The notes beneath the pieces are model-generated. The model worked only from the letters and a program-made list of their open reading frames with translations. It was not told the origin of the DNA and made no database searches. 64,000 nt of DNA from Rariglobus sp. (GTDB taxonomy: Bacteria > Verrucomicrobiota > Verrucomicrobiia > Opitutales > Opitutaceae): positions 1,089 through 65,088 of the forward strand of contig JAQSWS010000032.1 in NCBI GenBank assembly GCA_029266495.1. Direction: 5' to 3'. Below, piece by piece: positions 1-64,000 of this stretch. A program made the translations under genes and the position numbers. How positions within the stretch are numbered: the stretch's first letter is position 1; each line of letters begins with the position of its first letter.

Positions 1-159
1 GTCCGCCGCAGCGGTCATTTCAACAAACTCGTCATCGTTAAGATCGACGAAAACCTCATGTTCGATGCGCGCATCCTACCGAGATCTGCACTCGGGAAAA
101 GTAATGGAGGCAAAGCTGCCCGTGTATCTTGGAACTCCTTGCCCAAACTAAACGAGTAA
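1..159 (+). CDS. 3' end of an uncharacterised protein (runs off the window edge)
   Basis: Frame +1 is open from base 1 (VRRSGHFNKLVIVKIDENLMFDARILPRSALGKSNGGKAARVSWNSLPKLNE) to TAA at 157-159; more AT-rich than the neighbouring DNA; not in the ORF track. Confidence 0.5.
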   Translation, partial: VRRSGHFNKLVIVKIDENLMFDARILPRSALGKSNGGKAARVSWNSLPKLNE

Positions 160-161
160 GT

Positions 162-344
162 AACGGCCCGTTTAACGATCTGGAGTCCGCCGAGAAAACC
201 CTCGATGACCTGTCGTCCCGCATGCTCGCCGGTGTCGGCGTAAAGTATGGCAAGAACAGCGACGAATACGAAAAGGCCGGCGGCACCCGCCCCGACGAGC
301 GCAAGTCCCCTCGCCGCTCCACCCCCGCGCCGGCCGCGGTGTGA
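162..344 (+). pseudogene. C-terminal remnant of a conserved hypothetical protein (KYGKNSDEYEKAGG type)
   Basis: NDLESAEKTLDDLSSRMLAGVGVKYGKNSDEYEKAGGTRPDERK resembles the C-terminus of a widespread small helical protein family. An in-frame TAA near 102 and the absence of a good start suggest 5' truncation. Confidence 0.5.
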
Positions 345-369
345 CATCAAAAACAGGTCGGACCTCTCC

Positions 370-402
370 GCCGGACGGCTTCAACCACCGCCCGGCTTTT
401 TT
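370..402 (+). terminator. Rho-independent terminator
   Basis: GCCGGACGG-loop-CCGCCCGGC (1 mismatch) followed by T6, downstream of the stop at 344. Confidence 0.7.
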
Positions 403-449
403 ATGCCTTCATCGCCAGTTAAACCAGAGAGCATTTCATATAAAGTCGT

Positions 450-584
450 GGTCGTCGGGGTGTCGTGAGCCACGCCCGTGCCGGGCGTGTTCCGTGATGC
501 ATCCCCGATTTCGAACCACGCGGCCGACACGGCCGCGGCTACAACTTTAAAGACTGCTCGGCGCGACCGCCGGGCGCGCCCTAC
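450..584. repeat. Composite GTAG-type REP cluster (copy A)
   Basis: 468-545 is a near-identical reverse complement of 7454-7531. It contains the hairpins CACGCCCGTGCCGGGCGTG and CGCGGCCGACACGGCCGCG-GCTAC; a further REP, CGGCGCGACCGCCGGGCGCGCCCTAC, lies at 559-584. Confidence 0.8.
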
Positions 585-598
585 CCACGCTTCGCAGG

Positions 599-1093
599 TC
601 AGCCGAGCTTCGCCTCAAAGAACGCTCTCCGCCACACCGCATGGTAAGCAGACGGCGTTTCCTGGATCGCGCCACTGATGGGAACGATCCTTCGGTGATG
701 AATTTCAAACTGCGGCTCCCAGTCCAGCAGGCGGACTTTCGCCAGCCATATCGCGCGAACAAGCACGAGCCCTTGCTCGGGTCCTAGAATGCACCGGCCC
801 CGACAATACCCGAGGAGATGCGCGTGGTCCACGACCGCACACGCCTCCTCCTTCATTTCACGATGCAACGTGTCGAGCCAGGACTCGTTTTTCTCCGGCC
901 TTCCGGCGGGAAAGTCCCAAGTGCGGCCGTTTGCTGAAATGAGAATCACCCCATCATCATCGCCACTACAGATACCCGCCGACCCATGCGGACGTCCGGA
1001 GGGCGCATTCGGTCCTTGATGCCACGACGTCAACCAGTGCCCGCCGCCCGTGGCGATCTCCAGTTCCTCATCATTTTTCAACATATTCACCAA
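599..1093 (-). CDS. NUDIX hydrolase
   Basis: Nudix box AGRPEKNESWLDTLHREMKEE; the real start is probably the ATG at 1084. Confidence 0.8.
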   Translation of the reverse strand: MVNMLKNDEELEIATGGGHWLTSWHQGPNAPSGRPHGSAGICSGDDDGVILISANGRTWDFPAGRPEKNESWLDTLHREMKEEACAVVDHAHLLGYCRGRCILGPEQGLVLVRAIWLAKVRLLDWEPQFEIHHRRIVPISGAIQETPSAYHAVWRRAFFEAKLG

Positions 1094-1173
1094 GGTCTGT
1101 CTTCAACATAAACCGAGGCTGCGCGCGAGGGAAACCATGCCTCGCACCGCGAACGTCTTCGATGAAGCGGCAT

Positions 1174-1209
1174 GAAAAAGCGGACCTCCCCCTGAGGGAA
1201 GGTCCGCTT
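1174..1209 (-). terminator. Rho-independent terminator of the oxidoreductase operon
   Basis: AAGCGGACCT...AGGTCCGCTT stem preceded by A5 on + (T-tract on -). Confidence 0.75.
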
Positions 1210-1273
1210 GAGTTGCGGAACGCCGGGTCGTGCGAGCGTTAGAGGATCATCCGGCTCTGCCGGAGTCTCGCGC

Positions 1274-2377
1274 TTACAGGCGGCCTTCGATCAGGCCGAG
1301 CGGGAGCGCCTCGGGCTGTTCGGGGCGGGAGACGATCTCAATGCTCGTGCCGGTCTTCGACGACTTCTCGAACGAGTGCATGACTTCGAGCGCGTGGTAG
1401 GCCAGCGCGCCGCTCGCGCGGTGCTTGCGCTTGCCGCCGCTCAAGATCGCATACGCGAGATCCGCCGCGCCGATGCTGCGCGAGTTCATCAGGTAGCGGT
1501 GGCTGAAGGCCTGCGTCTGCCATTCCTTGGTCGCGGGCGTCCAGAGCTGGATCGGCCCGCCGAAGGTGTTGGGATCGGGAGCCTTCATCGAACCTTCGGT
1601 GCCGTAGAGTTCAATGTTGCTGTGGCCGTGCGCATACACGTCGAAGGAGATCGTCGTGGTGATCACCGCGCCGGAGTGGAACTCGAGCGAGCCCGAGTAG
1701 TGCGTGGGAATCTGCACCGGCAGGAGTTTGCCGAACTGTTCCTTGCAGGTGGCGATACGCTGCTCGAAGGCCTTGCTCGTGATCGCACTCACGCGCTTCA
1801 CCGGGCCGAGCAGGTGCACCAGCGCGGTGACGTAGTAAGGGCCCATGTCGAACATCGGACCGGCGCCGGTCTCGTAGAAGAACGAGGGATTCGGGTGCCA
1901 GCTTTCGGGTCCGCGGCTCATCATGAAGGCCGAGCCGCCGACGATCTTGCCGAGCCAGCCGTCGTCCACGAGCTTGCGGCAGGTTTGAAAACCGCCGCCC
2001 ATAAACGTGTCGGGCGCGCAGCCGACGAGCAGTCCCTTGGACGCGGCGGTATCGATGACCTTTTTTCCGTCCTCCAGGCTCACCGAGAGCGGCTTTTCGC
2101 TGTGGACGTGCTTGCCGGCGGCGAGCGCAGCGAGGCTCACCTGGGCGTGCACCGCCGGAATGGTGAGGTTGATGACGAGCTGCACCTCGGGGTTGGCGAG
2201 GAGTTCGTCGACCGTCTGGGCCTTGCAGCCGTTCTCGGTGGCCTTGGCCTCGGCGAGCGCGGTGTTGATATCCGCGCAGGACACCACTTTGAGCACCTCA
2301 AAGAGTTTCGCTCCGTTAAAGTAGGCCTGCGAGATGTTGCCGCAGCCGATGATTCCGATTCCGATTTGGTTAGGCAT
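1274..2377 (-). CDS. Gfo/Idh/MocA family oxidoreductase
   Basis: GIIGCGNIS Rossmann motif, SEKP motif, GAGPMFDMGPY. Confidence 0.92.
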   Translation of the reverse strand: MPNQIGIGIIGCGNISQAYFNGAKLFEVLKVVSCADINTALAEAKATENGCKAQTVDELLANPEVQLVINLTIPAVHAQVSLAALAAGKHVHSEKPLSVSLEDGKKVIDTAASKGLLVGCAPDTFMGGGFQTCRKLVDDGWLGKIVGGSAFMMSRGPESWHPNPSFFYETGAGPMFDMGPYYVTALVHLLGPVKRVSAITSKAFEQRIATCKEQFGKLLPVQIPTHYSGSLEFHSGAVITTTISFDVYAHGHSNIELYGTEGSMKAPDPNTFGGPIQLWTPATKEWQTQAFSHRYLMNSRSIGAADLAYAILSGGKRKHRASGALAYHALEVMHSFEKSSKTGTSIEIVSRPEQPEALPLGLIEGRL

Positions 2378-2388
2378 GGTGGGGAAAA

Positions 2389-3204
2389 TTACTTGGTGCC
2401 CTGGGCGATCTTGCTGGAGGTGAGGTAGCGATAGCTGTCCTTGATGGCCTGCATCATGTCACCTTCAAACTTGTCGAGCTCGACCGCGATATACTCGGCG
2501 TGGCGAACGGCCTTTCCAGCGGCGATCAGGTCCACCTGGCCGGTGCCGGCCGCGCGGAACGGGATGGAGTCGCTGACCATGATTTTACCGCTCTCGGTCT
2601 CCGCCGTTTTGAAGGCGGCTTTCTCGGACACGATGCCGTCCTTGAAATGGAGAACTTTGCCACGCGCACCAATCTCCTGGATGAACGCGGCCGGATCGAG
2701 GCCGGCACGGGCAACCCAGAACACGTCGGCTTCGTAGAGCACGGTGTCGGGAGTGTTCTCAATGAAGAGCTGGTAGGCGCGACGACCTTCGACGACGGCG
2801 AGATCCCAATCGTGATTGTGGTAGCCGACCTGCAGACCATGGGGCGCGAGGTTGGCGGCGGCTTCGCAGTAGAGGTCGGCCATCGCCTTCACCTTGTCCA
2901 GCGAAGTGAAGTGCTCCTGAAACTTGGGCGGGCAGCCGGTGATCAGATACTTGTGCCCCATGAGCAGGGCTTCATCGATGATCGCGTTCTTGTTGTCGCC
3001 GATCGGGAGGCCGATGTGGGCGGTGGGCGCTTTCAGTCCCAGTTCCTTGAAGAGCTTCGCCGCTTCCTTCGCGGTTGAGCCGGGGTAACCCGCGGGTTCG
3101 ACACAGCCAAAGCCGGTCTCGGCGATGGCGCGGATCGTGCCGGCGTAGTCGTTTTTGGCGAGTTCGCGGACGCTGTAGAGCTGAACGGTGATTTGAGGGA
3201 TCAT
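2389..3204 (-). CDS. Sugar phosphate isomerase/epimerase (xylose isomerase-like TIM barrel)
   Basis: VQLYSVRE, YHNHDW, EADVFW, HFKD, VELD motifs. Confidence 0.88.
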   Translation of the reverse strand: MIPQITVQLYSVRELAKNDYAGTIRAIAETGFGCVEPAGYPGSTAKEAAKLFKELGLKAPTAHIGLPIGDNKNAIIDEALLMGHKYLITGCPPKFQEHFTSLDKVKAMADLYCEAAANLAPHGLQVGYHNHDWDLAVVEGRRAYQLFIENTPDTVLYEADVFWVARAGLDPAAFIQEIGARGKVLHFKDGIVSEKAAFKTAETESGKIMVSDSIPFRAAGTGQVDLIAAGKAVRHAEYIAVELDKFEGDMMQAIKDSYRYLTSSKIAQGTK

Positions 3205-3303
3205 GGGAGGTGGTATTGTCCGCGCAGCTTGTCAAAAGCTACGCGAGGAGTTGACCGACCCGACCTTACCAGAAGATATTCCGGATGCGAATTGACTAAA
3301 ACT

Positions 3304-4086
3304 ATGAACAACTGGCGAAACCTACCCCCTCGCCTGACCCGCGTCGGCACCTACAAGAGCCCGTTGGGCGGGTCGCGCAAACCGACCTCGGCGGATCAAA
3401 ATGAAGTGCTGTTCGAGGTCATCCAGGAGGGTTCCGTCTATGGACTCGAAGAGCAGCCGGTGTTGCACGGGGAAGGCGCGGTGTTTTGCCATCAGGCCGG
3501 ACAGGTGTCGGTCTCGGATTCGCCGTCGGAGAGCTACTATCACTGCTACGTCGTCTGGTTTGAGTGCGGGCAGGACGGCTTCGCTCCGGATTGGCCGAGG
3601 GTGTTTCAGTGGAAGGATCGCAAGTCGATGCACGCCTTCATGGATGAGATCCTCCATGCGTTTCACTACGTCGCGATGCCTCTCGATGTGATTGGCAACC
3701 TCATCCTCTCCCGTTTCGAGTTTGAGCTGGAGCGCTCGCGATCGCTGGCACGGACGCAAGCCATCCCGTCGCAGCTGAGTCTCGCGACCGATTTCATCAA
3801 CCGGAACTACGCGAAGCCGCTGTCGCTGGACGACGTGGCGAAGGCGGCGGATGTGAGCGTCTCGCACCTTCACATGCTGTTTCGCGAGCAGCTCGGCGAG
3901 AGTCCGCACCAATACCTGATCCAGAAGCGGCTGCGCATCGCCGGGCACGCCTTGGCCACGGGCAACCAGTCGATCAAGGCGCTGGCCGCCGAAGTCGGTT
4001 ACCCGAACGCTGAAAACTTTTGCCGGGCGTTCAAAAAGTTCTTCGGCCGGTCCGCCTCTGAATATCGTCAGGCATACTCGCGCTGA
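3304..4086 (+). CDS. AraC family transcriptional regulator
   Basis: C-terminal double HTH (LSLDDVAKAADVSVSHLHMLF...VGYPNAENFCRAFKK); divergent from the sugar genes; ATG at 3304. Confidence 0.9.
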   Translation: MNNWRNLPPRLTRVGTYKSPLGGSRKPTSADQNEVLFEVIQEGSVYGLEEQPVLHGEGAVFCHQAGQVSVSDSPSESYYHCYVVWFECGQDGFAPDWPRVFQWKDRKSMHAFMDEILHAFHYVAMPLDVIGNLILSRFEFELERSRSLARTQAIPSQLSLATDFINRNYAKPLSLDDVAKAADVSVSHLHMLFREQLGESPHQYLIQKRLRIAGHALATGNQSIKALAAEVGYPNAENFCRAFKKFFGRSASEYRQAYSR

Positions 4087-4168
4087 CGATCCGCCCTTGC
4101 CGGGCCGGGGATGCGCCTCCGCCTCTTGTGTCGGCGCCGTTTAGTGCCATAATCAAGGCACTTCTCCC

Positions 4169-5236
4169 ATGAACAAACCACGCGCCTATTCCGTCAAAGC
4201 CTACTCCACCCCCGCCGCCAACGCGCCGCTCGCGCCCGCCACCATCCCGCGTCGCGAACCCACCGATCGCGACGTGCAGATCGAAATCCTCTTCTGCGGC
4301 GTCTGCCACTCCGACCTCCACTTTGCCCGCAATGAGTGGCACTTCACCCAATACCCCGCCGTTCCCGGCCACGAGATCGTCGGTCGCGTCACCCAGGTCG
4401 GCTCCAAGGTCACCAAGTTCAAACCCGGCGATCTCGCCGGCGTCGGCTGTCTCGTTGATGCCGACCTGGCGTCCTGTCCCTACTGCCGCAAGGGCCTCGA
4501 GCAGTTCTCGCCCACCATGGTCATGACCTACGGCTCGATGGACAAACACCTCAACCTGCCCACCTACGGCGGCTACTCCGAAGGCATCGTCGTCGACGAA
4601 CATTTCGTCCTTCACATCCCCGCCAACCTGAACCCCGCCGCGGCCGCGCCGCTCCTCTGCGCCGGCATCACCACCTACTCGCCGATGCGCCATTGGAAAG
4701 TCGGGCCCGGCAAGAAGGTCGGCATCGTCGGCCTCGGCGGACTCGGCCACATGGGCACCAAGTTCGCCCGCGCCTTCGGCGCCGAGGTCTTTGTCTTCAC
4801 GACCTCGCCCAATAAAAAAGCCGACGCCCTCCGCCTCGGCGCGCACGGGGTCATCGTCTCGAAAAATGCCGACGAGATGGCGAAGCACGCCGGCACGTTC
4901 GATTTCATCCTCGATTGCGTGTCCGCCGATCACGACATCAACGCCTACCTCGGCATGCTTGCGCCCGATGGAAACCTCACGCTCGTCGGTGCGCCCGAAA
5001 AGCCGCTGCCGGTCGCGGCCTTCGGCTTGATCTTCGGACGCAAGAGCCTGTCCGGTTCCCCCATCGGCGGCCTGCCCGAGACGCAGGAGATGCTCGATTT
5101 CTGCGGCAAGCACAACATCACCGCCGACATTGAGATGATCCGCATGGACCAGATCAACGAGGCTTACGAACGCATGCTGAAGAGCGACGTGAAATACCGC
5201 TTCGTGATCGACATGGCGTCGCTCAAGACGAGCTGA
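4169..5236 (+). CDS. NAD(P)-dependent Zn alcohol dehydrogenase (cinnamyl-ADH/YahK-like)
   Basis: CGVCHSD, PGHEIVG, GLGGLGH, YRFVID motifs. Confidence 0.93.
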   Translation: MNKPRAYSVKAYSTPAANAPLAPATIPRREPTDRDVQIEILFCGVCHSDLHFARNEWHFTQYPAVPGHEIVGRVTQVGSKVTKFKPGDLAGVGCLVDADLASCPYCRKGLEQFSPTMVMTYGSMDKHLNLPTYGGYSEGIVVDEHFVLHIPANLNPAAAAPLLCAGITTYSPMRHWKVGPGKKVGIVGLGGLGHMGTKFARAFGAEVFVFTTSPNKKADALRLGAHGVIVSKNADEMAKHAGTFDFILDCVSADHDINAYLGMLAPDGNLTLVGAPEKPLPVAAFGLIFGRKSLSGSPIGGLPETQEMLDFCGKHNITADIEMIRMDQINEAYERMLKSDVKYRFVIDMASLKTS

Positions 5237-5472
5237 GCCGCATCTCCGGCCGGAGCCCCCGTGCGCCCACCCCGACCAGCGCACGCGATGGCGTCTGCAT
5301 CTGTTTGCCGACGCCGCAGCGTGCGTTCGCGGTGAAGCTTTGTTGTCGTCGGTTTCGTGCTAGCGAGGGTCGGCCCAGTCCAGAGATGGAAAAACTTAGC
5401 CCTTTTCCCGTCCCTCCCCCCACCGCTAGCCTCGTCATCCGCTTCTCCCTCTCTTCACACCCTCAAACACCC

Positions 5473-6567
5473 ATGAGCCTCAAACTCCGTCCCGCCTCCG
5501 AATGTCACTACGACCAGCTCTCGCTGGGCGAAGTCATGCTCCGCCTCGATCCGGGCGAGGGCCGCGTGCGCACCGCCCGCCAGTTCACCGCCTGGGAAGG
5601 CGGCGGCGAATACAACACCTCCCGCGGCCTCCGCAAATGTTTCAACCTGAAGACCGCCGTCTGCACCGCCTTCGTTGACAACGAGGTCGGCCATCTGGTC
5701 GAGGACTTCATCATGCAGGGCGGCGTCGCCACCGACTTCATCAAGTGGCGCGAGGACGACGGCATCGGTCGCACCGTGCGCAACGGCCTCAACTTCACCG
5801 AGCGCGGCTTCGGCATCCGCGGCGCCGTCGGCGTGCCCGACCGCGGCAACACCGCCGCCTCGCAACTCAAACCCGGCGACTTCGACTGGGACCACATTTT
5901 CGGCAAGCTCGGCGTCCGCTGGTTCCACACCGGCGGCATCTTCGCCGCCCTCTCCGAATCCACCGCCGCCCTCACGATTGAAGCCGTCAAGGCCGCCAAC
6001 AAATACGGCACCATCGTCAGCTACGACCTCAACTACCGCCCGTCCCTCTGGAAGACCATCGGCGGCCTCAAGAAGGCCCAGGAGGTCAACCGCGAGATCG
6101 CCAAATACGTCGACGTGATGATCGGCAACGAGGAGGACTTCACCGCTTCTCTCGGCTTTGCGGTCAAAGGCGCCGAAAACCTCACGCACATCGAGACGGA
6201 CGCCTTCAAGGCGATGATCGAAACTGCCGTGAAGGAGTTCCCCAACTTCAAGGTCGCCGCGACCACGCTCCGCCACGTGATCACCGCCACGGTCAACGAT
6301 TGGAGCGCGATCCTCTGGCACGACGGCAAGTTCTTCGAGAGCCGCAAATACCCGGGCCTGGAGATTCTCGACCGCGTCGGCGGCGGCGACAGCTTCGCTT
6401 CCGGCCTTCAGTTCGGCTTCCTCTCCAAGAACGACCCGCAGCTCGCCGTTGACTACGGTGCCGCCCACGGCGCCTTCGCCAGCACCACGCCCGGCGACAC
6501 CTCGATGGCCACCCAGAAGGAAGTCGAAAAACTCATGAAAGGCGGCGGCGCCCGCGTCGTGCGCTGA
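5473..6567 (+). CDS. kdgK: 2-keto-3-deoxygluconate kinase (PfkB family)
   Basis: LGEVMLRL, YDLNYRPSLW, DRVGGGDSF; ATG at 5473. Confidence 0.88.
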   Translation: MSLKLRPASECHYDQLSLGEVMLRLDPGEGRVRTARQFTAWEGGGEYNTSRGLRKCFNLKTAVCTAFVDNEVGHLVEDFIMQGGVATDFIKWREDDGIGRTVRNGLNFTERGFGIRGAVGVPDRGNTAASQLKPGDFDWDHIFGKLGVRWFHTGGIFAALSESTAALTIEAVKAANKYGTIVSYDLNYRPSLWKTIGGLKKAQEVNREIAKYVDVMIGNEEDFTASLGFAVKGAENLTHIETDAFKAMIETAVKEFPNFKVAATTLRHVITATVNDWSAILWHDGKFFESRKYPGLEILDRVGGGDSFASGLQFGFLSKNDPQLAVDYGAAHGAFASTTPGDTSMATQKEVEKLMKGGGARVVR

Positions 6568-6571
6568 TCAA

Positions 6572-6630
6572 GTAGACGCGGCGTCCCGCCGCGTTTCCGT
6601 GTTTTACCGTAGGCCGCGAACTCGTTCGCG
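6572..6630 (+). repeat. Two GTAG-headed REP-like hairpins
   Basis: GTAG-ACGCGGCGTCCCGCCGCGT (6572-6594) and GTAG-GCCGCGAACTCGTTCGCG (6609-6630). Confidence 0.6.
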
Positions 6631-6635
6631 CTCCG

Positions 6636-6665
6636 AAGCCCGGGCCGAAAGCGCCCGGGCTTTTT
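6636..6665 (+). terminator. Rho-independent terminator after kdgK
   Basis: AAGCCCGGGC-cgaaagc-GCCCGGGCTTTTT. Confidence 0.8.
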
Positions 6666-6735
6666 GTTGCACTTGTCCGACCGAGTCACCCATCTCGGAG
6701 CAAGCGGTCTCCGGTCACTCGGGAGCGCAAAAAAC

Positions 6736-7431
6736 ATGAGCGACTCCACTCCTCCCTCCCTGCCTCCTGCTCCGCCCGCATTGCCCGCAGTTTCAACTCC
6801 TTCGATTTATCACAAGGCCGCCAAATTCGCCGTCACGGTTTTGGTCGTCGCATTCTTGATCAATCTGTCGACGCAACTCGTGAGACCGCCCGGGACAGCT
6901 GGCATGACACCCGAATCGCGAATTATTTCAATGCTCGGAGGAAGCTTGTTCCTGCTTGCGATCCCCGCGGGGGTTATCGCCCTGTGCGGCATTAAAAAAC
7001 ATGGTCCCCGCCAGCTGCTTTGGCGGGGCCTGGTTGGGATTTTGGTTCCCGTGTTGCTCCTCGGGATGGCAATTCCTGCGTTTTTCAAAGTGCGCAATAC
7101 CGCGTCGGAAATGTTCCTTCGAAAGGTCGCCGCCGACCTCAACAAAGAATCTCCCAAAATGATCGATGAAATCACCCGCCTTGAAAAGGCCACGGCCGGC
7201 CCGGGTAACTTGCTCACCGTGGATGTCACCATCACCTCGCTCAAGGCGGACGAGATCGACCGCGAAATCTGGGCTGCCCAGGTTCGCCCCAATCTCAAGG
7301 CGGGAATCGTGGCGTCACCCCTCGCAAAGAGCCTGCGCACGGGCAGCACGATTACTTACCGGTATTCCGGCTCGGACGGCGTCAAAATCGACGAGATATC
7401 AGTCACCGCGGAAGACCTTCCGAAAAAATAG
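6736..7431 (+). CDS. Hypothetical membrane protein with a C-terminal soluble domain
   Basis: Pro-rich N-terminus, three hydrophobic segments, and a C-terminal domain with a pattern reminiscent of the PA3611/AspS2 type (SPKMIDEITRL...TITYRYSGSDG). Confidence 0.7.
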   Translation: MSDSTPPSLPPAPPALPAVSTPSIYHKAAKFAVTVLVVAFLINLSTQLVRPPGTAGMTPESRIISMLGGSLFLLAIPAGVIALCGIKKHGPRQLLWRGLVGILVPVLLLGMAIPAFFKVRNTASEMFLRKVAADLNKESPKMIDEITRLEKATAGPGNLLTVDVTITSLKADEIDREIWAAQVRPNLKAGIVASPLAKSLRTGSTITYRYSGSDGVKIDEISVTAEDLPKK

Positions 7432-7453
7432 TCCACCGCTCTGGAACATTTCA

Positions 7454-7612
7454 GTTGTAGCCGCGGCCGTGCCGGCCGCGTGGTTCGAAATCACGGATGC
7501 ATCACCGAACACGCCCGGCACGGGCGTGGCTGCACGAAAACCCGACGGCCCCGCCGCGAAGTCATCCGGCATGCGTGCGCCTAGGCGGACGGCCCAGCGG
7601 TCCGTCCCTACC
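7454..7612. repeat. Composite GTAG-type REP cluster (copy B)
   Basis: GTAGCCGCGGCCGTGCCGGCCGCG...CACGCCCGGCACGGGCGTGGCT is an inverted copy of 468-545; the REP CGGACGGCCCAGCGGTCCGTCCCTACC follows at 7586-7612. Confidence 0.8.
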
Positions 7613-7617
7613 ATCCA

Positions 7618-10092
7618 TCACATCCCCGTCGTCTTGTCCGCGGCCAGGCACACGATGAATGAAAAACCGCCGCTGTTCTGGCCGTTTTCCAGACGGTAGA
7701 GCACGCGGTTGATGCCTTTCCGGAAATGCACCTTGCGCAAGCCTTCGTTGGCCACCCAGGACTTGTGGGCGTCGCCGCTCTTCCAGATCAACAGGTCGTT
7801 GATCCACACCTTCGACTGGTCGTCGCTGCCGATCGCCACCCACAGGTCCGCCGGCTCGTCGAACCAGAGTTCGGTATAACCGTAATAAATTTCGTAATCG
7901 CCGATCCCCGGCGGCCTGATCATCGGAACCACCGGCGTGCGTTCCTTGCCCGTCACCTGCGACGGCATCTGGAAAAACTCCCAGCGCACCGGCTCCGGCT
8001 CCCCGTCCTTGCGGCCACCCTGATAAACCGCATCGAGGTTCACCACCGTCTCCGGCGGAAATTTCGTATTCAGATTCTTGCGACCGGGGTTCGGCCACGG
8101 GCCGATGAGGTGCCAGGTGTCGACATACAGCCACTCGGCGCTGCGCCCCGGCTCGATGGCAACCTGGCCCGAACGCACGGTGCGCCCGTGAAGCGGTCTG
8201 TAGTTTTTGACGGGAATACCCGTGATACCGGGCACCGCGCCGGGCGCGCCTGAGCCGTCGCCAGCCGACCGGCCGGTCCCGGCCGGTGCGGCCCCCATCC
8301 CGTCGCCGCCCCCGACCCCGTGCACCCCGCCCGCCTGGTGCGCTGCGGCCATCTCGGCGCTCAGGTCCTTGGCCTTGGCTCCGGCATCCTCGCTCGCGAG
8401 TTGCTCCATGCGTTCGTTGCGCAGGCTTTGCGCCTGAATCTCGGCGACCGACAGGTTCGCCCCGGCCTCCGCGGCGAGTTCGCGCATGCGCTGGGCCAGC
8501 GCGACCATCGAGGCCATCTGCTCCGCCGCGGCACCGATGGCTTTCTCCTGCTCGCGCACCCCGGCCACGCTGGCGATGTCCTGCTTCAGGATCGCCGTGT
8601 TCAAGTCCGGGCGGTCGGGCGTGGCGACCTTCGTCATCGCGAGCGCCTCGGCGAGCGGGATCTTGCGAATGGCCGCCAGTTCCGCCGCACGCACATTTTT
8701 GAAGGTTTCCGCGACCGCGATTTCCGCGTCCTGCGCCTGCTTGAAATAATCCGCAAGCGTCCGCGCATTGTTAATGTCCGCCGTCGGCAGCACCGAGGGC
8801 TCGGCGGCCACGGCTGAACTGTCCTTGTGCGACTCCGTGATCGCCTTGGTGATGGCCGCATTGGCGGCCTGCTGGAGGGCCAGCGACGTTTGCTGCACCG
8901 CGATCGAACTGCGTTGCAGGTCGGCCGACTGCGTCACCGCAACCGCAACGGTCTCATTGAGGACCTCGCGCCGCTTCTGAACAACCGCGAGCGCCTCGTC
9001 GGTCTTCTGCTGCTGGCGGGCCGCGGAATCCTGGAGGCGTTTCGCCGCAGCCTGGCTCTGCCGCACCTCCTGTTCGGCCTTGGCCAGAACTGCCTGCTCC
9101 TTCTTTACCGCGGCGGCGGCCTGTTTCGCCAACTCCGCCAAGCGCTTCTTTTCCTCGGCGGCGGCGGATTTCGCGGCCTCGGTGCTCGCAGCGGCCTCCG
9201 CGCGGGCGGCTTCAACGCCCTGCCTTGCGGTCGTCAAAGTGCCCTGCCTCGCCTCCAGGGTGGACTGGGCGGCGGCGGCCTGGGACTGGAGCTGCGTCAG
9301 GGTGGTTTGTTGGCGCGCCGCGGCATACTCGGCGGTCGCGAGCGCCTGGTTGGCGGCGGCGAGCTGGCGGATGATTCCCGTCACCGCAGCCTGGGTCGAC
9401 CCGGCCTCACCTTGCGCGGTGGCGGCCGACTGCTGCGCGGTCAGCGCGGCGGTGGAGTCGCTCGCCAGCCGCAGTTGTTCGCCAATCTCCGCCTGGATAA
9501 CCACCGCCTGCTGCTGGGCGTTTCCAGCGTTCTGCTGGGCGGTCAACGCGGTTTGCAAAGCCGCGTCGGCCTGCGCGTGCGCCGACTGCGCGCCCCACGG
9601 AGTCGTGGCGGCGGAGCCCCGGGTATGCGCCTCGGTGAATGCGGCCAGCGCTTTCTGGGCGGACTCCTGGGCGGACAGAGCCTCTTTTTGCGCGACGATC
9701 ACCTGGTCAAAAACCGCGGGAAGGTCCTCCCGGACGCGCACTCCTTCGTCTTTGATGATCTCATTATACTGCGCGATTTTCTCCGCGTTGAGCCGGTCGA
9801 GTTCCTGTTTGATCTTGAGGAGTTCCTCCACCCGCTCCTTGAAGCGCGGGCTCTCGTCCTGGCGAATTTCCTCCACGACCTCGCGCACACGATCGGGACT
9901 GATCCGCATCGTAAACTCGGACGCGTCCCCGGCCGATTTATCGGCGGGTGGCGTGGCGACGTAAACCAGCCCGAAGAATGCGCCGTGCAATAAAATCGAC
10001 AGCCCCCACCAGGCGCCAAAACCGAGCGCGGAAAGGGCGAGCACCCAGCGGGACGCGCGCCGTCGTCTGGAAACTGGAAGCGGCTCACTCAC
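7618..10092 (-). CDS. Membrane-anchored Ala/Gln-rich coiled-coil protein with a C-terminal beta-sandwich (PA14/galactose-binding-like) domain
   Basis: N-terminal TM segment, ~550 aa of heptad-like A/Q/E/K sequence, a Gly-rich linker, then WHLIGPWPN...IGSDDQSKVWIND...KGINRVLYRLENG; start overlaps the exbD stop. Confidence 0.75.
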   Translation of the reverse strand: MSEPLPVSRRRRASRWVLALSALGFGAWWGLSILLHGAFFGLVYVATPPADKSAGDASEFTMRISPDRVREVVEEIRQDESPRFKERVEELLKIKQELDRLNAEKIAQYNEIIKDEGVRVREDLPAVFDQVIVAQKEALSAQESAQKALAAFTEAHTRGSAATTPWGAQSAHAQADAALQTALTAQQNAGNAQQQAVVIQAEIGEQLRLASDSTAALTAQQSAATAQGEAGSTQAAVTGIIRQLAAANQALATAEYAAARQQTTLTQLQSQAAAAQSTLEARQGTLTTARQGVEAARAEAAASTEAAKSAAAEEKKRLAELAKQAAAAVKKEQAVLAKAEQEVRQSQAAAKRLQDSAARQQQKTDEALAVVQKRREVLNETVAVAVTQSADLQRSSIAVQQTSLALQQAANAAITKAITESHKDSSAVAAEPSVLPTADINNARTLADYFKQAQDAEIAVAETFKNVRAAELAAIRKIPLAEALAMTKVATPDRPDLNTAILKQDIASVAGVREQEKAIGAAAEQMASMVALAQRMRELAAEAGANLSVAEIQAQSLRNERMEQLASEDAGAKAKDLSAEMAAAHQAGGVHGVGGGDGMGAAPAGTGRSAGDGSGAPGAVPGITGIPVKNYRPLHGRTVRSGQVAIEPGRSAEWLYVDTWHLIGPWPNPGRKNLNTKFPPETVVNLDAVYQGGRKDGEPEPVRWEFFQMPSQVTGKERTPVVPMIRPPGIGDYEIYYGYTELWFDEPADLWVAIGSDDQSKVWINDLLIWKSGDAHKSWVANEGLRKVHFRKGINRVLYRLENGQNSGGFSFIVCLAADKTTGM

Positions 10093-10508
10093 TTGCCAAC
10101 GTCCCGCGTGCGCAGGCTGATGTTGCGCAGGCCTTCGAATTGACAGAGTTCGACCACCTCGACCAGGTGCTCATACGGAGTCTGGCGGTCGGCATCGACG
10201 CGAATGGGTTGCTCGGCGTTCGCGGAGGCGGCCTGGCGGATCCGTTCGTGCAGAACGTCGGTCGTGACCTTGGCGGAATCGATGTATTTGGTGCCGGTCG
10301 CATCGATCCCGATGACCAGCAATTTCTCCTGCGAGGCGAGATTGGTCGAGGCGGTGGATTGCGGCAGCTCGATGGGGAGCGCCTTTTCCGTATTCTTGAT
10401 CGTGGTCGCGACCATGAAAAAGATCAGGAGGATCAACATGATGTCGATCATCGGGATCAAATTGATCTCCATCTCATCATCGTGCCGTTTACGACGCGCC
10501 ATGATCAC
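10089..10508 (-). CDS. exbD: Biopolymer transporter ExbD/TolR
   Basis: INLIPMIDIMLILLIFFMV with the conserved TM Asp; RVDADRQTPYEHLVEVV. Confidence 0.9.
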   Translation of the reverse strand: MIMARRKRHDDEMEINLIPMIDIMLILLIFFMVATTIKNTEKALPIELPQSTASTNLASQEKLLVIGIDATGTKYIDSAKVTTDVLHERIRQAASANAEQPIRVDADRQTPYEHLVEVVELCQFEGLRNISLRTRDVGK

Positions 10509-11298
10509 CCTCCCGGTCGACGAACCATGCCACGATCAGATCGGCGACTTCATCCTCGAGGAGAATTTCAAAGTTGCGCGTCTTGTTGCGGAAGTAGTGG
10601 AAACAGGCCAGGAAAGGGATCGCCAGTCCGATGCCGAGCGCCGTCGTGGTGAGCGCCTCGGAAATACCCGCGGCAAGCTGGGCGGGGTTGCCGAGGGCGC
10701 CGGCGAGCGCGACTTTTTCGAAGCTGGTGATCATGCCCAGCACCATGCCCATCAGGCCGAGCAACGGTTCCAGCGTCGCCACCACTCCGACGGGATAAGA
10801 GCGCTGCAAATGGGCGTCGATGTCGCGGCCGACCATGTCGCTGGCGATGGACGAGATGTCGCCCGCCGAGCGGCTGCGACGCTTGGCCAGAAAAGAAATG
10901 ACCCGCGCCAGCGTGCTCGGATCCTCGTCGGCCAGACGCTCCAGTTCTTCGAATTTTCCTTCGCGCCACAGGCGTTTGGCGCGTTCCGCCAGGCCGCGAG
11001 GGGCAATCTTGGACCGGCGCAGGCGGACGAACCGCTCAAAAATAAATCCGGTGCCAAAAACCGACAGGAGAAGCTGGACGATGCCGGTGGTGCCCGACTG
11101 ATGGAAGCGATCCAGCCAGATATTCCCGCCCGAGGCATGCTCGGGAACGGCGGCCTCCGCCGCAGGCTCGGGGGAGGCGGGCGGATTCGCACCGGCATCC
11201 GCCACCGCTGCGGAAGGCGCCGGCGCTGACTGGGCAAAAACGGCCGGAGACCAGGAGGTCAACACGAGGGCACACAGGAGCGAGAGGGTAATTCGCAT
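10489..11298 (-). CDS. exbB: MotA/TolQ/ExbB proton-channel protein with a signal-peptide-like N-terminal extension
   Basis: LEPLLGLMGMVLGMI and GISEALTTTALG TM motifs. Confidence 0.9.
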   Translation of the reverse strand: MRITLSLLCALVLTSWSPAVFAQSAPAPSAAVADAGANPPASPEPAAEAAVPEHASGGNIWLDRFHQSGTTGIVQLLLSVFGTGFIFERFVRLRRSKIAPRGLAERAKRLWREGKFEELERLADEDPSTLARVISFLAKRRSRSAGDISSIASDMVGRDIDAHLQRSYPVGVVATLEPLLGLMGMVLGMITSFEKVALAGALGNPAQLAAGISEALTTTALGIGLAIPFLACFHYFRNKTRNFEILLEDEVADLIVAWFVDREGDHGAS

Positions 11299-11359
11299 TC
11301 ACGGCATCCGTAAGCCTCCGTCGTCGTTTGGCAAGCGTTCCCCTCACCGCCGTATCCGC

Positions 11360-12034
11360 TCACACTTCGTCCGCGTTCACCGCGAGCAGCCGCGACTGCT
11401 CGCAACGTTTTCTCGATTTCTCGACGCCGAGCGCGTCGAGGCCGAGGGCGTTCGCCACGGCCAGCACGGTGCCCACGCCGCAGAACGGATCGAACACCGT
11501 GGCCGCGCCCACTTGTTCCCTGGCAAATCGCACGGCGTGCCCGGCCGCCCGCACGCCCATCGCGCGCACCCACGGCTGCCGTCCCATGTCCGTGATCACG
11601 TCGGGAACCGGCAGCACGTCCGGACACCGCATCGCCCGCGACACCGCGATCAGGTGCGTGTAACCGGGGCGTCCATACGTCAGCATGCCCGGCGGACGAC
11701 GGCAGACGATCTTGTGAAACAACACCTGCGCGCCGGCATCCTCCGCCGCACGAATCACGAGCGCGCCTTTGTCCACCCAGATGCCGTCACGTTTGATGTC
11801 TGATTGAAAAAACAACGCCGCGCTTTCGTCAGGCACGGAGTCCACCACCAAGGCCACGGCATGGAGAAACCACGTGCGCCACACCGGCAGCGCCATGCCG
11901 ACTTCCGAAACATCAGGCAACGAGGTCACCGCGCACGCCCCGGCGATCCGGCCGCGCTCCTTCATCCACGGAATCGCATCGGCACAGTGCACCTCGCGCT
12001 TCGGCGCGCTCGAACTCTCTTCAATAGCTTGCAT
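11360..12034 (-). CDS. SAM-dependent methyltransferase, N4/N6 DNA-methylase-like architecture
   Basis: C-terminal FDPFCGVGT (motif I); N-terminal VTSLPD sits where the motif IV TSPPY would be. Confidence 0.7.
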   Translation of the reverse strand: MQAIEESSSAPKREVHCADAIPWMKERGRIAGACAVTSLPDVSEVGMALPVWRTWFLHAVALVVDSVPDESAALFFQSDIKRDGIWVDKGALVIRAAEDAGAQVLFHKIVCRRPPGMLTYGRPGYTHLIAVSRAMRCPDVLPVPDVITDMGRQPWVRAMGVRAAGHAVRFAREQVGAATVFDPFCGVGTVLAVANALGLDALGVEKSRKRCEQSRLLAVNADEV

Positions 12035-12075
12035 GGCTTGCACCCTACCGTCTGTCACCCAAGCGTCACGCCCTC

Positions 12076-13131
12076 ATGTTGTCCGCCCACCCCTCGCCCA
12101 AATCCCGCATTCGCTGGGGCATCATCGGCTGCGGTGATGTCACCGAAGTGAAAAGCGGACCCGCTTTCTCCAAGGTCGCCAATTCCGAGCTGGTCGCCGT
12201 GATGCGCCGCGATGCCACCAAAGCCGCCGATTACGCACGCCGCCACAACGTGCCCCGCTGGTATGACGACGCCCGCGCGCTGGTCGCCGATCCCGGGGTC
12301 GACGCCATCTATGTCGCCACGCCTCCCGGCGCCCACCTCGACGGCGCGTTGCTCGCCGCCGCCGCGGGCAAACCTTGCTACGTCGAAAAACCCTTCGCCC
12401 GCAACACGAGGGAATGCGACGCGATCCTCGCCGCGTTCCGCGCTGCGGGTGTTCCCGTGTTCGTCGCGTATTACCGCCGCTGCCTTCCCCGCTTTGAACA
12501 AGTGCGGACACTCCTCGCCGCCGGCGCGCTCGGCACGTTGACCGGTGTGCGCCTGCACTTCGCCTGCCCTCCGCCGAAAATAACCGACGTCAACAATCCG
12601 CCCTGGCGGCTCGATGCCATCAACGCGGGCGGCGGCCTCTTCCTCGACCTCGGCTCCCACGCGCTCGATCTGCTCGATCACCTGCTCGGACCGCTTCAAC
12701 ACGTCCACGGACATGCCGCCAATCGCGCCACGCCCCTGCCCGTCGAAGACACCGTTGCCATGAGTTTTCTGACCGCGGCTGGCATTTCCGGCACGGGCAC
12801 CTGGAACTTCACCAGCGCATTCCCGATCGACGAAACCGTCATCGAAGGCACCGCCGGCCGGCTGATGTTCTCGATCTTCGGCAACGAACCGGTCCGCCTC
12901 GAAACTCGCGACGGCGTGCAGTCATTCGACCGCCCTCACCCGCCACACGTGCAACAACCGCTCATCCAGACCGTCGTCGACACCCTCCTCGGCCGGGGTG
13001 AATGCCCGAGCAGCGGCGACAGCGCCCGTCGCACCTCGGCCGTCATGGATGCGGTCCTGGCCGGTTATTACGGAGGTCGCGACGACGCCTTCTGGACCCG
13101 GCCCACGACATGGCCCGGCTGCCGCCGCTAA
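12076..13131 (+). CDS. Gfo/Idh/MocA family oxidoreductase
   Basis: WGIIGCGDV, YVEKP, GGGLFLDLGSH. Confidence 0.92.
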   Translation: MLSAHPSPKSRIRWGIIGCGDVTEVKSGPAFSKVANSELVAVMRRDATKAADYARRHNVPRWYDDARALVADPGVDAIYVATPPGAHLDGALLAAAAGKPCYVEKPFARNTRECDAILAAFRAAGVPVFVAYYRRCLPRFEQVRTLLAAGALGTLTGVRLHFACPPPKITDVNNPPWRLDAINAGGGLFLDLGSHALDLLDHLLGPLQHVHGHAANRATPLPVEDTVAMSFLTAAGISGTGTWNFTSAFPIDETVIEGTAGRLMFSIFGNEPVRLETRDGVQSFDRPHPPHVQQPLIQTVVDTLLGRGECPSSGDSARRTSAVMDAVLAGYYGGRDDAFWTRPTTWPGCRR

Positions 13132-13135
13132 CACG

Positions 13136-13381
13136 TTACCTGGCGCCAGGCGCCTTCGGCGCGTAGTGCGGCACGAGTTGTTTCAAGTGCCCCTGCACCA
13201 CCGAGGCGATCGTCGCGGCCGGCACCGTGTCCTTGTGCAACTCGAACACCGCAACCAGCAGCGCCAGCTCGATGTCCACCTTGTTGGTCCCGGCCGTCTT
13301 CATCGCCGCCACGATTTCGAGGGCCTTCTTTTCGGCCTTCTTGTAATTCTGGAAATTCTGGTCGGGCGCGGTGTCGCTCAT
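13136..13381 (-). CDS. Small hypothetical protein (81 aa)
   Basis: MSDTAPDQNFQNYKKAEKKALEIV...; typical codon usage; fills the gap between two + strand genes. Confidence 0.7.
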   Translation of the reverse strand: MSDTAPDQNFQNYKKAEKKALEIVAAMKTAGTNKVDIELALLVAVFELHKDTVPAATIASVVQGHLKQLVPHYAPKAPGAR

Positions 13382-13476
13382 GTCACAAGGGGTTTCCTCA
13401 ATGCACGCATTCGTCAAGCCCGCCCGCTGTGTCGTTGCTTTCGGACCTCGAATCGCGGTTAACCTCTGCCTCAAAC

Positions 13477-14499
13477 ATGTATCTCAGGGCGATTCTTCCT
13501 CTCCTCGCGCTCATCCTCGCCGGGGAAACCGTCGCGGCGGTTTCCAGTGAATACCAAACCGCCACCCAGGCCCGGATCAGCGGAACCTACGTCATGGTGG
13601 TGTTTGCAAACGGATCCAAGGCCATGGTGCCCATCGCCTCGCTCAAGCCCGAGGACCACGAATGGCTTGTCGCCCTGAGCCGGCAAAAACCGATGGCCGG
13701 GGGCAAATCAACCGTCACCATCGTCGCCGCGGAATCACCGGTGGCGAAGACCAAGAACACCATCACCGTGTCCTCCGTCGAGGGCCCCCTGGAAACGATC
13801 CAGCTCTGCCCGCCGAACGTGATGCGGGACCAGATTGGAGGCACCTGCATGCTCTATGCCCGTATTCACTGGCTGGATATAGCCGGCTACTACACCCAGA
13901 CTCCGGAAATCTACAAGATCATCAACGGCACCCCGCCCGACTCGCCCTGGAGCGAGCCGCGCTATGTCGAAGGTCTGTTCAGTGTCTTCACGAGCCATAA
14001 ACCGTCTCCGGCGCGCCACCGGCTGCCCCCGCAGGAGGAACCGTTCGAGTGGGCGCGCAGCCAGCTTCGCAAGGGCCGCCCCTTGCTCGCGGCCTTCCCC
14101 CGTGAAATCTGGCAGGCGCTGCCGCCCGGTTTCATCGCCGCGCATTCATGGAGTGGCGGCACCGTCGGCCACCAGATCGTCATCAACGGCTTCACGTGGA
14201 ACAAGGAGACGCGCAAGGGCACGTTCCGGATCATTAATTCCTGGGCGGAGCTGCCGGAGTTCGACCTGACCACCGAGGCCGCCGGCGGCGGCGCCCTCGT
14301 GATCGAGGAAAGCCTTTCGCCCATCGGCGAAGTGTCGAAGGAACCCGCCGGCGGCCCCGGAAAGGAAGTCGTGAAAAGCATCCGTCTCATCAAGCCCGTG
14401 GGGGCGGTCAATCTCTACGAGGTGGAAACCACCCACGGCACCCGTCGCATGGTGGCCGCGAGCGAGGACGCCGTCCGCGAACTCGTGGAGAAACCGTGA
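13477..14499 (+). CDS. Secreted SHD1-like plus papain-like (C1 clan CA) cysteine peptidase domain protein
   Basis: Signal peptide; VPIASLKPEDHEWL (SHD1-like); DQIGGTC, VGHQIVING and IINSW match the papain Q/C, H and N catalytic motifs. Confidence 0.65.
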   Translation: MYLRAILPLLALILAGETVAAVSSEYQTATQARISGTYVMVVFANGSKAMVPIASLKPEDHEWLVALSRQKPMAGGKSTVTIVAAESPVAKTKNTITVSSVEGPLETIQLCPPNVMRDQIGGTCMLYARIHWLDIAGYYTQTPEIYKIINGTPPDSPWSEPRYVEGLFSVFTSHKPSPARHRLPPQEEPFEWARSQLRKGRPLLAAFPREIWQALPPGFIAAHSWSGGTVGHQIVINGFTWNKETRKGTFRIINSWAELPEFDLTTEAAGGGALVIEESLSPIGEVSKEPAGGPGKEVVKSIRLIKPVGAVNLYEVETTHGTRRMVAASEDAVRELVEKP

Positions 14500-15915
14500 T
14501 CAGCCCAGCAATGCATCGCGCATCGCATGGAACTTGAGTTCGGTCTCGGCGTATTCCCGCCCGGGATCGGAACCGTCCACAATGCCGGCGCCGGCGTAGA
14601 CGCGCGCGGTGTTTCCATCGACCAGCGCCGAGCGGATGCCCACCAGAAACTCGCCGCCGCCCCGCGCGTTCAGCCAGCCGATCGCCCCCGCGTAAAGTCC
14701 GCGTGAAAAACCCTCGAGCGCGGGGATGCGGGAAACCGCGGCGGTCCGCGGCGAACCGCCCACCGCCGGTGTCGGATGAAGACGCGCCAGCGCATCCAGC
14801 AAGTGAATACCCGGCGGCATCACGGCCGTGACCGGCGTGTGGAGATGTTGCACGTTGGCCAGTTTGCGCAAACCGGGCGCGGCCGGAAACCGGGGGGCGA
14901 GGCCCAACGGTTCCAGCCGGCGCAGGATTGAATCGAGCACATGCCGGTGCTCGCGCAGGTCTTTTTCGCTTTCGAGCAGGGCGGCTCCGAGCGCGGCGTC
15001 CTCGCTTGCACTGGCTCCGCGCCGGGTGGACCCCGCCAGGGCCTCCGTTTCGAGCACGCCCTTGCTCACGCGCACGAGGCGCTCGGGGCTTGCACCGATG
15101 AAGCTCTGCCCCCGGCCGTTCGCGACCGAGAAACTGTAGCAGCCGGGAAAACGCTCGCGCAGGCCGTTCAACAGGCGCAACGGATGAAGCGCCACGTCGG
15201 CCTGCATGTCCTGCGCCCGGGCGAGCACGATTTTTTTGACCAGGCCGCCGGCAATCGCGTCCAGTCCGCCCTCGACCGCCTTTTTAAAATCTCCGACCTC
15301 GACCGTCTTGAAGGAGCCGTGCGGCCTTTCGCTGGCGGCGGGTTTCGCCCCATAGTCGAAATGCTTGAACTTTCCATGCGCGCGCCAGATGCGCTCGGCA
15401 AGCGTCGCAAGGTCGGCATCGGGCGCAACCAGCAGATTGGCCACCGCCGTGGTCACATCCCCCGCCCTTGCCACCTGCCAGCGAGGCACGAACACCCGCG
15501 CCGAGGGAAACGCCTCGCCCGGCTCCACGTCGTCGAGAAAGGTGAACGCACCAAAAAAATGCGGCCCGCCGAACGGCGCATCCACGTCGCCGACCGCAAT
15601 GGTGCGGGCGAGCACGTCATCCACAAACCGTCGCACGGAATCGAACCGCTCCGGCCCCGAAGCCTCGTGCGTGAGCACCGCCTCGGCCCCCGCGATCGTC
15701 GTCTGGATATTGGGACGCTCCGCATAAAAATGCAGTTCGCCCGGCTCGAAAATCGCCTCCAGCACCGCGAGCGGATCGAGCGCGCCGACGGTCAGCGAAA
15801 TGCTTACCAGTCGTGCCTGTCCATCACTGCGCGCCGCCTCTCGGCACTGGCGCAAAAAAGCAACCAGCGCCTCGGGCGAGGCGTTCTCCGCCGGGTTGAT
15901 GGGAAGGATGGTCAT
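14500..15915 (-). CDS. menF: Isochorismate synthase
   Basis: KKIVLAR, FIGASPERL, ALAGS, LHPTPAVGG, YAGAGIV...EYAETELK. Confidence 0.88.
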   Translation of the reverse strand: MTILPINPAENASPEALVAFLRQCREAARSDGQARLVSISLTVGALDPLAVLEAIFEPGELHFYAERPNIQTTIAGAEAVLTHEASGPERFDSVRRFVDDVLARTIAVGDVDAPFGGPHFFGAFTFLDDVEPGEAFPSARVFVPRWQVARAGDVTTAVANLLVAPDADLATLAERIWRAHGKFKHFDYGAKPAASERPHGSFKTVEVGDFKKAVEGGLDAIAGGLVKKIVLARAQDMQADVALHPLRLLNGLRERFPGCYSFSVANGRGQSFIGASPERLVRVSKGVLETEALAGSTRRGASASEDAALGAALLESEKDLREHRHVLDSILRRLEPLGLAPRFPAAPGLRKLANVQHLHTPVTAVMPPGIHLLDALARLHPTPAVGGSPRTAAVSRIPALEGFSRGLYAGAIGWLNARGGGEFLVGIRSALVDGNTARVYAGAGIVDGSDPGREYAETELKFHAMRDALLG

Positions 15916-15926
15916 GCGACAACCCC

Positions 15927-16008
15927 AGTTGAGAGTTGAGCGCTGAGAGACCGAAAACGGAGTCCTCCGGTTCGAAGCTCTCAACTCTCATCCCTCAACT
16001 CTCAGCTC
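15927..16008. repeat. Inverted heptanucleotide (CTCTCAA-type) microrepeat
   Basis: AGTTGAGAGTTGAGCGCTGAGAG versus CTCTCAACTCTCATCCCTCAACTCTCAGCTC; contains the metG stop codon. Confidence 0.6.
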
Positions 16009-17537
16009 TTCGGCCCCTCCACCTGCGGACGCGGAAAGAGGATCGCCGTCTCGGCGACCTTCGAACCGGTGAGGCGGCCGCCCCAGACGAGTTCGTCCTT
16101 CCACGCCGCGCCGGCGGTGTAGCCGAGCACGCCATGGATTTTAGCGGTCGTGTCGGGCATCACCGCGGGCAGCAGCGACACACCGAGACGCAATGCCTCG
16201 GCGATCGTCGCGAGTGTCGTGCGCAACAACGCCTGATCGCGCGCCTCGGTCGACTTGGCCAGCGTCCACGGCGTGCGTTGCTGAATGTAGGTGTTGGTCG
16301 CGGTGATGAACGCGAACGTGCGCTCCAGCGCGATGTGGAACTGGAAGCCTTCGTGCAAGGCGATCACCTCGTCGCGGGTTTTCGCCCAGAGCGCCTGCAA
16401 GTCCTGCTCGGGCTGCTCGGAGATCTCGGCGGCTGGCAGCACGCCACCGGCAAACCGGGTGGTCATGTTGAGCACGCGGTTGACGAGGTTGCCCAGATTG
16501 TTGGCGAGTTCGCTGTTGTAGCGGGCAAGAAATTGCGCGAGCGAGAAGTCGCTGTCCTGCCCCACGCTCATCTCGCGAATCATGAAGTAGCGCAGCGCAT
16601 CGACCCCGTATTTGTCGGCAAACTCGCCGGCATCGACAAAGTTGCCCGTGCTCTTGGACATTTTGCTGCCATTGATCGACCACCAGCCGTGGGCGAGAAT
16701 CGACTTCGGCGGCTCGATGCCCGCGGCCTTGAGCATGATCGGCCAGTAAACGGCGTGCGGAGGCACCAGGATGTCCTTGCCGATGACATGAAAATCGGCG
16801 GGCCAGAACTCGGGCTTGTCCACCACCGCCGTGTAATAATTCACCAGCGCGTCGAACCAGACGTAGGTGACAAAGTCCTCGTCGAACGGAAGCGTGATAC
16901 CCCACTCGAGCCGGTCCTTTGGACGCGAAATGCACAGGTCATTGAGCGGCTCCGAAAGGAATTCGAGCACCTGCTTCTGGCGATACCGCGGGAAAACGAA
17001 GTTCTCGTTGGTTTTGAGATGATCAACCAGCCACTCCTGATACTGGCGCAGCTTGAAAAAGTAATTCGACTCCGTGATCTCGGTGACCTCGCCAAAAAGC
17101 TCCGGCCAGGAACCGTCGGGATTGCGGTCCTTGTCCTGAAGGAACTGCTCCTGGCGTGTGGAGTAGAAACCTTTGTATTCGGCCTTGTAGATCTCGCCTT
17201 TTTCGAAGAGCTGCTGGAGCAGCTGGCGGACAACCTTCTTGTGTCGCTCCTCGGTGGTGCGAATGAAGTCGTTATTGGAGATGTTGAGCTTTTTGCAGAG
17301 CGCGCGGAACTCCTCGGAGACCTCATCGCAAAACTGCTGGGGGGGGATGCCGCGCTTTTTGGCGCTTTGTTGCACCTTCTGGCCGTGCTCATCGACGCCG
17401 GTAAGGAAATAAACATTGTCCCCCATCAACCGCCGGAACCGGGCAATGACGTCCGTCAGCACCTTTTCGTAGGCATGGCCTAGGTGTGGCGAACCGTTCA
17501 CGTAGTCGATGGCGGTCGTGATGTAGAAGTTCTTCAT
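16002..17537 (-). CDS. metG: Methionine--tRNA ligase (short form)
   Basis: FYITTAIDYVNGSPHLGH (HIGH), YVWFDAL, KMSKS. Confidence 0.96.
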   Translation of the reverse strand: MKNFYITTAIDYVNGSPHLGHAYEKVLTDVIARFRRLMGDNVYFLTGVDEHGQKVQQSAKKRGIPPQQFCDEVSEEFRALCKKLNISNNDFIRTTEERHKKVVRQLLQQLFEKGEIYKAEYKGFYSTRQEQFLQDKDRNPDGSWPELFGEVTEITESNYFFKLRQYQEWLVDHLKTNENFVFPRYRQKQVLEFLSEPLNDLCISRPKDRLEWGITLPFDEDFVTYVWFDALVNYYTAVVDKPEFWPADFHVIGKDILVPPHAVYWPIMLKAAGIEPPKSILAHGWWSINGSKMSKSTGNFVDAGEFADKYGVDALRYFMIREMSVGQDSDFSLAQFLARYNSELANNLGNLVNRVLNMTTRFAGGVLPAAEISEQPEQDLQALWAKTRDEVIALHEGFQFHIALERTFAFITATNTYIQQRTPWTLAKSTEARDQALLRTTLATIAEALRLGVSLLPAVMPDTTAKIHGVLGYTAGAAWKDELVWGGRLTGSKVAETAILFPRPQVEGPKS

Positions 17538-17708
17538 GGGCGGGAGGGCGAACAGAAAGCACGTCCTATCAAATGTCGAAGATTTTGCTGCCCCGCTCCG
17601 CCGCCCCCGGGGCTCAATCCTCAAAACCCCGGCACCGCTCCTGATCACCTCCGGAACAATCCAAAGAGTGATTTGCGCAGGCCCTTAAAACTATACTCGG
17701 CAATAAAT

Positions 17709-17753
17709 ATTAGTTGACCCTAATTATTTCGCCATAGATTAGGTGAGCCTAAT
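17709..17753 (+). promoter_or_regulatory. Two tandem DtxR/MntR/SirR-type operator palindromes
   Basis: ATTAGTTGACCCTAAT (17709-17724, overlapping a TTGACC -35-like hexamer) and ATTAGGTGAGCCTAAT (17738-17753) resemble the TTAGGTTAGCCTAA consensus; AT-rich and directly upstream of the metal ABC operon. Confidence 0.75.
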
Positions 17754-17759
17754 ATTTCT

Positions 17760-18674
17760 ATGAACAACAAACTAAGGTATCTCGTTTCACTGCTCGCCGC
17801 AGCATTGGCCCCCGGCCTTTTTCAAACCTTGCAAGCCGCCTCGGAGCGTCCGCGTGTGCTGACGACCTTCACCATTCTGGCCGACATGGCGCGCAATGTC
17901 GCCGGCGAGCATGCCGATGTGGAGTCCCTCACCAAACCGGGGGCCGAGATTCACGGCTACGAACCCACGCCGCGCGACATCGTAAAAACCAAGCGCGCCA
18001 CCCTCGTTCTCTGGAACGGCATGAACCTCGAGCTGTGGTTCGAAAAGTTCTTCACTAACATCAAAGACGTCCCGCAGGCCCTGCTCACCGTAGGCATCGA
18101 ACCGATGGGCATCACCGAGGGCCCCTACACCGGCAAGCCCAACCCCCACGCCTGGATGTCGCCCGCCAACGCGCTCATCTATGTGGAAAACATCCGCGCC
18201 GCCCTCGCCCGCGTCGATCCCGCCAATGCCGCCGCTTACGCCGCCAACGCGACCGCCTATTCCGAAAAAATCCGGGCCCTCGACGCACCCGTCCGCGCCC
18301 AGCTCGCCCGCATTCCCGAGGACCAGCGCTGGCTCGTGACCAGCGAAGGCGCCTTTTCGTATTTGTGCCGCGACTACGGACTCCGCCCGCTCTACCTCTG
18401 GCCGATCAACGCCGACGCCCAGGGCACGCCCCAGCAGGTCCGCCACGTCATCGACCAGGTCCGGAACCACAAAATTCCCGTCGTCTTCAGTGAGAGCACC
18501 GTGAGCGACAAACCCGCCCGTCAGGTCGCCAAGGAGACCGGCGCCCGCTACGGCGGCGTGCTCTATGTCGACTCCCTCACCGATGCAAAAGGCCCCGCCC
18601 CCACCTACCTCGCCCTGCTCGAAACCAACGCCAGCACCATCGTCAACGCCTTCCTCGGTAAATCCGCCAAATGA
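17760..18674 (+). CDS. Mn/Fe/Zn ABC transporter substrate-binding protein (SitA/YfeA/TroA cluster)
   Basis: GAEIHGYEPTP, NPHAWMSP, TSEGAFSY, FSESTVS, LYVDSL. Confidence 0.93.
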   Translation: MNNKLRYLVSLLAAALAPGLFQTLQAASERPRVLTTFTILADMARNVAGEHADVESLTKPGAEIHGYEPTPRDIVKTKRATLVLWNGMNLELWFEKFFTNIKDVPQALLTVGIEPMGITEGPYTGKPNPHAWMSPANALIYVENIRAALARVDPANAAAYAANATAYSEKIRALDAPVRAQLARIPEDQRWLVTSEGAFSYLCRDYGLRPLYLWPINADAQGTPQQVRHVIDQVRNHKIPVVFSESTVSDKPARQVAKETGARYGGVLYVDSLTDAKGPAPTYLALLETNASTIVNAFLGKSAK

Positions 18675-19504
18675 AACGCATCTTTCTTCCCGCCCTCCTG
18701 TCCGTCTCTGCCTCCGTCGCCATGGCCCAGACCGACAAATCCGCCTACACGCTCTTCAATCCGACGCCACGCGACCAGATGCGTGAACTCAGCACCGACC
18801 GCCCCGACCAGACCGAAAGCCCCTACAGCGTCGACGCCGGGCACTGGCAGATCGAGTTCGACTTCGCCAACTACACCTACGATCGCGAAGCCGGCGTGCG
18901 CTCCGAGACCTGGAACGTCGCCCCCGTCAACGTGAAGCTCGGTCTGACGAACAGCACCGATGTCCAGTTCGTCTTCGACAGCTACTCCCGCGAACGCGTC
19001 CGCGCCGCCGGCGCCACCACCACGACCCGTGACTGGGGCGACCTGACCATCCGTGTGAAGCACAACTTCTGGGGCAACGACGGTGGCGACACCGCCTTCG
19101 CCGCCATGCCCTTCGTCAAAATCCCCCTTAAGATGGGCGACTCCGGCAACGACCTGGTCGAGGGCGGACTCATTCTCCCGCTGGCCGTCGCCCTCCCCCG
19201 CGGCTGGGGCATGGGCCTGATGACCGAGTTCGACCTGCTCGCCGACGCCACCGGCAACGACCGGCACCTCGAATGGATCAACACGATCACCTTCAGCCAC
19301 GACATCACGTCACGGCTCGGCGGATACGTCGAATTCGTCTCCGCCCATAGCTATGAAGACGGCGCCGACTGGACGGCCCAGGCCGACGTCGGCCTCACCT
19401 ATGCGATCAATGCCGACACCCAGCTCGACGGCGGCTGCAACTTCGGCGTCACTCATAACGCTCCCGACGTGCAGCCTTTCATTGGCCTCACGCTTCGTTA
19501 TTAA
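18671..19504 (+). CDS. Outer-membrane beta-barrel 'transporter' (MetA-pathway/phenol-degradation-like family)
   Basis: Signal peptide, [17 protein letters not shown]-terminal motif, alternating beta-strands, C-terminal aromatic (TLRY); ATGA overlap with the SBP gene. Confidence 0.8.
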
Positions 19505-19515
19505 TCGCAGACCAC

Positions 19516-20433
19516 ATGACCACGCCCGCCGCCCGCGAACCTCTCACGCTTGAAGCCTCCAGTGTGACGGTGACCTATCCCAACGGTCACACCGCGCTCA
19601 GCGACGCCAGCTTCCGTCTCGAAGGCGGCACCATCTGCGCCCTGGTCGGCGTCAATGGCTCCGGCAAGTCCACGCTCTTCAAGGCCCTGATGGGCTTCGT
19701 CTCACCGTCCCGGGGCCGCGTTGCCATCAACGCGCGCCCCGTTCGCGAGGCGCAGAAACAGAGCTGGGTCGCCTACGTTCCGCAGACCGAGGAGGTCGAC
19801 TGGACGTTCCCCGTCAGCGTGCACGACGTGGTCATGATGGGCCGCTACGGTTACATGAACTTCCTGCGGATCCCCAAGGCGGCCGATCGCACCGCCGTTG
19901 AGGAAAGCCTCCGGCGCGTCGGCATGTGGGACTTCCGCGACCGCCAGATTGGCGAGCTGTCCGGCGGACAAAAAAAACGCATCTTCGTCGCCCGCGCCCT
20001 CGCCCAGAACGGTCGCGTCATCCTTCTGGACGAACCTTTCACCGGCGTGGACGTCAAAACCGAGGAGGCGATCATCACACTGCTCCGTGAACTGCGAGCC
20101 GAAGGCCGCCTGATCCTCGTCTCGACCCACAATCTCGGCTCCGTCCCCGAATTCTGCGATCAGGTCGTGCTCATCAATCGCACCGTGCTCGCCTACGGGC
20201 CGACCGACACGGTCTTCACCGCCGAGAATCTCACCCGGGCCTTCGGCGGCGTGCTCCGGCATTTCGACCTCGATCGCTCCACCGTCAACGACCACGACGG
20301 CCGCCAGGTCATCGTGCTCACCGATGACGAGCGCCCGCTCGTGCTCGGCAAAAAAGGACACCTCGAATACCGCGACCGCACCGGCCGCGAAGAACTCATC
20401 GACGAGCGTGAAAAGGAACAGGACAAGCCATGA
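19516..20433 (+). CDS. Mn/Fe ABC transporter ATP-binding protein (SitB/YfeB-like)
   Basis: [22 protein letters not shown]; C-terminal TDDERPLV typical of YfeB. Confidence 0.93.
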
Positions 20434-21293
20434 CCACCTGGCTCACCCCCTTCCAATACGATTACATGTTCACCGCGATGTGGACATGCACGCTCATCGG
20501 CGGGGTCTGCGGCCTGCTCTCCGGCTTCATCACGCTCAAGGGCTGGTCGCTCATGGGTGATGCGCTCTCCCACGCCATCGTTCCCGGTGTCGCCCTTGCG
20601 TATCTTGCCGGCGTGCCCTTTGCCCTGGGGGCCTTCACCAGCGGCATCCTCGCGGCCGGCGCCATGGCCTTCGTCAAGATGAAGACCCCGGTCCGCGAAG
20701 ACGCCGTGATCGGCATCGTGTTCACCTCGTTCTTCGCCCTCGGCCTCCTGCTCATTTCGCTCTACCCCAGTCGTGTCGACCTCAAGTCGATCATCTTCGG
20801 CAACATCCTCGGCATCGATCAGGCCGATGTAAGACAAGTCGTGATTGTCGCGGCCATTTGCCTGCTCGTCATCGTCCTGAAATGGCGTGACCTGCTCCTC
20901 TTCTGCTTTGATCCCAACCAGGCCCGTGCCCTCGGGTTGCGCGCCGGTTTTCTCCACGTTCTGCTGCTGCTGCTGCTCTCCGCGACCGCGGTTGCCGCAT
21001 TACAGGCGGTTGGCGCGATCCTCGTGATCGCCGTGCTCGTCACACCCGGCGCCACCGCCTACCTGCTGACCGACCGCTTTGGTGTGATGCTGCTCCTTGG
21101 CTCCGCCATTGGCGCGGTCACCTCCTTCATCGGCGCCTACGCCAGCTTCTTCCTCAATGGAGAAACCGGTGGCTGCATCGTGACCCTGCAAACGCTGGTT
21201 TTTCTCACCGCCCTGGTTTTCGCACCCAAGCATGGCTTGCTCGCCGCCCGCCGCGCCCGTGCGCGTGCCTGCCCGGTGGATATTTCGTCATGA
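20430..21293 (+). CDS. Metal ABC transporter permease (SitC/YfeC-like)
   Basis: [25 protein letters not shown]. Confidence 0.93.
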
Positions 21294-22123
21294 TCGACAC
21301 GCTCCTCGAGCCCTTCCAGTTCGACTTCATGCGACAAGCCTTCGCGGTCGGCGCACTCGTGGCGACGGTCGCCGCGGTGTTGTCCTGCTTCCTCGTGCTG
21401 CGCGGCTGGTCGCTGATGGGTGACGCCATTTCACATGCCGTGCTGCCCGGTATCGTCCTCGCCTACATCGCCGGCATCCCGCTCTCGATCGGCGCGTTTG
21501 GCAGCGGGCTTTTCTGCGCCGTCGCCACCGGATGGATCAAAACCAACAGCCGCATCAAGGAGGACACCGTCATGGGCGTGGTCTTCACCGGCATGTTTGC
21601 CATCGGCCTCGTGCTCTTTTCGAAGACGCCGAGCGACCTGCACCTCGACCATATTCTCTTTGGCAACATCCTCGGCATCGAACCCGGCCAGCTCTGGGAA
21701 ACCGGCATCTTGTCGGCCCTGGTCCTCGGCTCGATCCTCGTGTTGCGGCGCGACCTCCTGCTGGTCTGTTTTGATCCGACGCATGCCCACGTCCTGGGCC
21801 GCCCCGTGCGTGTCCTCACCTACGTTCTGCTCATTCTCCTTTCGCTCGCAATCGTGGCCTCGATGAAAGCTGTGGGGCTCATCCTGGTGATCGCCATGTT
21901 GATCACTCCGGGAGCGACCGCCCTGCTGCTGGTCAAACGTTTCGACCGCATGCTCCTGACCGCGGTCACCATCGCCGTCGGCTCATCGGCCACGGGCATC
22001 TACATCAGCTTTTTTCGCGGCGCCTCCCCGGCCGCCTGTGTCGTCCTGGTCCAGGCCCTGGTCTTCGTCGCCACCCTCTGCTTCCGCGGCCTTCGCCAAA
22101 CCGGCTTGTCACTTAATAAGTGA
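21290..22123 (+). CDS. Metal ABC transporter permease (SitD/YfeD-like)
   Basis: [32 protein letters not shown]; the stop codon lies inside a palindrome. Confidence 0.93.
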   Translation: MIDTLLEPFQFDFMRQAFAVGALVATVAAVLSCFLVLRGWSLMGDAISHAVLPGIVLAYIAGIPLSIGAFGSGLFCAVATGWIKTNSRIKEDTVMGVVFTGMFAIGLVLFSKTPSDLHLDHILFGNILGIEPGQLWETGILSALVLGSILVLRRDLLLVCFDPTHAHVLGRPVRVLTYVLLILLSLAIVASMKAVGLILVIAMLITPGATALLLVKRFDRMLLTAVTIAVGSSATGIYISFFRGASPAACVVLVQALVFVATLCFRGLRQTGLSLNK

Positions 22124-22131
22124 CAAACCGG
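22101..22131. repeat. Palindromic element TTGTCACTTAATAAGTGACAA (copy 1)
   Basis: Perfect 21-bp palindrome around a central A, with CCGG flanks; 27/28 identical to 63275-63302. Confidence 0.85.
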
Positions 22132-22188
22132 TTGGGGTATTACTTCCCCCTTGCGAGCCCGCCCGCGGGCTGAACACACTCCGCGCCG

Positions 22189-23883
22189 ATGTCGCAGTCG
22201 TTTGCCCGTATTGTGTTTGGACTCACGGCGGTTTTCTTCGCCGCGTTTTTTCTCTGGCCTATTTTCCAGATTCTCAAGGGCGGCTTCATCGACGCCGACG
22301 GCAACGCCACGCTCGAATACGTCGTCGCGCTCCTCTCCGATCCGATCTACCTCGGCGGCATCGGCAACTCGTTCCTGCTCGCCTGCGCCAGCACCACGAT
22401 GGCCTTTCTGATCGCGCTGCCACTCGCCTTCATCACCGATCGTTTTCTTTTTCCCGGCAAGGGACTCCTCAGCTCCCTCGTGCTGATCCCGATGATCCTC
22501 CCCCCCTTCGTCGGAGCGATCGGCATCAAACAAATCTTCGGCCAATACGGCGCGCTCAACGCCTTGCTCATCGATCTTGGGGTGCGCCCCGAGGGCTGGA
22601 CCCACGACTGGTTCGCGGCGAGTCCCTTCTGGGGCATCGCCCTGGTCAACGCCCTCTCGCTCTATCCGATCATCTATCTCAACGCCGCCGCCGCCCTCGC
22701 CAACGTCGATCCGGCCATGGAGGAAGCCGCGGAAAACCTCGGCTGCACTGGCTTCCGCCGCTTCTTTAAAATCACGCTTCCGCTGATCAGAAGCGGACTC
22801 TTCGCCGGTGGAACCATCGTTTTCATCTGGGCGTTCACCGAACTGGGCGTGCCGCTCATCTTCGATTATCCGCGCGTCATTGCGGTGCAGATTTTCTACG
22901 GGTTGAAAGACATCGGCGGCAACCCCGCGCCCTACGCACTGGTCGCCATCATGCTCTTCAGCACCGTGCTGCTCTACGCGATCGGCAAGGGTCTTTTCGG
23001 TCGCCAGACCCATGCGATGATGGCCAAGGCCACCAGCTCGGGCGGACCCCGCGCCCTGCCCCTCTCGCGCGCCTGGCTTTGCACCGCGGCCTTCGCCGGC
23101 GTGACGTTCCTCGCCGTGCTTCCGCACATCGGCGTGGTGCTCGTGGCGTTTTCAAGCGACTGGTATGCGAGTGTCCTCCCCCGGAACTTCACGCTGGAAA
23201 ACTTCCAGCTCGCGCTCGGTCACAACCTCACGGTCCCGGCCATCGCCAACTCGCTCAAATTCGCCAGCATCTCGACCATCGTCGACGTGTTCCTGGGCAT
23301 CGCGATCGCCTATGTCGTGGTGCGCTCAAAGATCCCCGGCCGCCAGGTGCTCGACTTCCTCGCGATGATGCCGCTCGCCGTTCCCGGTCTCGTGCTGGCC
23401 TTCGGCTACCTTGCGATGAGCCAGGAGGGGAAATTCTTTTCCTTCATCAATCCCGTCCGCGACCCCACGATCCTCCTCATCATCGCCTACTCCGTGCGCC
23501 GGCTGCCCTACGTGGTGCGTTCCGCCGCAGCGGGCTTCCAGCAGACGAGTGAAACTCTTGAGGAAGCCGCGCAAAACCTTGGCTGCCCTCCCGTCAAGGC
23601 GACCTTCAAAATCACGCTCCCGCTCATCGCCGCCAATCTCATCGCCGGTGGCCTGCTCGCGTTTTCCTTCGCGATGCTTGAGGTGAGCGACTCGCTCGTG
23701 CTCGCGCAAAAACAGGCGTTTTACCCGATCACCAAGGCGATCCTCGAACTCTTCCAGCTTCTCGGCGATGGCAAGTTCATCGCCAGCGCCCTCGGGGTGT
23801 GGGCAATGGTCTTCCTCGGCGTAACCATCGTGGGCATGAGCTTGCTGCTCGGCAAAAAACTGGGCGCAATCTTCCGCGTCTAA
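22189..23883 (+). CDS. Fe(III)-type ABC transporter permease (FbpB-like, duplicated TM domains)
   Basis: Two EAA loops (MEEAAENLGC; LEEAAQNLGC), PPFVGA, LAVPGLVLA. Confidence 0.88.
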   Translation: MSQSFARIVFGLTAVFFAAFFLWPIFQILKGGFIDADGNATLEYVVALLSDPIYLGGIGNSFLLACASTTMAFLIALPLAFITDRFLFPGKGLLSSLVLIPMILPPFVGAIGIKQIFGQYGALNALLIDLGVRPEGWTHDWFAASPFWGIALVNALSLYPIIYLNAAAALANVDPAMEEAAENLGCTGFRRFFKITLPLIRSGLFAGGTIVFIWAFTELGVPLIFDYPRVIAVQIFYGLKDIGGNPAPYALVAIMLFSTVLLYAIGKGLFGRQTHAMMAKATSSGGPRALPLSRAWLCTAAFAGVTFLAVLPHIGVVLVAFSSDWYASVLPRNFTLENFQLALGHNLTVPAIANSLKFASISTIVDVFLGIAIAYVVVRSKIPGRQVLDFLAMMPLAVPGLVLAFGYLAMSQEGKFFSFINPVRDPTILLIIAYSVRRLPYVVRSAAAGFQQTSETLEEAAQNLGCPPVKATFKITLPLIAANLIAGGLLAFSFAMLEVSDSLVLAQKQAFYPITKAILELFQLLGDGKFIASALGVWAMVFLGVTIVGMSLLLGKKLGAIFRV

Positions 23884-23932
23884 GGCACGTTTTCCGGCTC
23901 CGCCTCCGTCACCGCCTCCGTCCGCACCGTTC

Positions 23933-24805
23933 ATGATCCCTCTTATTTTTGTCTCTCTGCTTTGGGCATTCTCATTCGGCCTGATCAAGGGACAACTCGC
24001 CGGGCTCGACCCGGTCGCCATCAGTGTGCTGCGTCTCGCTTTTGCGGCTCTCGTTTTCCTGCCCTTTCTGCGCCCGCGCGCGTTGCCACGGCGTGACGTG
24101 ATCACCCTGGCCGTGATTGGTGCGATTCAATTTGGCGTGATGTATATGCTCTACACCGCCGCGTATGTGCACCTCAAAGCCCATGAGATCGCCCTCGCGA
24201 CGATCCTCACCCCGGTCTACGTCGCCCTTTTTGACGCCGCGGTGGAAAACCGCACGCGCTGGCGGCACATGATCGCCGCCGCGCTCGCCGTGATCGGCGC
24301 CGGCGTGCTCATCTGGCACAAGCGCACCAGCGACACGATCCTCACGGGTTTTCTCATCGTGCAGGGCGCCAACCTCTGCTTCGCCGCAGGCCAGGTTGCC
24401 TACAAACGCATCCGTCCCGTGTTTCCGAAGGATGTGGCCGATGCCCGCATCTTTTTCTGGCCCTGCCTGGGCGCGCTCGCCGCCACATCGATCACGTCAT
24501 TCTTCTTCACCGACTGGCTCGCGTTCCGGCCCTCGGCTTCGCAATGGGGCGTGCTCGCCTATCTCGGCGCACTGGCATCCGGCCTCGGTTTCTTCCTGTG
24601 GAACTATGGCGCGACACGGGTGAACACCGGCACGCTCGCCGCCTTCAACAATGCCAAGGTGCCGCTTGGAGTCGTTTGCTCCGTGATCTTTTTCCGCGAG
24701 ACACCGCAAAGCGTCCCGCGCCTGCTCATCAGCCTCGCGTTGCTCGCCCTTGCGGTGGCCATTGCCGAGTGGACGCCCGCGTCCGCAAAAAAGGCGGACC
24801 GGTGA
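23933..24805 (+). CDS. EamA/DMT family transporter
   Basis: VSLLWAFSFGLIKGQL; ten TM segments in two repeats. Confidence 0.85.
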   Translation: MIPLIFVSLLWAFSFGLIKGQLAGLDPVAISVLRLAFAALVFLPFLRPRALPRRDVITLAVIGAIQFGVMYMLYTAAYVHLKAHEIALATILTPVYVALFDAAVENRTRWRHMIAAALAVIGAGVLIWHKRTSDTILTGFLIVQGANLCFAAGQVAYKRIRPVFPKDVADARIFFWPCLGALAATSITSFFFTDWLAFRPSASQWGVLAYLGALASGLGFFLWNYGATRVNTGTLAAFNNAKVPLGVVCSVIFFRETPQSVPRLLISLALLALAVAIAEWTPASAKKADR

Positions 24806-24852
24806 AGGTCCGCCTCGGAGGGTGATCGGCGCGCCGGCCGGCGAAGCCTGGC

Positions 24853-26244
24853 TCAGCTCGAATAAAACGCGTTGATCTTGTCGGCGACGTCGCGGAACCC
24901 GATGTCGTCGCTGTAAATGATCTTATACTCGGCGATGGCCTCGGTCTTTTTGCCCATGCTTTCGTAACACGAGGCGAGTTCGTAGATGACGTCCTTTTTA
25001 AGGTCATCCATCCCTGGAAGCTCGCTCTTGGCCGTCTGAAACTGGGCGACCGCGAGATCGAACATTTTGCGCGCCTTGAGCGCTTTGCCCATGCCCGTGA
25101 TCGCAGAGATGCGCACCTTCGGATTTTTCTGGGCCTGCTGGTAGTTGGCGATGGCGTTCTGGTAGTCCCCCGCCTCGAAATGAAGATTTCCGAGCGTGAA
25201 GCGCGCCGCGTAGTCGTTCGGATAACGCTCCACGTAAGCCTTCGCTTCGGCGAGCTGCGTCTCGGCAAATTCGCGCTTTGCCTTGGCCAGCGCGGCCGCG
25301 AACTCGGCATTTTCCGGGGAAAGCGCGACCTGGGATTCCAGCTCCTTGATCCGTTTCTCAAGGATCGCCGTCCGGAGATCGCTCGCCTGCTTCGCAAGCG
25401 TGGTGTCCGCCGCACCCGAGGGAAGAGCACGGGCCTTCTCGACGTATTCGAGCGCCTCGTCGAGCTTGTTGAGCTTCCGGTAGCCGTCGACCACGCTGCG
25501 GTAGTGGTTCAAATTGTCGGGCTGCATCTTCAGGCGCTCAAGCGCCTCGTCGATGAGCTTCTGGGTCATCTCCTCGGAGGTCACGATCTTCGACGCCTGC
25601 TCGAGCATCGTGGATTGGGATTCGTCCTTCAGCTTGTCGCGGAACGACCCCTTGTCCTCCCAGTTGCCCTTCTCGGTTGTCTGCGCGATCGCGGCCTTGC
25701 GCATGAGGCTGAGCGCGTCGCCATCCTGGGGCTTCAGCTTGAGCAGTTCGTCAGCGGCGCGCAGCGCGTCCTTCGGACGTTTCGCGACGAGGCAGGCCTC
25801 GCCAAAATTCAGGAGTGCTTCGCGATCTCCGGGGTTCAGCTCATGAATCGCCTCCCAGGCGAACGCAACGGTGTCGGGCATGTCGAGGCCTTGGGCGGCC
25901 TCCGCCAGCAACTTGAGCGCCGGCACGCTGGTCGGATCCGACGCGAGCATCTTCTCGGCGGTCTCCAAGGCCTTCGAGGGGTCTTTTTTTCCGCCACCGA
26001 AGAGAAAACCGGCCTGGGTCACGGAGCCAAACGCCTTGGCGAACAACTTGTTTTTCGACCCAAGTTGACGGAGTTGCGCCACGCGTTGCAGCCGGCGCAC
26101 CGGCAGGCAACCAGGAGCCGATTTTAAAACCTGGGTGGTGACGTCGAGAACATAGTCGAGATTGCCGCGCTGCAGCGCGATCTGGGAATTCTCGATCTGC
26201 TTCTGGACGCGGGGATCTAGCGATGAAACGGGGATTTCTGGCAT
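24853..26244 (-). CDS. Tetratricopeptide repeat protein
   Basis: Multiple TPR-like helical repeats; C-terminal YELASCYE...DIGFRDV. Confidence 0.82.
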   Translation of the reverse strand: MPEIPVSSLDPRVQKQIENSQIALQRGNLDYVLDVTTQVLKSAPGCLPVRRLQRVAQLRQLGSKNKLFAKAFGSVTQAGFLFGGGKKDPSKALETAEKMLASDPTSVPALKLLAEAAQGLDMPDTVAFAWEAIHELNPGDREALLNFGEACLVAKRPKDALRAADELLKLKPQDGDALSLMRKAAIAQTTEKGNWEDKGSFRDKLKDESQSTMLEQASKIVTSEEMTQKLIDEALERLKMQPDNLNHYRSVVDGYRKLNKLDEALEYVEKARALPSGAADTTLAKQASDLRTAILEKRIKELESQVALSPENAEFAAALAKAKREFAETQLAEAKAYVERYPNDYAARFTLGNLHFEAGDYQNAIANYQQAQKNPKVRISAITGMGKALKARKMFDLAVAQFQTAKSELPGMDDLKKDVIYELASCYESMGKKTEAIAEYKIIYSDDIGFRDVADKINAFYSS

Positions 26245-26300
26245 AGGGGAATAGAAGAAAGAATTCACACCCCCATCACGGGTCAACGCTAGATTCCCGC

Positions 26301-27623
26301 TCAAACCACCTGCAAATCAACAGCGGCGGCGGTCGCGAGCCGTTCAATTCCCGCCAAGACCGCGCCGTCGGATGGACCTTCGACCAGCAGGCGCAATTTC
26401 GCCTCCGTCCCCGAGAACCGCACCAGGACGCGTCCTTGCGATCCCAACTCAGTCTCCAGCGCGGAGATCTCCTGCATAAGCGTCCGGCAGTCCGTCAGTT
26501 CACGCCGCTCCTTTACTTTCAAATTACGGGTCGCCTGCGGGAACTTTTTCAGCCCCTTCCGCAGTTCGGAAAGCGGACGTCCGCTGGCGAGCATCACCTC
26601 GATCACTTTCAGCGCCGCCACCAGCCCGTCGCCCGTCGGCGACGTATTCAAAAAAATAATATGCCCGCTCGACTCACCGCCCAGCGTCGCCCCCAGCGCC
26701 TGCATCCGTTCAATCACATAACGGTCGCCCACCGCGGTGCGCGCGACGCGTCCGCCGGACGCGTTGACCGCGGCATCGACCCCAAGGTTGCTCTGAACCG
26801 TCACCACCAAGGTGGAGGTGGCCAGCTGGCCTTGGGCGAGCGCATGCAGGGCCAGCAGCGTCAGCACCTCGTCACCGTCCAGCACGGAACCGGTTTCATC
26901 GCAAAAAATACACCGGTCGCCATCGCCATCGTGGGCGATGCCGAGGCGCGCCCCGCTCGCACGGACGGTCTCCGCGAGTTTTTCCGGATGCTCACTCCCG
27001 ACTCCCGCGTTGATATTATGTCCGTCGGGCGCATCGCCGATGCCGGTCACCTCGGCTCCGAGGGCTCGCAACACCACGGGACTCGTCGCGGTGGTCGCTC
27101 CGTTGGCCGTATCCAGAACGATGCGCCAGCCGGCCAGAGATTGCGCCGGCAACAGCCCGCGCGTGGCCGCGACATAATCCGACACTCCATTGCCCTCCGG
27201 CAGCGATAACAACGGCGTGCGGGATTCAGCCAGCATCAACGACTCGATGCGGACCTCGTCCTCGTCGGTGAGTTTGACGCCCGTGCTGGTGAAAAACTTG
27301 ATTCCATTATCCGCCGCCGGGTTGTGCGAAGCCGTGATCACCACGCCCAGCACCGCATCCGACCTGCGCACCGCGCGCGCCACCGCGGGGGTCGGCAGAA
27401 CCCCCAAGGAAACCGGCTCCATCCCCGCGGCCGCCAGCCCGGCGGCAACCGCCTTCGCCAGCGAGTCCCCCGAGGCGCGGGTGTCGCGTCCGATGAGCAC
27501 CCGCCCCTTGCCGCCCGCCCAACGCGCCGCCGCCTCGCCCAGCCGGGAGGCAAACGACTCGTTGATCACCGGCCCGCCATAAGGCCCACGCACGCCATCG
27601 GTGCCAAAGTAGCTGCGTTTCAT
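26301..27623 (-). CDS. glmM: Phosphoglucosamine mutase
   Basis: YFGTDGVRG, TASHNP, DGDGDR, GGESSGH, VRFSGTE. Confidence 0.93.
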   Translation of the reverse strand: MKRSYFGTDGVRGPYGGPVINESFASRLGEAAARWAGGKGRVLIGRDTRASGDSLAKAVAAGLAAAGMEPVSLGVLPTPAVARAVRRSDAVLGVVITASHNPAADNGIKFFTSTGVKLTDEDEVRIESLMLAESRTPLLSLPEGNGVSDYVAATRGLLPAQSLAGWRIVLDTANGATTATSPVVLRALGAEVTGIGDAPDGHNINAGVGSEHPEKLAETVRASGARLGIAHDGDGDRCIFCDETGSVLDGDEVLTLLALHALAQGQLATSTLVVTVQSNLGVDAAVNASGGRVARTAVGDRYVIERMQALGATLGGESSGHIIFLNTSPTGDGLVAALKVIEVMLASGRPLSELRKGLKKFPQATRNLKVKERRELTDCRTLMQEISALETELGSQGRVLVRFSGTEAKLRLLVEGPSDGAVLAGIERLATAAAVDLQVV

Positions 27624-28666
27624 TTTTTAAAAAATTCGCGGGTGGCCGCAATCTTCGCCCTGACCGCCCCGCCCAGGAGCAGTTCCCTCGCCCGCCCGGC
27701 GCCCTCGGCGACCGACCCTGTGCGCCCGGTGATCCAGAGCGCGGTCGCCGCATTGAAGACAATCGTGTCCACCAGCCCCGCCGGTCCGCGCCCGTCGAGC
27801 AGCGCTTCGACGATGGCGAGATTGGTCGTGAGGTCGCCTCCCTCGAGGTCGGCGAACGGCGAGGTCTTAAAACCGTGATCGGCCGCGTTCCAGACCCCGT
27901 CCACGCCACGAAGCCTGCCGATGCCCCGCACCCGGTTCGAGGTCGCTGTAGTGAGTTCGTCGATACCGCGCCCCGGGGCGATCACTCCGTGGGCGGCCAG
28001 ACCGGCCCCGGTCCCGAGCAGGTCGAGCACCTCCGCCAGCTTTTCCACCCAGCTCTCCGAGAACACTCCGAGCAGGATGTGCGCAGGCCTTCCCGGATTG
28101 ATCAACGGTCCGAGGATGTTGAAAACCGAGCGACGTCCCTGCGCGGCGAGTTGCCGGCGCGCCGGGGCGATGTGCTTGAACGCAGGATGATAGGCCTGGG
28201 CGAAGAAGAAGGCGAAACCCAGCTCGTCCAGCGCGCCCCTCACTTTTTCCGGCGAGGCCTCCAGGTCGACTCCGAGCGCCGCCAGCAAGTCGGCGCTGCC
28301 GCATTTGGAGGTGATTCCCCGGTTGCCGTGCTTCATCACGGTCACGCCGGCGCTCGCCAGCGTCAGGACCACCAGACTGGAAATGTTAAAGCCGCCCGCC
28401 ATGTCGCCGCCCGTGCCGACGATGTCGATGGCGCCGTCCGACCAGCGCCCGACCCCCGGGTCGATGGCCCGCGCCCGGAACGCCTTTGCAAAGGCCGCGA
28501 TTTCCGCGGCGGTTTCGCCCTTGTCCCCCAAGGCCGTTAGAAACGCGATCTTCGCGTCGTCGCCCGTGTCAGGCGACATCAGGGTGAGGGCCGCGGACTC
28601 CACCTCGGCGGCCGACAGTTCCCGGGACGCCCGCAACCTGACGATGTGTTCATTGAGGTCTTGCAT
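27620..28666 (-). CDS. trpD: Anthranilate phosphoribosyltransferase
   Basis: DIVGTGGD, FNISS, KHGNRGITSKCGSAD; ATGA overlap with glmM. Confidence 0.94.
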   Translation of the reverse strand: MQDLNEHIVRLRASRELSAAEVESAALTLMSPDTGDDAKIAFLTALGDKGETAAEIAAFAKAFRARAIDPGVGRWSDGAIDIVGTGGDMAGGFNISSLVVLTLASAGVTVMKHGNRGITSKCGSADLLAALGVDLEASPEKVRGALDELGFAFFFAQAYHPAFKHIAPARRQLAAQGRRSVFNILGPLINPGRPAHILLGVFSESWVEKLAEVLDLLGTGAGLAAHGVIAPGRGIDELTTATSNRVRGIGRLRGVDGVWNAADHGFKTSPFADLEGGDLTTNLAIVEALLDGRGPAGLVDTIVFNAATALWITGRTGSVAEGAGRARELLLGGAVRAKIAATREFFKK

Positions 28667-28728
28667 GGAGGCATCCATGGAATCGGGAAACCGTCGCGCG
28701 AGGGAAGCATAAACTCGACAGCCTCCAC

Positions 28729-29754
28729 GTGCTGTGGGAGCAAACCGGGGTGCGTCGCCTATTTTTACTTCTTGGAATCGGACTCGCATTGAGCCTGCCC
28801 GCCCTCTCGCAACCGGCGGAGGGCCCGCCTTCCGAACCGCTCGCCGAACTCGGCACCCGCGATGCGATCATTCTCGGCCTGGTCGAAGGCGTGACCGAGT
28901 TCCTCCCCATCTCCTCGACCGGCCACCTGATCATCGCCAACCACGCCCTCGACCTTGAGAGCGGGCAACCGCTGCAGGATGCCGCGGGCCGGCCCATCTG
29001 GTATAAGAAGCCTTCCGCCGAACACCCCGAGGGCGTCCCGCTCACGATCAAACTCGCCGCGGACACCTATGCGGTCGTGATCCAGGCCGGCGCGATCGCC
29101 GCGGTTGTATTGATTTTTTGGGGACGCCTCGTCGGGATTCTCCACGGCCTGCTCGGGCGGAACAACGCCGGCCTCCGGCTCCTGCGCAACATCATCATCG
29201 CCTGCGTGCCCGCCGTCGCGCTCGGACTCACCACGGGGGACCTGATCGACAAATATCTGTTTTCGATCGAGGCGGTTGTCGTCGCCCTTCTCAGTGGCGC
29301 CGTGCTGATGGTGGCGGCGGAGCGCTGGCGCAGGCAACTGCCGGTGGCGAACCCGTCCCGCCTCGACCCGGCGGACCTGACCGTCCGGCAGTCGCTGGGC
29401 ATCGGCTTGATGCAGTGCCTCGCCCTCTGGCCGGGGATGAGCCGCTCCATGGTGACGATGGTCGGGGGGTATTTCGCCGGGCTGTCCCCCGCACGGTCCG
29501 CCGAGTTCAGTTTCCTCGTCGGCCTGCCCATCCTGACCGGAGCCGCCCTGCTCAAGAGCTACAAAGCCGGTCCCGCGATGATTCAGGTGTTCGGAACACC
29601 GTCGCTGATCCTCGGCAGCCTCGTCGCCGCCTGTTCCGCCGCGCTCGCCGTAAAGTTTCTGGTCGGCTATCTATCGCGCCATGGACTGGGTGTGTTCGCC
29701 CTTTACCGGGTTGCCCTCGCAATCGTCCTCGCCGGCTGGTTCTTGATGGACTGA
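28729..29754 (+). CDS. uppP: Undecaprenyl-diphosphate phosphatase
   Basis: GLVEGVTEFLPISSTGHL, PGMSRS, AEFSFL. Confidence 0.93.
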   Translation: MLWEQTGVRRLFLLLGIGLALSLPALSQPAEGPPSEPLAELGTRDAIILGLVEGVTEFLPISSTGHLIIANHALDLESGQPLQDAAGRPIWYKKPSAEHPEGVPLTIKLAADTYAVVIQAGAIAAVVLIFWGRLVGILHGLLGRNNAGLRLLRNIIIACVPAVALGLTTGDLIDKYLFSIEAVVVALLSGAVLMVAAERWRRQLPVANPSRLDPADLTVRQSLGIGLMQCLALWPGMSRSMVTMVGGYFAGLSPARSAEFSFLVGLPILTGAALLKSYKAGPAMIQVFGTPSLILGSLVAACSAALAVKFLVGYLSRHGLGVFALYRVALAIVLAGWFLMD

Positions 29755-29795
29755 TCCCCTCAGGCGGATGATCGCATGCCGGACCGTGATAGCAC

Positions 29796-29825
29796 TTGAC
29801 GACGTAAAGCGCCGCCCTCTACGTT
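29796..29825 (+). promoter_or_regulatory. Putative sigma70 promoter for the rpmF-plsX-fabH operon
   Basis: TTGACG-18 bp-TACGTT. Confidence 0.45.
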
Positions 29826-29891
29826 CATCCTTTATCACTTATCACAGACCTGTTCCTACACACGTCACCCACCCTTTAATCCACACCGACC

Positions 29892-30071
29892 ATGGCTAAT
29901 CCGAAACGCAAGCAGTCCAAACGCCGTAGCGCCAACCGCCGCGCCGCCAACGCTTTCAAGGCTCCCGAAATCGCCCGTGATCCGACCGATGGCAGCGCCT
30001 TCCGTCCTCACCACGTGAATCCCACCAACGGCACCTACCGCGGTCGCCAGGTGGTCAACGTCGAGGTCTAA
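29892..30071 (+). CDS. rpmF: 50S ribosomal protein L32 (Cys-free form)
   Basis: MANPKRKQSKRRSANRRA...RPHHVNPTNGTYRGRQV (59 aa, below the ORF-track cutoff); classical position upstream of plsX. Confidence 0.93.
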   Translation: MANPKRKQSKRRSANRRAANAFKAPEIARDPTDGSAFRPHHVNPTNGTYRGRQVVNVEV

Positions 30072-30111
30072 TCCGCGCAATACCCGCGCGTTAAGATAAC
30101 CATCCCCCGCG

Positions 30112-31200
30112 ATGGTCTCCTCTTCCGGCTTAACCGGGCATATCGCGGTCGACGCGATGGGAGGCGATTTAGGCCCGCCAGAAGTGGTCGCGGCCGTGGA
30201 ACTCGCCTTGTCTGAATTCACCGGGCTTAACCCCATCACTCTCGTGGGTGATGAGGCCGTGCTCAAGCCGCTGATCACGCGGCATGGCCTCGACGGGCAT
30301 CCCTCGTTGAGGCTTTTTCATGCCTCCGAGGTGATCACCATGGACGACAAGCCCCTCCTCGCGCTCAAGCGCAAGAAGGACGCCTCCATGTTCCGCGCGA
30401 TCGAACTGGTGAAGTCGGGCGAAGCCTCCGCCGTCGTCAGCTGCGGCAATACCGGTGCACTCATGGCCGGCGGAACCATCAAACTGCGCACCCTCGCCGG
30501 CATCGACCGCCCTGCGCTCGCCGCGATCATCCCGCGCGAAAACGGCCACTTTATTCTGATCGACGCGGGCGCCAATCCCGAAGCCGAGGCCGAGCACCTC
30601 GTCCACAACGCGCTTCTCGGCACCCACTACGCCCGGGTCGTCCTCGGGATCGCCGCCCCCCGCGTGGGCCTCCTCACCATCGGCACCGAGGAAGGCAAGG
30701 GCAACGCCCTCATCAGCGCGACCCATGAGCACCTCAAAAGCCTGGGCAACCTGATCAACTACGTCGGCCCGACGGAGGGCTTCCAGGTATTCACCGATCA
30801 TTGCGATGTCGCGGTCTGCGACGGCTTCGTCGGCAACCTCCTGCTCAAAAGCTGGGAATCGCTCGCTCATTTTTTCTCCGCCACGCTCAAATCGGAGCTG
30901 AAAGCCAATCCGCTCCGCATGGGCGGGGCGATGCTGTCCCGCGGCGCGTTCAAGGCGCTTAAAAAACGGATGAATCCCGATGTCTACGGCGGCGCCCCGC
31001 TGCTCGGCCTCCGTGGCAACGTTCTCAAGGCGCACGGCTCCAGCAGCCGCCACGCGATCAAGAACGCCATCCACGCCGTCAGCAAAATCGTCAAGGCCGA
31101 CATGCTTCACCTCATCGAAGCCGACGCCGCCCGCGCCAATGCCCTGATCAGGCCGCCCCAAGCCGCCTCCGCCGCCAAGCTGGAGGCGCCCGCCACTTGA
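30112..31200 (+). CDS. plsX: Phosphate acyltransferase PlsX
   Basis: IAVDAMGGD, GIDRPAL, DAGAN, VCDGFVGN, KAHGSS. Confidence 0.95.
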   Translation: MVSSSGLTGHIAVDAMGGDLGPPEVVAAVELALSEFTGLNPITLVGDEAVLKPLITRHGLDGHPSLRLFHASEVITMDDKPLLALKRKKDASMFRAIELVKSGEASAVVSCGNTGALMAGGTIKLRTLAGIDRPALAAIIPRENGHFILIDAGANPEAEAEHLVHNALLGTHYARVVLGIAAPRVGLLTIGTEEGKGNALISATHEHLKSLGNLINYVGPTEGFQVFTDHCDVAVCDGFVGNLLLKSWESLAHFFSATLKSELKANPLRMGGAMLSRGAFKALKKRMNPDVYGGAPLLGLRGNVLKAHGSSSRHAIKNAIHAVSKIVKADMLHLIEADAARANALIRPPQAASAAKLEAPAT

Positions 31201-31252
31201 GAGCTCCTCCCGCGCACAGCCTCGTTGCGCGCAGTTTTCCGACCTGACCACC

Positions 31253-32242
31253 ATGGGTTCCCCCGTCATCGCCATTCTCGGCACCGGCTCCTACGCCCCC
31301 GAAAAAATCCTCACCAACGACGATCTCTCCAAAATCGTCGACACCTCCGACGAATGGATTTTTTCCCGCTCGGGAATCCGTGAACGCCGCATCGCCGGCG
31401 AAAACGAGACCACCTCCCAGATGGCCGCCTCCGCGGCCCGTGCCGCGCTCGCCGATGCCGGGCTCACCGCCGCCGACATCGACCTGATCATTGTCGCGAC
31501 GATGACCCCCGACCTGCCCATGCCGGCGACCGCCTGCTTTGTGCAGAGCCACCTCGGCGTGCCGACCCATGCCGCGTGTTTCGATCTGAACGCCGCCTGC
31601 TCCGGTTTTCTCTACGCCCTCGACACGGCCTGGGCGATGCTCGGCTCCGGCCGCTACCGCCACGCCCTCGTGATCGGCGCGGAGAAAATGTCGTCCGTGC
31701 TCGACTGGACGGACCGCACCACCTGCGTGCTCTTTGGCGACGGCGCCGGCGCCGTCGTGCTCGGACCGGCTCGCGGCACCGCGCAAATGATCGGGGTCAA
31801 ACTTTACGCCGAGGGCGCGCACGCCGGGCTTCTCTGCATCCCCAACGGCGGCAGCAATCCGCCGGTTCCCGCGAACGGCACCGTCCTTGCCCCGCGCGCC
31901 ATCACGATGAAAGGCCGTGAGATTTTCAAAATCGCCATTCGCGAGATGGAGGACGCCGCCCGCGATATCCTTGAACAGCATCAGGTCTCGGCAGCCCAGA
32001 TCAACTGCGTGATTCCGCATCAGGCCAACCTTCGTATCATCGAGGTGATCGCCCAATATCTGGAACTCCCCATGGAGTCGTTCTTCGTGAACCTCGACCG
32101 CTACGGCAACACCTCCGCGGCCTCCATACCCCTGGCCTTGGACGAGGCCCGCCGCTCCGGACGCGTCAAGCCCGGCGACACCACTCTGTTCGTTGCGTTC
32201 GGGGCGGGCTTGACCTATGGGTCCGCACTGGTTCGCTGGTAA
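31253..32242 (+). CDS. fabH: 3-oxoacyl-ACP synthase III
   Basis: DLNAACSGF, PHQANLRI, YGNTSAASIP, FGAGLT. Confidence 0.95.
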   Translation: MGSPVIAILGTGSYAPEKILTNDDLSKIVDTSDEWIFSRSGIRERRIAGENETTSQMAASAARAALADAGLTAADIDLIIVATMTPDLPMPATACFVQSHLGVPTHAACFDLNAACSGFLYALDTAWAMLGSGRYRHALVIGAEKMSSVLDWTDRTTCVLFGDGAGAVVLGPARGTAQMIGVKLYAEGAHAGLLCIPNGGSNPPVPANGTVLAPRAITMKGREIFKIAIREMEDAARDILEQHQVSAAQINCVIPHQANLRIIEVIAQYLELPMESFFVNLDRYGNTSAASIPLALDEARRSGRVKPGDTTLFVAFGAGLTYGSALVRW

Positions 32243-32253
32243 CTCTTTACGAC

Positions 32254-33309
32254 ATGCCCAATTTAATCGCCCGCGCCCTGTCCCCTTTCTTCGTTCTCCG
32301 TTTCGCGCTGGCGATTCTTTCCGGTTCCGCCCTCCGCGCTGAACTCGTCTGGACCCCCTCCACCGGCTGGACGGTGGAAGGCGGCGTTCTCTCCGGTTTG
32401 ATTCCCGAGGAAGGCCGCAACGCCCTCGCCTCGATGAACAAGGCCCGAGCCGAGGAACAAAATGGCAGCCATTCGTCCGCTATGTCGCGCTACGAAAGCG
32501 TGGCCAAAAAATATCCCAATTCGATCTTTGCCCCCGAGGCACTCTATCGCGCCGCTCGCATCCGCCTCGAACGCCGCCAGTATTTCAAGGCCTTCGACTC
32601 CTTCCAAAACGTCGTTTCGCGCTATCCCAATTCCCCTCACTTCAACGAAATCATCGGCGACCAATATCGCATCGCCAACGCCTTGGTCGAAGGTGCCCGC
32701 AATCGTTACTTCGGCCTGATCCCCGGCTTCAAGAACCGCGCCAAAGGCATCACCTACTTCGAAAAGATCGTCGAGACCGCCCCCTACAGCGACTACGCCC
32801 CGCTCGCGTTGATGAACATCGCCCAAGGCCACCAGAAACTCGACGAACCCGATGAGGCCATTGATGCGCTGGACCGGATGATCAACCACTACCCCCAGAG
32901 TCTCCTCGCCCCCGACGCTTATTATAAGCTCGCCGAAACCCATGCCTCCCTCGTGCAGGGCCCCTACTACGACCAGGCCTCCACCCGCCAGGCCATCACT
33001 TACTTCGAAGATTTCCTGATTCTCTTCCCCGGCGATTCGCACGTGCCCGCCGTCGACAAGGGCTTGATCGATGTCCGCAACACCTTCGCCGAGAGCAAAA
33101 TCAAAATCGGCGACTTCTACTTCTACAAGCGCGACAACTACAAGGCCGCCCGCGTGTTTTACAACGAGGCCATCACCTCGTATCCCGATTCCGCCACCGC
33201 CGGGGTTGCCCGCGAGCGCCTGGCTGACGTCGAGGCCGCGGAAACGAAGGCCAGGACGCCGGACGTTCCCCGCCCCCAGCCCAAGCACAAGAGCTTCTGG
33301 TTGTTCTGA
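32254..33309 (+). CDS. bamD: Outer membrane protein assembly factor BamD-like TPR protein
   Basis: TPR repeats, YDQASTRQAI...F...FP, KIGDFYFY...YKAA; adjacent to lptE. Confidence 0.75.
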   Translation: MPNLIARALSPFFVLRFALAILSGSALRAELVWTPSTGWTVEGGVLSGLIPEEGRNALASMNKARAEEQNGSHSSAMSRYESVAKKYPNSIFAPEALYRAARIRLERRQYFKAFDSFQNVVSRYPNSPHFNEIIGDQYRIANALVEGARNRYFGLIPGFKNRAKGITYFEKIVETAPYSDYAPLALMNIAQGHQKLDEPDEAIDALDRMINHYPQSLLAPDAYYKLAETHASLVQGPYYDQASTRQAITYFEDFLILFPGDSHVPAVDKGLIDVRNTFAESKIKIGDFYFYKRDNYKAARVFYNEAITSYPDSATAGVARERLADVEAAETKARTPDVPRPQPKHKSFWLF

Positions 33310-33349
33310 TCGCCCCCGCCGCCGTGTGCGGCTCCGCCCCACCTTTTCC

Positions 33350-33856
33350 ATGCGCGCTTACCTCTTTCTTTGCCTCAGCGGACTGCTGCTTCTTTCCGGC
33401 TGCGCCAACTACCGCCTCGGCACCGGCGGAACCGTCTCCTTCCGCACCCTCTATGTCGCTCCGGTCGTCAATGAGAGCAACCTCCCCCAGGCCGTCGCCA
33501 TTGTCAGCACGCAGCTCCGCGAGGCCTTTCTCCACGACCCGCGTATCATCTTGGTGAATACCGCGGGCGAGGCCGACGCCACGCTCACCGTCACCCTCGT
33601 CAACTATACCCGCGACGTCCAGACCCGCCAGACCGCCGACACCGGCCTTGCCCGCAAATTTGACATCGCCCTCAACGCCGAGGCGACCCTGCGCGACAAC
33701 CGCGACGGCAAGCTCCTCTTCGAAAAACGCAAGGTGCAGGCGGTCCGCCAGGTCTTCGTCGACAGCGGCCAGCTCCAGGCCGAATACCAGAATGTCCCCC
33801 TCCTCGCGGAGGTGCTCGCTAAAAACGTCCTCGCCGCCACGCTCGACGTGTGGTGA
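33350..33856 (+). CDS. lptE: LPS assembly lipoprotein LptE family
   Basis: Lipobox LSGC followed by NYRLG; YVAPVVNES. Confidence 0.8.
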   Translation: MRAYLFLCLSGLLLLSGCANYRLGTGGTVSFRTLYVAPVVNESNLPQAVAIVSTQLREAFLHDPRIILVNTAGEADATLTVTLVNYTRDVQTRQTADTGLARKFDIALNAEATLRDNRDGKLLFEKRKVQAVRQVFVDSGQLQAEYQNVPLLAEVLAKNVLAATLDVW

Positions 33857-33953
33857 TCGTCCGGAATCCGCGGCTGGAAACGTTACCTGCCTCCTCGCGT
33901 CTGACGAAGAATTCGGCTTTCCATCGCGCGCGCTTCACCCTGATTGTTCCCGC

Positions 33954-34610
33954 GTGAAGCACGCTTCGATTCTTGCCCCATCCATCCTCGCCGGCGACCA
34001 CGCCCACCTCGCGGGCAGCGCCCAGACCGTGGCGTCCCTCGGCATTCCGTGGATCCACCTCGACATCATGGACGGTCACTTCGTGCCCAACCTTACGTTT
34101 GGTCCGCAAACCGTGGCGGCACTCCGCAAGGGTTCCTCGCTGTTCTTCGACACGCACCTGATGCTCGACGAGCCGCACCGCTACATCGAGCCCTTCGCCA
34201 AGGCCGGCGCCAATCTCATCAGCATTCACATCGAGCCGGCCTACGACCACGCCGCCACCCTCGCCCGTATCCGTGAACTCGGCTGTCAGAACGGGATCGT
34301 GCTCAACCCCGGCACCCCCGCCGAGGCGATCGAACCGTTCCTCGCCCTCGTCGACCTCGTGCTCGTGATGACAGTGCAACCCGGCTTCGGCGGACAACCA
34401 TTCCGCCGCGACATGCTTTCCAAAATCGCACAGATCGACCGCTGGCGCCAGGAGCGCGGCCTCACCTTCCGGCTGGAAGTGGATGGCGGCGTCGACCTGA
34501 AGACCGGCCCCGAATGCCGCGCCGCCGGAGCCGACACCTTCGTCGCAGGCACGTCCTTCTTTGGCGCGACCGACAAAGCCTCCGTCGCCCAGGCCATCGC
34601 CGCGTGGTAG
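33954..34610 (+). CDS. rpe: Ribulose-phosphate 3-epimerase
   Basis: LAPSIL, HLDIMDGHFVPNLTFG, MTVQPGFGGQ, EVDGG; GTG start. Confidence 0.95.
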   Translation: MKHASILAPSILAGDHAHLAGSAQTVASLGIPWIHLDIMDGHFVPNLTFGPQTVAALRKGSSLFFDTHLMLDEPHRYIEPFAKAGANLISIHIEPAYDHAATLARIRELGCQNGIVLNPGTPAEAIEPFLALVDLVLVMTVQPGFGGQPFRRDMLSKIAQIDRWRQERGLTFRLEVDGGVDLKTGPECRAAGADTFVAGTSFFGATDKASVAQAIAAW

Positions 34611-34629
34611 CCGGCAGTTCGCCCCGGCC

Positions 34630-35820
34630 TCAACGCTCCGGCGCCTTCTTCGGCGGCAGCTGATGCCCATGCTGCACGCGGAAGGATTTTCCACCGCTGT
34701 TCATCCGATCCAGCACCGCGGCGAGCTTGCGGCGTTTTTCGTCGGTCTCGGCAAACAGATCCAGCTGGCGTCCGCCGTCCTCCACGCCCGAAAACCGCAC
34801 GCTCACCAGCCGGAGCGGACGCTGCTTCGACCACGCTTGCTTTAAGAGCACCGGCACCAGCGGATAAAACGGCTGCTCCAGGTCGCTCGCCTCCGGCAGG
34901 CTCCGCCCCGCGCTTTCCTGGCTGAAATCACCATAACGCACCTTGATCGTCATCGTGCGCACCCGCTTTCCGTCACCCCGGATCGCAGGCATCAGGGCAT
35001 CGATCATGCCCTTGGCGACGCGCTCAATCTCCGCGATCTCACCGATATTCCTGGAGAAGGTTTCCTGCTGGGAATAACTCTTCGCGTCTTCGTGTCCGGT
35101 ATGAACCTCACGGTCGTCCTCGCCGCGAGCCATCGCCAGAAATGACGGCCAGTCACGGCCCAGCAAGGCTTCGAGTTCGCGTTCGGTCTTCGTGAAGAGA
35201 TCGCTGATTTTCCACACTCCGTGCGTCTGAAGCGCAGTCTCGGTTTTGTCGCCCACTCCGGGGAGCTTGCCGATCGCGAGTGGTTCAAGAAACGACGCTT
35301 CGTCGCCCGGCAACACGACGACGAACCCGCGGGGTTTGCGGAGCTTGGACGCGATTTGAGAAACCAGCTTGTTGGTCGCGATGCCCATCGACACCGGAAT
35401 CTCCAGTTCATCCCAGATGCGCTTTTGCAGGCCGCGCACCGCGCGCTCGATGTCCCCGGCCGATTTAAGTCCGCACGGACTCAAATCGAGATACCCCTCG
35501 TCGATCGAGTTGCGCTGCACGTAAGGCGTGAGCGTTTCGCACAGGTCGAACATCTTTCGCGAGACGTCCCCGTAACTCCCTTTGTGCGGCAGGAGGATCA
35601 GGTCCGGGCAAACTTTCAGTGCGCGGGCGGTCGGCATCGGCGTGTAAACACCGCACGCGCGGGCTTCATAACTGGCGGAGGCAATGATGCCCCGCTCGCG
35701 ACCGCCCACCGCGACCTTTTTTCCCCGATACTGCGGCTGCAATGCCAGTTCAACCGACACGAAGAACGCATCGGCATCGAGATGGACGATTGTGGGCAGG
35801 GCGGACGGCATCGGAGACAA
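34630..35820 (-). CDS. dinB: DNA polymerase IV (Y family)
   Basis: HLDADAFFVSVE, ASYEAR, SIDEGYLD, SKLRKPRG. Confidence 0.94.
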   Translation of the reverse strand: MSPMPSALPTIVHLDADAFFVSVELALQPQYRGKKVAVGGRERGIIASASYEARACGVYTPMPTARALKVCPDLILLPHKGSYGDVSRKMFDLCETLTPYVQRNSIDEGYLDLSPCGLKSAGDIERAVRGLQKRIWDELEIPVSMGIATNKLVSQIASKLRKPRGFVVVLPGDEASFLEPLAIGKLPGVGDKTETALQTHGVWKISDLFTKTERELEALLGRDWPSFLAMARGEDDREVHTGHEDAKSYSQQETFSRNIGEIAEIERVAKGMIDALMPAIRGDGKRVRTMTIKVRYGDFSQESAGRSLPEASDLEQPFYPLVPVLLKQAWSKQRPLRLVSVRFSGVEDGGRQLDLFAETDEKRRKLAAVLDRMNSGGKSFRVQHGHQLPPKKAPER

Positions 35821-35895
35821 AAAGAATTTAACATCGCGGCACCGGGTGCACAGACGAAACGAAAAATTCTCACGGAGGGTCCCCGCACCCGCAGC

Positions 35896-36861
35896 TCACC
35901 GTTTCCGCAGCTTTTGTTCGATCTGCTTTTCGGTGACCTGGCGGACGTCCCACACCCAGCCGAGTTTTTCCAGGAAGCGAATCAGGTCAAAACTCAGGTC
36001 GGGCTCGCCTTTGCGAATGCCATGACGCGCGGATTGTGGGAACGCATGGTGATTGTTGTGCCAGCCCTCGCCCAGGCCGAGCAGCGCCAGCAGGCGGTTG
36101 TTGCGACTCTCGTCGTTTGTCTCGAAGGGCTTGCTGCCAAACAAATGGCCGAACGAGTTGATCGCCCAAGTCATGTGCTGCATCAGGACCACGCGTCCCA
36201 AGCCGGCCCAGACGAAGCCCTGGATCGCGCCTTCGATCGTGCCGCTCCACAATCCGCCCAGCAGTGCGGGAACGGCGAGCCCGAGAAACACCCAGAGCAA
36301 ATAACGGTCGTCCACCCAGCGAACGACGGGGTCGCGATAGAGGTCATGCACCCGCGACGCATTGTAGCGGTAGGAGCCGCTAAACACGATCCAGCCAAAA
36401 TGCGCATGCATGAAGCCGCGTAGTTTTCCGATCCAGGTATCGCCGCTCAGGTGCGGACTGTGTGGATCGCCGTCCCGGTCGCTGTGTTGATGGTGGGCCC
36501 GATGGCATGAACACCAGAAAAGAATCGGTCCCTGCATGCACACGGCGCCGAGGATTCCCAGGGTGCCTTTTACCACCGGTTTCGTCCGAAAAGAGGAGTG
36601 CGTAAAGAGCCGGTGATAACCCACGGTGATGCCAAAGCCGCCGAGCAACAACCCGGTGCCCAACATCAACAGGTCAATCGGACGCACCCACACCTGCCAG
36701 CCCACGATCACCAGGATCACGATCACGAAGGTCGGCACCAAAACCGTTCCCAAGGTCAGCACGTTGATCAAATCCAGTCCGAAACGCCGGCCTCGCCAGA
36801 GCACGACACTCTCAACGGGTTCGCCAAATTTTTGAAGCCCGGGTGGCGGTAGGTCGTCCAT
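35896..36861 (-). CDS. Delta-9 type fatty acid desaturase
   Basis: His boxes HRLFTH, HRAHH, HNNHH. Confidence 0.92.
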   Translation of the reverse strand: MDDLPPPGLQKFGEPVESVVLWRGRRFGLDLINVLTLGTVLVPTFVIVILVIVGWQVWVRPIDLLMLGTGLLLGGFGITVGYHRLFTHSSFRTKPVVKGTLGILGAVCMQGPILFWCSCHRAHHQHSDRDGDPHSPHLSGDTWIGKLRGFMHAHFGWIVFSGSYRYNASRVHDLYRDPVVRWVDDRYLLWVFLGLAVPALLGGLWSGTIEGAIQGFVWAGLGRVVLMQHMTWAINSFGHLFGSKPFETNDESRNNRLLALLGLGEGWHNNHHAFPQSARHGIRKGEPDLSFDLIRFLEKLGWVWDVRQVTEKQIEQKLRKR

Positions 36862-37023
36862 TGGTGCCGCACACGACACCCGTGGAATCAATCCATTGCA
36901 AATGAAAGCGCGCTCGGCCGTTCCTCCGTGCCCGCGGCCCGGGCACCTCATGCCAAAATCGGGGTCTGCCGCCGCATGACGTGGACGCGGCCTCGCGCAG
37001 GTAAAAACTCAAATTCACGGCGG

Positions 37024-38312
37024 ATGCACGCGTGGCTGGTGATGGGCTGCCTGCTGCTCGCAAGCGGCTCGCCGGAGCCCGCGTGCTGCGGATTGCGTTC
37101 GGCTGGGATGCAATCGAGCCCGGGCGCGGACATTACGACTGGAGTTTCTGGGACGATTTTGTGCGCATGGCGGTGGACGAATTTGGCATCAAACTGATCC
37201 CCTACGTGTGTTACACGCCACAGTGGGCGGCCTCGGATGATGGTGCCGATTTCTGGCGCTCCCCACCGCGCGACCCGGAGGATTTTGCCCGCTTCATGAC
37301 GACAATCGTCGGCCGCTACAAACATGCGATTCACTCGTGGGAGCTATGGAATGAACCCGACAACCGCGCCTACTGGCTCGGCACGCGCGAGCAGTTCGCA
37401 ACCTTGGTCCGCGCGGGAAGTCGTGCGGTGCGCGCCGCCGATCCCCAGGCGACCGTCGTGCTTGGCGGCATCGCAACGGAAACCGATTTCCTCGAAGGTC
37501 TGTTTCTCACCGACGGCATCGCGCCCGCGGTGGATGTGGTCAACCTCCACAGCTATTTTGAAACCTGGCATCCCGACGCGATCGAAACGCTCCCCGCCTA
37601 TGTAAGTCGCGCGGCCGAGATCGTGCGAGAGCACGGCGAGAATGAACCGCTATGGATGGCGGAGACCGGCTACAGTTCCGTGGGCGGACGCGCCGTGGTG
37701 TCGGAGGTCTATCGCGCCCGTTACCACGGCGAACATACCGCCGAGGCTCAGGCGGCCGCACTGGCAAAGACGTTTGTGCTGGCACTGGCCACGGGCGAGC
37801 TGCCTTTGGTGGCTTGGTATCGCATCAACGATCTTCCGACCTCCGAAGAGGTGATCGGTGACGACAACAACCGCCATCTCGGTGTGCGCGGAAAAGACGG
37901 CGCGGAGAAACCCGCGCTCACGACCTTCACGCTGCTCACGCGTTGGTTTCAACAGCCGTATCGCATTCTGACGCCCGTGGTGCGTTCCCTGACGACGGAC
38001 GACTCACCAGTCGAGGTGCATGCGTTTGCCCTGCGCGACGGCCGCCAGCTCATCGCCGTCTGGCTGGGCACTCCGGAGACACCGGCGGATGGCGCCAATG
38101 CAACCACGTCCACTAAGCTCGTGGAGGATACGCGGCTCACGCGCGTGCACGTGAGTTTGCCGAAGGTCCGCGCCACCTCCGTGCGCATCACTGATGCAAC
38201 CGGCAAACCGCCCGGCAGCGACCGGCTCAGGTGGCGCAATACCCGCAACGCCGTCGAGCTCGACCTGCAATTGAGAGGCGGCGGGCTGCTGTTCTGCGAG
38301 TTGCAACCATAA
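37024..38312 (+). pseudogene. Clan GH-A glycoside hydrolase (GH5/GH39-like), apparently frameshifted near the 5' end
   Basis: Catalytic WNEPDN and AETGYS lie in frame 37032-38312, while the signal-peptide-like MHAWLVMGCLLLAS (ATG 37024) is in a different frame; junction near 37067. Confidence 0.6.
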
Positions 38313-38396
38313 GACAGGAAGGCCTCCGCTGTTCCGGGCATCGACGGTCATGGATGACGCCTCGACGACGATCGGATTTTTTGTCGTGGTCCCGGT

Positions 38397-38789
38397 ATGC
38401 TGATTCGCCTGCTTCTGTTGCTCGCCCTGTCATGCGCTTTCACAGGATGCGAAGAGCGGCCGCGGGTTCCGTGGTCGCTGAAAGGGACGGCGGTTCCGGA
38501 CTTTAAAATCGTTAGCCGCGAGAATCTGTCAGCTGATGGACAGGTCACCTTCAGCCTTTCGGTGGTGGTTCAGGCGTCGTTAACCAAGGAGGAGCTCACC
38601 CTCGTCAGCCAGCGAATTATCGAAACACTGCCGCGCCATAATCTGGCGATTATTTTCTACTACTCGGATGCCAGGGACGTGGACCGTCCCTTCACGGTGG
38701 GTAAGGCCTGGTGGGGCGTGACCGATCCCAATCAGTTTCCGGCACCAGGCGATTACTCGCACAACGTGCTGGAGATAACGCGCAGCTAA
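38397..38789 (+). CDS. Hypothetical lipoprotein
   Basis: Signal peptide with lipobox FTGC. Confidence 0.7.
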   Translation: MLIRLLLLLALSCAFTGCEERPRVPWSLKGTAVPDFKIVSRENLSADGQVTFSLSVVVQASLTKEELTLVSQRIIETLPRHNLAIIFYYSDARDVDRPFTVGKAWWGVTDPNQFPAPGDYSHNVLEITRS

Positions 38790-38913
38790 ACGTTGGAAGC
38801 GGGAGGACGCGGGAGGCTTCGAAACACAGCGGTGTCCGCGTTCGTTTCGTCGTTCCGCCTGCCAGCCGGCGGGGCTCCGGACGAAAAGGTCACCTATTTT
38901 TAACCTCGGCGGC

Positions 38914-41052
38914 TTGGTGGAGGCGCGGACGGGCTTACGCTCGCAGGCTCCTTCTGTGAAAACCGACCTCTCTTATAAAGGAATCCGGCCGGTGCCGCCC
39001 CCCTCCCCCGCGGTGGCGGCACCGCAGGACTTCCCGCCGGCCGGTCCGCCGGCGTTGCGCGCGGAGGAGACCTTGCTCGACTCATTGGTGCACCATCGCG
39101 AGGTGGTGGAGTCGCACCTGCCTTTGGAGGATGTTCAAAGGATTTTTCGTGACCGGAATGTGGAGTTCATCGCGGTGCAGCGGACCGGCCGCGTGCTGGG
39201 GCTTTGCTCCCGTGGGCAGATTGGATTCCTCATGGGTTCACGTTTCGGTTTCGCGCTCAACAGCGCCATGCCGGTCGAAAGCGCCCTGACTCCGCGTCCG
39301 TTGATCATTCCCCATGATCTGCCGGTGCGGGAGGTGCTTGCCCGCGCGCTGTCACGGCACGGAGGGGAGTTTCACGAAGACGTGGTGCTGGTCGACAGGG
39401 AGCAGCGGCTGCTCGGGCTTATCCGCGTGGAGACGCTGGCCCAGTTGCAATCCACCCTGGTGGCCCAGCAGGTAGACGAACTCAGCCAGCAACATGCGCG
39501 GTTGCAGCAGCAGAACCTGGAGCTCTTCCAGGCAAATCACGCGGCTCGCCAGTCGCAAGGGCTCTACCTCGGGCTTTTCGAAAACCATACGCTCGGAGTG
39601 GCCTTGCTTGATCAGCAGGGCGTGATCGTCCAGCGCAACCGGCAGCTGGAGGAGTTGATCAACCTCGGGAACGGCGCGGTGGCGGCCGTCTCGCTCGCCG
39701 CCTGGGTGGCCGAGGCAAAACGCGCGGAGTTCCTTGCGCTGCTCGAGGCCCACGCACGGGGCGAGGAGGCGCCCGGCGCACGCGAGTTCATGTTCAACAT
39801 TCCCGGACGGGGCAGCCGTCTCTTTCGTTGCTCGATGGGATGGATTCGCGAGACCGGACAGATCTGCGCCTGCCTCGACGACATCACCGAACAGCGCGGG
39901 ATGGAGCGGGTCATGCTGCAGCAGGAAAAACAAAAGCTGCTCGATACGCTGGTGGGCGGCATTGCCCATGAGTTGAACAACAAGCTCACCCCGGTGCAGG
40001 GCTTCGCGGACTTGCTCAACTCCACCGCGGACGCCGGCACGCGGCGCTACACCGAGCTGATCACCACGAGCGTCATGGAGGCGGCGCAAATCATCAAGCA
40101 ACTGCGCCAGCTCTCCAAACCGGCCGGGCACGAAGCCCACTCGCTTGATCTGCGCCGGGTGGTGGAGGAAACCTTGCTGGTATTGGGATTCAAGCTGCGC
40201 GACGCCGGTTGCCGGGTGAGCAAGCACTTTTCCCCCCACCCCGTCAGGGTGCTGGCGGACGCCGGCCAGCTCAAGCAGGTCACGATGAACCTGGTCCTCA
40301 ACGCGCTCGATGCCATGGACGGGATGAGCGACGCGGAGCTGACGCTGACGGTGGACGAGGTCAACGGCCAGGCCCGGCTGGTGGTGACCGATAATGGCAC
40401 CGGCATCGCACCGGAGGTCATGGGCCGGATCTTCGATCCCTTTTTCACGACCAAGGGACCGGTGCTCGGCACGGGGCTCGGCCTGAGCCTGTGCTTCAGC
40501 ATCGTGCGCCAGCACGAGGGTGAGATCGCGGTGGAGAGCACCCCCGGCATGGGCGCCCGTTTCACCGTGACGTTTCCACAGGACATGGGCGCTCCCCCGC
40601 TGTTTCTACCCGGTCCGGAAGAACGCCCCCCGTCCCGAACCACGCCGGCAAGATGGGGCGACCAACGCGTGCTCGTGGTGGAAGACGAGGAGGTGCTGCG
40701 CCTCCTCCTGCAGGAAATGTTCAGCGTGCAATTCGGTTGTCGCGTGGACGTCGCGCCAAACGGAGTCGAGGCACTGGCGGCGGTGAGGCGCGAAACCTAT
40801 GCCCTGGTGATTTCCGACATCCGCATGCCGATGATGAGCGGGACCGATTTCTACCTGCACCTGAGGGAGACTCACCCGGCGCTGGCCCGGCGTTTCGTTT
40901 TTATCACCGGACATCCCGGCGAAAAGGCATTGGAAACCCAGATCACGGAATGGAATGTGCCGGTGATCGCAAAACCGTTCCAGCTGTCACGCCTCATCGA
41001 GATTTGCGGACCGTTCCTTGAAATCTCGATGCCCGGGCGGGACATCGCGTGA
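38914..41052 (+). CDS. Hybrid sensor kinase: CBS pair - PAS-like - HisKA - HATPase - receiver (start may be GTG 38956)
   Basis: H-box AHELNNKL, QVTMNLVLNA, DNGTGI, FDPFFTTK, GTGLGL; REC with ISDIRMP. Confidence 0.88.
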   Translation: MVEARTGLRSQAPSVKTDLSYKGIRPVPPPSPAVAAPQDFPPAGPPALRAEETLLDSLVHHREVVESHLPLEDVQRIFRDRNVEFIAVQRTGRVLGLCSRGQIGFLMGSRFGFALNSAMPVESALTPRPLIIPHDLPVREVLARALSRHGGEFHEDVVLVDREQRLLGLIRVETLAQLQSTLVAQQVDELSQQHARLQQQNLELFQANHAARQSQGLYLGLFENHTLGVALLDQQGVIVQRNRQLEELINLGNGAVAAVSLAAWVAEAKRAEFLALLEAHARGEEAPGAREFMFNIPGRGSRLFRCSMGWIRETGQICACLDDITEQRGMERVMLQQEKQKLLDTLVGGIAHELNNKLTPVQGFADLLNSTADAGTRRYTELITTSVMEAAQIIKQLRQLSKPAGHEAHSLDLRRVVEETLLVLGFKLRDAGCRVSKHFSPHPVRVLADAGQLKQVTMNLVLNALDAMDGMSDAELTLTVDEVNGQARLVVTDNGTGIAPEVMGRIFDPFFTTKGPVLGTGLGLSLCFSIVRQHEGEIAVESTPGMGARFTVTFPQDMGAPPLFLPGPEERPPSRTTPARWGDQRVLVVEDEEVLRLLLQEMFSVQFGCRVDVAPNGVEALAAVRRETYALVISDIRMPMMSGTDFYLHLRETHPALARRFVFITGHPGEKALETQITEWNVPVIAKPFQLSRLIEICGPFLEISMPGRDIA

Positions 41053-41200
41053 GTCCGCGGAGAACGTAGCGGAGGGTGCGCGGAAGCCTGAGATCCCTGC
41101 GCACCGCCTGCGGTTCGCGTGGTCCATGGTGCCATGATCGTTCCGCATGTCCCATTCAATCACGGGCCTGCCTTCGCCGGGTCCGTGAGGAAAGGCTCCC

Positions 41201-42529
41201 GTTTCATTTAACCAATGGTTGCTGCTGGCCGGAGGGCTGGTGCTGGCCATGGGGCTGGCCCACCCGTGGGTGAAACGCGCACCCTTCACGCCGCCGATGC
41301 TCTATCTGCTGATCGGTATCGTGCTCGGTCCCTGGGGCGCGGGAGTGGCGCGCATCGACCCGATGGAGCAGGCCGGTTGGTTGCTTCACGGGGCGGAGAT
41401 CGCGGTGATCGTTTCGTTGTTCACCGTGGGTATGAAGCTCCGCATCGGCCCGCTCGATCGAAGGCTCCGGCCGGCCCTGTGCCTGGCGTTTATTTCCATG
41501 ACGCTCACGGTCGGGCTCGTTGCCGCAACGGGCGTGAAGTGGCTCGGTCTGACGTGGGGAGCGGCGAGTCTACTGGGCGCGGTGGTCGCCCCGACCGACC
41601 CGGTGCTCGCATCCGATGTGCAACTTAAACACGCGCATGATCGTGACAACGTGCGCCTGACCCTGAGCGCCGAGGCCGGGCTTAATGACGGCACGGCGTT
41701 TCCGTTTGTCATCCTGGGACTCGCATTGGTCCAAGGCAGTCCCTTGGGATCCTTCGTCTGGCGCTGGTGGAGCGTGGATGTGCTGTGGGCGGTCTGCGGG
41801 GGACTCGCGATCGGCGCATTACTCGGTTACGGGCTTGGGCATCTTTTGCTCCGCCTCACCGCGAAGCTCGGGCAGACCATCGCCTTCGGCGAATACCTCG
41901 TGCTGGGCGTAATCGGCGTATCCTACGCGATCGCCGTCGAGGTGCATACGTATGGTTTTCTCAGCGTATTCGCGGCCGGCGTGGCGTTGCGTTCGGTCGA
42001 AAGACGGGCCAGCCCGCAGGAAAATGTCACCGTTAAAACCACCGTGCCGACCGCCGCCGTCGGGCAGATCAACGACGATCTCGCGACCAATCCACAAACA
42101 GCGCCCGGTTACCTGGCCGGAGTGTTGCTCAACATCAACGAACAGCTGGACCATCTGCTTGAAGTAACCCTGGTGCTCGTGGTTGGAATGACGCTGGCGT
42201 CCGCGGGAATCGCGTGGGAGGTGGTTTGGTTCGCGCCCCTGTTGTTCTTGGTGATCCGGCCGGTGGCGGTGCTGCCGTTGCTGGCGATCCGGCGATTTTC
42301 CCGTTTCGAGTTCGGTTCCGTGGCCTGGTTTGGCATCCGCGGCATCGGCTCCATTTATTACCTCTTCTACGCAATCGACGAAGGCCTGCCCGAGCCGCTG
42401 GCGCGCCAGTTCGTGTCGCTGACCATGACATTGGTGGCGGTTTCGATCATCGTTCACGGCGTTTCTGTCACCCCTTGGGTCGCCTTCAAAGACGGGGAGG
42501 AACGGAAGTCGATCCCCCAAAACGGCTGA
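41201..42529 (+). CDS. Cation:proton antiporter (NhaP/CPA1 family); start uncertain (GTT 41201 or TTG 41219)
   Basis: PTDPVLASDVQ, EAGLNDGTAFPFV, WFGIRGIGSIYYL. Confidence 0.9.
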   Translation, partial: VSFNQWLLLAGGLVLAMGLAHPWVKRAPFTPPMLYLLIGIVLGPWGAGVARIDPMEQAGWLLHGAEIAVIVSLFTVGMKLRIGPLDRRLRPALCLAFISMTLTVGLVAATGVKWLGLTWGAASLLGAVVAPTDPVLASDVQLKHAHDRDNVRLTLSAEAGLNDGTAFPFVILGLALVQGSPLGSFVWRWWSVDVLWAVCGGLAIGALLGYGLGHLLLRLTAKLGQTIAFGEYLVLGVIGVSYAIAVEVHTYGFLSVFAAGVALRSVERRASPQENVTVKTTVPTAAVGQINDDLATNPQTAPGYLAGVLLNINEQLDHLLEVTLVLVVGMTLASAGIAWEVVWFAPLLFLVIRPVAVLPLLAIRRFSRFEFGSVAWFGIRGIGSIYYLFYAIDEGLPEPLARQFVSLTMTLVAVSIIVHGVSVTPWVAFKDGEERKSIPQNG

Positions 42530-42546
42530 GCGCCATCAGCCAAAAA

Positions 42547-43581
42547 TCAGGCCCGGGGAGGCCGTTGCTCCACCCAGGGGATATAGGCCTGAACGTAGAG
42601 GTAGTGCAGCACGGCGAAGACCGGCGGAGAAAGAAAAACCCCGATCAGTCCGAAGGCCGCGGCCATGATTAACACAAAAATCAGCAGATGAGCCTCGGGC
42701 ATTTTAACACGCCCTTTCATCACGAGGGGAAGGATCACGTCCGACTCGAGCTGCTGGATCACGATGTAGGCAAGAAGCACCCAGCCGGCTTTTTCCGGCT
42801 CGGTGCCCAAGGTGAGCAACACGGCGACAAGCCCGGTGAGAATGGCCCCGATGAAAGGGATAAAATCCAGGATGATCGTAAGCGCCGCGATCAAGAGCCA
42901 GTAATCCATGCCAATGCCGAGCAAGGCGCCGGCGGTCATGACGGCGGTGATCGAGACCACGATGATCTGGCCGAAAAACCAGCTGCGCACGACCCGGATC
43001 GAGCCCCGGCCGAGCAAGGCCAGGCGGGGCCTCTTCGCGATCGGGAACAAAGTAAGAAAGCCCCTCCCATAATCATGAAAATTAGCGGCGATGAATAGCA
43101 TCAACATCATCACCAAAAGGGTATAACTAAGCCCCTCGATTCCGACCGTGAGCACCTTCATCGCTCCGTTCGCCACATGTTGCACATGTTCTCCGAGCTT
43201 TAGCTCTTTGCCGTCAAAACCGAGCCAGGAGAATTGTCGGATCAGTTGCTCCGCCTTGCCGAGCAAAGCCTCTTTGATTTGGGGACCTTGCTCCACCAGC
43301 CGGTGAATTTGACCCGCGATCAACCGGTATCCCGTGTAAAGCACCCCGCCCACGCCGCAGAACAGCAGCAGGGCGGTGATCGCCACGCTTACGCCGTGCG
43401 GCAGACGGCACCGCACCCGCAACCAGCGGATCAACGGCTCCAGCAACACGCCTCCGATCATCGCGACCGCCGCAGCGACAAACACCGTCCGGAAATAAAT
43501 CAAACCCAGCAGCAGCAGTGTGATCGCGGTGGCCCCCAGGAAGATTTTCAGCGGCCGCTTGATCGACTCCGGATGACTCAT
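42547..43581 (-). CDS. AI-2E family transporter
   Basis: LDFIPFIGAI, QQLESDVILPLVM; typical TM pattern. Confidence 0.88.
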   Translation of the reverse strand: MSHPESIKRPLKIFLGATAITLLLLGLIYFRTVFVAAAVAMIGGVLLEPLIRWLRVRCRLPHGVSVAITALLLFCGVGGVLYTGYRLIAGQIHRLVEQGPQIKEALLGKAEQLIRQFSWLGFDGKELKLGEHVQHVANGAMKVLTVGIEGLSYTLLVMMLMLFIAANFHDYGRGFLTLFPIAKRPRLALLGRGSIRVVRSWFFGQIIVVSITAVMTAGALLGIGMDYWLLIAALTIILDFIPFIGAILTGLVAVLLTLGTEPEKAGWVLLAYIVIQQLESDVILPLVMKGRVKMPEAHLLIFVLIMAAAFGLIGVFLSPPVFAVLHYLYVQAYIPWVEQRPPRA

Positions 43582-43705
43582 GCCATGTCGCAGACCAGCA
43601 TGCCGATCCGTCGTTCCGGATTCTGAACGGGGTCGGGCCCCGCCATGGCGGGGCAGTTGGGCGAAAATATCGCCGGGTTAACAAACCCGGCCCGGACCGG
43701 ATCGC

Positions 43706-44146
43706 CTAAAGTTCGGACTCGGTCAGCGTTCCGTCGTTGTCATTGTCCAGTTCATTGAACCGTTTTTTGCAGGCTTCGGCGTATTCCGACGCGGTCAGCC
43801 GACCATCTCCGTTCTGATCCAGCACCTTGAACTTCTCGGCCGGAGACTGGTCGTCCTCGAATACCCGTCCGTGGCGTTTTCCACCGTCACGTCCCTTGGG
43901 ATCCTCCGGGGTGTCGTCCCGCCATTCCCTGAGCTCGGCAAGGGTCACCACTCCGTTCCCGTCGGCGTCCATTTTGGCAAATCTGCGTTCGGCTTTGGCG
44001 GAGTGCTCCGCGCGTGAGATGCGTCCGTCATCGTTGCGATCGAGCCGGTCGAGTTTTTTCTCGGGATCGATCGCGAAAGATGCGGAGGGCATGAGCAAGG
44101 CCAGTGTGCAGACGGCTATCAACGAGGGCGTTTTCACGGAGTTCAT
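43706..44146 (-). CDS. Secreted EF-hand protein
   Basis: Signal peptide plus four EF loops: DRNDDGRIS, DADGNGVVT, DQNGDGRLT, DNDNDGTLT. Confidence 0.88.
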   Translation of the reverse strand: MNSVKTPSLIAVCTLALLMPSASFAIDPEKKLDRLDRNDDGRISRAEHSAKAERRFAKMDADGNGVVTLAELREWRDDTPEDPKGRDGGKRHGRVFEDDQSPAEKFKVLDQNGDGRLTASEYAEACKKRFNELDNDNDGTLTESEL

Positions 44147-44321
44147 GGGATTTGAGATGAGTGGGTTTAAACGATTCCAAGCGGCCCAACTTAATCACAT
44201 CCCGTCCGTCTGCCACGGGGCCGGGACCCGGTCGTGGCACCGGACCGTCTTCTTTTTCCCAGGCTCATTTTTTACCTCGGAACCTAATCGGACCTTCTGC
44301 CACATCCCGGTGAATTCCGGT

Positions 44322-45434
44322 TCAATCATCCCGACGTGCGCGGCGGGTCGCCCCCTCGCCCGGACGATGCACCTCGCTGCTCGCGACCGCCTTCTTTTGC
44401 ATCTTCTCCCGCGCCTCCAGACGATCGTCCGCATCAGCCTCCAGCCCTTCCTGCCCAGGCGCGGCCCCTCCCTCGCACGCGACTTCGATCAGCACGGGAA
44501 AGTGATCGGAACCGCACGCAGGCAGGCGCTCCAGCCGCACAAATGTGAAATGCGCGCTGTGAAAAAAGTGGTCCACCGGCCAGCGACAGAACCAATGACC
44601 GGCATGGTAGGTGTTATACATTCCGCGGCCGACGCGGGGATCGAGCAAGCCGCTGACTTTTCGGAACAAACGGGTCGTCGCGGACCAGGCGACATCGTTG
44701 AGGTCGCCGCTGACGATCACGGGGAACCGCGCGCGGGCGGCACTGCGACCCACCATGACGAGCTCTGCGTCGCGTTCCCGTGACGTTGGGTTTTCGGTCG
44801 GGCTGGGCGGCGCCGGATGGAGGCAGTGCAAGCACACGCGACGGCCCGAGCGCAACACCAGCAGCGTGTGTATCGACGGCACGTCGGGCTGGACGAGATA
44901 CTGGATTTTCGGGTCCTCCAACGGGAGGCGGGAAAACAGATGCATGCCGTAGAGATTTTCCAACGGGCACTTCACCGTATGCGGATAGTCGGTCTCAAGG
45001 CAGCCGAGCGCGCGCTCCCACCATTCGTTGGTTTCGAGCGTTACCAGCACGTCCGGGCGCTCTGCACGGACAATGCGCAAGAGATCGCCGGCCCGGCGGT
45101 TTGTCATCAGGACGTTGATGGACAGGATGCTCAACCGATCCGCCTGCGCGGCCTGCGTCGCGGTTTTCACCTCCGTGGGAAACAGCGGCGTGTAGGGAAA
45201 GATCCACCACGCCTGGTAAACGACCGCAAGCAGTGTCACGCCGGCAAAAAACGCGGTCGGCGCATCACGCCCGGACACCAGGAGCATCGCCGTTAACAAC
45301 CCGATTCCGAACAGGGAAAATTGCACGCGAGGGAAATCCGCACCGCGAATCCACCATTGCGGCCGGCGTGACAGCGGAAGGAGCGTGAGCAGGACAAACA
45401 GCGTCGAAAAAATGCCCGGGATCCAGGATCGCAT
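44322..45434 (-). CDS. Endonuclease/exonuclease/phosphatase family membrane protein
   Basis: INVL, PDVLVTLE, SGDLND, VDH, GSDHFP; N-terminal TM segments. Confidence 0.88.
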   Translation of the reverse strand: MRSWIPGIFSTLFVLLTLLPLSRRPQWWIRGADFPRVQFSLFGIGLLTAMLLVSGRDAPTAFFAGVTLLAVVYQAWWIFPYTPLFPTEVKTATQAAQADRLSILSINVLMTNRRAGDLLRIVRAERPDVLVTLETNEWWERALGCLETDYPHTVKCPLENLYGMHLFSRLPLEDPKIQYLVQPDVPSIHTLLVLRSGRRVCLHCLHPAPPSPTENPTSRERDAELVMVGRSAARARFPVIVSGDLNDVAWSATTRLFRKVSGLLDPRVGRGMYNTYHAGHWFCRWPVDHFFHSAHFTFVRLERLPACGSDHFPVLIEVACEGGAAPGQEGLEADADDRLEAREKMQKKAVASSEVHRPGEGATRRARRDD

Positions 45435-45672
45435 ATGGCTCCTTTCGTCAGCAGCGGAACCGGAATCCTGGAGAATTTTTAATCCATTCAAACATGAAGA
45501 CCATGAGAACCCGGCTGGACCCGGATGTGTCATAGTCCCGCCCGCCCTTGCTTTGTTCGCTGGGACCGGTGGAACGTCCCGCAACTCCGTTTTCCGGTCT
45601 GCTGATCCCGGGGAAAATCCGGGATACAGGTAGGGTCATTGCGCGTAACGAGGGACTGGGCTAGACTCGGAC

Positions 45673-46179
45673 ATGAGCAAGGCATTCATTCGCGAAGACG
45701 ACATCGGGGAGGAACGGGTGGTTCGCCGCCCGGTGTCCTCCCTTCCGCCCGGTGAACAGAATTATCTCACCCCGGCCGGCGCGCATCGGTTGCGTGAGGC
45801 GGTGGCCGAGTTGAAGCATGAACGCATCGCGCTGGCGTCGCCGCCGGTTTCGGCGGATGCAAGGCGGGAGCTGCAGGAAATCGACCACCGGGTGCGCTAC
45901 CTCGAGGAAAGCCTTCGCACCGCCGAGATCGTCCAGGTGCCCCCGCCGCCGTGGACCATTGTTCGCTTCGGCGCCATCGTGGTGGTGCGAGACAGCGAGG
46001 GCGAAGAGGCCCGTTATCGCATCGTCGGCGTGGATGAAGCCGATCTCTTTCCGGACTCGGTGAGCTGGCGCTCGCCCATCGGCCGGGCGCTGCTCCTCGC
46101 CAGGGTGGGTCAACGTGTGACGTTTGAATCCCCGCGCGGTCGCGTGCGGCTGGAGATTCTCTCGATATCGTATGCGTGA
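45673..46179 (+). CDS. GreA/GreB family elongation-factor-like protein
   Basis: MSKAF...NYLTPAG, VRFGA, YRIVGVDEAD, SWRSPIGRALL. Confidence 0.88.
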   Translation: MSKAFIREDDIGEERVVRRPVSSLPPGEQNYLTPAGAHRLREAVAELKHERIALASPPVSADARRELQEIDHRVRYLEESLRTAEIVQVPPPPWTIVRFGAIVVVRDSEGEEARYRIVGVDEADLFPDSVSWRSPIGRALLLARVGQRVTFESPRGRVRLEILSISYA

Positions 46180-46206
46180 ACCGGATACTCGAGGCGCACG
46201 GCTTGA

Positions 46207-46953
46207 TCATCGGCGCGCGGAGGAGCGGAGCCGGCGCGCCTCATGCTTCCTGGCGAAAAAACGTTCCCAACCGCCAATGGGCTCGGAGAGGGGCGTGGGC
46301 CGGCCGGGCGCGTTTTCCTCCGCCATCATCCTGCGCCGCAGCCGGTGGAAGGCCACGGAGCACGCCACGGTAATCGCCGCAAAATAGATCGCGAAGCCGG
46401 CCAGACGCAGCGGCGTAAGGTGATCGGCGATGTCGCCAAACGTGACTCCAACCACCGACCGGGCCACCGTGATCGGAAGCCCCCAACGCAAAAACGTGCC
46501 GAGCGGCACGCCGATGAGCGGCAGCACATAAATCTGCGCAAAGTAGGGCACGCCCGGCAGCAGCATGGTAAACAGCGTCACCGGGGTGTGCGTGCCGTTG
46601 GGCAGACGCTTGCGCAAGGGCTCCAGTTTGCGTGCAAAAAAACCCGGAGCCAGCTTCACGAGTCCATGAGCGGCGAGAAAATGCAGGACGGTTGCCAGGG
46701 CGACCCAGACACAACCAGGTCCGAGGCCGAAATGCAGGCCCGCCACCGCATGCACCACCGTCACTGGAAATCCGACCAGCGGCAGCACCACGATCGCGGC
46801 AAACACCAGAAAGCCATTCAAGGCCTCCGCCCGCCGGTGCACGGCCTCCACGTCGATGTGACGGTAAACCAGCATTACGCCCACCACAGCGGCCGCACCC
46901 AGGCCGATCAGCAGGTATTGCTTCGGCGTAAGGCGCCGCAGGCGGGAAAGCAT
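46207..46953 (-). CDS. VTT/DedA (TVP38/TMEM64) family membrane protein
   Basis: LPLVGFPVT, MLLPGVPYFAQIY. Confidence 0.78.
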   Translation of the reverse strand: MLSRLRRLTPKQYLLIGLGAAAVVGVMLVYRHIDVEAVHRRAEALNGFLVFAAIVVLPLVGFPVTVVHAVAGLHFGLGPGCVWVALATVLHFLAAHGLVKLAPGFFARKLEPLRKRLPNGTHTPVTLFTMLLPGVPYFAQIYVLPLIGVPLGTFLRWGLPITVARSVVGVTFGDIADHLTPLRLAGFAIYFAAITVACSVAFHRLRRRMMAEENAPGRPTPLSEPIGGWERFFARKHEARRLRSSARR

Positions 46954-47066
46954 GACATCATGGACTCCGTTCCCCGCCAACGGTTCGGTGGCAGGACGGT
47001 CAAAACGAATATCGCCCCCGGCCCCACGCGCATCCATCCTCACTGCTTCCGAAATGCAATCGCCCC

Positions 47067-47621
47067 TTGATCATGACTCTGCGCATCCCGCTCGATGAGA
47101 ACGAGCGGCGGATTCTCGCCACCTTTGTCATCACCTATGGGCTGAGCATCGTCACGTGGGCGTTCTTGCATGATCTCCATCTGATCAGCGTCGAACCGCG
47201 GCACTTCACCGAGTATCACCGGCCCTTGCTGCCGCTTTCGAATCACGGGTTGCTCGCGTTGCAATACGCCACGGTGGCCACGCTGGGCCCCGGGATGGCC
47301 TTCGGTGCGGTCACCTTCGCGGTGTGCCGGCTGGGTTCATGGCCGCGCATCGGCGCGGGTCCGGCGTGGCGGACCTTCCTGCCGTTCGTCGCCGCGATCG
47401 AGATCAGCGCGCTCCTGACCGGTGCCCTCGCCCGCTCGCGTCATGCGGCGGGATTGTCCCTGCCCTATCCGGAGATGCTCTACCCCGACACGACCGCGGG
47501 TATCGCCTACAGCCAGTCGGTGAACATCACCGCCTACCTGGCCGCGGTGATTTTTGGCGCCGGCTATCAACTCACGTTGTTGATCCGCCGCAGGCTCGCG
47601 ACGGCACGAACCAGGAAATAA
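47067..47621 (+). CDS. Hypothetical membrane protein
   Basis: Four hydrophobic segments; no recognisable family. Confidence 0.65.
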   Translation: MIMTLRIPLDENERRILATFVITYGLSIVTWAFLHDLHLISVEPRHFTEYHRPLLPLSNHGLLALQYATVATLGPGMAFGAVTFAVCRLGSWPRIGAGPAWRTFLPFVAAIEISALLTGALARSRHAAGLSLPYPEMLYPDTTAGIAYSQSVNITAYLAAVIFGAGYQLTLLIRRRLATARTRK

Positions 47622-47654
47622 CCAGGCCGCTGGACCGCGCCGCCGCTTGCCGTG

Positions 47655-47689
47655 AAAAAGCCGGAGGCGGAACGATCCGCCTCCGGCTT
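47655..47689 (-). terminator. Rho-independent terminator
   Basis: AAAAAGCCGGAGGCGG-aacgat-CCGCCTCCGGCTT between convergent genes. Confidence 0.8.
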
Positions 47690-47713
47690 GCGATGCGTTG
47701 ACTGCGACAGGGA

Positions 47714-49612
47714 TTACGGCAGCACGAGTTGGAAACGAACGGCGTCCGCAATCACGTGGCCGGTCGTGCCGGTGTTGGACAGCATGACCTTGCCGCCGGT
47801 GCCGGCGTTGAACGGATAGGTGCCCAGCAATTGCCAGGAGCCGCCGTTGACCTGCTGATTTTTATACACGGGGACGGTGCCGGCATTGTAGGTGATGTTA
47901 TACGGCACGTTGTTCGAACGACTGACGTCGGCGGTCCAGCGGGCATAGACATTGTAGGTCCCGGCCACGGGCAGGTTGGGGGTGAACGTGGCGGTCTTGG
48001 ATCCTTTGCCGGTGTTGTCGTCGTGAATGTAATTCACGCCTTGGAAGCCGGCGATGCCCGTGCTGTGGGGCCAGGTGCCGACTTTGACGCAGTTGGCGTT
48101 GTCCACGATGATTTCGCCGGCGATCGGCGTGAAGCGAACGGCGTCGGCAATCACATGGCCGTTGGTGCCGGTCGTGCGGATCTTCACGGATGCATTGGTC
48201 TTCGAGAGCGCGTAGGTGCCGAGCAACCTCCAGGTGCCTCCGTTGACGGTCTGGTCGACGGTCACGGTGGCGGTGGCTCCATTGGCCTTCACGATGTCGA
48301 CCGGGACGTTCGTCGCGCGGCCGGCGCCGGAAGTCCAGCGCAGGTAGACATTGTAGGTGCCGCTCTCGCTCAGGGCCGGTGTGAACTGGACGGACTTGGA
48401 GCCCTTGTTGGTGTTGTTGTCATGAAGATAACCGCTGCCGTTGTAACCGGCCACGCCGGTGCTGTTGATCCAGCCGTCGGCGCCGGGAACGACGGTGATG
48501 CCGGAGGTGTCCTCGCTGTCCTTCACCGGTTCGCTCCGCAGGTAGACGCGACTGTAGTCCCAGTCGTAATATTTGCCGGCGAGCGCGGAGGCGGCCAGGG
48601 GGAAGTTATTGTTCGCGACCGTGCGACTGCCCCAGGTGCCGTCGAAGATGAAACTCATGTTGATGGGTTCATCGGTGGGCTCGGCGCCAAAGGTCCAGTG
48701 AAGCGTGCCGCTCTGCACCTCGATGCCGTCCACGTAGGCGCTGTAGGTGTTGTCCTTGCGATAAAGCCAGGTCCACGTGTGCCAGTTGGAGGCCAGGTAA
48801 GGTGGCGGCGTGCCGTAGGCGGGGATGCCGCGGGACTGCATGGCGTTGGCCCAGTTGGAGTGATAATCCGTGGTGGCGGTGCCGCCGACCACGCTGGAGT
48901 GCCAATACCGGCCGTCGTAATTCGTGCCGCCTCCGATCGCGGTGTTGTCGTAGCCAAACGTTTCGATGAGGTCGTATTCGGCTCCCTTCGGAACGTTATT
49001 TTCCATCGCCCACTTGTTCCCGGCCGTCCAGAGCGCGAACCAGAAATAAGGCGGGGTCACATAACGCACCCGCGTCTCCCACAGGATGTCCTGCCCCAGG
49101 AGCGAACCGCCTCGCGGCAGCGTCCACTTGGCCTGGAACGAACCGCTGCCGGTGTTCATCGCGGCCGGGGTCAGCGTCGTCGCGCCGTTCAGCGGCACCA
49201 GATAGGTGCGCAGCGCGTCCGTCTGGAATGCACGGACCGGCGTGGCGGTGTTGACGCCCTCGACCGGCTGGCCGGACAACGCATTGGTGGTGTCCGGAGC
49301 GACGATCTTTGCTCCATAGTTCCCGTTGGCGATGGTCCCGAACTGGTCGTGATACTGGAAGTGCGAACTCATGGTCGTGATATTGGTGACCGTGCTGCTC
49401 GCGCTGGTGCCGAAATTCCAGTTCTTGACCAGGGCCCATCCGGAGCCGCCCACGGAGTTGGCGGGAGCCGGGCCGTCCGCCGGACTGGCGATGGTGCCTC
49501 CGCCGATCGTTTCGGCCGAGACCAACGCGGGGGCGATCAGGGTGGAAAAACCGACGGAATACGCGACCTTCGAGGACAAGGCGCGGCGTAGTTGAATCAA
49601 CAATACAGACAT
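47714..49612 (-). CDS. Secreted GH16-like beta-jelly-roll protein with two C-terminal golvesin/Xly-CBD-like modules
   Basis: WFALW...AEYDLIETFG (ExDxxE-like), WHTWTWLY...AYVDG; two repeats of YNVY.RWT...R.TNV....VDQ.VNGG.W.LLGTY...GHVIADAVRF. Confidence 0.75.
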   Translation of the reverse strand: MSVLLIQLRRALSSKVAYSVGFSTLIAPALVSAETIGGGTIASPADGPAPANSVGGSGWALVKNWNFGTSASSTVTNITTMSSHFQYHDQFGTIANGNYGAKIVAPDTTNALSGQPVEGVNTATPVRAFQTDALRTYLVPLNGATTLTPAAMNTGSGSFQAKWTLPRGGSLLGQDILWETRVRYVTPPYFWFALWTAGNKWAMENNVPKGAEYDLIETFGYDNTAIGGGTNYDGRYWHSSVVGGTATTDYHSNWANAMQSRGIPAYGTPPPYLASNWHTWTWLYRKDNTYSAYVDGIEVQSGTLHWTFGAEPTDEPINMSFIFDGTWGSRTVANNNFPLAASALAGKYYDWDYSRVYLRSEPVKDSEDTSGITVVPGADGWINSTGVAGYNGSGYLHDNNTNKGSKSVQFTPALSESGTYNVYLRWTSGAGRATNVPVDIVKANGATATVTVDQTVNGGTWRLLGTYALSKTNASVKIRTTGTNGHVIADAVRFTPIAGEIIVDNANCVKVGTWPHSTGIAGFQGVNYIHDDNTGKGSKTATFTPNLPVAGTYNVYARWTADVSRSNNVPYNITYNAGTVPVYKNQQVNGGSWQLLGTYPFNAGTGGKVMLSNTGTTGHVIADAVRFQLVLP

Positions 49613-49774
49613 GGTGTGTCCTGGGGTTTGGGGTTTACTGCAAACGAACCGACGGCCCCGACCAAAGCATCCGCGCGCAAATGCAAAAGGCCGGCGATGC
49701 CCAACTGTTTATCATGCGCCAGCCCGATGGACACGATGTCCCCGTCGTTTTTCGCCGGGGAACCGGATGAAAAA

Positions 49775-50509
49775 TCAGCGTCTCGGCGGACGCGGCGGTT
49801 CCTTGCGCTTTGGCAGGGCACCCGCGGACTCCGCCGCCGCCTTGTCTCCGACGTAGATCACGTAGGCGCTGCGTTTGGCGGTCGGGAAAAGCCGGGCGGG
49901 AATGGCCTGTGCGATGAAACCCGCCGCGCGCAGGCGTTTTTCAAAGGTGTGGTCGGGACTCGCGGACCAGATCGCCAGCCGTCCGCCGGGGCGGAGCTTT
50001 GACTTGATCATGTCCAGCCCGCGCGGCCCGTAGAGACGGACGTTGCCGGCCTGCACCATTGGGACCGGGCCGTTGTCCACATCGAGGAGAATGGCTTCGT
50101 AGGAATTCGGGCGGGCCTTTGCGATCGTGTCCACCACGTCGCCAAGGCGCACCTGCACGCGCGGGTCATCCAGGAGGTGGCCGTTGAGTTTGGCCATGAA
50201 GGTGCGGTTCCACTCGATGACCTCGGGCATGAGTTCACCGACCTCGACGACGGCCTTGGGACCGGCCTTCGCAAGCACGGCCTTGAGGGTGTAGCCAAGC
50301 CCCATGCCGCCGATCAGAACGCGGGTCGGAGCCTTCGTGTCGACCAAGGCGTGCGAGAGCTCGCCGAGCAGCACCTCGGAGGCACTCGTGGAGGAGTGCA
50401 TGAGATCCTGGCCGTTGAGGCGAACGCAGTAGCTGCCATCGTGTTCGTGGAGCGACAGACGGGCGCCGTCGGGCGTGCGCGTTTCAGCCAGGTTGTAATG
50501 AGGTTTCAT
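49775..50509 (-). CDS. Spermidine-synthase-like SAM methyltransferase
   Basis: [24 protein letters not shown]. Confidence 0.8.
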
Positions 50510-50592
50510 CGAAGAAGAGGCCGACGATGCGGTGCAGACGGCGGCACGCAAGACAGGGAACAGGCGGGCGGTTGCAGGGTCGGGAAGGAAAC

Positions 50593-50994
50593 ATGCGTCG
50601 TCCCATCGTAGCCGTTTTACTCGCACTTGGCGTCCTGGCTTCACTGCCCGGCGGTTGCGTCTCACGGACCGAAACGAGAAAAAACCTGAGCGTTTTCATG
50701 CCGGGCGTGACCCGCGCGGCGGTGATCGACGAACTCGGCACTCCCGTTTCGACCACCACCAGCCGGGCGGGAACCACGGTGGACATCTTCACCTTCGTGC
50801 AAGGCACGGCCGAGAGCAAAAAGGCCCCGCGTCCGGTCGAACCCGAGCAGGCGGAAGCCACCGAGGTGCTGGCGTTGCTGGATCAGTCCGGCAAATCGCC
50901 AACGAAACTGCTCACCGGCAAGAAGCTGACCGTCCAGGTCAACTACGATGCCGAAGAACGGGTGCGCGACACGGTGCTGCTGCGCATGGAATGA
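50593..50994 (+). CDS. Hypothetical lipoprotein
   Basis: Signal peptide ending PGGC; [12 protein letters not shown] (SmpA/OmlA-like pattern). Confidence 0.65.
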
Positions 50995-51073
50995 ACGTCG
51001 CTCGGTCGTCGCCGCGAACGCCCGGCGGGAGAAGATTGTTCACCCGCCGGCGCTCACGACTACGTGGACCGGC

Positions 51074-52621
51074 TCAGTGCTTGAAGTGGCGGATGCCGGT
51101 GAAGACCATCGCCATGCCGCGCTCGTCGGCGGCCTTGATGACTTCCTCGTCGCGCACGCTTCCGCCCGGCTGGATGGCGGCGGTCGCACCGGCCTCGGCC
51201 GCGGCGATCAGGCCGTCGGCAAAGGGGAATAATGCCTCCGAGACGACGACGGAGCCTGCGAGATCGAGCTTGGCCTCGCCTGCCTTCCACACGGCGATGC
51301 GCGAGCTGTCCACGCGGGCCATCTGGCCGGCGCCGACCCCGAGCGTCTGCTCGTTCTTCACGTAAACGATGGCGTTCGACTTGACGTGTTTGCACACGCG
51401 CCAGCCGAACATCATCGTGTCCCACTCTTCCGCGGTGGGCTGGCGCTTGGTGACGACTTTGAAGTTGCGAGGATCGCCGAGGAGTTTGTTGCGGTCCTGC
51501 ACGAGCAGGCCGCCGACGACGGAACGCACATCCTGGAGCGAATCGGCGCCCAGGCCCTCCTTCGCGATCATCAGGCGGAGGTTTTTCTTCTTTGCGAAGA
51601 TGGCGAGCGCCTCGTCGCTAAAACGCGGGGCGATGATCACCTCGGTGAAGATGTCCGCGATTTTGGCGGCTAGGCCGGCCTCGAGCGTGCGATTGACGAC
51701 GATGATGCCGCCGAAGGGCGCCTGGCGGTCGGTCGAGTAGGCTTTTTCCCACGCCGTATCCAAATTCTCGGCACTGGCGACGCCGCACGGGTTGGTGTGC
51801 TTGAGGATGGCGAGCGTGGGTTTCTCGAACTCGCCGATGAGGTAGGTGGCGGAGGTGATGTCGAGAATGTTGTTATAGGAGAGTTCCTTGCCCTGAAGCT
51901 GCTGAAAATGGTCGTGGAACGTGCCGTAAAGGGCGGCCTGCTGATGGGGATTTTCGCCGTAGCGAAGGGACTGCGCCTTCTTATAAGAGAGGGTGAGCGT
52001 TTCAGGCAGGCCGCTCAACGCATCGAGATTCGGTTCCTCTGCCTGCGACTCGAGGTAGCGGGCGATCGCGGTGTCGTAGGCTCCGGTGCGCTGGAAGACC
52101 TTGAGCGCGAGTTTGCGGCGGAGGGAGGGCAACGCTGCGGGGTTCGCGAATGCGGCGAGAACGGCATTGTAGTCGTTGTGGTCGACCACGACGGTGACGC
52201 TCTCGTGGTTTTTGGCGGCGCTGCGCAACATCGAGGGACCGCCGATATCGATGTTTTCAATGGCCTCCTCGAAATGGACGTCCTTTTTGGCGACGGTCTG
52301 CTCGAACGGATAGAGGTTCACCACGACGAGATCGATCATGTCGATGCCATGGGCCTTGGCGGCGGCCTGGTGGTCGGCCTTGTCGCGGCGGGCCAGCAGA
52401 CCGCCGTGAATCTTCGGGTGAAGGGTCTTTACGCGCCCTTCCATCATCTCGGGGAAGCCGGTGTGCTGGCTGACCTCGGTGACGGGCAGGCCTTTTTCCG
52501 CAAGGAGTTTGGCGGTGCCCCCGGTCGAGAGGAGCTTGTAGCCGTGCTGCTTCACGAGGGCGGTGGCAAAGTCCACCAAGCCTGATTTGTCGCTCACCGA
52601 AAGAAGGGCCAGTTTTTCCAT
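51074..52621 (-). CDS. purH: Bifunctional AICAR transformylase/IMP cyclohydrolase
   Basis: [45 protein letters not shown]. Confidence 0.97.
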
Positions 52622-52687
52622 AAAAGGGCGTTTGTGCGCCCCGGCAAAAGCAGAGGCAAGCCCGCAGTGCGATGACGCCCTCGTCCA

Positions 52688-53137
52688 ATGGTTGCAATGC
52701 GCCCTCCCGTGCGTTGCTTGTTGGCCGTGCCCGCTTCCCTCGCCCTCCCCGGCCTCACCGCCCACCTCGACAAACTCGTGTATCATCACGGGGGAAAAAG
52801 CCTGCCTCCGGACAAGCCCCACGCGTTCGTGTATTTCATCACGATTCACAACGGCTCCGAACACACCGTCACCCTGCTCGGCCGCAAATGGGTCGTCACC
52901 CACGACGACGGCAGCCAGCTCGTGATCGAAGGCGACAAGATCGTCGGCGAGACCCCTCGTCTCGCCCCCGGCGAACAATTTTCCTACAACAGCTACCATG
53001 TCACCGCCGGCCCCGCGCATTCGTGCGGGAGTTTTCACGGCGTCGACGATCTGGGGCGCCACATCCACGTGATCCTGCCGGGCTTCGACATGCAGATCCC
53101 GTATGGCCTCGGCGGCACCGGTCCCTGTGACGTGTAG
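52688..53137 (+). CDS. apaG: ApaG domain protein
   Basis: [42 protein letters not shown]. Confidence 0.82.
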
Positions 53138-53259
53138 CCGCCCCGCGCAGCCCCTCGTCGCGAACACTTTCACCCCGGCGCCATTCGATGCGATCCGTCA
53201 CCCCGTCAAAGTTGCGCTTGCGCCCACTGAAGGCGTTTGTCTGTCTGACCGTTTATTAA

Positions 53260-54618
53260 ATGAAGTTAATTGATTTGAATCCTGAGGGTGGCATCGGTGC
53301 CAACTCCATGTTCGTGCAGATCGGAGACCTGAAAATCCTGATCGACTGCGGGCTCAACCCCAAACTGGCCGGCCGCGCCGCCACTCCCAAGCTCGACCTT
53401 ATCCGCGATGTCGAACTCGATCTCATCCTGATCACCCACTGCCACTTGGACCACATCGGCAGTCTTCCGGTCGTGATGATGCAGCACCCGAACACACCGG
53501 TCATCATGACCCAGTCGAGCCGCATGCTGATCGAACGCATGCTGCACAACTCGGCCAATGTGATGATGCGCCAGAAGGAGGAGGCGAACATCCCCGACTA
53601 CCCCCTCTTCACGCACAACGACATTGATCGCATCGCCGGTCGCATCATCGGCCTGCCCTTCGGCCAGATCAAAAAATTCCGCAGCAAGACGGACGAGGTC
53701 GAGCTTCTCTTCCACCGCGCAGGCCATGTCGCCGGCGCCGGCGCGATCGAGATCCATCACAAACACCGTCACTTCTTCTTTAGCGGCGACGTGTTGTTCG
53801 AGAACCAGCGCACCCTCCAGGGCGCGCAATTCCCCGCCGGCCAGTTCGAAACAATCGTGATCGAGACCACCCGCGGCACCACTGAGCGCGCCGCCGGCAA
53901 GGAGCGTCTCAACGAGGTCAATCGCCTCATCGCCTCCATCAACGACACCATCAACCGCGGCGGTTCGTTCCTCATTCCCGTCTTCGCGCTCGGCCGCATG
54001 CAGGAGGTCCTTTCGATCATCCACGACGCGCGCAAGTTCGGCCGCCTCGTCAACTGCCCGATTTTCTGCGCCGGCCTTGGCATGGACCTCGCCGACTACT
54101 TCGACGAGATTTCGCGCAAGACCAAGGACGTGCAGTTCAGCCGTTCCGTCATCAAAGAGCTCAATGTCCAGCCCGCGCCCCGCAAACTCGTGGCCGGCGA
54201 GGACCCGAAGCAAAACGCCCTCTACATCATCAGCTCCGGCATGCTCGTCGAGCGCACGCCCAGCTACACGCTCGCCTCCGGCCTGATCGCCCACGCACGC
54301 AACACGATCGGCTTCGTGGGCTACTGCGATCCCGACACACCCGGCGGCCAGCTTCTCCAGACGAAGACCGGCGAGGAGTTTCTCTTCGCGACGGCCAACG
54401 TCACGGCCAAGCTCAACGCCCGCGTCGAACGCTACGAGCTGAGCGGCCACGCCGACCGCGAGGAACTCTTGGAATTCGCGATCCAGACGCAGGCCCGCAG
54501 CGTGATCCTCACGCACGGCGACCCGGCCGGCCGCGCCTGGTTCCTGGAGCAACTCACCGAGAAGATGCCCGGCAGCAAGATCATCGATCCCGTGCCGCTC
54601 CAGACCTACGAGGTCTGA
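53260..54618 (+). CDS. MBL-fold beta-CASP ribonuclease (CPSF73/Ysh1-like)
   Basis: THCHLDH, AGHVAGA, SGD, PVFALGRMQE, LSGHAD, LTHG. Confidence 0.88.
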   Translation: MKLIDLNPEGGIGANSMFVQIGDLKILIDCGLNPKLAGRAATPKLDLIRDVELDLILITHCHLDHIGSLPVVMMQHPNTPVIMTQSSRMLIERMLHNSANVMMRQKEEANIPDYPLFTHNDIDRIAGRIIGLPFGQIKKFRSKTDEVELLFHRAGHVAGAGAIEIHHKHRHFFFSGDVLFENQRTLQGAQFPAGQFETIVIETTRGTTERAAGKERLNEVNRLIASINDTINRGGSFLIPVFALGRMQEVLSIIHDARKFGRLVNCPIFCAGLGMDLADYFDEISRKTKDVQFSRSVIKELNVQPAPRKLVAGEDPKQNALYIISSGMLVERTPSYTLASGLIAHARNTIGFVGYCDPDTPGGQLLQTKTGEEFLFATANVTAKLNARVERYELSGHADREELLEFAIQTQARSVILTHGDPAGRAWFLEQLTEKMPGSKIIDPVPLQTYEV

Positions 54619-54649
54619 TCCCGCGTTCGATTCACAAACAAACTGACGC

Positions 54650-54682
54650 AAAAAGGCGCTCCTTCAACGGAGCGCCTTTTTT
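54650..54682. terminator. Bidirectional Rho-independent terminator
   Basis: AAAAAGGCGCTCC-ttcaac-GGAGCGCCTTTTTT between convergent genes. Confidence 0.85.
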
Positions 54683-54716
54683 ATGCAGGTCGCCGGGCGA
54701 AGCCCCTCAATGCACC

Positions 54717-55514
54717 CTACGCCTTCAGCAGCTCCCGCAGGCCCGCACAGGCCGCCGCATTGCCCGCGATAAACTGGATGCGCGGCATCCTGAGGTTAAA
54801 CACCGTCATCGGAAATTGTTCGCCGTTCAGAAACTGCACCTCTCCCCCGCCCGCCCACACCAGCGGCACGGCGGCGGCGATGTCCCAGATGCGCACGTTG
54901 TGATCCACCGTGGCATCGAGCAGACCGACGGCCACGTAGGCCACATGCAGCGTGCTGCTGCCAAGGCCGCGCAACTTGAAGTTCTCCACCAGCGCGGTCG
55001 CATGGTGCGAGAAGGCTTTGTCGTAAGGGCTGTGAAACCCGAGCATGCTCTGCGCATCCGGCGGCGTGGTTTTCACTCGCGCTTCGCGATCGCCGTCCCA
55101 CAGGCCAAAGCCCGGTCCGCCATGCATCAACACCCGCCGCGCCATGTCGTAAACGATGCCATAAACCGGCGTGCCGTTCTCAAGCAGCGCCAGGGAAATC
55201 GCGCAGTAGGGAATGCCCGTGGCATAGTTGTTCGTCCCGTCAATCGGATCGAGCACCCACGCAAAACGCCGCGTAACCGGCATCGGTGCGTCGGTCTCGG
55301 CGAGTTCCTCGCTGAAATAGTGGTCGTCCGAAAACTGCGCCCCAAGCTCCTTGAAAATGTTTTCGGAGATCGCGAGGTCGGCGGCGGTCACCCGCGTTCC
55401 GTCGTATTTCCATGAACTCTGCGCGCGACCGAATTCACGATGCATGAATTCAGTCTGCGCAAGCACGGCGTTTTTACCGGCATCAATGCGGGCAAGCAGT
55501 TCGGAAGACGACAT
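54717..55514 (-). CDS. suhB: Inositol monophosphatase family protein
   Basis: SEE, WVLDPIDGTNNY, WDIAAA. Confidence 0.85.
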   Translation of the reverse strand: MSSSELLARIDAGKNAVLAQTEFMHREFGRAQSSWKYDGTRVTAADLAISENIFKELGAQFSDDHYFSEELAETDAPMPVTRRFAWVLDPIDGTNNYATGIPYCAISLALLENGTPVYGIVYDMARRVLMHGGPGFGLWDGDREARVKTTPPDAQSMLGFHSPYDKAFSHHATALVENFKLRGLGSSTLHVAYVAVGLLDATVDHNVRIWDIAAAVPLVWAGGGEVQFLNGEQFPMTVFNLRMPRIQFIAGNAAACAGLRELLKA

Positions 55515-55633
55515 AGGGGACATGTCATCCCAAGGAACACCCGCCATGGAAAGCCGCGAGTGACGAAACCCAAAAAGCCAGTCCCCTGCATCATCCCACA
55601 ACACGTGTTTCACCTTGCTGAATCCCGGATATG

Positions 55634-55647
55634 TGTTCATCTGAACA
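55634..55647. promoter_or_regulatory. LexA (SOS) box, Verrucomicrobia type
   Basis: Perfect TGTTC-ATCT-GAACA, 16 bp upstream of the lexA ATG. Confidence 0.88.
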
Positions 55648-55663
55648 TATACCACCTGATCCC

Positions 55664-56275
55664 ATGCTCACCGAAAAACAAGAAGCCATCCTGGACTACA
55701 TTCGCGAGGTTCAGTCCGAGCGCGGCATCCCTCCGAGCACACGCGACATCCAAAAGCAGTTCGGCTACGAAAGTCAGAACGCCGTGATGAATCACTTGCG
55801 GGCTCTGGCAAAAAAAGGCGCCATCGAGCAGATCGACGGACGCACATGGGGACTCAAGGTTCGCGCCGTTCAAGGCCAGTTGTTCACCGTCCCGATTTAC
55901 GGCGCCATTCCCGCCGGCCCGCCCACCCAGGAAGAGCAGGAGTCGGGCGAAACCCTTCGTGTCGACCCCGTGTTGTTCGGCATCCCCGAGCGCGACCGCC
56001 ATAAACTCTGGGCCCTGCGCGTCAGCGGCGACTCGATGATCGAGGCGCATATCCTCGACGGCGACCTTGCCTTGCTCGAACGGCGTGAACCCCGTGAGGG
56101 CGACATCATTGCCGCCTTGGTGGACGACACCGCCTCGACGCTCAAACGGCTCCTCTATCGGGCGGGCCGGGCCATTCTCCATCCGGAAAACGCCCGCTAC
56201 GAAGACATCATCCCCGAGCGCGGCCTTGAATGCCAGGGCGTGCTCGTCGGCGTGATCCGCCGGACCCACGCCTGA
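55664..56275 (+). CDS. lexA: SOS repressor LexA
   Basis: MLTEKQEAILDYI...PPSTRDI HTH, PAG cleavage site, VSGDSM Ser and TLKR Lys. Confidence 0.94.
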   Translation: MLTEKQEAILDYIREVQSERGIPPSTRDIQKQFGYESQNAVMNHLRALAKKGAIEQIDGRTWGLKVRAVQGQLFTVPIYGAIPAGPPTQEEQESGETLRVDPVLFGIPERDRHKLWALRVSGDSMIEAHILDGDLALLERREPREGDIIAALVDDTASTLKRLLYRAGRAILHPENARYEDIIPERGLECQGVLVGVIRRTHA

Positions 56276-56321
56276 GAGCCTGTGCGCGTTGCCATCGTTT
56301 GTTTTCCGGCATGAATTCCTT

Positions 56322-56966
56322 GTGGCCGTCCCCAACGCCAGTCTTTCGACGCTTCGTCAGCTCCTCGCCGAACGTTTTCCACAGGCGACCCGGCCCGCCT
56401 CCGGGCTCCTGCCCACGGGCGTTCCCTCCGTCGACGATGCCCTCGGCGGCCTGCCCCGGCATGCGTTGACGGAACTCGTCTGCCCCGCGCCAAGCACCGG
56501 CAGCCAGTTGTTTTTTTCACAACTGCTCGCCACCACCCGCGCACTCCCCGCCCGCGTCGCATTGATTGACGCCGCCGATCAATTCGATCCGCAATCGATT
56601 CCCCGCGAAGACCTGGAGCACCTGCTCTGGGTGCGTTGCCGGAGCGTCGCCGATGCGATGCCGGTCGCCGACCTCCTTGCCCGCGAAGCCAATCTCGACC
56701 TGGTCGTGCTCGACTTCGCCCCCGTGCCCCTGCCTTCGCTCCGGCGCATTCCCGCCACCACGTGGTATCGCCTGCAACGCGCCGCCGGACAGACCGACCT
56801 CGCCTTTCTCGTGTTCACTCCGGCCGCCCTCGTGCCCAGCGCACAACTCCGTTTGCAGCTCGAAACCACCGCGCCGCTCTCCGCCCTGCAAACCCCGCGG
56901 CCGCACCTCGCGGTCGATCTCGATGTCACCCGCCAGCGCCAGCGCCTCGGCGTGACTCCCGCCTGA
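56322..56966 (+). CDS. imuA: ImuA / RecA-like mutasome accessory protein
   Basis: PTGVPSVDDALGGLPRHALTEL, ALIDAADQFDP, degenerate P-loop; located between lexA and imuB. Confidence 0.8.
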   Translation: MAVPNASLSTLRQLLAERFPQATRPASGLLPTGVPSVDDALGGLPRHALTELVCPAPSTGSQLFFSQLLATTRALPARVALIDAADQFDPQSIPREDLEHLLWVRCRSVADAMPVADLLAREANLDLVVLDFAPVPLPSLRRIPATTWYRLQRAAGQTDLAFLVFTPAALVPSAQLRLQLETTAPLSALQTPRPHLAVDLDVTRQRQRLGVTPA

Positions 56967-56968
56967 TC

Positions 56969-58429
56969 ATGTTTGCCGTCCTCCATCTTGCCGACTTCGC
57001 CCTCCAGGCCGTGTTGCGCACCGAGCCTGCGGCCGCCCACCGGCCGGCCGCCTTGCTCGATCCCACGCGTCGTCCGCCGCTGCTGCTCGCCTGCACCGCA
57101 TCCGCCCGCGCCCTCGGCGTTGAAATCGGACAAACCTCACCCCAGGCCCTCGCCCGCTGCGAACACCTGCGTCTTTTCACACCGCATAACGATGCCGAAA
57201 AGGAAGCCGCCGCCGGCCTGCTCGCCGCCGCTTTTTCGATTTCGCCGTATGTCGAGGCCACCGCGCCCGGCGTGTGCACGCTCCAGATCAACGGTCTTCC
57301 GCCCGACAAACGTGAACCCGCCCTCCGTGCCTCCATCGAACAATTGGCGGCTTTGGGCCTTCACGCCACCGCCGGCGCCGGACCGACTCCGCTCCTCGCC
57401 CTTTACGCCGCGCGCCAGGCCGGCCCGCTGCTGATGATTGGCAACGAGCGCGCGTTTCTGGCGCCGCTCCCGCTCGCCGCCGCCGACCCGCCCGCCGAGT
57501 TAACCGGCATTCTCGCCGGCTGGGGTGTTCGCACGCTCGGCGATCTCACAGATTTGTCCAAGGCCTCCGTCGCCCAGCGACTCGGCCCCGCCGGGCTTGC
57601 CCTTTGGGAACGTGCCGCCGGAGAGGCGTCGCGTCCCCTTCACCTCGTTTCACCGCCGCCCGCGTTCTCCGCCTCCATGGAATGCGAATACGAGTTGGAA
57701 ACCCTGGAGCCGCTCCTCTTCCTGCTGCGCCGTTTCGTGGATCGCCTCGCGCTCGAACTTCATACCGCCAGCCTCGCCGCCGCCGAACTCACGCTGGCCC
57801 TCCACCTCGCGGATGAAACCACGCTCACGCGCACCATCCGCCTGCCCGAGCCTTCCACCCAGGCCGACACGCTTTTTCGCACGCTTCATACTTATCTCGA
57901 ATCCGTCCGCACGACCACCGCGGTGATCGGCCTTCGGCTCGACCTCACGCCGACGCGAATCGCCACCCGCCAGCATGGTCTCTTCGACCGCGCCCTGCGC
58001 GATTCGCATGGCTTTGCCGAAACCCTCGCCCGCATCGCCGCCATCGTCGGCAGCGACCGCCTCGGCACGCCCGTCCCGGCCGACACCCACCGGCCGGATG
58101 TCTTTACGTTAATTCCTCCTCAGGCCGAGATTCCCGCCTGCGAACCGCACCGGACGCTTCACCCGCCCCAAGGCCTCGTGTTGCGTCGCTACCGTCCACC
58201 CCGGCCGGCCACCGTCGAACTGGCCGGCGCCCGACAAGCCCCCGCCTACGTCCGCACTCCGCACGTGGAAGGCAACGTGCGCGCGGTCGCCGGCCCCTGG
58301 CATGCCTCCGGCGGCTGGTGGCAGGCCGACCAGCTCTGGCAACGCGAGGAATGGGACGTCGAACTCGACGGCCTCTACCGTCTCGTCCGCACCCCCGAAG
58401 GCTGGTTCGTCGAAGGCGAATACGACTGA
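56969..58429 (+). CDS. imuB: ImuB (inactive Y-family polymerase homologue)
   Basis: MFAVLHLADFALQA, GPWHASGGWW, EEWDVE, WFVEGEYD. Confidence 0.88.
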   Translation: MFAVLHLADFALQAVLRTEPAAAHRPAALLDPTRRPPLLLACTASARALGVEIGQTSPQALARCEHLRLFTPHNDAEKEAAAGLLAAAFSISPYVEATAPGVCTLQINGLPPDKREPALRASIEQLAALGLHATAGAGPTPLLALYAARQAGPLLMIGNERAFLAPLPLAAADPPAELTGILAGWGVRTLGDLTDLSKASVAQRLGPAGLALWERAAGEASRPLHLVSPPPAFSASMECEYELETLEPLLFLLRRFVDRLALELHTASLAAAELTLALHLADETTLTRTIRLPEPSTQADTLFRTLHTYLESVRTTTAVIGLRLDLTPTRIATRQHGLFDRALRDSHGFAETLARIAAIVGSDRLGTPVPADTHRPDVFTLIPPQAEIPACEPHRTLHPPQGLVLRRYRPPRPATVELAGARQAPAYVRTPHVEGNVRAVAGPWHASGGWWQADQLWQREEWDVELDGLYRLVRTPEGWFVEGEYD

Positions 58430-58435
58430 CGCGCC

Positions 58436-61400
58436 ATGGCCGCCGATTACATCGAGCTTCACGCCGCAAGCGCCTTCAGTTTCCTTCGCGGCGCCTCCCT
58501 GCCCGAACACCTCGCGGAACGCGCCGCGCAACTCGGCCTCCCCGCCCTCGCGGTCCTCGATCGTGACGGCCTCTACGGCGCTCCCCGCGTCTACTCCGCC
58601 GCCCGCGAACAAGGCATCCGACCCCTGGTCGGCGCCGAGGTCACGCTGGAGGACGGCAGCGTCCTTCCCTTGCTGGTGAAAAATCGCACGGGCTACCAAA
58701 ACCTTTGCCAGCTTATCTCCACCGCAAAACTCGAACCTCGCGAAGACAGGGCGGGGCCGCCGGATGCGTTGCGTCACTCCGGAGGGACCGCCCGGCCATC
58801 CACCCCCGCCCTCGATCCCCGCGCACGCAAACGTCCATGCTTCGCCACGTGGGCCGAACTCGCCGCTCATCGCGACGGACTGATCGCGCTCACCGGTGAC
58901 GAGGACGGCCCGTTGCTGCGCGGCTGGCAACACGACGGCGAAGCCGGCGCCGCGGCCGTGATCGACCGCCTCTCCTCGGTCTTCGACCCCGGCCATCTCT
59001 TCGTCGAGATCCAGCGCCACCGGGTGCGCGGAGAGGAAACCGCCGGACGCATGCTCGCCGACCTCGCCGCCGCCCGCCGGTTGCCGTTGCTCGCCACCGG
59101 CGGGGTGCTGCACGCCACGCGCGAGCAGCGCGACATCGCCGATGTATTCACTTGTCTGCGACACCACACCACGCTCGACGCCGCCGGCCGGCTGCTCTCC
59201 GTCAACGCCGGGCGCCACCTTCGCTCAGGCCGCCGCATGCACGAACTGTTCGCCGACCACCCGGAGGCGCTCGCCAACACGCTGCGCCTCGCCGACCGCC
59301 TCGACTTCACGCTGGAAAATCTCGGCTACGAGTTTCCCGGCTTTCCCGTCGGCCCCGGCGAAACAATGGAAGGCGTGTTGCGCGACCGCGCCTACGAGGG
59401 CGCGCGCAGGCGCTTCCCGGCGATGACCCCGCGGGTGATCGAACAGCTCGACCGCGAACTTGCCGTCATCAACAAGCTGAAATTTCCCGGCTACTTTCTC
59501 ATCGTCTGGGACGTCTGCCGGCGCTGTCAGGAAAAAGGCATTCTTATCCAGGGCCGGGGCTCCGCCGCCAACAGCGCGGTCTGTTACGCGCTCGGCATCA
59601 CCGCCGTCGACCCGATCGCCCACGAATTGCTCTTCGAGCGTTTCCTCAGTGAAGGCCGCGTCGGCGCCGACGGCCATCCCTCCTGGCCCGACATCGACCT
59701 CGACCTGCCCAGCGGCGACCTGCGCGAATCGGTCATCCAGGATGTTTACACCCGTTATGGACGACGCGGCGCGGCGATGGTCGCCAACGTCATCACCTTC
59801 TGCGGCCGCAGCGCCGCGCGCGAGGTCGGCAAGGTCCTCGGCCTTCCCGATGACGTGCTCGACCGTTTCTCCTCGCTCTATGCAAACGGCGACTTCCCCC
59901 ACACGCTGGACTTGAAGGCCCAGTTCAAAACCTCCGGCCTGCCCGCCGCCCACCCGCGCCTGCCCGCCCTGCTCTCGCTCTGTCATCGCTTAAAAACACT
60001 TCCCCGTCACCTCGGCCAGCATTCCGGCGGCATGATCCTCTGCCCCGGACGCCTCGATCGTGTGGTGCCCGTTGAAAACGCCTCGATGGAGGGACGCACC
60101 ATCGTCCAGTGGGACAAGGACGACTGCGAGGACCTCGGCCTCGTGAAGATCGACTTCCTCGGCCTCGGCATGATGGCCGTGCTCCAGGAATGCCAAAAGC
60201 TCTGCGCGGACAACCACCGGCCTTTTCAACTCCACCAGGTTCCGCCCGACGACCCCGAGGTGTTCGATCTTATGTGCCGCGCCGAAACCATCGGCGTATT
60301 CCAGATCGAATCGCGCGCCCAGATGGCCACGTTGCCGCGCCTTCAGCCGCGAAAGTTTTATGATGTTGCCATCGCCGTCGCCATCGTGCGTCCCGGACCG
60401 ATCACCGGCGGCATCACCGCGCCGATCGTCGAACGCCGGGGTCCTCCCGAAAAACCCTTCGTCTGCATCGACCCGAGCGTGGACGAAAAAGCCCGTCGCA
60501 TCCTCGGTCGCACCTACGGGGTGATTCTTTTTCAGGAGCAGATGCTCGCCCTCGCGATGGAGCTCGCTGATTTCAGCGGAGCCGAAGCCGAGGAACTGCG
60601 CCGCGCCCTCGGGTTTCACCGCAGCCATGAGCGCCTGTTGCGCATCACCGCCAGGCTTCGTGACGCGTTGAAACAAAAGGGCTGTCCGGAGACCGTCGTT
60701 CAGACGCTCGTCGAAGCCTCCGCCACGTTTGCGCTCTACGGTTTCCCCGAAAGCCACGCCATCTCCTTTGCGCTCCTCGCCTACGCCAGCACGTGGTTGA
60801 AGCTTCACCGGCCCGCCGAGTTCTACGCCAGCCTGCTGAACAACCAGCCCATGGGGTTTTATTCCGCGGCCACCCTCGTGCAGGACGGCCGTCGCCGGGG
60901 ACTGAAGGTTCTGCCCGTTTGCGTGCAACGCTCCGCCTGGCCCTGCACCGTCGAGGGCCCGAACACGATCCGCATCGGACTTTGCTACGTGAAGGGCCTC
61001 CACGAAAACCACGCGCGCGACCTCATCGCCCGGCGCAGTGAACAGCCCTTCACCGCGCTCGGTGATTTTCTGCACCGCGCCCCCCTCTCCGCGACCGAAC
61101 GCCGCGCGCTCGCGTCCGTGGGCGCGCTCAATGTCTTTGCCGGTCACCGCCGCGCCGCGCTCTGGCAGGTCGAGGCCGCGTGGTCCGCCGACGACACACT
61201 CTTTCACCACGCGGGCACGTTGCTTGAAACTGAAGACAACCCGCTCGCACCCATGACACTCGGTGAACGCGTGCAGGAGGATTTTCGAGGACTCAGCCTC
61301 ACGGTGGGCGAGCATCCGATGCGGCTCGTCCGCGACCAGGTGCCCGATCTCTGGTGCGCAAGCGACCTGCCCCTCGGTCGCGACGGCGAGTTCGTGACAA

Positions 61401-61666
61401 TCGGCGGCAGCGTCATCTGCCGTCAGCGCCCGGGCACGGCAAAGGGCACCGTGTTCATTTCCCTCGAGGATGAAACCGGCGTGGCCAACGCGATCGTGCG
61501 CTCGGAACTGTTCGAGCAAAATCGTTTCGTCATCAACGAGGAGCCCACGCTCCGCATTTACGGAAAACTCCAGCGCCGCGCCGGCGTGATCCACGTTCGC
61601 GCGGAAAAAATTTCCCCGCTCCGCCTGTCCGCCGTGCCCGCCCAGTCCTCGCACGATTTTCATTAA
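58436..61666 (+). CDS. dnaE2: Error-prone DNA polymerase III alpha (DnaE2/ImuC)
   Basis: ELHAASAFSFLRGAS, GRGSAANS, PDIDLD, KIDFLGLGM, GFPESHA, C-terminal SHDFH. Confidence 0.95.
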   Translation: MAADYIELHAASAFSFLRGASLPEHLAERAAQLGLPALAVLDRDGLYGAPRVYSAAREQGIRPLVGAEVTLEDGSVLPLLVKNRTGYQNLCQLISTAKLEPREDRAGPPDALRHSGGTARPSTPALDPRARKRPCFATWAELAAHRDGLIALTGDEDGPLLRGWQHDGEAGAAAVIDRLSSVFDPGHLFVEIQRHRVRGEETAGRMLADLAAARRLPLLATGGVLHATREQRDIADVFTCLRHHTTLDAAGRLLSVNAGRHLRSGRRMHELFADHPEALANTLRLADRLDFTLENLGYEFPGFPVGPGETMEGVLRDRAYEGARRRFPAMTPRVIEQLDRELAVINKLKFPGYFLIVWDVCRRCQEKGILIQGRGSAANSAVCYALGITAVDPIAHELLFERFLSEGRVGADGHPSWPDIDLDLPSGDLRESVIQDVYTRYGRRGAAMVANVITFCGRSAAREVGKVLGLPDDVLDRFSSLYANGDFPHTLDLKAQFKTSGLPAAHPRLPALLSLCHRLKTLPRHLGQHSGGMILCPGRLDRVVPVENASMEGRTIVQWDKDDCEDLGLVKIDFLGLGMMAVLQECQKLCADNHRPFQLHQVPPDDPEVFDLMCRAETIGVFQIESRAQMATLPRLQPRKFYDVAIAVAIVRPGPITGGITAPIVERRGPPEKPFVCIDPSVDEKARRILGRTYGVILFQEQMLALAMELADFSGAEAEELRRALGFHRSHERLLRITARLRDALKQKGCPETVVQTLVEASATFALYGFPESHAISFALLAYASTWLKLHRPAEFYASLLNNQPMGFYSAATLVQDGRRRGLKVLPVCVQRSAWPCTVEGPNTIRIGLCYVKGLHENHARDLIARRSEQPFTALGDFLHRAPLSATERRALASVGALNVFAGHRRAALWQVEAAWSADDTLFHHAGTLLETEDNPLAPMTLGERVQEDFRGLSLTVGEHPMRLVRDQVPDLWCASDLPLGRDGEFVTIGGSVICRQRPGTAKGTVFISLEDETGVANAIVRSELFEQNRFVINEEPTLRIYGKLQRRAGVIHVRAEKISPLRLSAVPAQSSHDFH

Positions 61667-61795
61667 ACCAACTCATTGCCGTGGCCCCTGAGAGTGAGCT
61701 CAGGGTGGCTTGCAAGTTCCCCCTGAGAATCCCCGCCTCCACGGATTTCAGATCAATTAAAGGCACTCCGGCGGCCCGCGGCTGACCATCCACGC

Positions 61796-62455
61796 ATGCC
61801 AAGGACTCGTTCCGCAATGCCCTCCGCTCCGGACTCCGGCACCGCCGCCCGTTATCTGCCGGCAAATCCAGCAACCCTGTCGCTCTCGACCGTGCGCAAA
61901 CGATCGAAAGCCTGCGAAGCCTGCCCGCTCTACAAGCTGGGCACTCAGACCGTCTTTGGCGAAGGTCCCGTGCAGGCGCGCATCGTCATGATCGGAGAGC
62001 AGCCGGGTGATCAGGAGGATCGCCAGGGCCATCCCTTTGTCGGCCCCGCCGGCAAACTGCTCGACCGCGCCCTCGCCGAGGCGGGCATCGATCGCGCCGA
62101 TGTCTATGTGACCAATACAGTGAAGCACTTCAAATGGACGCCGGCCGGCAAGCGGCGCCTGCACAAAAAACCAAGTGCCCGGGAAATCGCCGCCTGCCGC
62201 CCGTGGCTGGACGCCGAACTCGCGATCATCAAACCCCAGGTCGTGGTCGCCCTCGGCGCGACCGCCGCACAAGCCCTCATGGGAAAGACATTCCGGGTCA
62301 CCCTGGAACGCGGCCGCCTCTATCGGGACCTGCCGTGGGCGCCGGTGTTCTTCGCCACAGTCCACCCTTCATCCATTCTGCGCGGCTCTCCGGAGGAGCG
62401 GGAGCAGGCCATCGCCGCGCTTGTTGCCGACCTGAAAATCATCCGGCGAATTTAA
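61796..62455 (+). CDS. udgX: UdgX-family uracil-DNA binding protein (family-4 UDG)
   Basis: CEACPLY, GEQPGDQED, VKHFKW, KRRLHKKP R-loop, HPSSIL. Confidence 0.87.
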   Translation: MPRTRSAMPSAPDSGTAARYLPANPATLSLSTVRKRSKACEACPLYKLGTQTVFGEGPVQARIVMIGEQPGDQEDRQGHPFVGPAGKLLDRALAEAGIDRADVYVTNTVKHFKWTPAGKRRLHKKPSAREIAACRPWLDAELAIIKPQVVVALGATAAQALMGKTFRVTLERGRLYRDLPWAPVFFATVHPSSILRGSPEEREQAIAALVADLKIIRRI

Positions 62456-62549
62456 CCGGAAACTATTGTCGCCGGGGCAGGCGAAAAAGCGAACGGTTGA
62501 TTTTTTCAGTTCTTCGATCACAGGACATCGCCATCGACAGCTCACCGGT

Positions 62550-63689
62550 CTAGGCAGTCCCCACCTCGGTCGCCACCGCGCCGAACGCGGCGGCGAGCGC
62601 CTGCCAGTCGTCAGCCGTGGTCTCCCAGCCCGAACTCACACGCACCACGCGTTTCGCCTCTCCGGCGTCGTAGCCCAGCGCGGCAAGCACATGCGAAGGA
62701 CCTGCCTTCCCTGTCGCGCACGCCGAACCGGTCGACACCTGAAACCCGCGCTTATCGAGCCGAGTCACCCAACGGGTGTTGTCACCAAAGGGCATGACCA
62801 GGGACACGGTGTTCCACAACCGGTCCGCTCCCGCCCCGATCACTCGCACGCCCGGCACCAGGGAACCCACGGTTCTCTCAAAATTCTCACGCCAACGCAG
62901 GCGCTCCGCCTCCAGGAAAACTTTTTTTTGCTCTGCGTCCGCCAGCGTCGCCCCCATTGCCGCGATCGCCGGAAAATCCTCCGTGCCCCCGCGATGACCG
63001 CGCTCCTGCCCGCCGCCAAGTTGACCGCGCAGACCTTCGGATTGCGGAGCAAGCTTAAGTAACCCCACCCCTTTCGGTCCGCCAAACTTGTGCGCCGCCG
63101 CGATGACGAAGCCATCCCCGCCGATCCCGCCCGCCGGCAGCTTCCCGAGCCACTGCGATCCATCGCAGAGATAAGCCACCCCCGCCTCCCGGCACATCGC
63201 CGCGATTTCTGCCCACGGCTGCAAAACGCCCGTCTCATTGTTCGCCGCCATCACCACAACCGCCGACACCCGATCCGGTTTGTCACTTAATAAGTGACAA
63301 ACTTTCAGGGATTCCAGCTCAACGGTCCCGGCTGGGTCGACCTTCAGCCAACGCACCCGGTCACCAAAAAAATGTTTCGCCGGTTCCAGCACGCACGGAT
63401 GCTCGGTCGGGTTCACCGCAATCAGTGCATCCGCCGGCAATGTTTTTGCCCACCAGGCGAACACCAGGTTGGCCGCCTCGGTCGCACCCGAGGTAAACAC
63501 ATATTGCTCCGCCGAACCGCCGAGCAGGATCGCGAATTTCTCCCGGGCCGCATCAAGGCGGATCTTCACCTGTGCCGCCGTCCGATACGGACTCGACGGG
63601 TTCTGCCACGCCTCCTCCTGGGCTCGCAACCAGGTATCGCGGGCGACCGCCGCAAGCGGCGTGGTGGCGTTGTGGTCAAAGTAAGGCAT
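62550..63689 (-). CDS. Cysteine desulfurase (IscS/NifS-like)
   Basis: YFDHNATTP, MAANNETG, AHKFGGPKG (PLP Lys), STGSAC (catalytic Cys). Confidence 0.9.
   Translation of the reverse strand: MPYFDHNATTPLAAVARDTWLRAQEEAWQNPSSPYRTAAQVKIRLDAAREKFAILLGGSAEQYVFTSGATEAANLVFAWWAKTLPADALIAVNPTEHPCVLEPAKHFFGDRVRWLKVDPAGTVELESLKVCHLLSDKPDRVSAVVVMAANNETGVLQPWAEIAAMCREAGVAYLCDGSQWLGKLPAGGIGGDGFVIAAAHKFGGPKGVGLLKLAPQSEGLRGQLGGGQERGHRGGTEDFPAIAAMGATLADAEQKKVFLEAERLRWRENFERTVGSLVPGVRVIGAGADRLWNTVSLVMPFGDNTRWVTRLDKRGFQVSTGSACATGKAGPSHVLAALGYDAGEAKRVVRVSSGWETTADDWQALAAAFGAVATEVGTA
63275..63302. repeat. Palindromic element TTGTCACTTAATAAGTGACAA (copy 2, intragenic)
   Basis: GTTTGTCACTTA-A-TAAGTGACAAAC is a perfect 25-bp palindrome (63278-63302) encoding VCHLLSDK in the desulfurase. 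Confidence 0.85.
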
Positions 63690-63701
63690 CCGTTCCTCAG
63701 G

Positions 63702-63735
63702 AAAATCCCAAATACCAAAAGGCCAAACCCCAAAA
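63702..63735. repeat. Short CCAAA-periodic microrepeat
   Basis: AAATCCCAAATACCAAAAGGCCAAACCCCAAAA. Confidence 0.4.
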
Positions 63736-63879
63736 CGGAGGATCCCGCCTCGCGCTTTCCTTCATTCGTCCCCGCACGCGGTTCCTTCCGCCTGAAATTT
63801 CCCGATGGAAGAGGAAGGATCCTGGGCGCACTAGGGGCTTGCGCAGGGGATTTTCAGAAGGCTTGCTTGGCCCTTTCCC

Positions 63880-64000
63880 ATGAGCACTCCCAAAGAACAA
63901 GCCATCATCAAGACCTCCCTCGGCGAAATGACCGTCGAATTTTATACCGACGTCGCTCCCAAGACCGTTGAGAACTTCAAAAAACTCGCCAACGAGAAGT
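63880..64000 (+). CDS. Cyclophilin-type peptidyl-prolyl isomerase, 5' partial
   Basis: MSTPKEQAIIKTSLGEMTVEFYTDVAPKTVENFKKLA. Confidence 0.88.
   Translation, partial: MSTPKEQAIIKTSLGEMTVEFYTDVAPKTVENFKKLANEK

Follow-up and report, generated by a model that had tools for sequence, protein, structure and literature searches.

A candidate SHLS-anchored force transducer with a dedicated ExbB/ExbD-type motor in Rariglobus and other PVC bacteria

We describe a three-gene module in Rariglobus sp. that encodes an ExbB/TolQ-like protein, an ExbD/TolR-like protein, and an 824-aa protein whose sequence marks it as a candidate for a new type of SHLS force transducer with a dedicated pmf motor. We consider it likely that the motor and this long arm constitute a self-contained pmf-driven envelope machine, in which an SHLS-type TM helix docks the arm to the motor and a C-terminal head engages a conserved ligand. 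The arm would probably couple membrane energy to some envelope target. The module lies in a window of 64,000 nucleotides, the whole stretch of DNA that was analyzed (GCA_029266495.1 JAQSWS010000032.1:1089-65088), and all positions are counted from the first nucleotide of that stretch.

Gene order, distribution, and the motor lineage

The module consists of three minus-strand open reading frames, of which neighboring ones overlap, followed by a terminator-like element:

10489..11298, minus strand: pentameric motor subunit of the exbB/tolQ type, 269 aa, extended N-terminally by a signal-like segment (PF01618, E 1.7e-19)
10089..10502, minus strand: exbD/tolR-like motor subunit, 137 aa from the ATG (PF02472, E 6.9e-33)
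7618..10092, minus strand: candidate SHLS-anchored force transducer, 824 aa, whole gene including the stop
7543..7556, minus strand: terminator-like hairpin, then a T-run (consensus scan, weak evidence)

The exbD reading frame extends over 10089-10508, where GTG at 10508 is an alternative start and the ATG at 10502 is the most likely one. This ATG sits 14 nt within the 3' end of exbB, and the stop of exbD and the start of the large gene overlap in GTGA, so that the overlapping stops and starts reported in the preliminary description are found at both junctions. The hairpin follows about 60 nt past the stop of the large gene. The module's neighbors in the window are unrelated, varied housekeeping genes. 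As the preliminary description had stated for the vicinity, no TonB-dependent receptor was found, either among the flanking genes within about 7 kb or among the window ORFs of at least 550 aa. The 824-aa gene is present in one copy in the host genome.

The 824-aa protein matches no Pfam, NCBIfam, or PADLOC family. Relatives were found in the genomes of 308 species, nearly all of them PVC. There are 89 homologs among the 90% clusters and, at E<=1e-30, 603 clusters in the 50% library; together with 30 invariant columns in the head, these numbers indicate a genuine gene as opposed to a chance ORF. A synteny survey across PVC, which the preliminary description had proposed, found the triad conserved: in 68/68 evaluable loci the gene immediately upstream, in the same orientation, is exbD, and exbB is present in 66 of the 68, the remaining two loci ending at contig edges. 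The same gene order recurs in all five loci retrieved by the exact protein. Beyond ExbB and ExbD, no further conserved neighbor gene was found in the 68 loci. The arm is split into two overlapping genes in at least 11 inspected loci, the first encoding the TM (S...H) helix and the stalk and the second encoding the helical domain, Gly linker, and sandwich behind a signal peptide. This fission or fusion of the arm gene links its two halves functionally.

By their sequences, ExbB and ExbD fit the 5:2 motor class, with both domains and the essential TM Asp in place. This Asp lies in the PMIDIM segment of ExbD, and its column (P.iDc) is conserved in 69 family members. Both proteins score slightly higher on TolQ/TolR than on ExbB/ExbD models but remain far below the equivalog cut-offs; the window ExbB, for example, scores 54 bits on the tolQ model TIGR02796 versus 40 bits on the exbB model, both far under the cut-offs. 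The TM3 'TT' of ExbB is conserved in the family. We take T148 (TM2) and T181 (TM3) of E. coli ExbB to form a conserved Thr ring. The TM2 position presumably equivalent to Thr148, as judged by eye from the alignment, is Met in the window protein and variable in the family, and the proton path of the module may thus differ from that of ExbB/TolQ.

Clade structure and pairwise similarity assign the motor proteins to a lineage dedicated to this arm. All but one of the 66 module ExbBs form a single clade (support 100/99) that leaves out all eight paralogs of the host genome, the exception being the ExbB of locus L073. Compared with module ExbBs from other phyla, the window ExbB gives E values of 1e-36 to 1e-133, versus 1e-13 or worse for the paralogs in its own genome. 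Three of the eight paralogs adjoin TonB genes, forming ordinary ExbB-TonB_C clusters elsewhere in the host genome (C40, C148, and C140).

The TM helix and the periplasmic arm

From the N terminus onward, the 824-aa protein comprises the following segments:

9955..10053, minus strand: TM helix, aa 14-46, preceded by cytoplasmic RRRR at aa 9-12 and bearing an SHLS-type motif
9898..9954, minus strand: post-TM segment, aa 47-65 (...EFTMRIS), candidate 'motor box' strand, low confidence
8830..9897, minus strand: Ala/Gln-rich helical stalk, aa 66-421, four long helices in the AF2 model
8332..8757, minus strand: conserved helical domain, aa 446-587, consensus RAAELA.IR.IPL..AL ... ME.LA.ED.G..AKDL
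8197..8331, minus strand: Gly-rich flexible linker, aa 588-632, 36% Gly, pLDDT <50 at aa 589-624
7621..8196, minus strand: beta-sandwich head, aa 633-824, of the galactose-binding-like/PA14-like class by AF2 and Foldseek

The N-terminal TM anchor after RRRR and the Gly-rich hinge of the preliminary description correspond to the first and fifth of these segments. The TM helix contains the SHLS motif as S32-x3-H36-x6-V43-x3-T47, which deviates from the canonical form in having Val for Leu (V43) and Thr for the last Ser (T47). Among aligned relatives, the Ser and the His are each kept in 30 of 33, the +11 position is Leu in 24 and Val in 5 (29 together), and the +15 position is Thr or Ser in 18 of 32. 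The motif and its role in the binding of ExbB/TolQ by TonB and TolA have been defined previously (PMC12905483). When the family profile was compared with the PDB, the top matches were the TolA chains of TolQRA cryo-EM structures (E 1.2e-10), and in the alignment to E. coli TolA (9ddm_F) the S, H, L, and S match column for column. This match runs from the TM helix through domain II, but its high-confidence part is the TM helix, outside which the compositional bias is heavy (43 bits, bias term 83).

These sequence features indicate that the 824-aa protein probably docks to the motor. The earlier proposal that it is the partner of ExbBD is thus supported by both the retained SHLS helix and the conserved triad. 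The inner membrane would contain a 5:2-type proton motor of ExbB and ExbD, and the single TM helix would dock on the rim of the ExbB pentamer through the Ser-x3-His-x6-Leu-x3-Ser face, as in TonB and TolA. Alternatively, the large protein might be a periplasmic structural component that is merely co-operonic with an ExbBD pair whose TonB is encoded at another locus, and the genome does encode two TonB_C proteins (C166 and C153) without an adjoining motor. We regard this as very improbable, since the conserved His and Ser at exact SHLS spacing would be hard to account for otherwise, the gene order is strict in 68/68 loci across phyla, and the motor lineage accompanies this partner and stands apart from the TonB-linked paralogs.

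Directly after the TM helix, aa 47-65 are tentatively proposed as a 'motor box' strand, a concept introduced in section 7 of PMC12204202. AF2 pLDDT is below 50 at aa 48-62, and the [DE]F.M.[IV]SP pattern that follows the TM helix is retained in closer relatives only. The stalk is modeled as helices at aa 66-161, 165-210, 214-308, and 312-421, with 3-residue turns between them and pLDDT mostly >90, and its 356 residues are 24% Ala and 13% Gln. Stalk length differs between relatives, whose whole proteins range from 500 to 1200 aa. The four helices and their short turns indicate that the stalk is more likely a folded-back helical bundle than one long rod. The 'long periplasm-spanning rod' of the preliminary description therefore gives way to a probable bundle that is followed by a second helical domain. 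Its coiled coil of about 550 aa holds as far as the Ala/Gln-rich helices are concerned, but these make up a stalk of only about 356 aa, and the 142-aa helical domain at aa 446-587 is separate. The latter is helical in the AF2 model and conserved among relatives, and in split operons it forms the first part of the separate secreted protein.

Other 5:2 motors power gliding (GldLM and AglRQS) or defense (ZorAB), and the arm, with its long helical stalk and its binding head, is reminiscent of them. The module could accordingly be imagined as a machine for surface motility or for moving adhesins, or as a Zorya-like anti-phage sensor on a MotAB-type motor. We hold this to be the remotest of the explanations considered: none of the three proteins matches a PADLOC family, and conserved gliding, T9SS, or defense neighbors are absent. 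Moreover, the arm comes as a third protein, whose peripheral helix is of the TonB/TolA type, and not as an altered A or B subunit, and its inner-membrane anchor leaves no evident path to the cell surface.

The C-terminal head and its ligand

The head is modeled by AF2 as a jelly-roll sandwich (pLDDT 81, pTM 0.80) that spans aa 633-815 and contains GSDDQSKVWIN at aa 755-765, in agreement with the beta-sandwich of about 190 aa with GSDD.KVW.N described earlier. Its 30 columns that are invariant across phyla include GSDD (755-758), and hence D757-D758, as well as many Trp. A fold search of this domain, also proposed in the preliminary description, yielded a GH2-N/PA14-class sandwich and neither a TonB_C nor a TolA fold. 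The Foldseek matches of the AF2 model comprised the GH2 N-domain 5z18 (E 1.3e-4), the PA14 domains 3abz (PA14 insert) and 6x7z (MpIBP PA14), and the cycloisomaltooligosaccharide glucanotransferase 3wnn. E values for the GH2 N-domain, the PA14 insert, and 3wnn ranged from 1.3e-4 to 1e-3 at probability 1.0; TM-scores were modest (0.33-0.40), the matches being of fold class at probability 0.99-1.0. We found no Pfam match to PF07691 (PA14) or GH2_N in the 824-aa protein and 36 relatives. A 3178-aa relative (P0180) contains seven head copies, with weak BetaGal_ABD2, GH2_N2, and PA14 Pfam matches that are sub-threshold or marginal. The 'DD....W.N' strand motif of the head resembles what we take to be a signature of PA14 and GH2-N. 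The model thus places the head in the galactose-binding-like/PA14-like beta-sandwich class; given the modest TM-scores and the absence of a Pfam PA14 match, a 'lectin' label refers to fold class only.

Two other identities of the head were rejected. TonB_C found no support from PF03544, which had no match at E<=0.1, or from Foldseek, which returned no TonB match, consistent with the earlier claim that a TonB C-terminal domain is lacking. For TolA-III, there was no TolA or TonB_2 Pfam match, and Foldseek indicated a galactose-binding-like sandwich.

Galactose-binding-like sandwiches are also able to bind proteins, and glycan binding by the head is a suggestion from its modeled fold to which we give slightly less than an even chance. 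That the head is so extremely conserved favors a single conserved envelope ligand over varied dietary glycans. In the machine that we favor, the motor would move or tension the stalk, and the head would pull on, or cyclically capture, a highly conserved envelope ligand. This ligand would most probably be a glycan, for example peptidoglycan or a saccharide associated with the outer membrane; otherwise it would be a conserved outer-membrane protein.

A head with the fold class of carbohydrate-binding sandwiches would also suit a role in nutrition, in which a lectin head catches polysaccharide, imported or at the surface, for the motor to reel in across an enlarged periplasm, aiding 'selfish' uptake in PVC. 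The family is almost confined to polysaccharide-degrading PVC lineages, and locus L004 adjoins GH3 and GHL genes. However, substrate-specific binding modules usually diversify and multiply, while the gene is single copy and the head is near-invariant across phyla in its 30 columns. No CAZyme or transporter is conserved beside the module, and the neighbors in the window are unrelated housekeeping genes. We therefore consider nutrient capture improbable.

The single copy, the varied housekeeping neighbors, and the extreme conservation of the head across phyla fit one conserved housekeeping ligand. These features also speak for the module as a PVC stand-in for Tol-Pal, in which pmf would serve the tethering or constriction of the outer membrane as well as envelope integrity, and the head would grip peptidoglycan or a conserved outer-membrane component where Tol-Pal has TolA-III gripping TolB/Pal. 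Such a role is a narrower version of our main explanation and is compatible with it. The host genome, which is 99.75% complete, contains no match to TolB_N or Pal_lipo, the motor proteins score slightly better on TolQ/TolR models, the top PDB profile match is TolA, and one homolog is labeled 'cell envelope integrity protein TolA' by NCBI. Conversely, a TolA-III fold is missing, tolB, pal, and cpoB neighbors are absent in 68/68 loci, and the motor proteins fall far short of the TolQ/TolR equivalog cut-offs. On balance, we regard a Tol-Pal-like role as a possibility, though a rather unlikely one.

Relation to known transducers and implications

The arm resembles TolA of the E. coli TolQRA system (PDB 9ddm and 9k49) in its single N-terminal SHLS TM helix, its long Ala-rich helical periplasmic region, and the position of its gene directly after a Q/R-type motor pair. 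Unlike TolA, it has a sandwich head in place of domain III, preceded by an additional helical domain, which is conserved, and by a Gly-rich tether, and both the neighboring genes and the motor proteins differ from those of Tol as described above. With TonB it shares the SHLS TM helix, the exbB-exbD-transducer order, and a presumed pmf-driven action on a distal partner. In contrast to TonB, the arm has Ala/Gln-rich helices followed by a Gly-rich tether instead of a Pro-rich linker, and it lacks TonB_C (PF03544) by both sequence and fold. No receptor occurs in the window or in the conserved neighborhoods, and the TonB_C clusters of the genome use other ExbB paralogs. Helical stalk, helical domain, Gly-rich tether, and sandwich head would take the place of the Pro-rich linker and TonB_C/TolA-III. 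In fold class, the head belongs with the PA14, GH2-N, and galactose-binding sandwiches (3abz, 6x7z, and 5z18), but here the domain is borne by an inner-membrane-anchored arm and not by an enzyme or adhesin.

We found no published description of this family in the literature. The nearest concept is that of the vWA-headed SHLS transducers of PVC, Bacteroidetes, and Proteobacteria, described in section 8 of Williams-Jones et al. 2025 (PMC12204202), the main text of which contains no mention of the present family that we could find. According to that section, they combine a TolQR/ExbBD-like motor with an SHLS TM helix, a linker, and a globular head that is neither TonB nor TolA. The concept is the same and PVC bacteria are again among the hosts, but the head there is a vWA domain (Rossmann-type) and here a beta-sandwich. 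Their linker, as described there, is about 100 residues long and Pro-rich/disordered, whereas the present arm has a helical stalk of >350 aa plus a helical domain. The vWA loci of PMC12204202 also include a TPR gene and two tolR-like genes, whereas the present module has a single exbD and lacks a TPR gene.

A bolder version of our proposal is a pmf-driven envelope tether of PVC, in which a lectin-like head grips peptidoglycan or another conserved envelope glycan and an ExbBD-type motor tensions it, many PVC being without Tol-Pal. We judge this version unlikely as a whole. If true, it would add to Ton and Tol a third functional class of force transduction across the envelope, with a glycan and not a protein box as its target.

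Ton and Tol are the two textbook routes by which inner-membrane energy reaches the outer envelope in double-membraned bacteria. A third, vWA-headed type was proposed only in 2025 (PMC12204202). The present family would add a further type of transducer, one that is widespread, has its own motor lineage, occurs in fused and split forms, and bears a head of carbohydrate-binding fold. It would also offer a testable handle on the envelope mechanics of Verrucomicrobia, Planctomycetes, Lentisphaerae, and Kiritimatiellia, whose envelope biology is poorly understood.

Gene order and distribution of the module

The module occupies positions 7618-11298 of the window and consists of exbB, exbD and a large gene, whose product we call the arm.

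10489-11298, minus strand: exbB, 269 aa; MotA_ExbB match in Pfam (E 1.7e-19)
10089-10508, minus strand: exbD, 139 aa; ExbD match in Pfam (E 6.9e-33)
7618-10092, minus strand: large gene, 824 aa

The exbD ATG (MARRKRH...) sits within exbB, 14 nt before the exbB end, and the GTG of the large gene shares the bases GTGA with the TGA of exbD. These overlaps, read directly in the sequence, bear out the preliminary description of a three-gene operon with overlapping stops and starts. The arm has no usable match in Pfam, NCBIfam or PADLOC, and a Pfam scan of 36 of its relatives returned only stray coiled-coil matches.

A 62-nt gap separates exbB from a methyltransferase-like gene immediately upstream (11360-12058, minus strand), a 232-aa ORF with only a short C-terminal match to N6_N4 DNA methylase (E 7e-7); this ORF is not conserved beside the module in other genomes. 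A weakly supported terminator-like hairpin lies 3' of the large gene. Convergent to the large gene is a 255-aa predicted membrane protein (6664-7431, plus strand) with only a weak DUF7311 match below the cut-off; it likewise is not a conserved neighbor of the module in other genomes. The module flanks in the window are unrelated genes encoding an AraC regulator, a Zn-dehydrogenase, a PfkB kinase, a Gfo/Idh/MocA oxidoreductase and an isochorismate synthase. The reported lack of a nearby TonB-dependent receptor holds, as none occurs among the window ORFs of 550 aa or more. Unrelated to the module, a 632-aa ORF at 47714-49612 (minus strand) carries two Golvesin_C domains (E 5.6e-56).

Scanning one genome per species, we found relatives of the large protein in 308 genomes. 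The best 80 of these 308 are nearly all from Verrucomicrobia, Planctomycetes and their relatives (PVC), apart from a few bins of KSB1, Sumerlaeota and Armatimonadota, and the closest, at 88% identity, comes from a MAG of Rariglobus (Opitutaceae). Gene order was counted in these best 80 loci after setting aside 12 that have no upstream sequence. The triad is conserved: in all 68 evaluable loci the gene immediately upstream, on the same strand, is ExbD, and ExbB is present in 66 of them, the other two being broken by contig ends. Five loci retrieved by exact protein show the identical order amid unrelated flanks. All-against-all ORF clustering of the 80 loci revealed no conserved neighbor except the module and its shadow ORFs.

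Architecture of the arm

The anatomy of the arm was derived from a full-length AF2 model (pLDDT 81, pTM 0.63), together with the sequence and composition of the protein.

aa 1-13: cytoplasmic part, RRRR at 9-12
aa 14-46: TM helix
aa 47-65: low-confidence segment
aa 66-161, 165-210, 214-308 and 312-421: stalk of four long, very confident helices linked by turns of three residues (A 24%, Q 13%)
aa 422-445: poorly conserved linker
aa 446-587: conserved helical domain
aa 588-632: tether, 36% Gly
aa 633-815: all-beta domain (head)

An N-terminal TM anchor after RRRR, a Gly-rich hinge and a terminal beta-sandwich had been predicted, and all three are retained. The single long rod envisaged between them appears less likely, as the tight three-residue turns in the AF2 model suggest that the stalk is a folded-back bundle rather than one 80-nm rod.

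Across 36 aligned family members, the TM helix has a Ser column at S32 (30 of the 33 sequences with a residue there) and a His column at H36 (30/33). The +11 column holds Leu in 24 sequences and Val in 5, including V43 of the window protein, and the +15 column holds Ser or Thr in 18/32 (T47 in the window protein), followed directly by Pro in 25. These columns are the SHLS motif, Ser-3X-His-6X-Leu-3X-Ser, which is common to TonB and TolA and contacts TM1 of ExbB/TolQ in cryo-EM structures (PMC12905483). As an independent check, the family profile was searched against all PDB sequences. The top matches are TolA chains in TolQRA structures (9ddm_F, E 1.2e-10), with high posterior in the TM helix only, where S, H, L and S are matched column for column; the remainder of the alignment is compositional (bias term 83). 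Just after the helix, the segment EFTMRISP is conserved among closer relatives only and could be the counterpart of the "motor box" strand that PMC12204202 reports for TonB and TolA.

The head was modeled with AF2 from the last 216 residues and the 36-sequence alignment, giving a confident structure (pLDDT 81, pTM 0.80). Foldseek against the PDB matched it to the N-terminal sugar-binding jelly roll of a GH2 beta-glucuronidase (5z18, E 1.3e-4, TM 0.39) and, over about 95 residues at 2.4 A, to the PA14 insert in a beta-glucosidase from yeast (3abz). The full-length model returned mostly unrelated long-helix proteins, the PA14 lectin domain of a Marinomonas adhesin (6x7z) and, beyond these, further PA14 and GH matches only. 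The head is thus neither TonB_C nor TolA-III, in keeping with the earlier claim that a TonB C-terminal domain is absent. A search of the head sequence against the PDB gave only a chance match (E 0.34). Given the modest TM-scores and the lack of a Pfam PA14 match, we assign the head at the level of fold class only, as a predicted galactose-binding-like or PA14-like domain.

A head-only profile recovered 603 clusters at E<=1e-30 in a 50%-identity library, and the domain is almost always C-terminal. One exception is a 3178-aa relative with seven head copies alternating with CarboxypepD_reg domains, which shows that the domain is also found in repeated form apart from the motor. These copies have weak BetaGal_ABD2, GH2_N2 and PA14 matches, in line with a galactose-binding-like superfamily member that serves as a binding module.

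At least 11 inspected loci, from Phycisphaerae, Kiritimatiellia, Victivallales, Methylacidiphilales, Puniceicoccaceae, Sumerlaeota and others, split the arm between two overlapping genes. One product (350-465 aa) comprises the W..S...H helix and stalk, and the other (400-550 aa) carries a signal peptide that looks cleavable, together with the conserved helical domain, Gly tether and sandwich. The 824-aa window protein is a fusion of both products. The pattern of fission and fusion implies that the stalk and distal halves are functionally tied, and it indicates that the distal module can act as a soluble protein of the periplasm, one that has to bind the stalk.

A motor lineage dedicated to the module

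The source genome (GCA_029266495.1) contains nine MotA/ExbB matches and seven TonB_C matches, and TonB_C adjoins three of the ExbB genes. One 382-aa ORF on contig C166 carries three TonB_C matches. The window ExbB matches the paralogs of its own genome at E 1e-13 or worse, compared with E 1e-36 to 1e-133 for module ExbBs of other phyla. A maximum-likelihood tree groups 65 of the 66 module ExbBs in one clade (100/99), and all eight own-genome paralogs lie outside it. The module motor is therefore a lineage of its own, separate from these paralogs. The sole module ExbB outside the clade, at about 3331-3840 of an Armatimonadota MAG locus, sits on a long branch beside a TonB-linked paralog; the motor may have been replaced there, or the sequence may be divergent or mis-binned.

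From a by-eye alignment and presumed numbering, we take the equivalent of E. coli ExbB Thr148 to be a Met in TM2 of the window ExbB (GLMGMVLGM, aa ~181-190). This position is variable across module ExbBs, and the "TT" and Pro of TM3 are conserved.

Outside the window, the source genome has a second atypical module (contig C164, 37190-39730, minus strand), in which one ExbB-like and two ExbD-like genes precede the gene for a 379-aa protein. This protein combines a TM helix bearing S-x3-H (FVSVLIHV) with a Gly-rich linker and a C-terminal domain that lacks annotation, and it has no Pfam match. At a probability of 0.1%, hhalign shows no link to the head of the window module, and the protein may be yet another type of transducer.

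Relation to known transducers and proposed role

The arm shares the defining N-terminal feature of TonB and TolA, the SHLS TM helix, but lacks their C-terminal and contextual features, and it therefore belongs to neither family. The nearest published idea is that of vWA-headed SHLS transducers, which occur in PVC and other phyla beside genes resembling tolQR (PMC12204202). As described there, these differ from the module in head, linker and operon make-up, and the authors expect more SHLS-type systems to be found. Our literature searches returned no description of the module family, and among the homologs, one is auto-labeled "TolA" and the others "hypothetical." The conserved SHLS-type helix, strict synteny and separate motor lineage support the original reading of the large protein as a motor partner, that is, a candidate force transducer of the TonB/TolA kind that is new in form.

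We propose that the arm TM helix would dock on the ExbB rim, as those of TonB and TolA do, that proton flow through ExbBD would move or tension the arm, and that the head would bind a distal ligand. Zorya-like defense and gliding were considered and rejected, as neither has a supporting family match or neighbor. Thirty columns of the head, among them GSDD, several Trp and E..EN, do not vary between Verrucomicrobiota, Planctomycetota, Lentisphaerota and Kiritimatiellia, and the large gene is single-copy in its genome. Because the head is near-invariant and single-copy and the module lies amid varied housekeeping genes, we favor one conserved envelope ligand, for example peptidoglycan, some other glycan of the envelope or an outer-membrane protein that is itself conserved, rather than a range of nutrient glycans. 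Since the source genome, at 99.75% completeness, has no TolB_N (PF04052) or Pal_lipo (TIGR02802) match, a Tol-like role in the cell envelope is an attractive candidate function for the module.

Follow-up and report, generated by a model that had tools for sequence, protein, structure and literature searches.

REPIN-like palindromes dispersed through one genus of Opitutaceae are probable binding sites of cognate Cro/XRE-type HTH proteins

Short palindromes are dispersed through the genome of a Rariglobus species in several sequence dialects, and every dialect is found on both sides of the genes of one particular clade of small orphan HTH proteins of the Cro/XRE type. This partner protein is the new point of our analysis. 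Judging from sequence comparison, we consider it likely that the palindromes are REPIN-like dispersed elements that serve as binding sites of their cognate HTH proteins. The evidence is laid out below, beginning with a copy that is translated within a cysteine desulfurase.

Results

A perfect palindrome in a cysteine desulfurase gene

The window, i.e., the whole 64,000-nucleotide stretch of DNA that was analyzed, contains on its minus strand a class-V aminotransferase/cysteine desulfurase gene of 379 aa (62550-63689; PF00266), and homologues of its product carry the name cysteine desulfurase. A preliminary description of this DNA had reported a perfect 25-bp palindrome within this gene. The palindrome is real, and its exact span is 63278-63302. 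Its arms (63278-63289 and 63291-63302) are 12 nt each, are 100% complementary, and are separated by a single base in the centre. Its 21-bp core, TTGTCAC-TTAATAA-GTGACAA (63280-63300), belongs to a sequence type designated dialect A. The description was also correct in that the segment 63275-63302 is identical to 22101-22128 at 27 of 28 positions (one base is different), and in that the minus-strand translation VCHLLSDK is read in frame inside the desulfurase ORF. The palindrome codes for residues 130-137 of the 379-aa desulfurase, directly ahead of RVSAVVVMAANNETG. In the AlphaFold2 model, these residues are located at the end of helix 125-133 and in loop 134-140, which is followed by strand 141-147; the confidence of the model dips at residues 131-140 (pLDDT 71).

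Only one outer arm is left at the desulfurase copy (63269-63279). This arm is of the CCGATCCGGT type, fits the family consensus CCrAnCCnnT (see below), and is located 3' of the core on the coding strand, where it codes for the end of K137 and then P-D-R. The opposite outer arm is missing. An identical arm sequence was found at the copy in an NAD(P)H-hydrate repair (YjeF/Nnr) gene (G000:C77:10920, where G000 is the genome containing the window).

The palindrome was matched 2 times within the window, compared to 0.11 expected matches, and its origin by chance is excluded. The second match is a long-form copy with outer arms present (22096-22136), which has exactly the same 21-bp core (22106-22126). 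Its arms are 20 nt each and 90% complementary, and folded as an RNA hairpin it reaches -24.4 kcal/mol (z = -5.5). This copy overlaps the end of a plus-strand metal ABC-transporter permease gene (SitD/ZnuB-like; 21290-22123), to which it provides the five C-terminal residues LSLNK and the TGA stop codon. The permease copy is kept at the orthologous site in genomes G023, G016, and G017, and is half decayed in G018. An empty site for it was not recovered, and in five further genomes the upstream gene was non-adjacent.

A dispersed family with several dialects

Genome G000 comprises 4.89 Mb on 172 contigs with 62.7% GC, and judging from the names of homologues it belongs to the Opitutaceae close to Rariglobus. 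The arm pattern was matched 88 times in this genome, compared to 1 match for the reversed control. The full 21-mer of dialect A was matched 64 times with at most two mismatches, of which 46 matches were perfect; 0 matches were obtained with a control 21-mer, in which one arm was reversed and the palindromy thereby destroyed. The genome-wide count proposed in the preliminary description comes to 64 copies of dialect A and ~100 copies of the whole family, rather than just the two copies in the window. At least four sequence dialects were distinguished in G000. In addition to dialect A, these are dialect B (GTGTCAC-CTAWTAG-GTGACAC; 13-14 copies), dialect C (AGTAACC-TATTG-GGTTACT; 19 copies), and dialect D (TGTTCG-TAWTA-CGAACA; 4 copies). 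Non-palindromic control patterns gave 0 matches.

In many copies, the core is flanked by GC-rich outer arms that are able to pair with each other; their consensus, CCrAnCCnnT, was derived from the flanks of 82 copies. Among 162 distinct copies, the complementarity of the arms exceeded that of a partner-shuffle control out to ~9 nt beyond the core. The arms fall into two length classes, one of 10-12 nt and one of 17-23 nt, and the length of the palindromes ranges from 21 to 47 bp. The outer-arm consensus and the dialect-specific proximal bases are common to unrelated loci. The centre of dialect C is asymmetric and identical in all 19 copies, which would be expected from copying rather than from independent evolution towards a symmetric optimum. 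Nine doublets spaced by 45-76 bp were found; 8 of them consist of a single dialect, and 8 are inverted when the central base is taken as the criterion.

The genomic context of 100 sites was compared with that of random positions by using a crude home-made codon-usage ORF model, on which all of the following context statistics rest. Within coding sequence there were 29 of the 100 sites (29%), compared to 82% of random positions. The 3' end of a gene was overlapped by 13 sites (2% of random positions), and 13% provide the stop codon. Finally, 57 sites were intergenic (12% of random positions), mostly downstream of genes. Tandem and convergent spacers were 5- to 7-fold enriched for sites, with a median distance of 56 bp from the stop codon.

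This enrichment past stop codons, together with the strong folding of the long forms as RNA (-24 to -36 kcal/mol, z = -5.5 to -8.5), speaks for an action at the RNA level, where the palindrome would be a terminator or an mRNA-stabilizing hairpin downstream of genes and the intragenic copies would be accidental. We regard this explanation as improbable. The symmetry extends to the centre-adjacent bases, which could not pair in a hairpin, and half of the copies have the core-only form. The hairpin is not followed by a T run, and the Rfam search yielded no match other than chance miRNA-like hairpins far under the threshold. Moreover, the dialect-specific protein partner described below points to recognition of double-stranded DNA. 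An RNA role may exist in addition to protein binding.

In-frame copies in housekeeping genes

The palindrome has stops in two of the three frames on each strand, and every intragenic copy is located in the sole open frame. For dialect A, this open frame reads CHL[IL]SDK. The intragenic copies are mostly positioned in loops or linkers of bona fide housekeeping proteins. The host genes code for an HPPK-PabB fusion, a DinG-like helicase, RsmE, Nnr, OGG, and an M32 peptidase, as well as for allophanate hydrolase, a histidine kinase, Fmt, Ogt, and an epimerase. An iron regulon, which had been considered on account of the two window copies, was ruled out because the host genes are very diverse. Clustering of the copies relative to ori or ter, a point raised in the preliminary description, was not supported, with the copies spread along the Mb-sized contigs of the relatives G018 and G006.

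Distribution among species and age of the desulfurase copy

Of 23 species in one genus, 20 contain the palindrome, and it was found in 0 of 17 other genera sampled. Exact cores in the GTDB collection, with one genome per species, were retrieved almost solely from Opitutaceae/Opitutales. These results agree with the proposal that the element is a lineage-specific, coding-compatible mobile palindrome, as it is a genus-restricted repeat that is inserted in genes and tolerated in the sole open frame.

The desulfurase site was compared among 120 aligned homologues and at 30 loci in genomes. In seven species of the genus, the linker of the desulfurase is short (K-AVVG-RV type) and the element is absent. 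In the clade containing G000, there are ten residues at this linker, which is 6 more than in the short form. The alignment of orthologues had been suggested earlier as a way to recognize an insertion, and it identified one: the orthologues that never show the element have a linker shorter by 6 residues. Orthologues with a peptide of the same length do occur, and these peptides correspond to recognizable other dialects or to decayed copies. The same pattern of length gain was observed for Nnr (YjeF) and for two allophanate hydrolase sites. Overall, the length gains at insertion sites relative to orthologues amount to 6-9 codons.

The third-codon identity of the desulfurase gene is 0.52 to G016 and 0.61 to G017, which is near saturation; the core of the palindrome is identical at 21/21 positions. 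Other species have other forms of the palindrome at this site, which are symmetric as well. G021 and G002 carry dialect B, G006 carries dialect C, G005 has a hybrid, and G018 has the GTAAC form on one arm. The loop peptide of the G018 desulfurase is identical to that of protein P0041 from the cultured species Rariglobus hedericola, which G018 appears to represent. The desulfurase loop of G019 and G010 contains two copies. The orthologous copies of G013 and G001 match dialect E, which brackets a further HTH clade. Similarly, whole long palindromes swap dialect at one site in the Nnr linker and at the two allophanate hydrolase sites, where presence and absence are scattered among species. These comparisons mark the desulfurase copy as an old in-frame insertion, and they indicate that the constraint on it acts on the DNA rather than on the peptide. 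The peptide is probably a neutral passenger.

As for the outer arms, the conserved arm may be a pre-existing host target, with the other arm being an inverted copy of it. The Nnr junction is suggestive in this respect, since species without the core retain CCGGAnCGGG there. The desulfurase and allophanate hydrolase sites are ambiguous on this point. No fresh insertion with a clean empty site was found, and no flanking direct repeats of 2-5 bp beyond chance, as expected for a target-site duplication, were detected. A search for a parent IS or a linked transposase gave none, and the genes bounded by the repeats encode HTH proteins only.

Dialect-specific bracketing of the HTH genes

Among the ORFs located between nearby pairs of copies in G000, two are small and paralogous to each other, and each has a dialect of its own on both sides. 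The clade-A HTH gene (132 aa; G000:C47:8193-8591) has dialect A before its start codon and just past its stop codon. Likewise, the clade-B HTH gene (117 aa; G000:C121:12925-13278) has dialect B before the start codon and just past the stop codon. A clade-D paralogue on C110 is bracketed by dialect D, and a clade-C paralogue on C34 by doublets of dialect C. Thus each of the four HTH paralogues in G000 stands between copies of the dialect that belongs to it, and the same holds for most homologues in other species. The bracketing pairs at C47, C121, and C110 are inverted, and C34 carries an inverted doublet on each flank. In 21 of 30 loci, a perfect palindrome is located upstream of the predicted start codon, at a distance of ~4-60 bp (about 110-150 bp in two of them).

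Among 30 homologous loci from 16 genomes, the bracketing dialect follows the protein clade, and this includes dialects E, F, and G. Dialect labels on the maximum-likelihood tree of the proteins required 6 changes, which is the minimum and reflects a one-to-one mapping; 0 of 200 shuffles equaled this number, although relatedness inflates this shuffle test. The residues of the putative recognition helix differ between the clades (A, PRQRVHDY; B, PRQRVDDF; C, PKQRLSDY; D, HRARVGEY). In the clade-A orthologue of G018, the histidine in the recognition helix is replaced by glutamine, and this genome has GTAAC in place of GTCAC, both around the HTH gene and genome-wide.

The presence and absence of the HTH proteins and the palindromes agree across 41 genomes, although related genomes do not count as independent cases of co-occurrence in the statistical sense. 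At least 14 dialect-A copies are present in 10 genomes, and exactly these 10 contain the clade-A orthologue. Of the 7 genomes with at least 7 dialect-B copies, 6 contain the clade-B gene, and the seventh is 77% complete. The HTH protein is absent, as are the palindromes, from the 17 other genera sampled. There were two exceptions. Genome G005 keeps 11 palindromes and no HTH gene was detected in it, and in G006 the desulfurase gene bears a perfect dialect-C copy and the clade-B gene alone was detected.

The HTH proteins are about 117-135 aa in size. In a collection of 5.8 billion sequences, the family comprises 108 clusters, all of which are labeled hypothetical and nearly all of which are without a Pfam domain. 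The Pfam search gave a match to YdaS_toxin (Cro-like) with E 0.007-0.04, which is under the curated cut-off, and the NCBIfam search gave no match. In the profile search against solved structures, a weak match to the XRE protein 3op9 was obtained (E 1.4). The alignment of the family revealed the invariant motifs GATLRPGxDTPLW, KANLARVLxVPRQR, and MPDAER. In the AlphaFold2 model, a long N-terminal helix is connected through a flexible, basic linker to a four-helix HTH domain (pLDDT ~90). The top Foldseek neighbours are all of the Cro/C1-XRE type (HigA2, HipB, CylR2, 434 Cro, P22 c2, and C.AhdI), with weak scores (E 0.5-3). Because no catalytic domain is recognizable in the HTH protein, this protein alone cannot explain the insertion of the palindromes. 

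In clades A and D, the HTH gene is syntenic and was inherited vertically. The genomic context of the clade-C cassette (the gene with its flanking palindromes) differs between species. Up to four protein-dialect pairs coexist in one genome. From these correspondences, it is probable that the palindrome is bound by the cognate HTH protein as a dimer. A binding site of a regulator was one of the readings offered in the preliminary description, and the dialect-by-dialect bracketing of a small HTH gene supports it; it holds together with the reading as a mobile element.

The same palindromes could be purely host-owned sites that arose in place by selection, i.e., regulatory or chromosome-organizing sites of the matS, Noc, or SlmA type, or a regulon. 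They resemble such sites in their number (tens to ~100 copies), in their palindromy to the central base, and in their long persistence at orthologous positions, and the synteny and vertical inheritance of the clade-A and clade-D genes would fit as well. However, the sites enter genes as gains of several codons relative to orthologues, and unrelated loci have features in common that are not needed for binding, namely the outer-arm consensus, the proximal bases, and the centre of dialect C. The existence of inverted doublets and of up to four orthogonal protein-site pairs in one genome also speaks against an origin in place, and the spread of the copies along the large contigs of G018 and G006 gives no indication of a confinement to one chromosomal domain. 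We therefore consider an origin in place to have a low probability.

Discussion

Our literature search by exact sequence and by peptide returned no paper, and keywords returned general REP/MITE papers only. The closest known systems are compared with the palindrome family in the following.

REP and REPIN elements are short palindromic repeats that are present in tens to hundreds of copies, as single elements or inverted doublets (PMC3116915, PMC3733652), and REPs inside ORFs are known from the relative Opitutus terrae (PMC3733652). The family described here consists likewise of short, many-copy, mostly extragenic palindromes with recurrent inverted doublets. As with REPIN-RAYT systems, several families exist per genome, and each is associated with a gene of its own that is present once, is inherited vertically, and has the repeat on its flanks. 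The copies are mostly downstream of genes, with some in ORFs or providing stop codons. In contrast to these systems, the GTAG/CGTC tag is missing from the 82-copy profile and no Y1 (HUH) gene is flanked by the repeat. The partner here is a Cro/XRE-type HTH protein of ~120 aa without a HUH/Y1 catalytic domain, the core is AT-rich and perfectly symmetric to the single central base, and the intragenic share is far higher than for REPs (29%). The palindrome family works like REPINs, yet it is not a member of them.

An ordinary REP or MITE could be moved by a transposase encoded elsewhere (a RAYT-type Y1 protein or an IS), with the HTH genes being passengers or having look-alike operators. The size, hairpin shape, inverted doublets, downstream position, and occasional intragenic copies match REP/REPIN elements (PMC3733652, PMC3116915), and G000 does encode one Y1_Tnp protein of 310 aa. 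However, no palindrome flanks the gene of this protein (PF01797, on contig C1 of G000) or is found near it, and its orthologues are equally present in palindrome-free genomes such as G003 and G007. A link to RAYT was rejected because this sole PF01797 gene is unflanked by the repeat and has an unrelated phyletic pattern. Apart from the missing tags of the REP superfamilies, it is unlikely to be a coincidence that at least five dialects correspond one-to-one to at least five HTH clades, including the species-specific change. For these reasons, we find mobilization as an ordinary REP or MITE unlikely. The family also differs from MITEs in that neither a target-site duplication nor a parent IS was identified.

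The Rickettsia palindromic elements (RPEs), to which the preliminary description had compared the desulfurase palindrome, are reportedly 100-150 bp long and inserted in frame in Rickettsia housekeeping genes, as Ogata et al. are said to have described in 2000. They are translated as extra surface peptides and are long retained. They are not known to have a transposase or a cognate DNA-binding protein. The comparison stands as regards behaviour, since both kinds of element are inserted in frame into housekeeping genes, give surface peptides, and are retained for a long time. It does not stand as regards membership, since the palindromes studied here are 21-47 bp long, are unrelated to RPEs in host lineage and sequence, and have an HTH partner. 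RPEs are mentioned in PMC3733652 and PMC10969869.

The autoregulated Cro/C1 (XRE) repressors and the controller (C) proteins of restriction-modification systems are similar to the partner described here in that a small HTH protein has a palindrome 12-40 bp upstream of its own start codon. In contrast to Cro/C1 operators, this palindrome is multiplied to ~100 copies, some of them in coding regions, and a second copy is located past the stop codon. The HTH protein also departs from Cro/C1 repressors by its long N-terminal helix and its basic linker, and it is without a phage, toxin-antitoxin, or restriction-modification context.

Template switching at quasipalindromes homogenizes short inverted-repeat arms and inverts the spacer (PMC7202029, PMC8604942). 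This process would explain why copies that diverge at one locus stay perfectly symmetric and why their central base flips between A and T. It leaves unexplained the dispersal of the palindromes and the agreement among the copies of one genome.

Based on these results, the best explanation would be a genus-wide family of short dispersed palindromes with an AT-rich core of 17-25 bp and often with GC-rich arms, which could together form a hairpin of ~45 nt. Each HTH clade would recognize its own palindrome dialect, with its gene bracketed by an inverted pair. In the HTH dimer, the recognition helix would read the variable half-sites, and the basic RRPRKG..LRPG linker might read the constant TAWTA centre. 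The upstream site would act as an operator in autoregulation of the HTH gene. The copies would have spread by being copied and inserted, with an outcome like that of REPINs or MITEs; signs of such a process are the shared asymmetric centre of dialect C, the inverted doublets, and the differing genomic contexts of the clade-C cassette. They would then persist for a long time at their sites, with the core either held or rewritten to the dialect of the resident protein, and template switching during replication could keep the arms symmetric and flip the central base (PMC7202029, PMC8604942). The desulfurase copy would be an ancient passenger that made the surface connection between helix and strand ~6 residues longer. 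Candidate effects of binding are a transcriptional roadblock, termination, protection of the palindrome, and structuring of the chromosome.

A bolder interpretation, which we put forward tentatively, is that these palindromes may represent a second and independent kind of REPIN-like replicator. Its partner would be a non-catalytic Cro/XRE-type protein, at least five to seven orthogonal protein-palindrome pairs would have co-diversified within one genus, and resident copies, also those in essential genes, would be converted to whichever dialect matches the protein that is kept. The spread of such a replicator would perhaps involve building the outer arm by inverted copying of the adjacent host DNA.

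The palindromes need to be considered in annotation, in dN/dS analyses, and in connection with assembly breaks of Opitutaceae MAGs. In this lineage, housekeeping enzymes repeatedly gain peptides of 7-10 residues in their loops and linkers, and a DNA-level constraint is placed inside coding sequence. The HTH proteins offer a natural series of close relatives with shifted specificities, exemplified by the change from histidine to glutamine in the recognition helix that accompanies the change from GTCAC to GTAAC, and this series would be useful for studying or borrowing DNA-recognition codes. If binding by the HTH proteins is true, dispersed REP-like repeats would have a partner gene that does not encode a RAYT transposase, which would bear on the wider question of whether repeat populations are parasites, symbionts, or tools of their hosts.

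The palindrome that ends the SitD/ZnuB-like metal permease gene coincided with contig ends in two relatives. In G016 (contigs C342/C326) and G017 (contigs C103/C22), the assembly breaks exactly at this palindrome (loci L256-L260). The palindrome repeat evidently fragments MAG assemblies.

Tandem arrangements were observed in G006, another relative, where dialect-B palindromes recur with a 90-bp period, four at C2:108233-108523 and three at C3:127349-127550. This periodicity suggests a larger repeated unit with the palindrome inside. In the source genome (G000), a short tandem repeat of GGTCATT/GGGTCATT units adjoins a long-form palindrome copy (C37:37835-38000, L010). The repetitive HWSLVIG peptide at this locus is the ORF caller's reading of the tandem repeat.

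The source genome also encodes a 310-aa IS200/RAYT-like Y1_Tnp protein with HUH and Y motifs (C1:2823-3755; L070:1324-2256). No copies of the palindrome family were found near this gene. Most species of the genus carry an orthologue of it, about 315-320 aa long.

The allophanate hydrolase of G029 (C287:204-1880, L075), a genome assigned to another family of the same order, lacks the palindrome at both sites. It is 79% identical to its G000 counterpart, which is the same closeness as between members of the same genus, and could reflect horizontal transfer or a mis-binned contig.

An inverted palindrome doublet was located within the gene for a 449-aa membrane protein of G016 (C65, L052:4290-4400). 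The doublet is translated in frame as PVCHLLSDK...PICHLISDK. Therefore, coding passengers can include whole doublets, and not just single palindromes.
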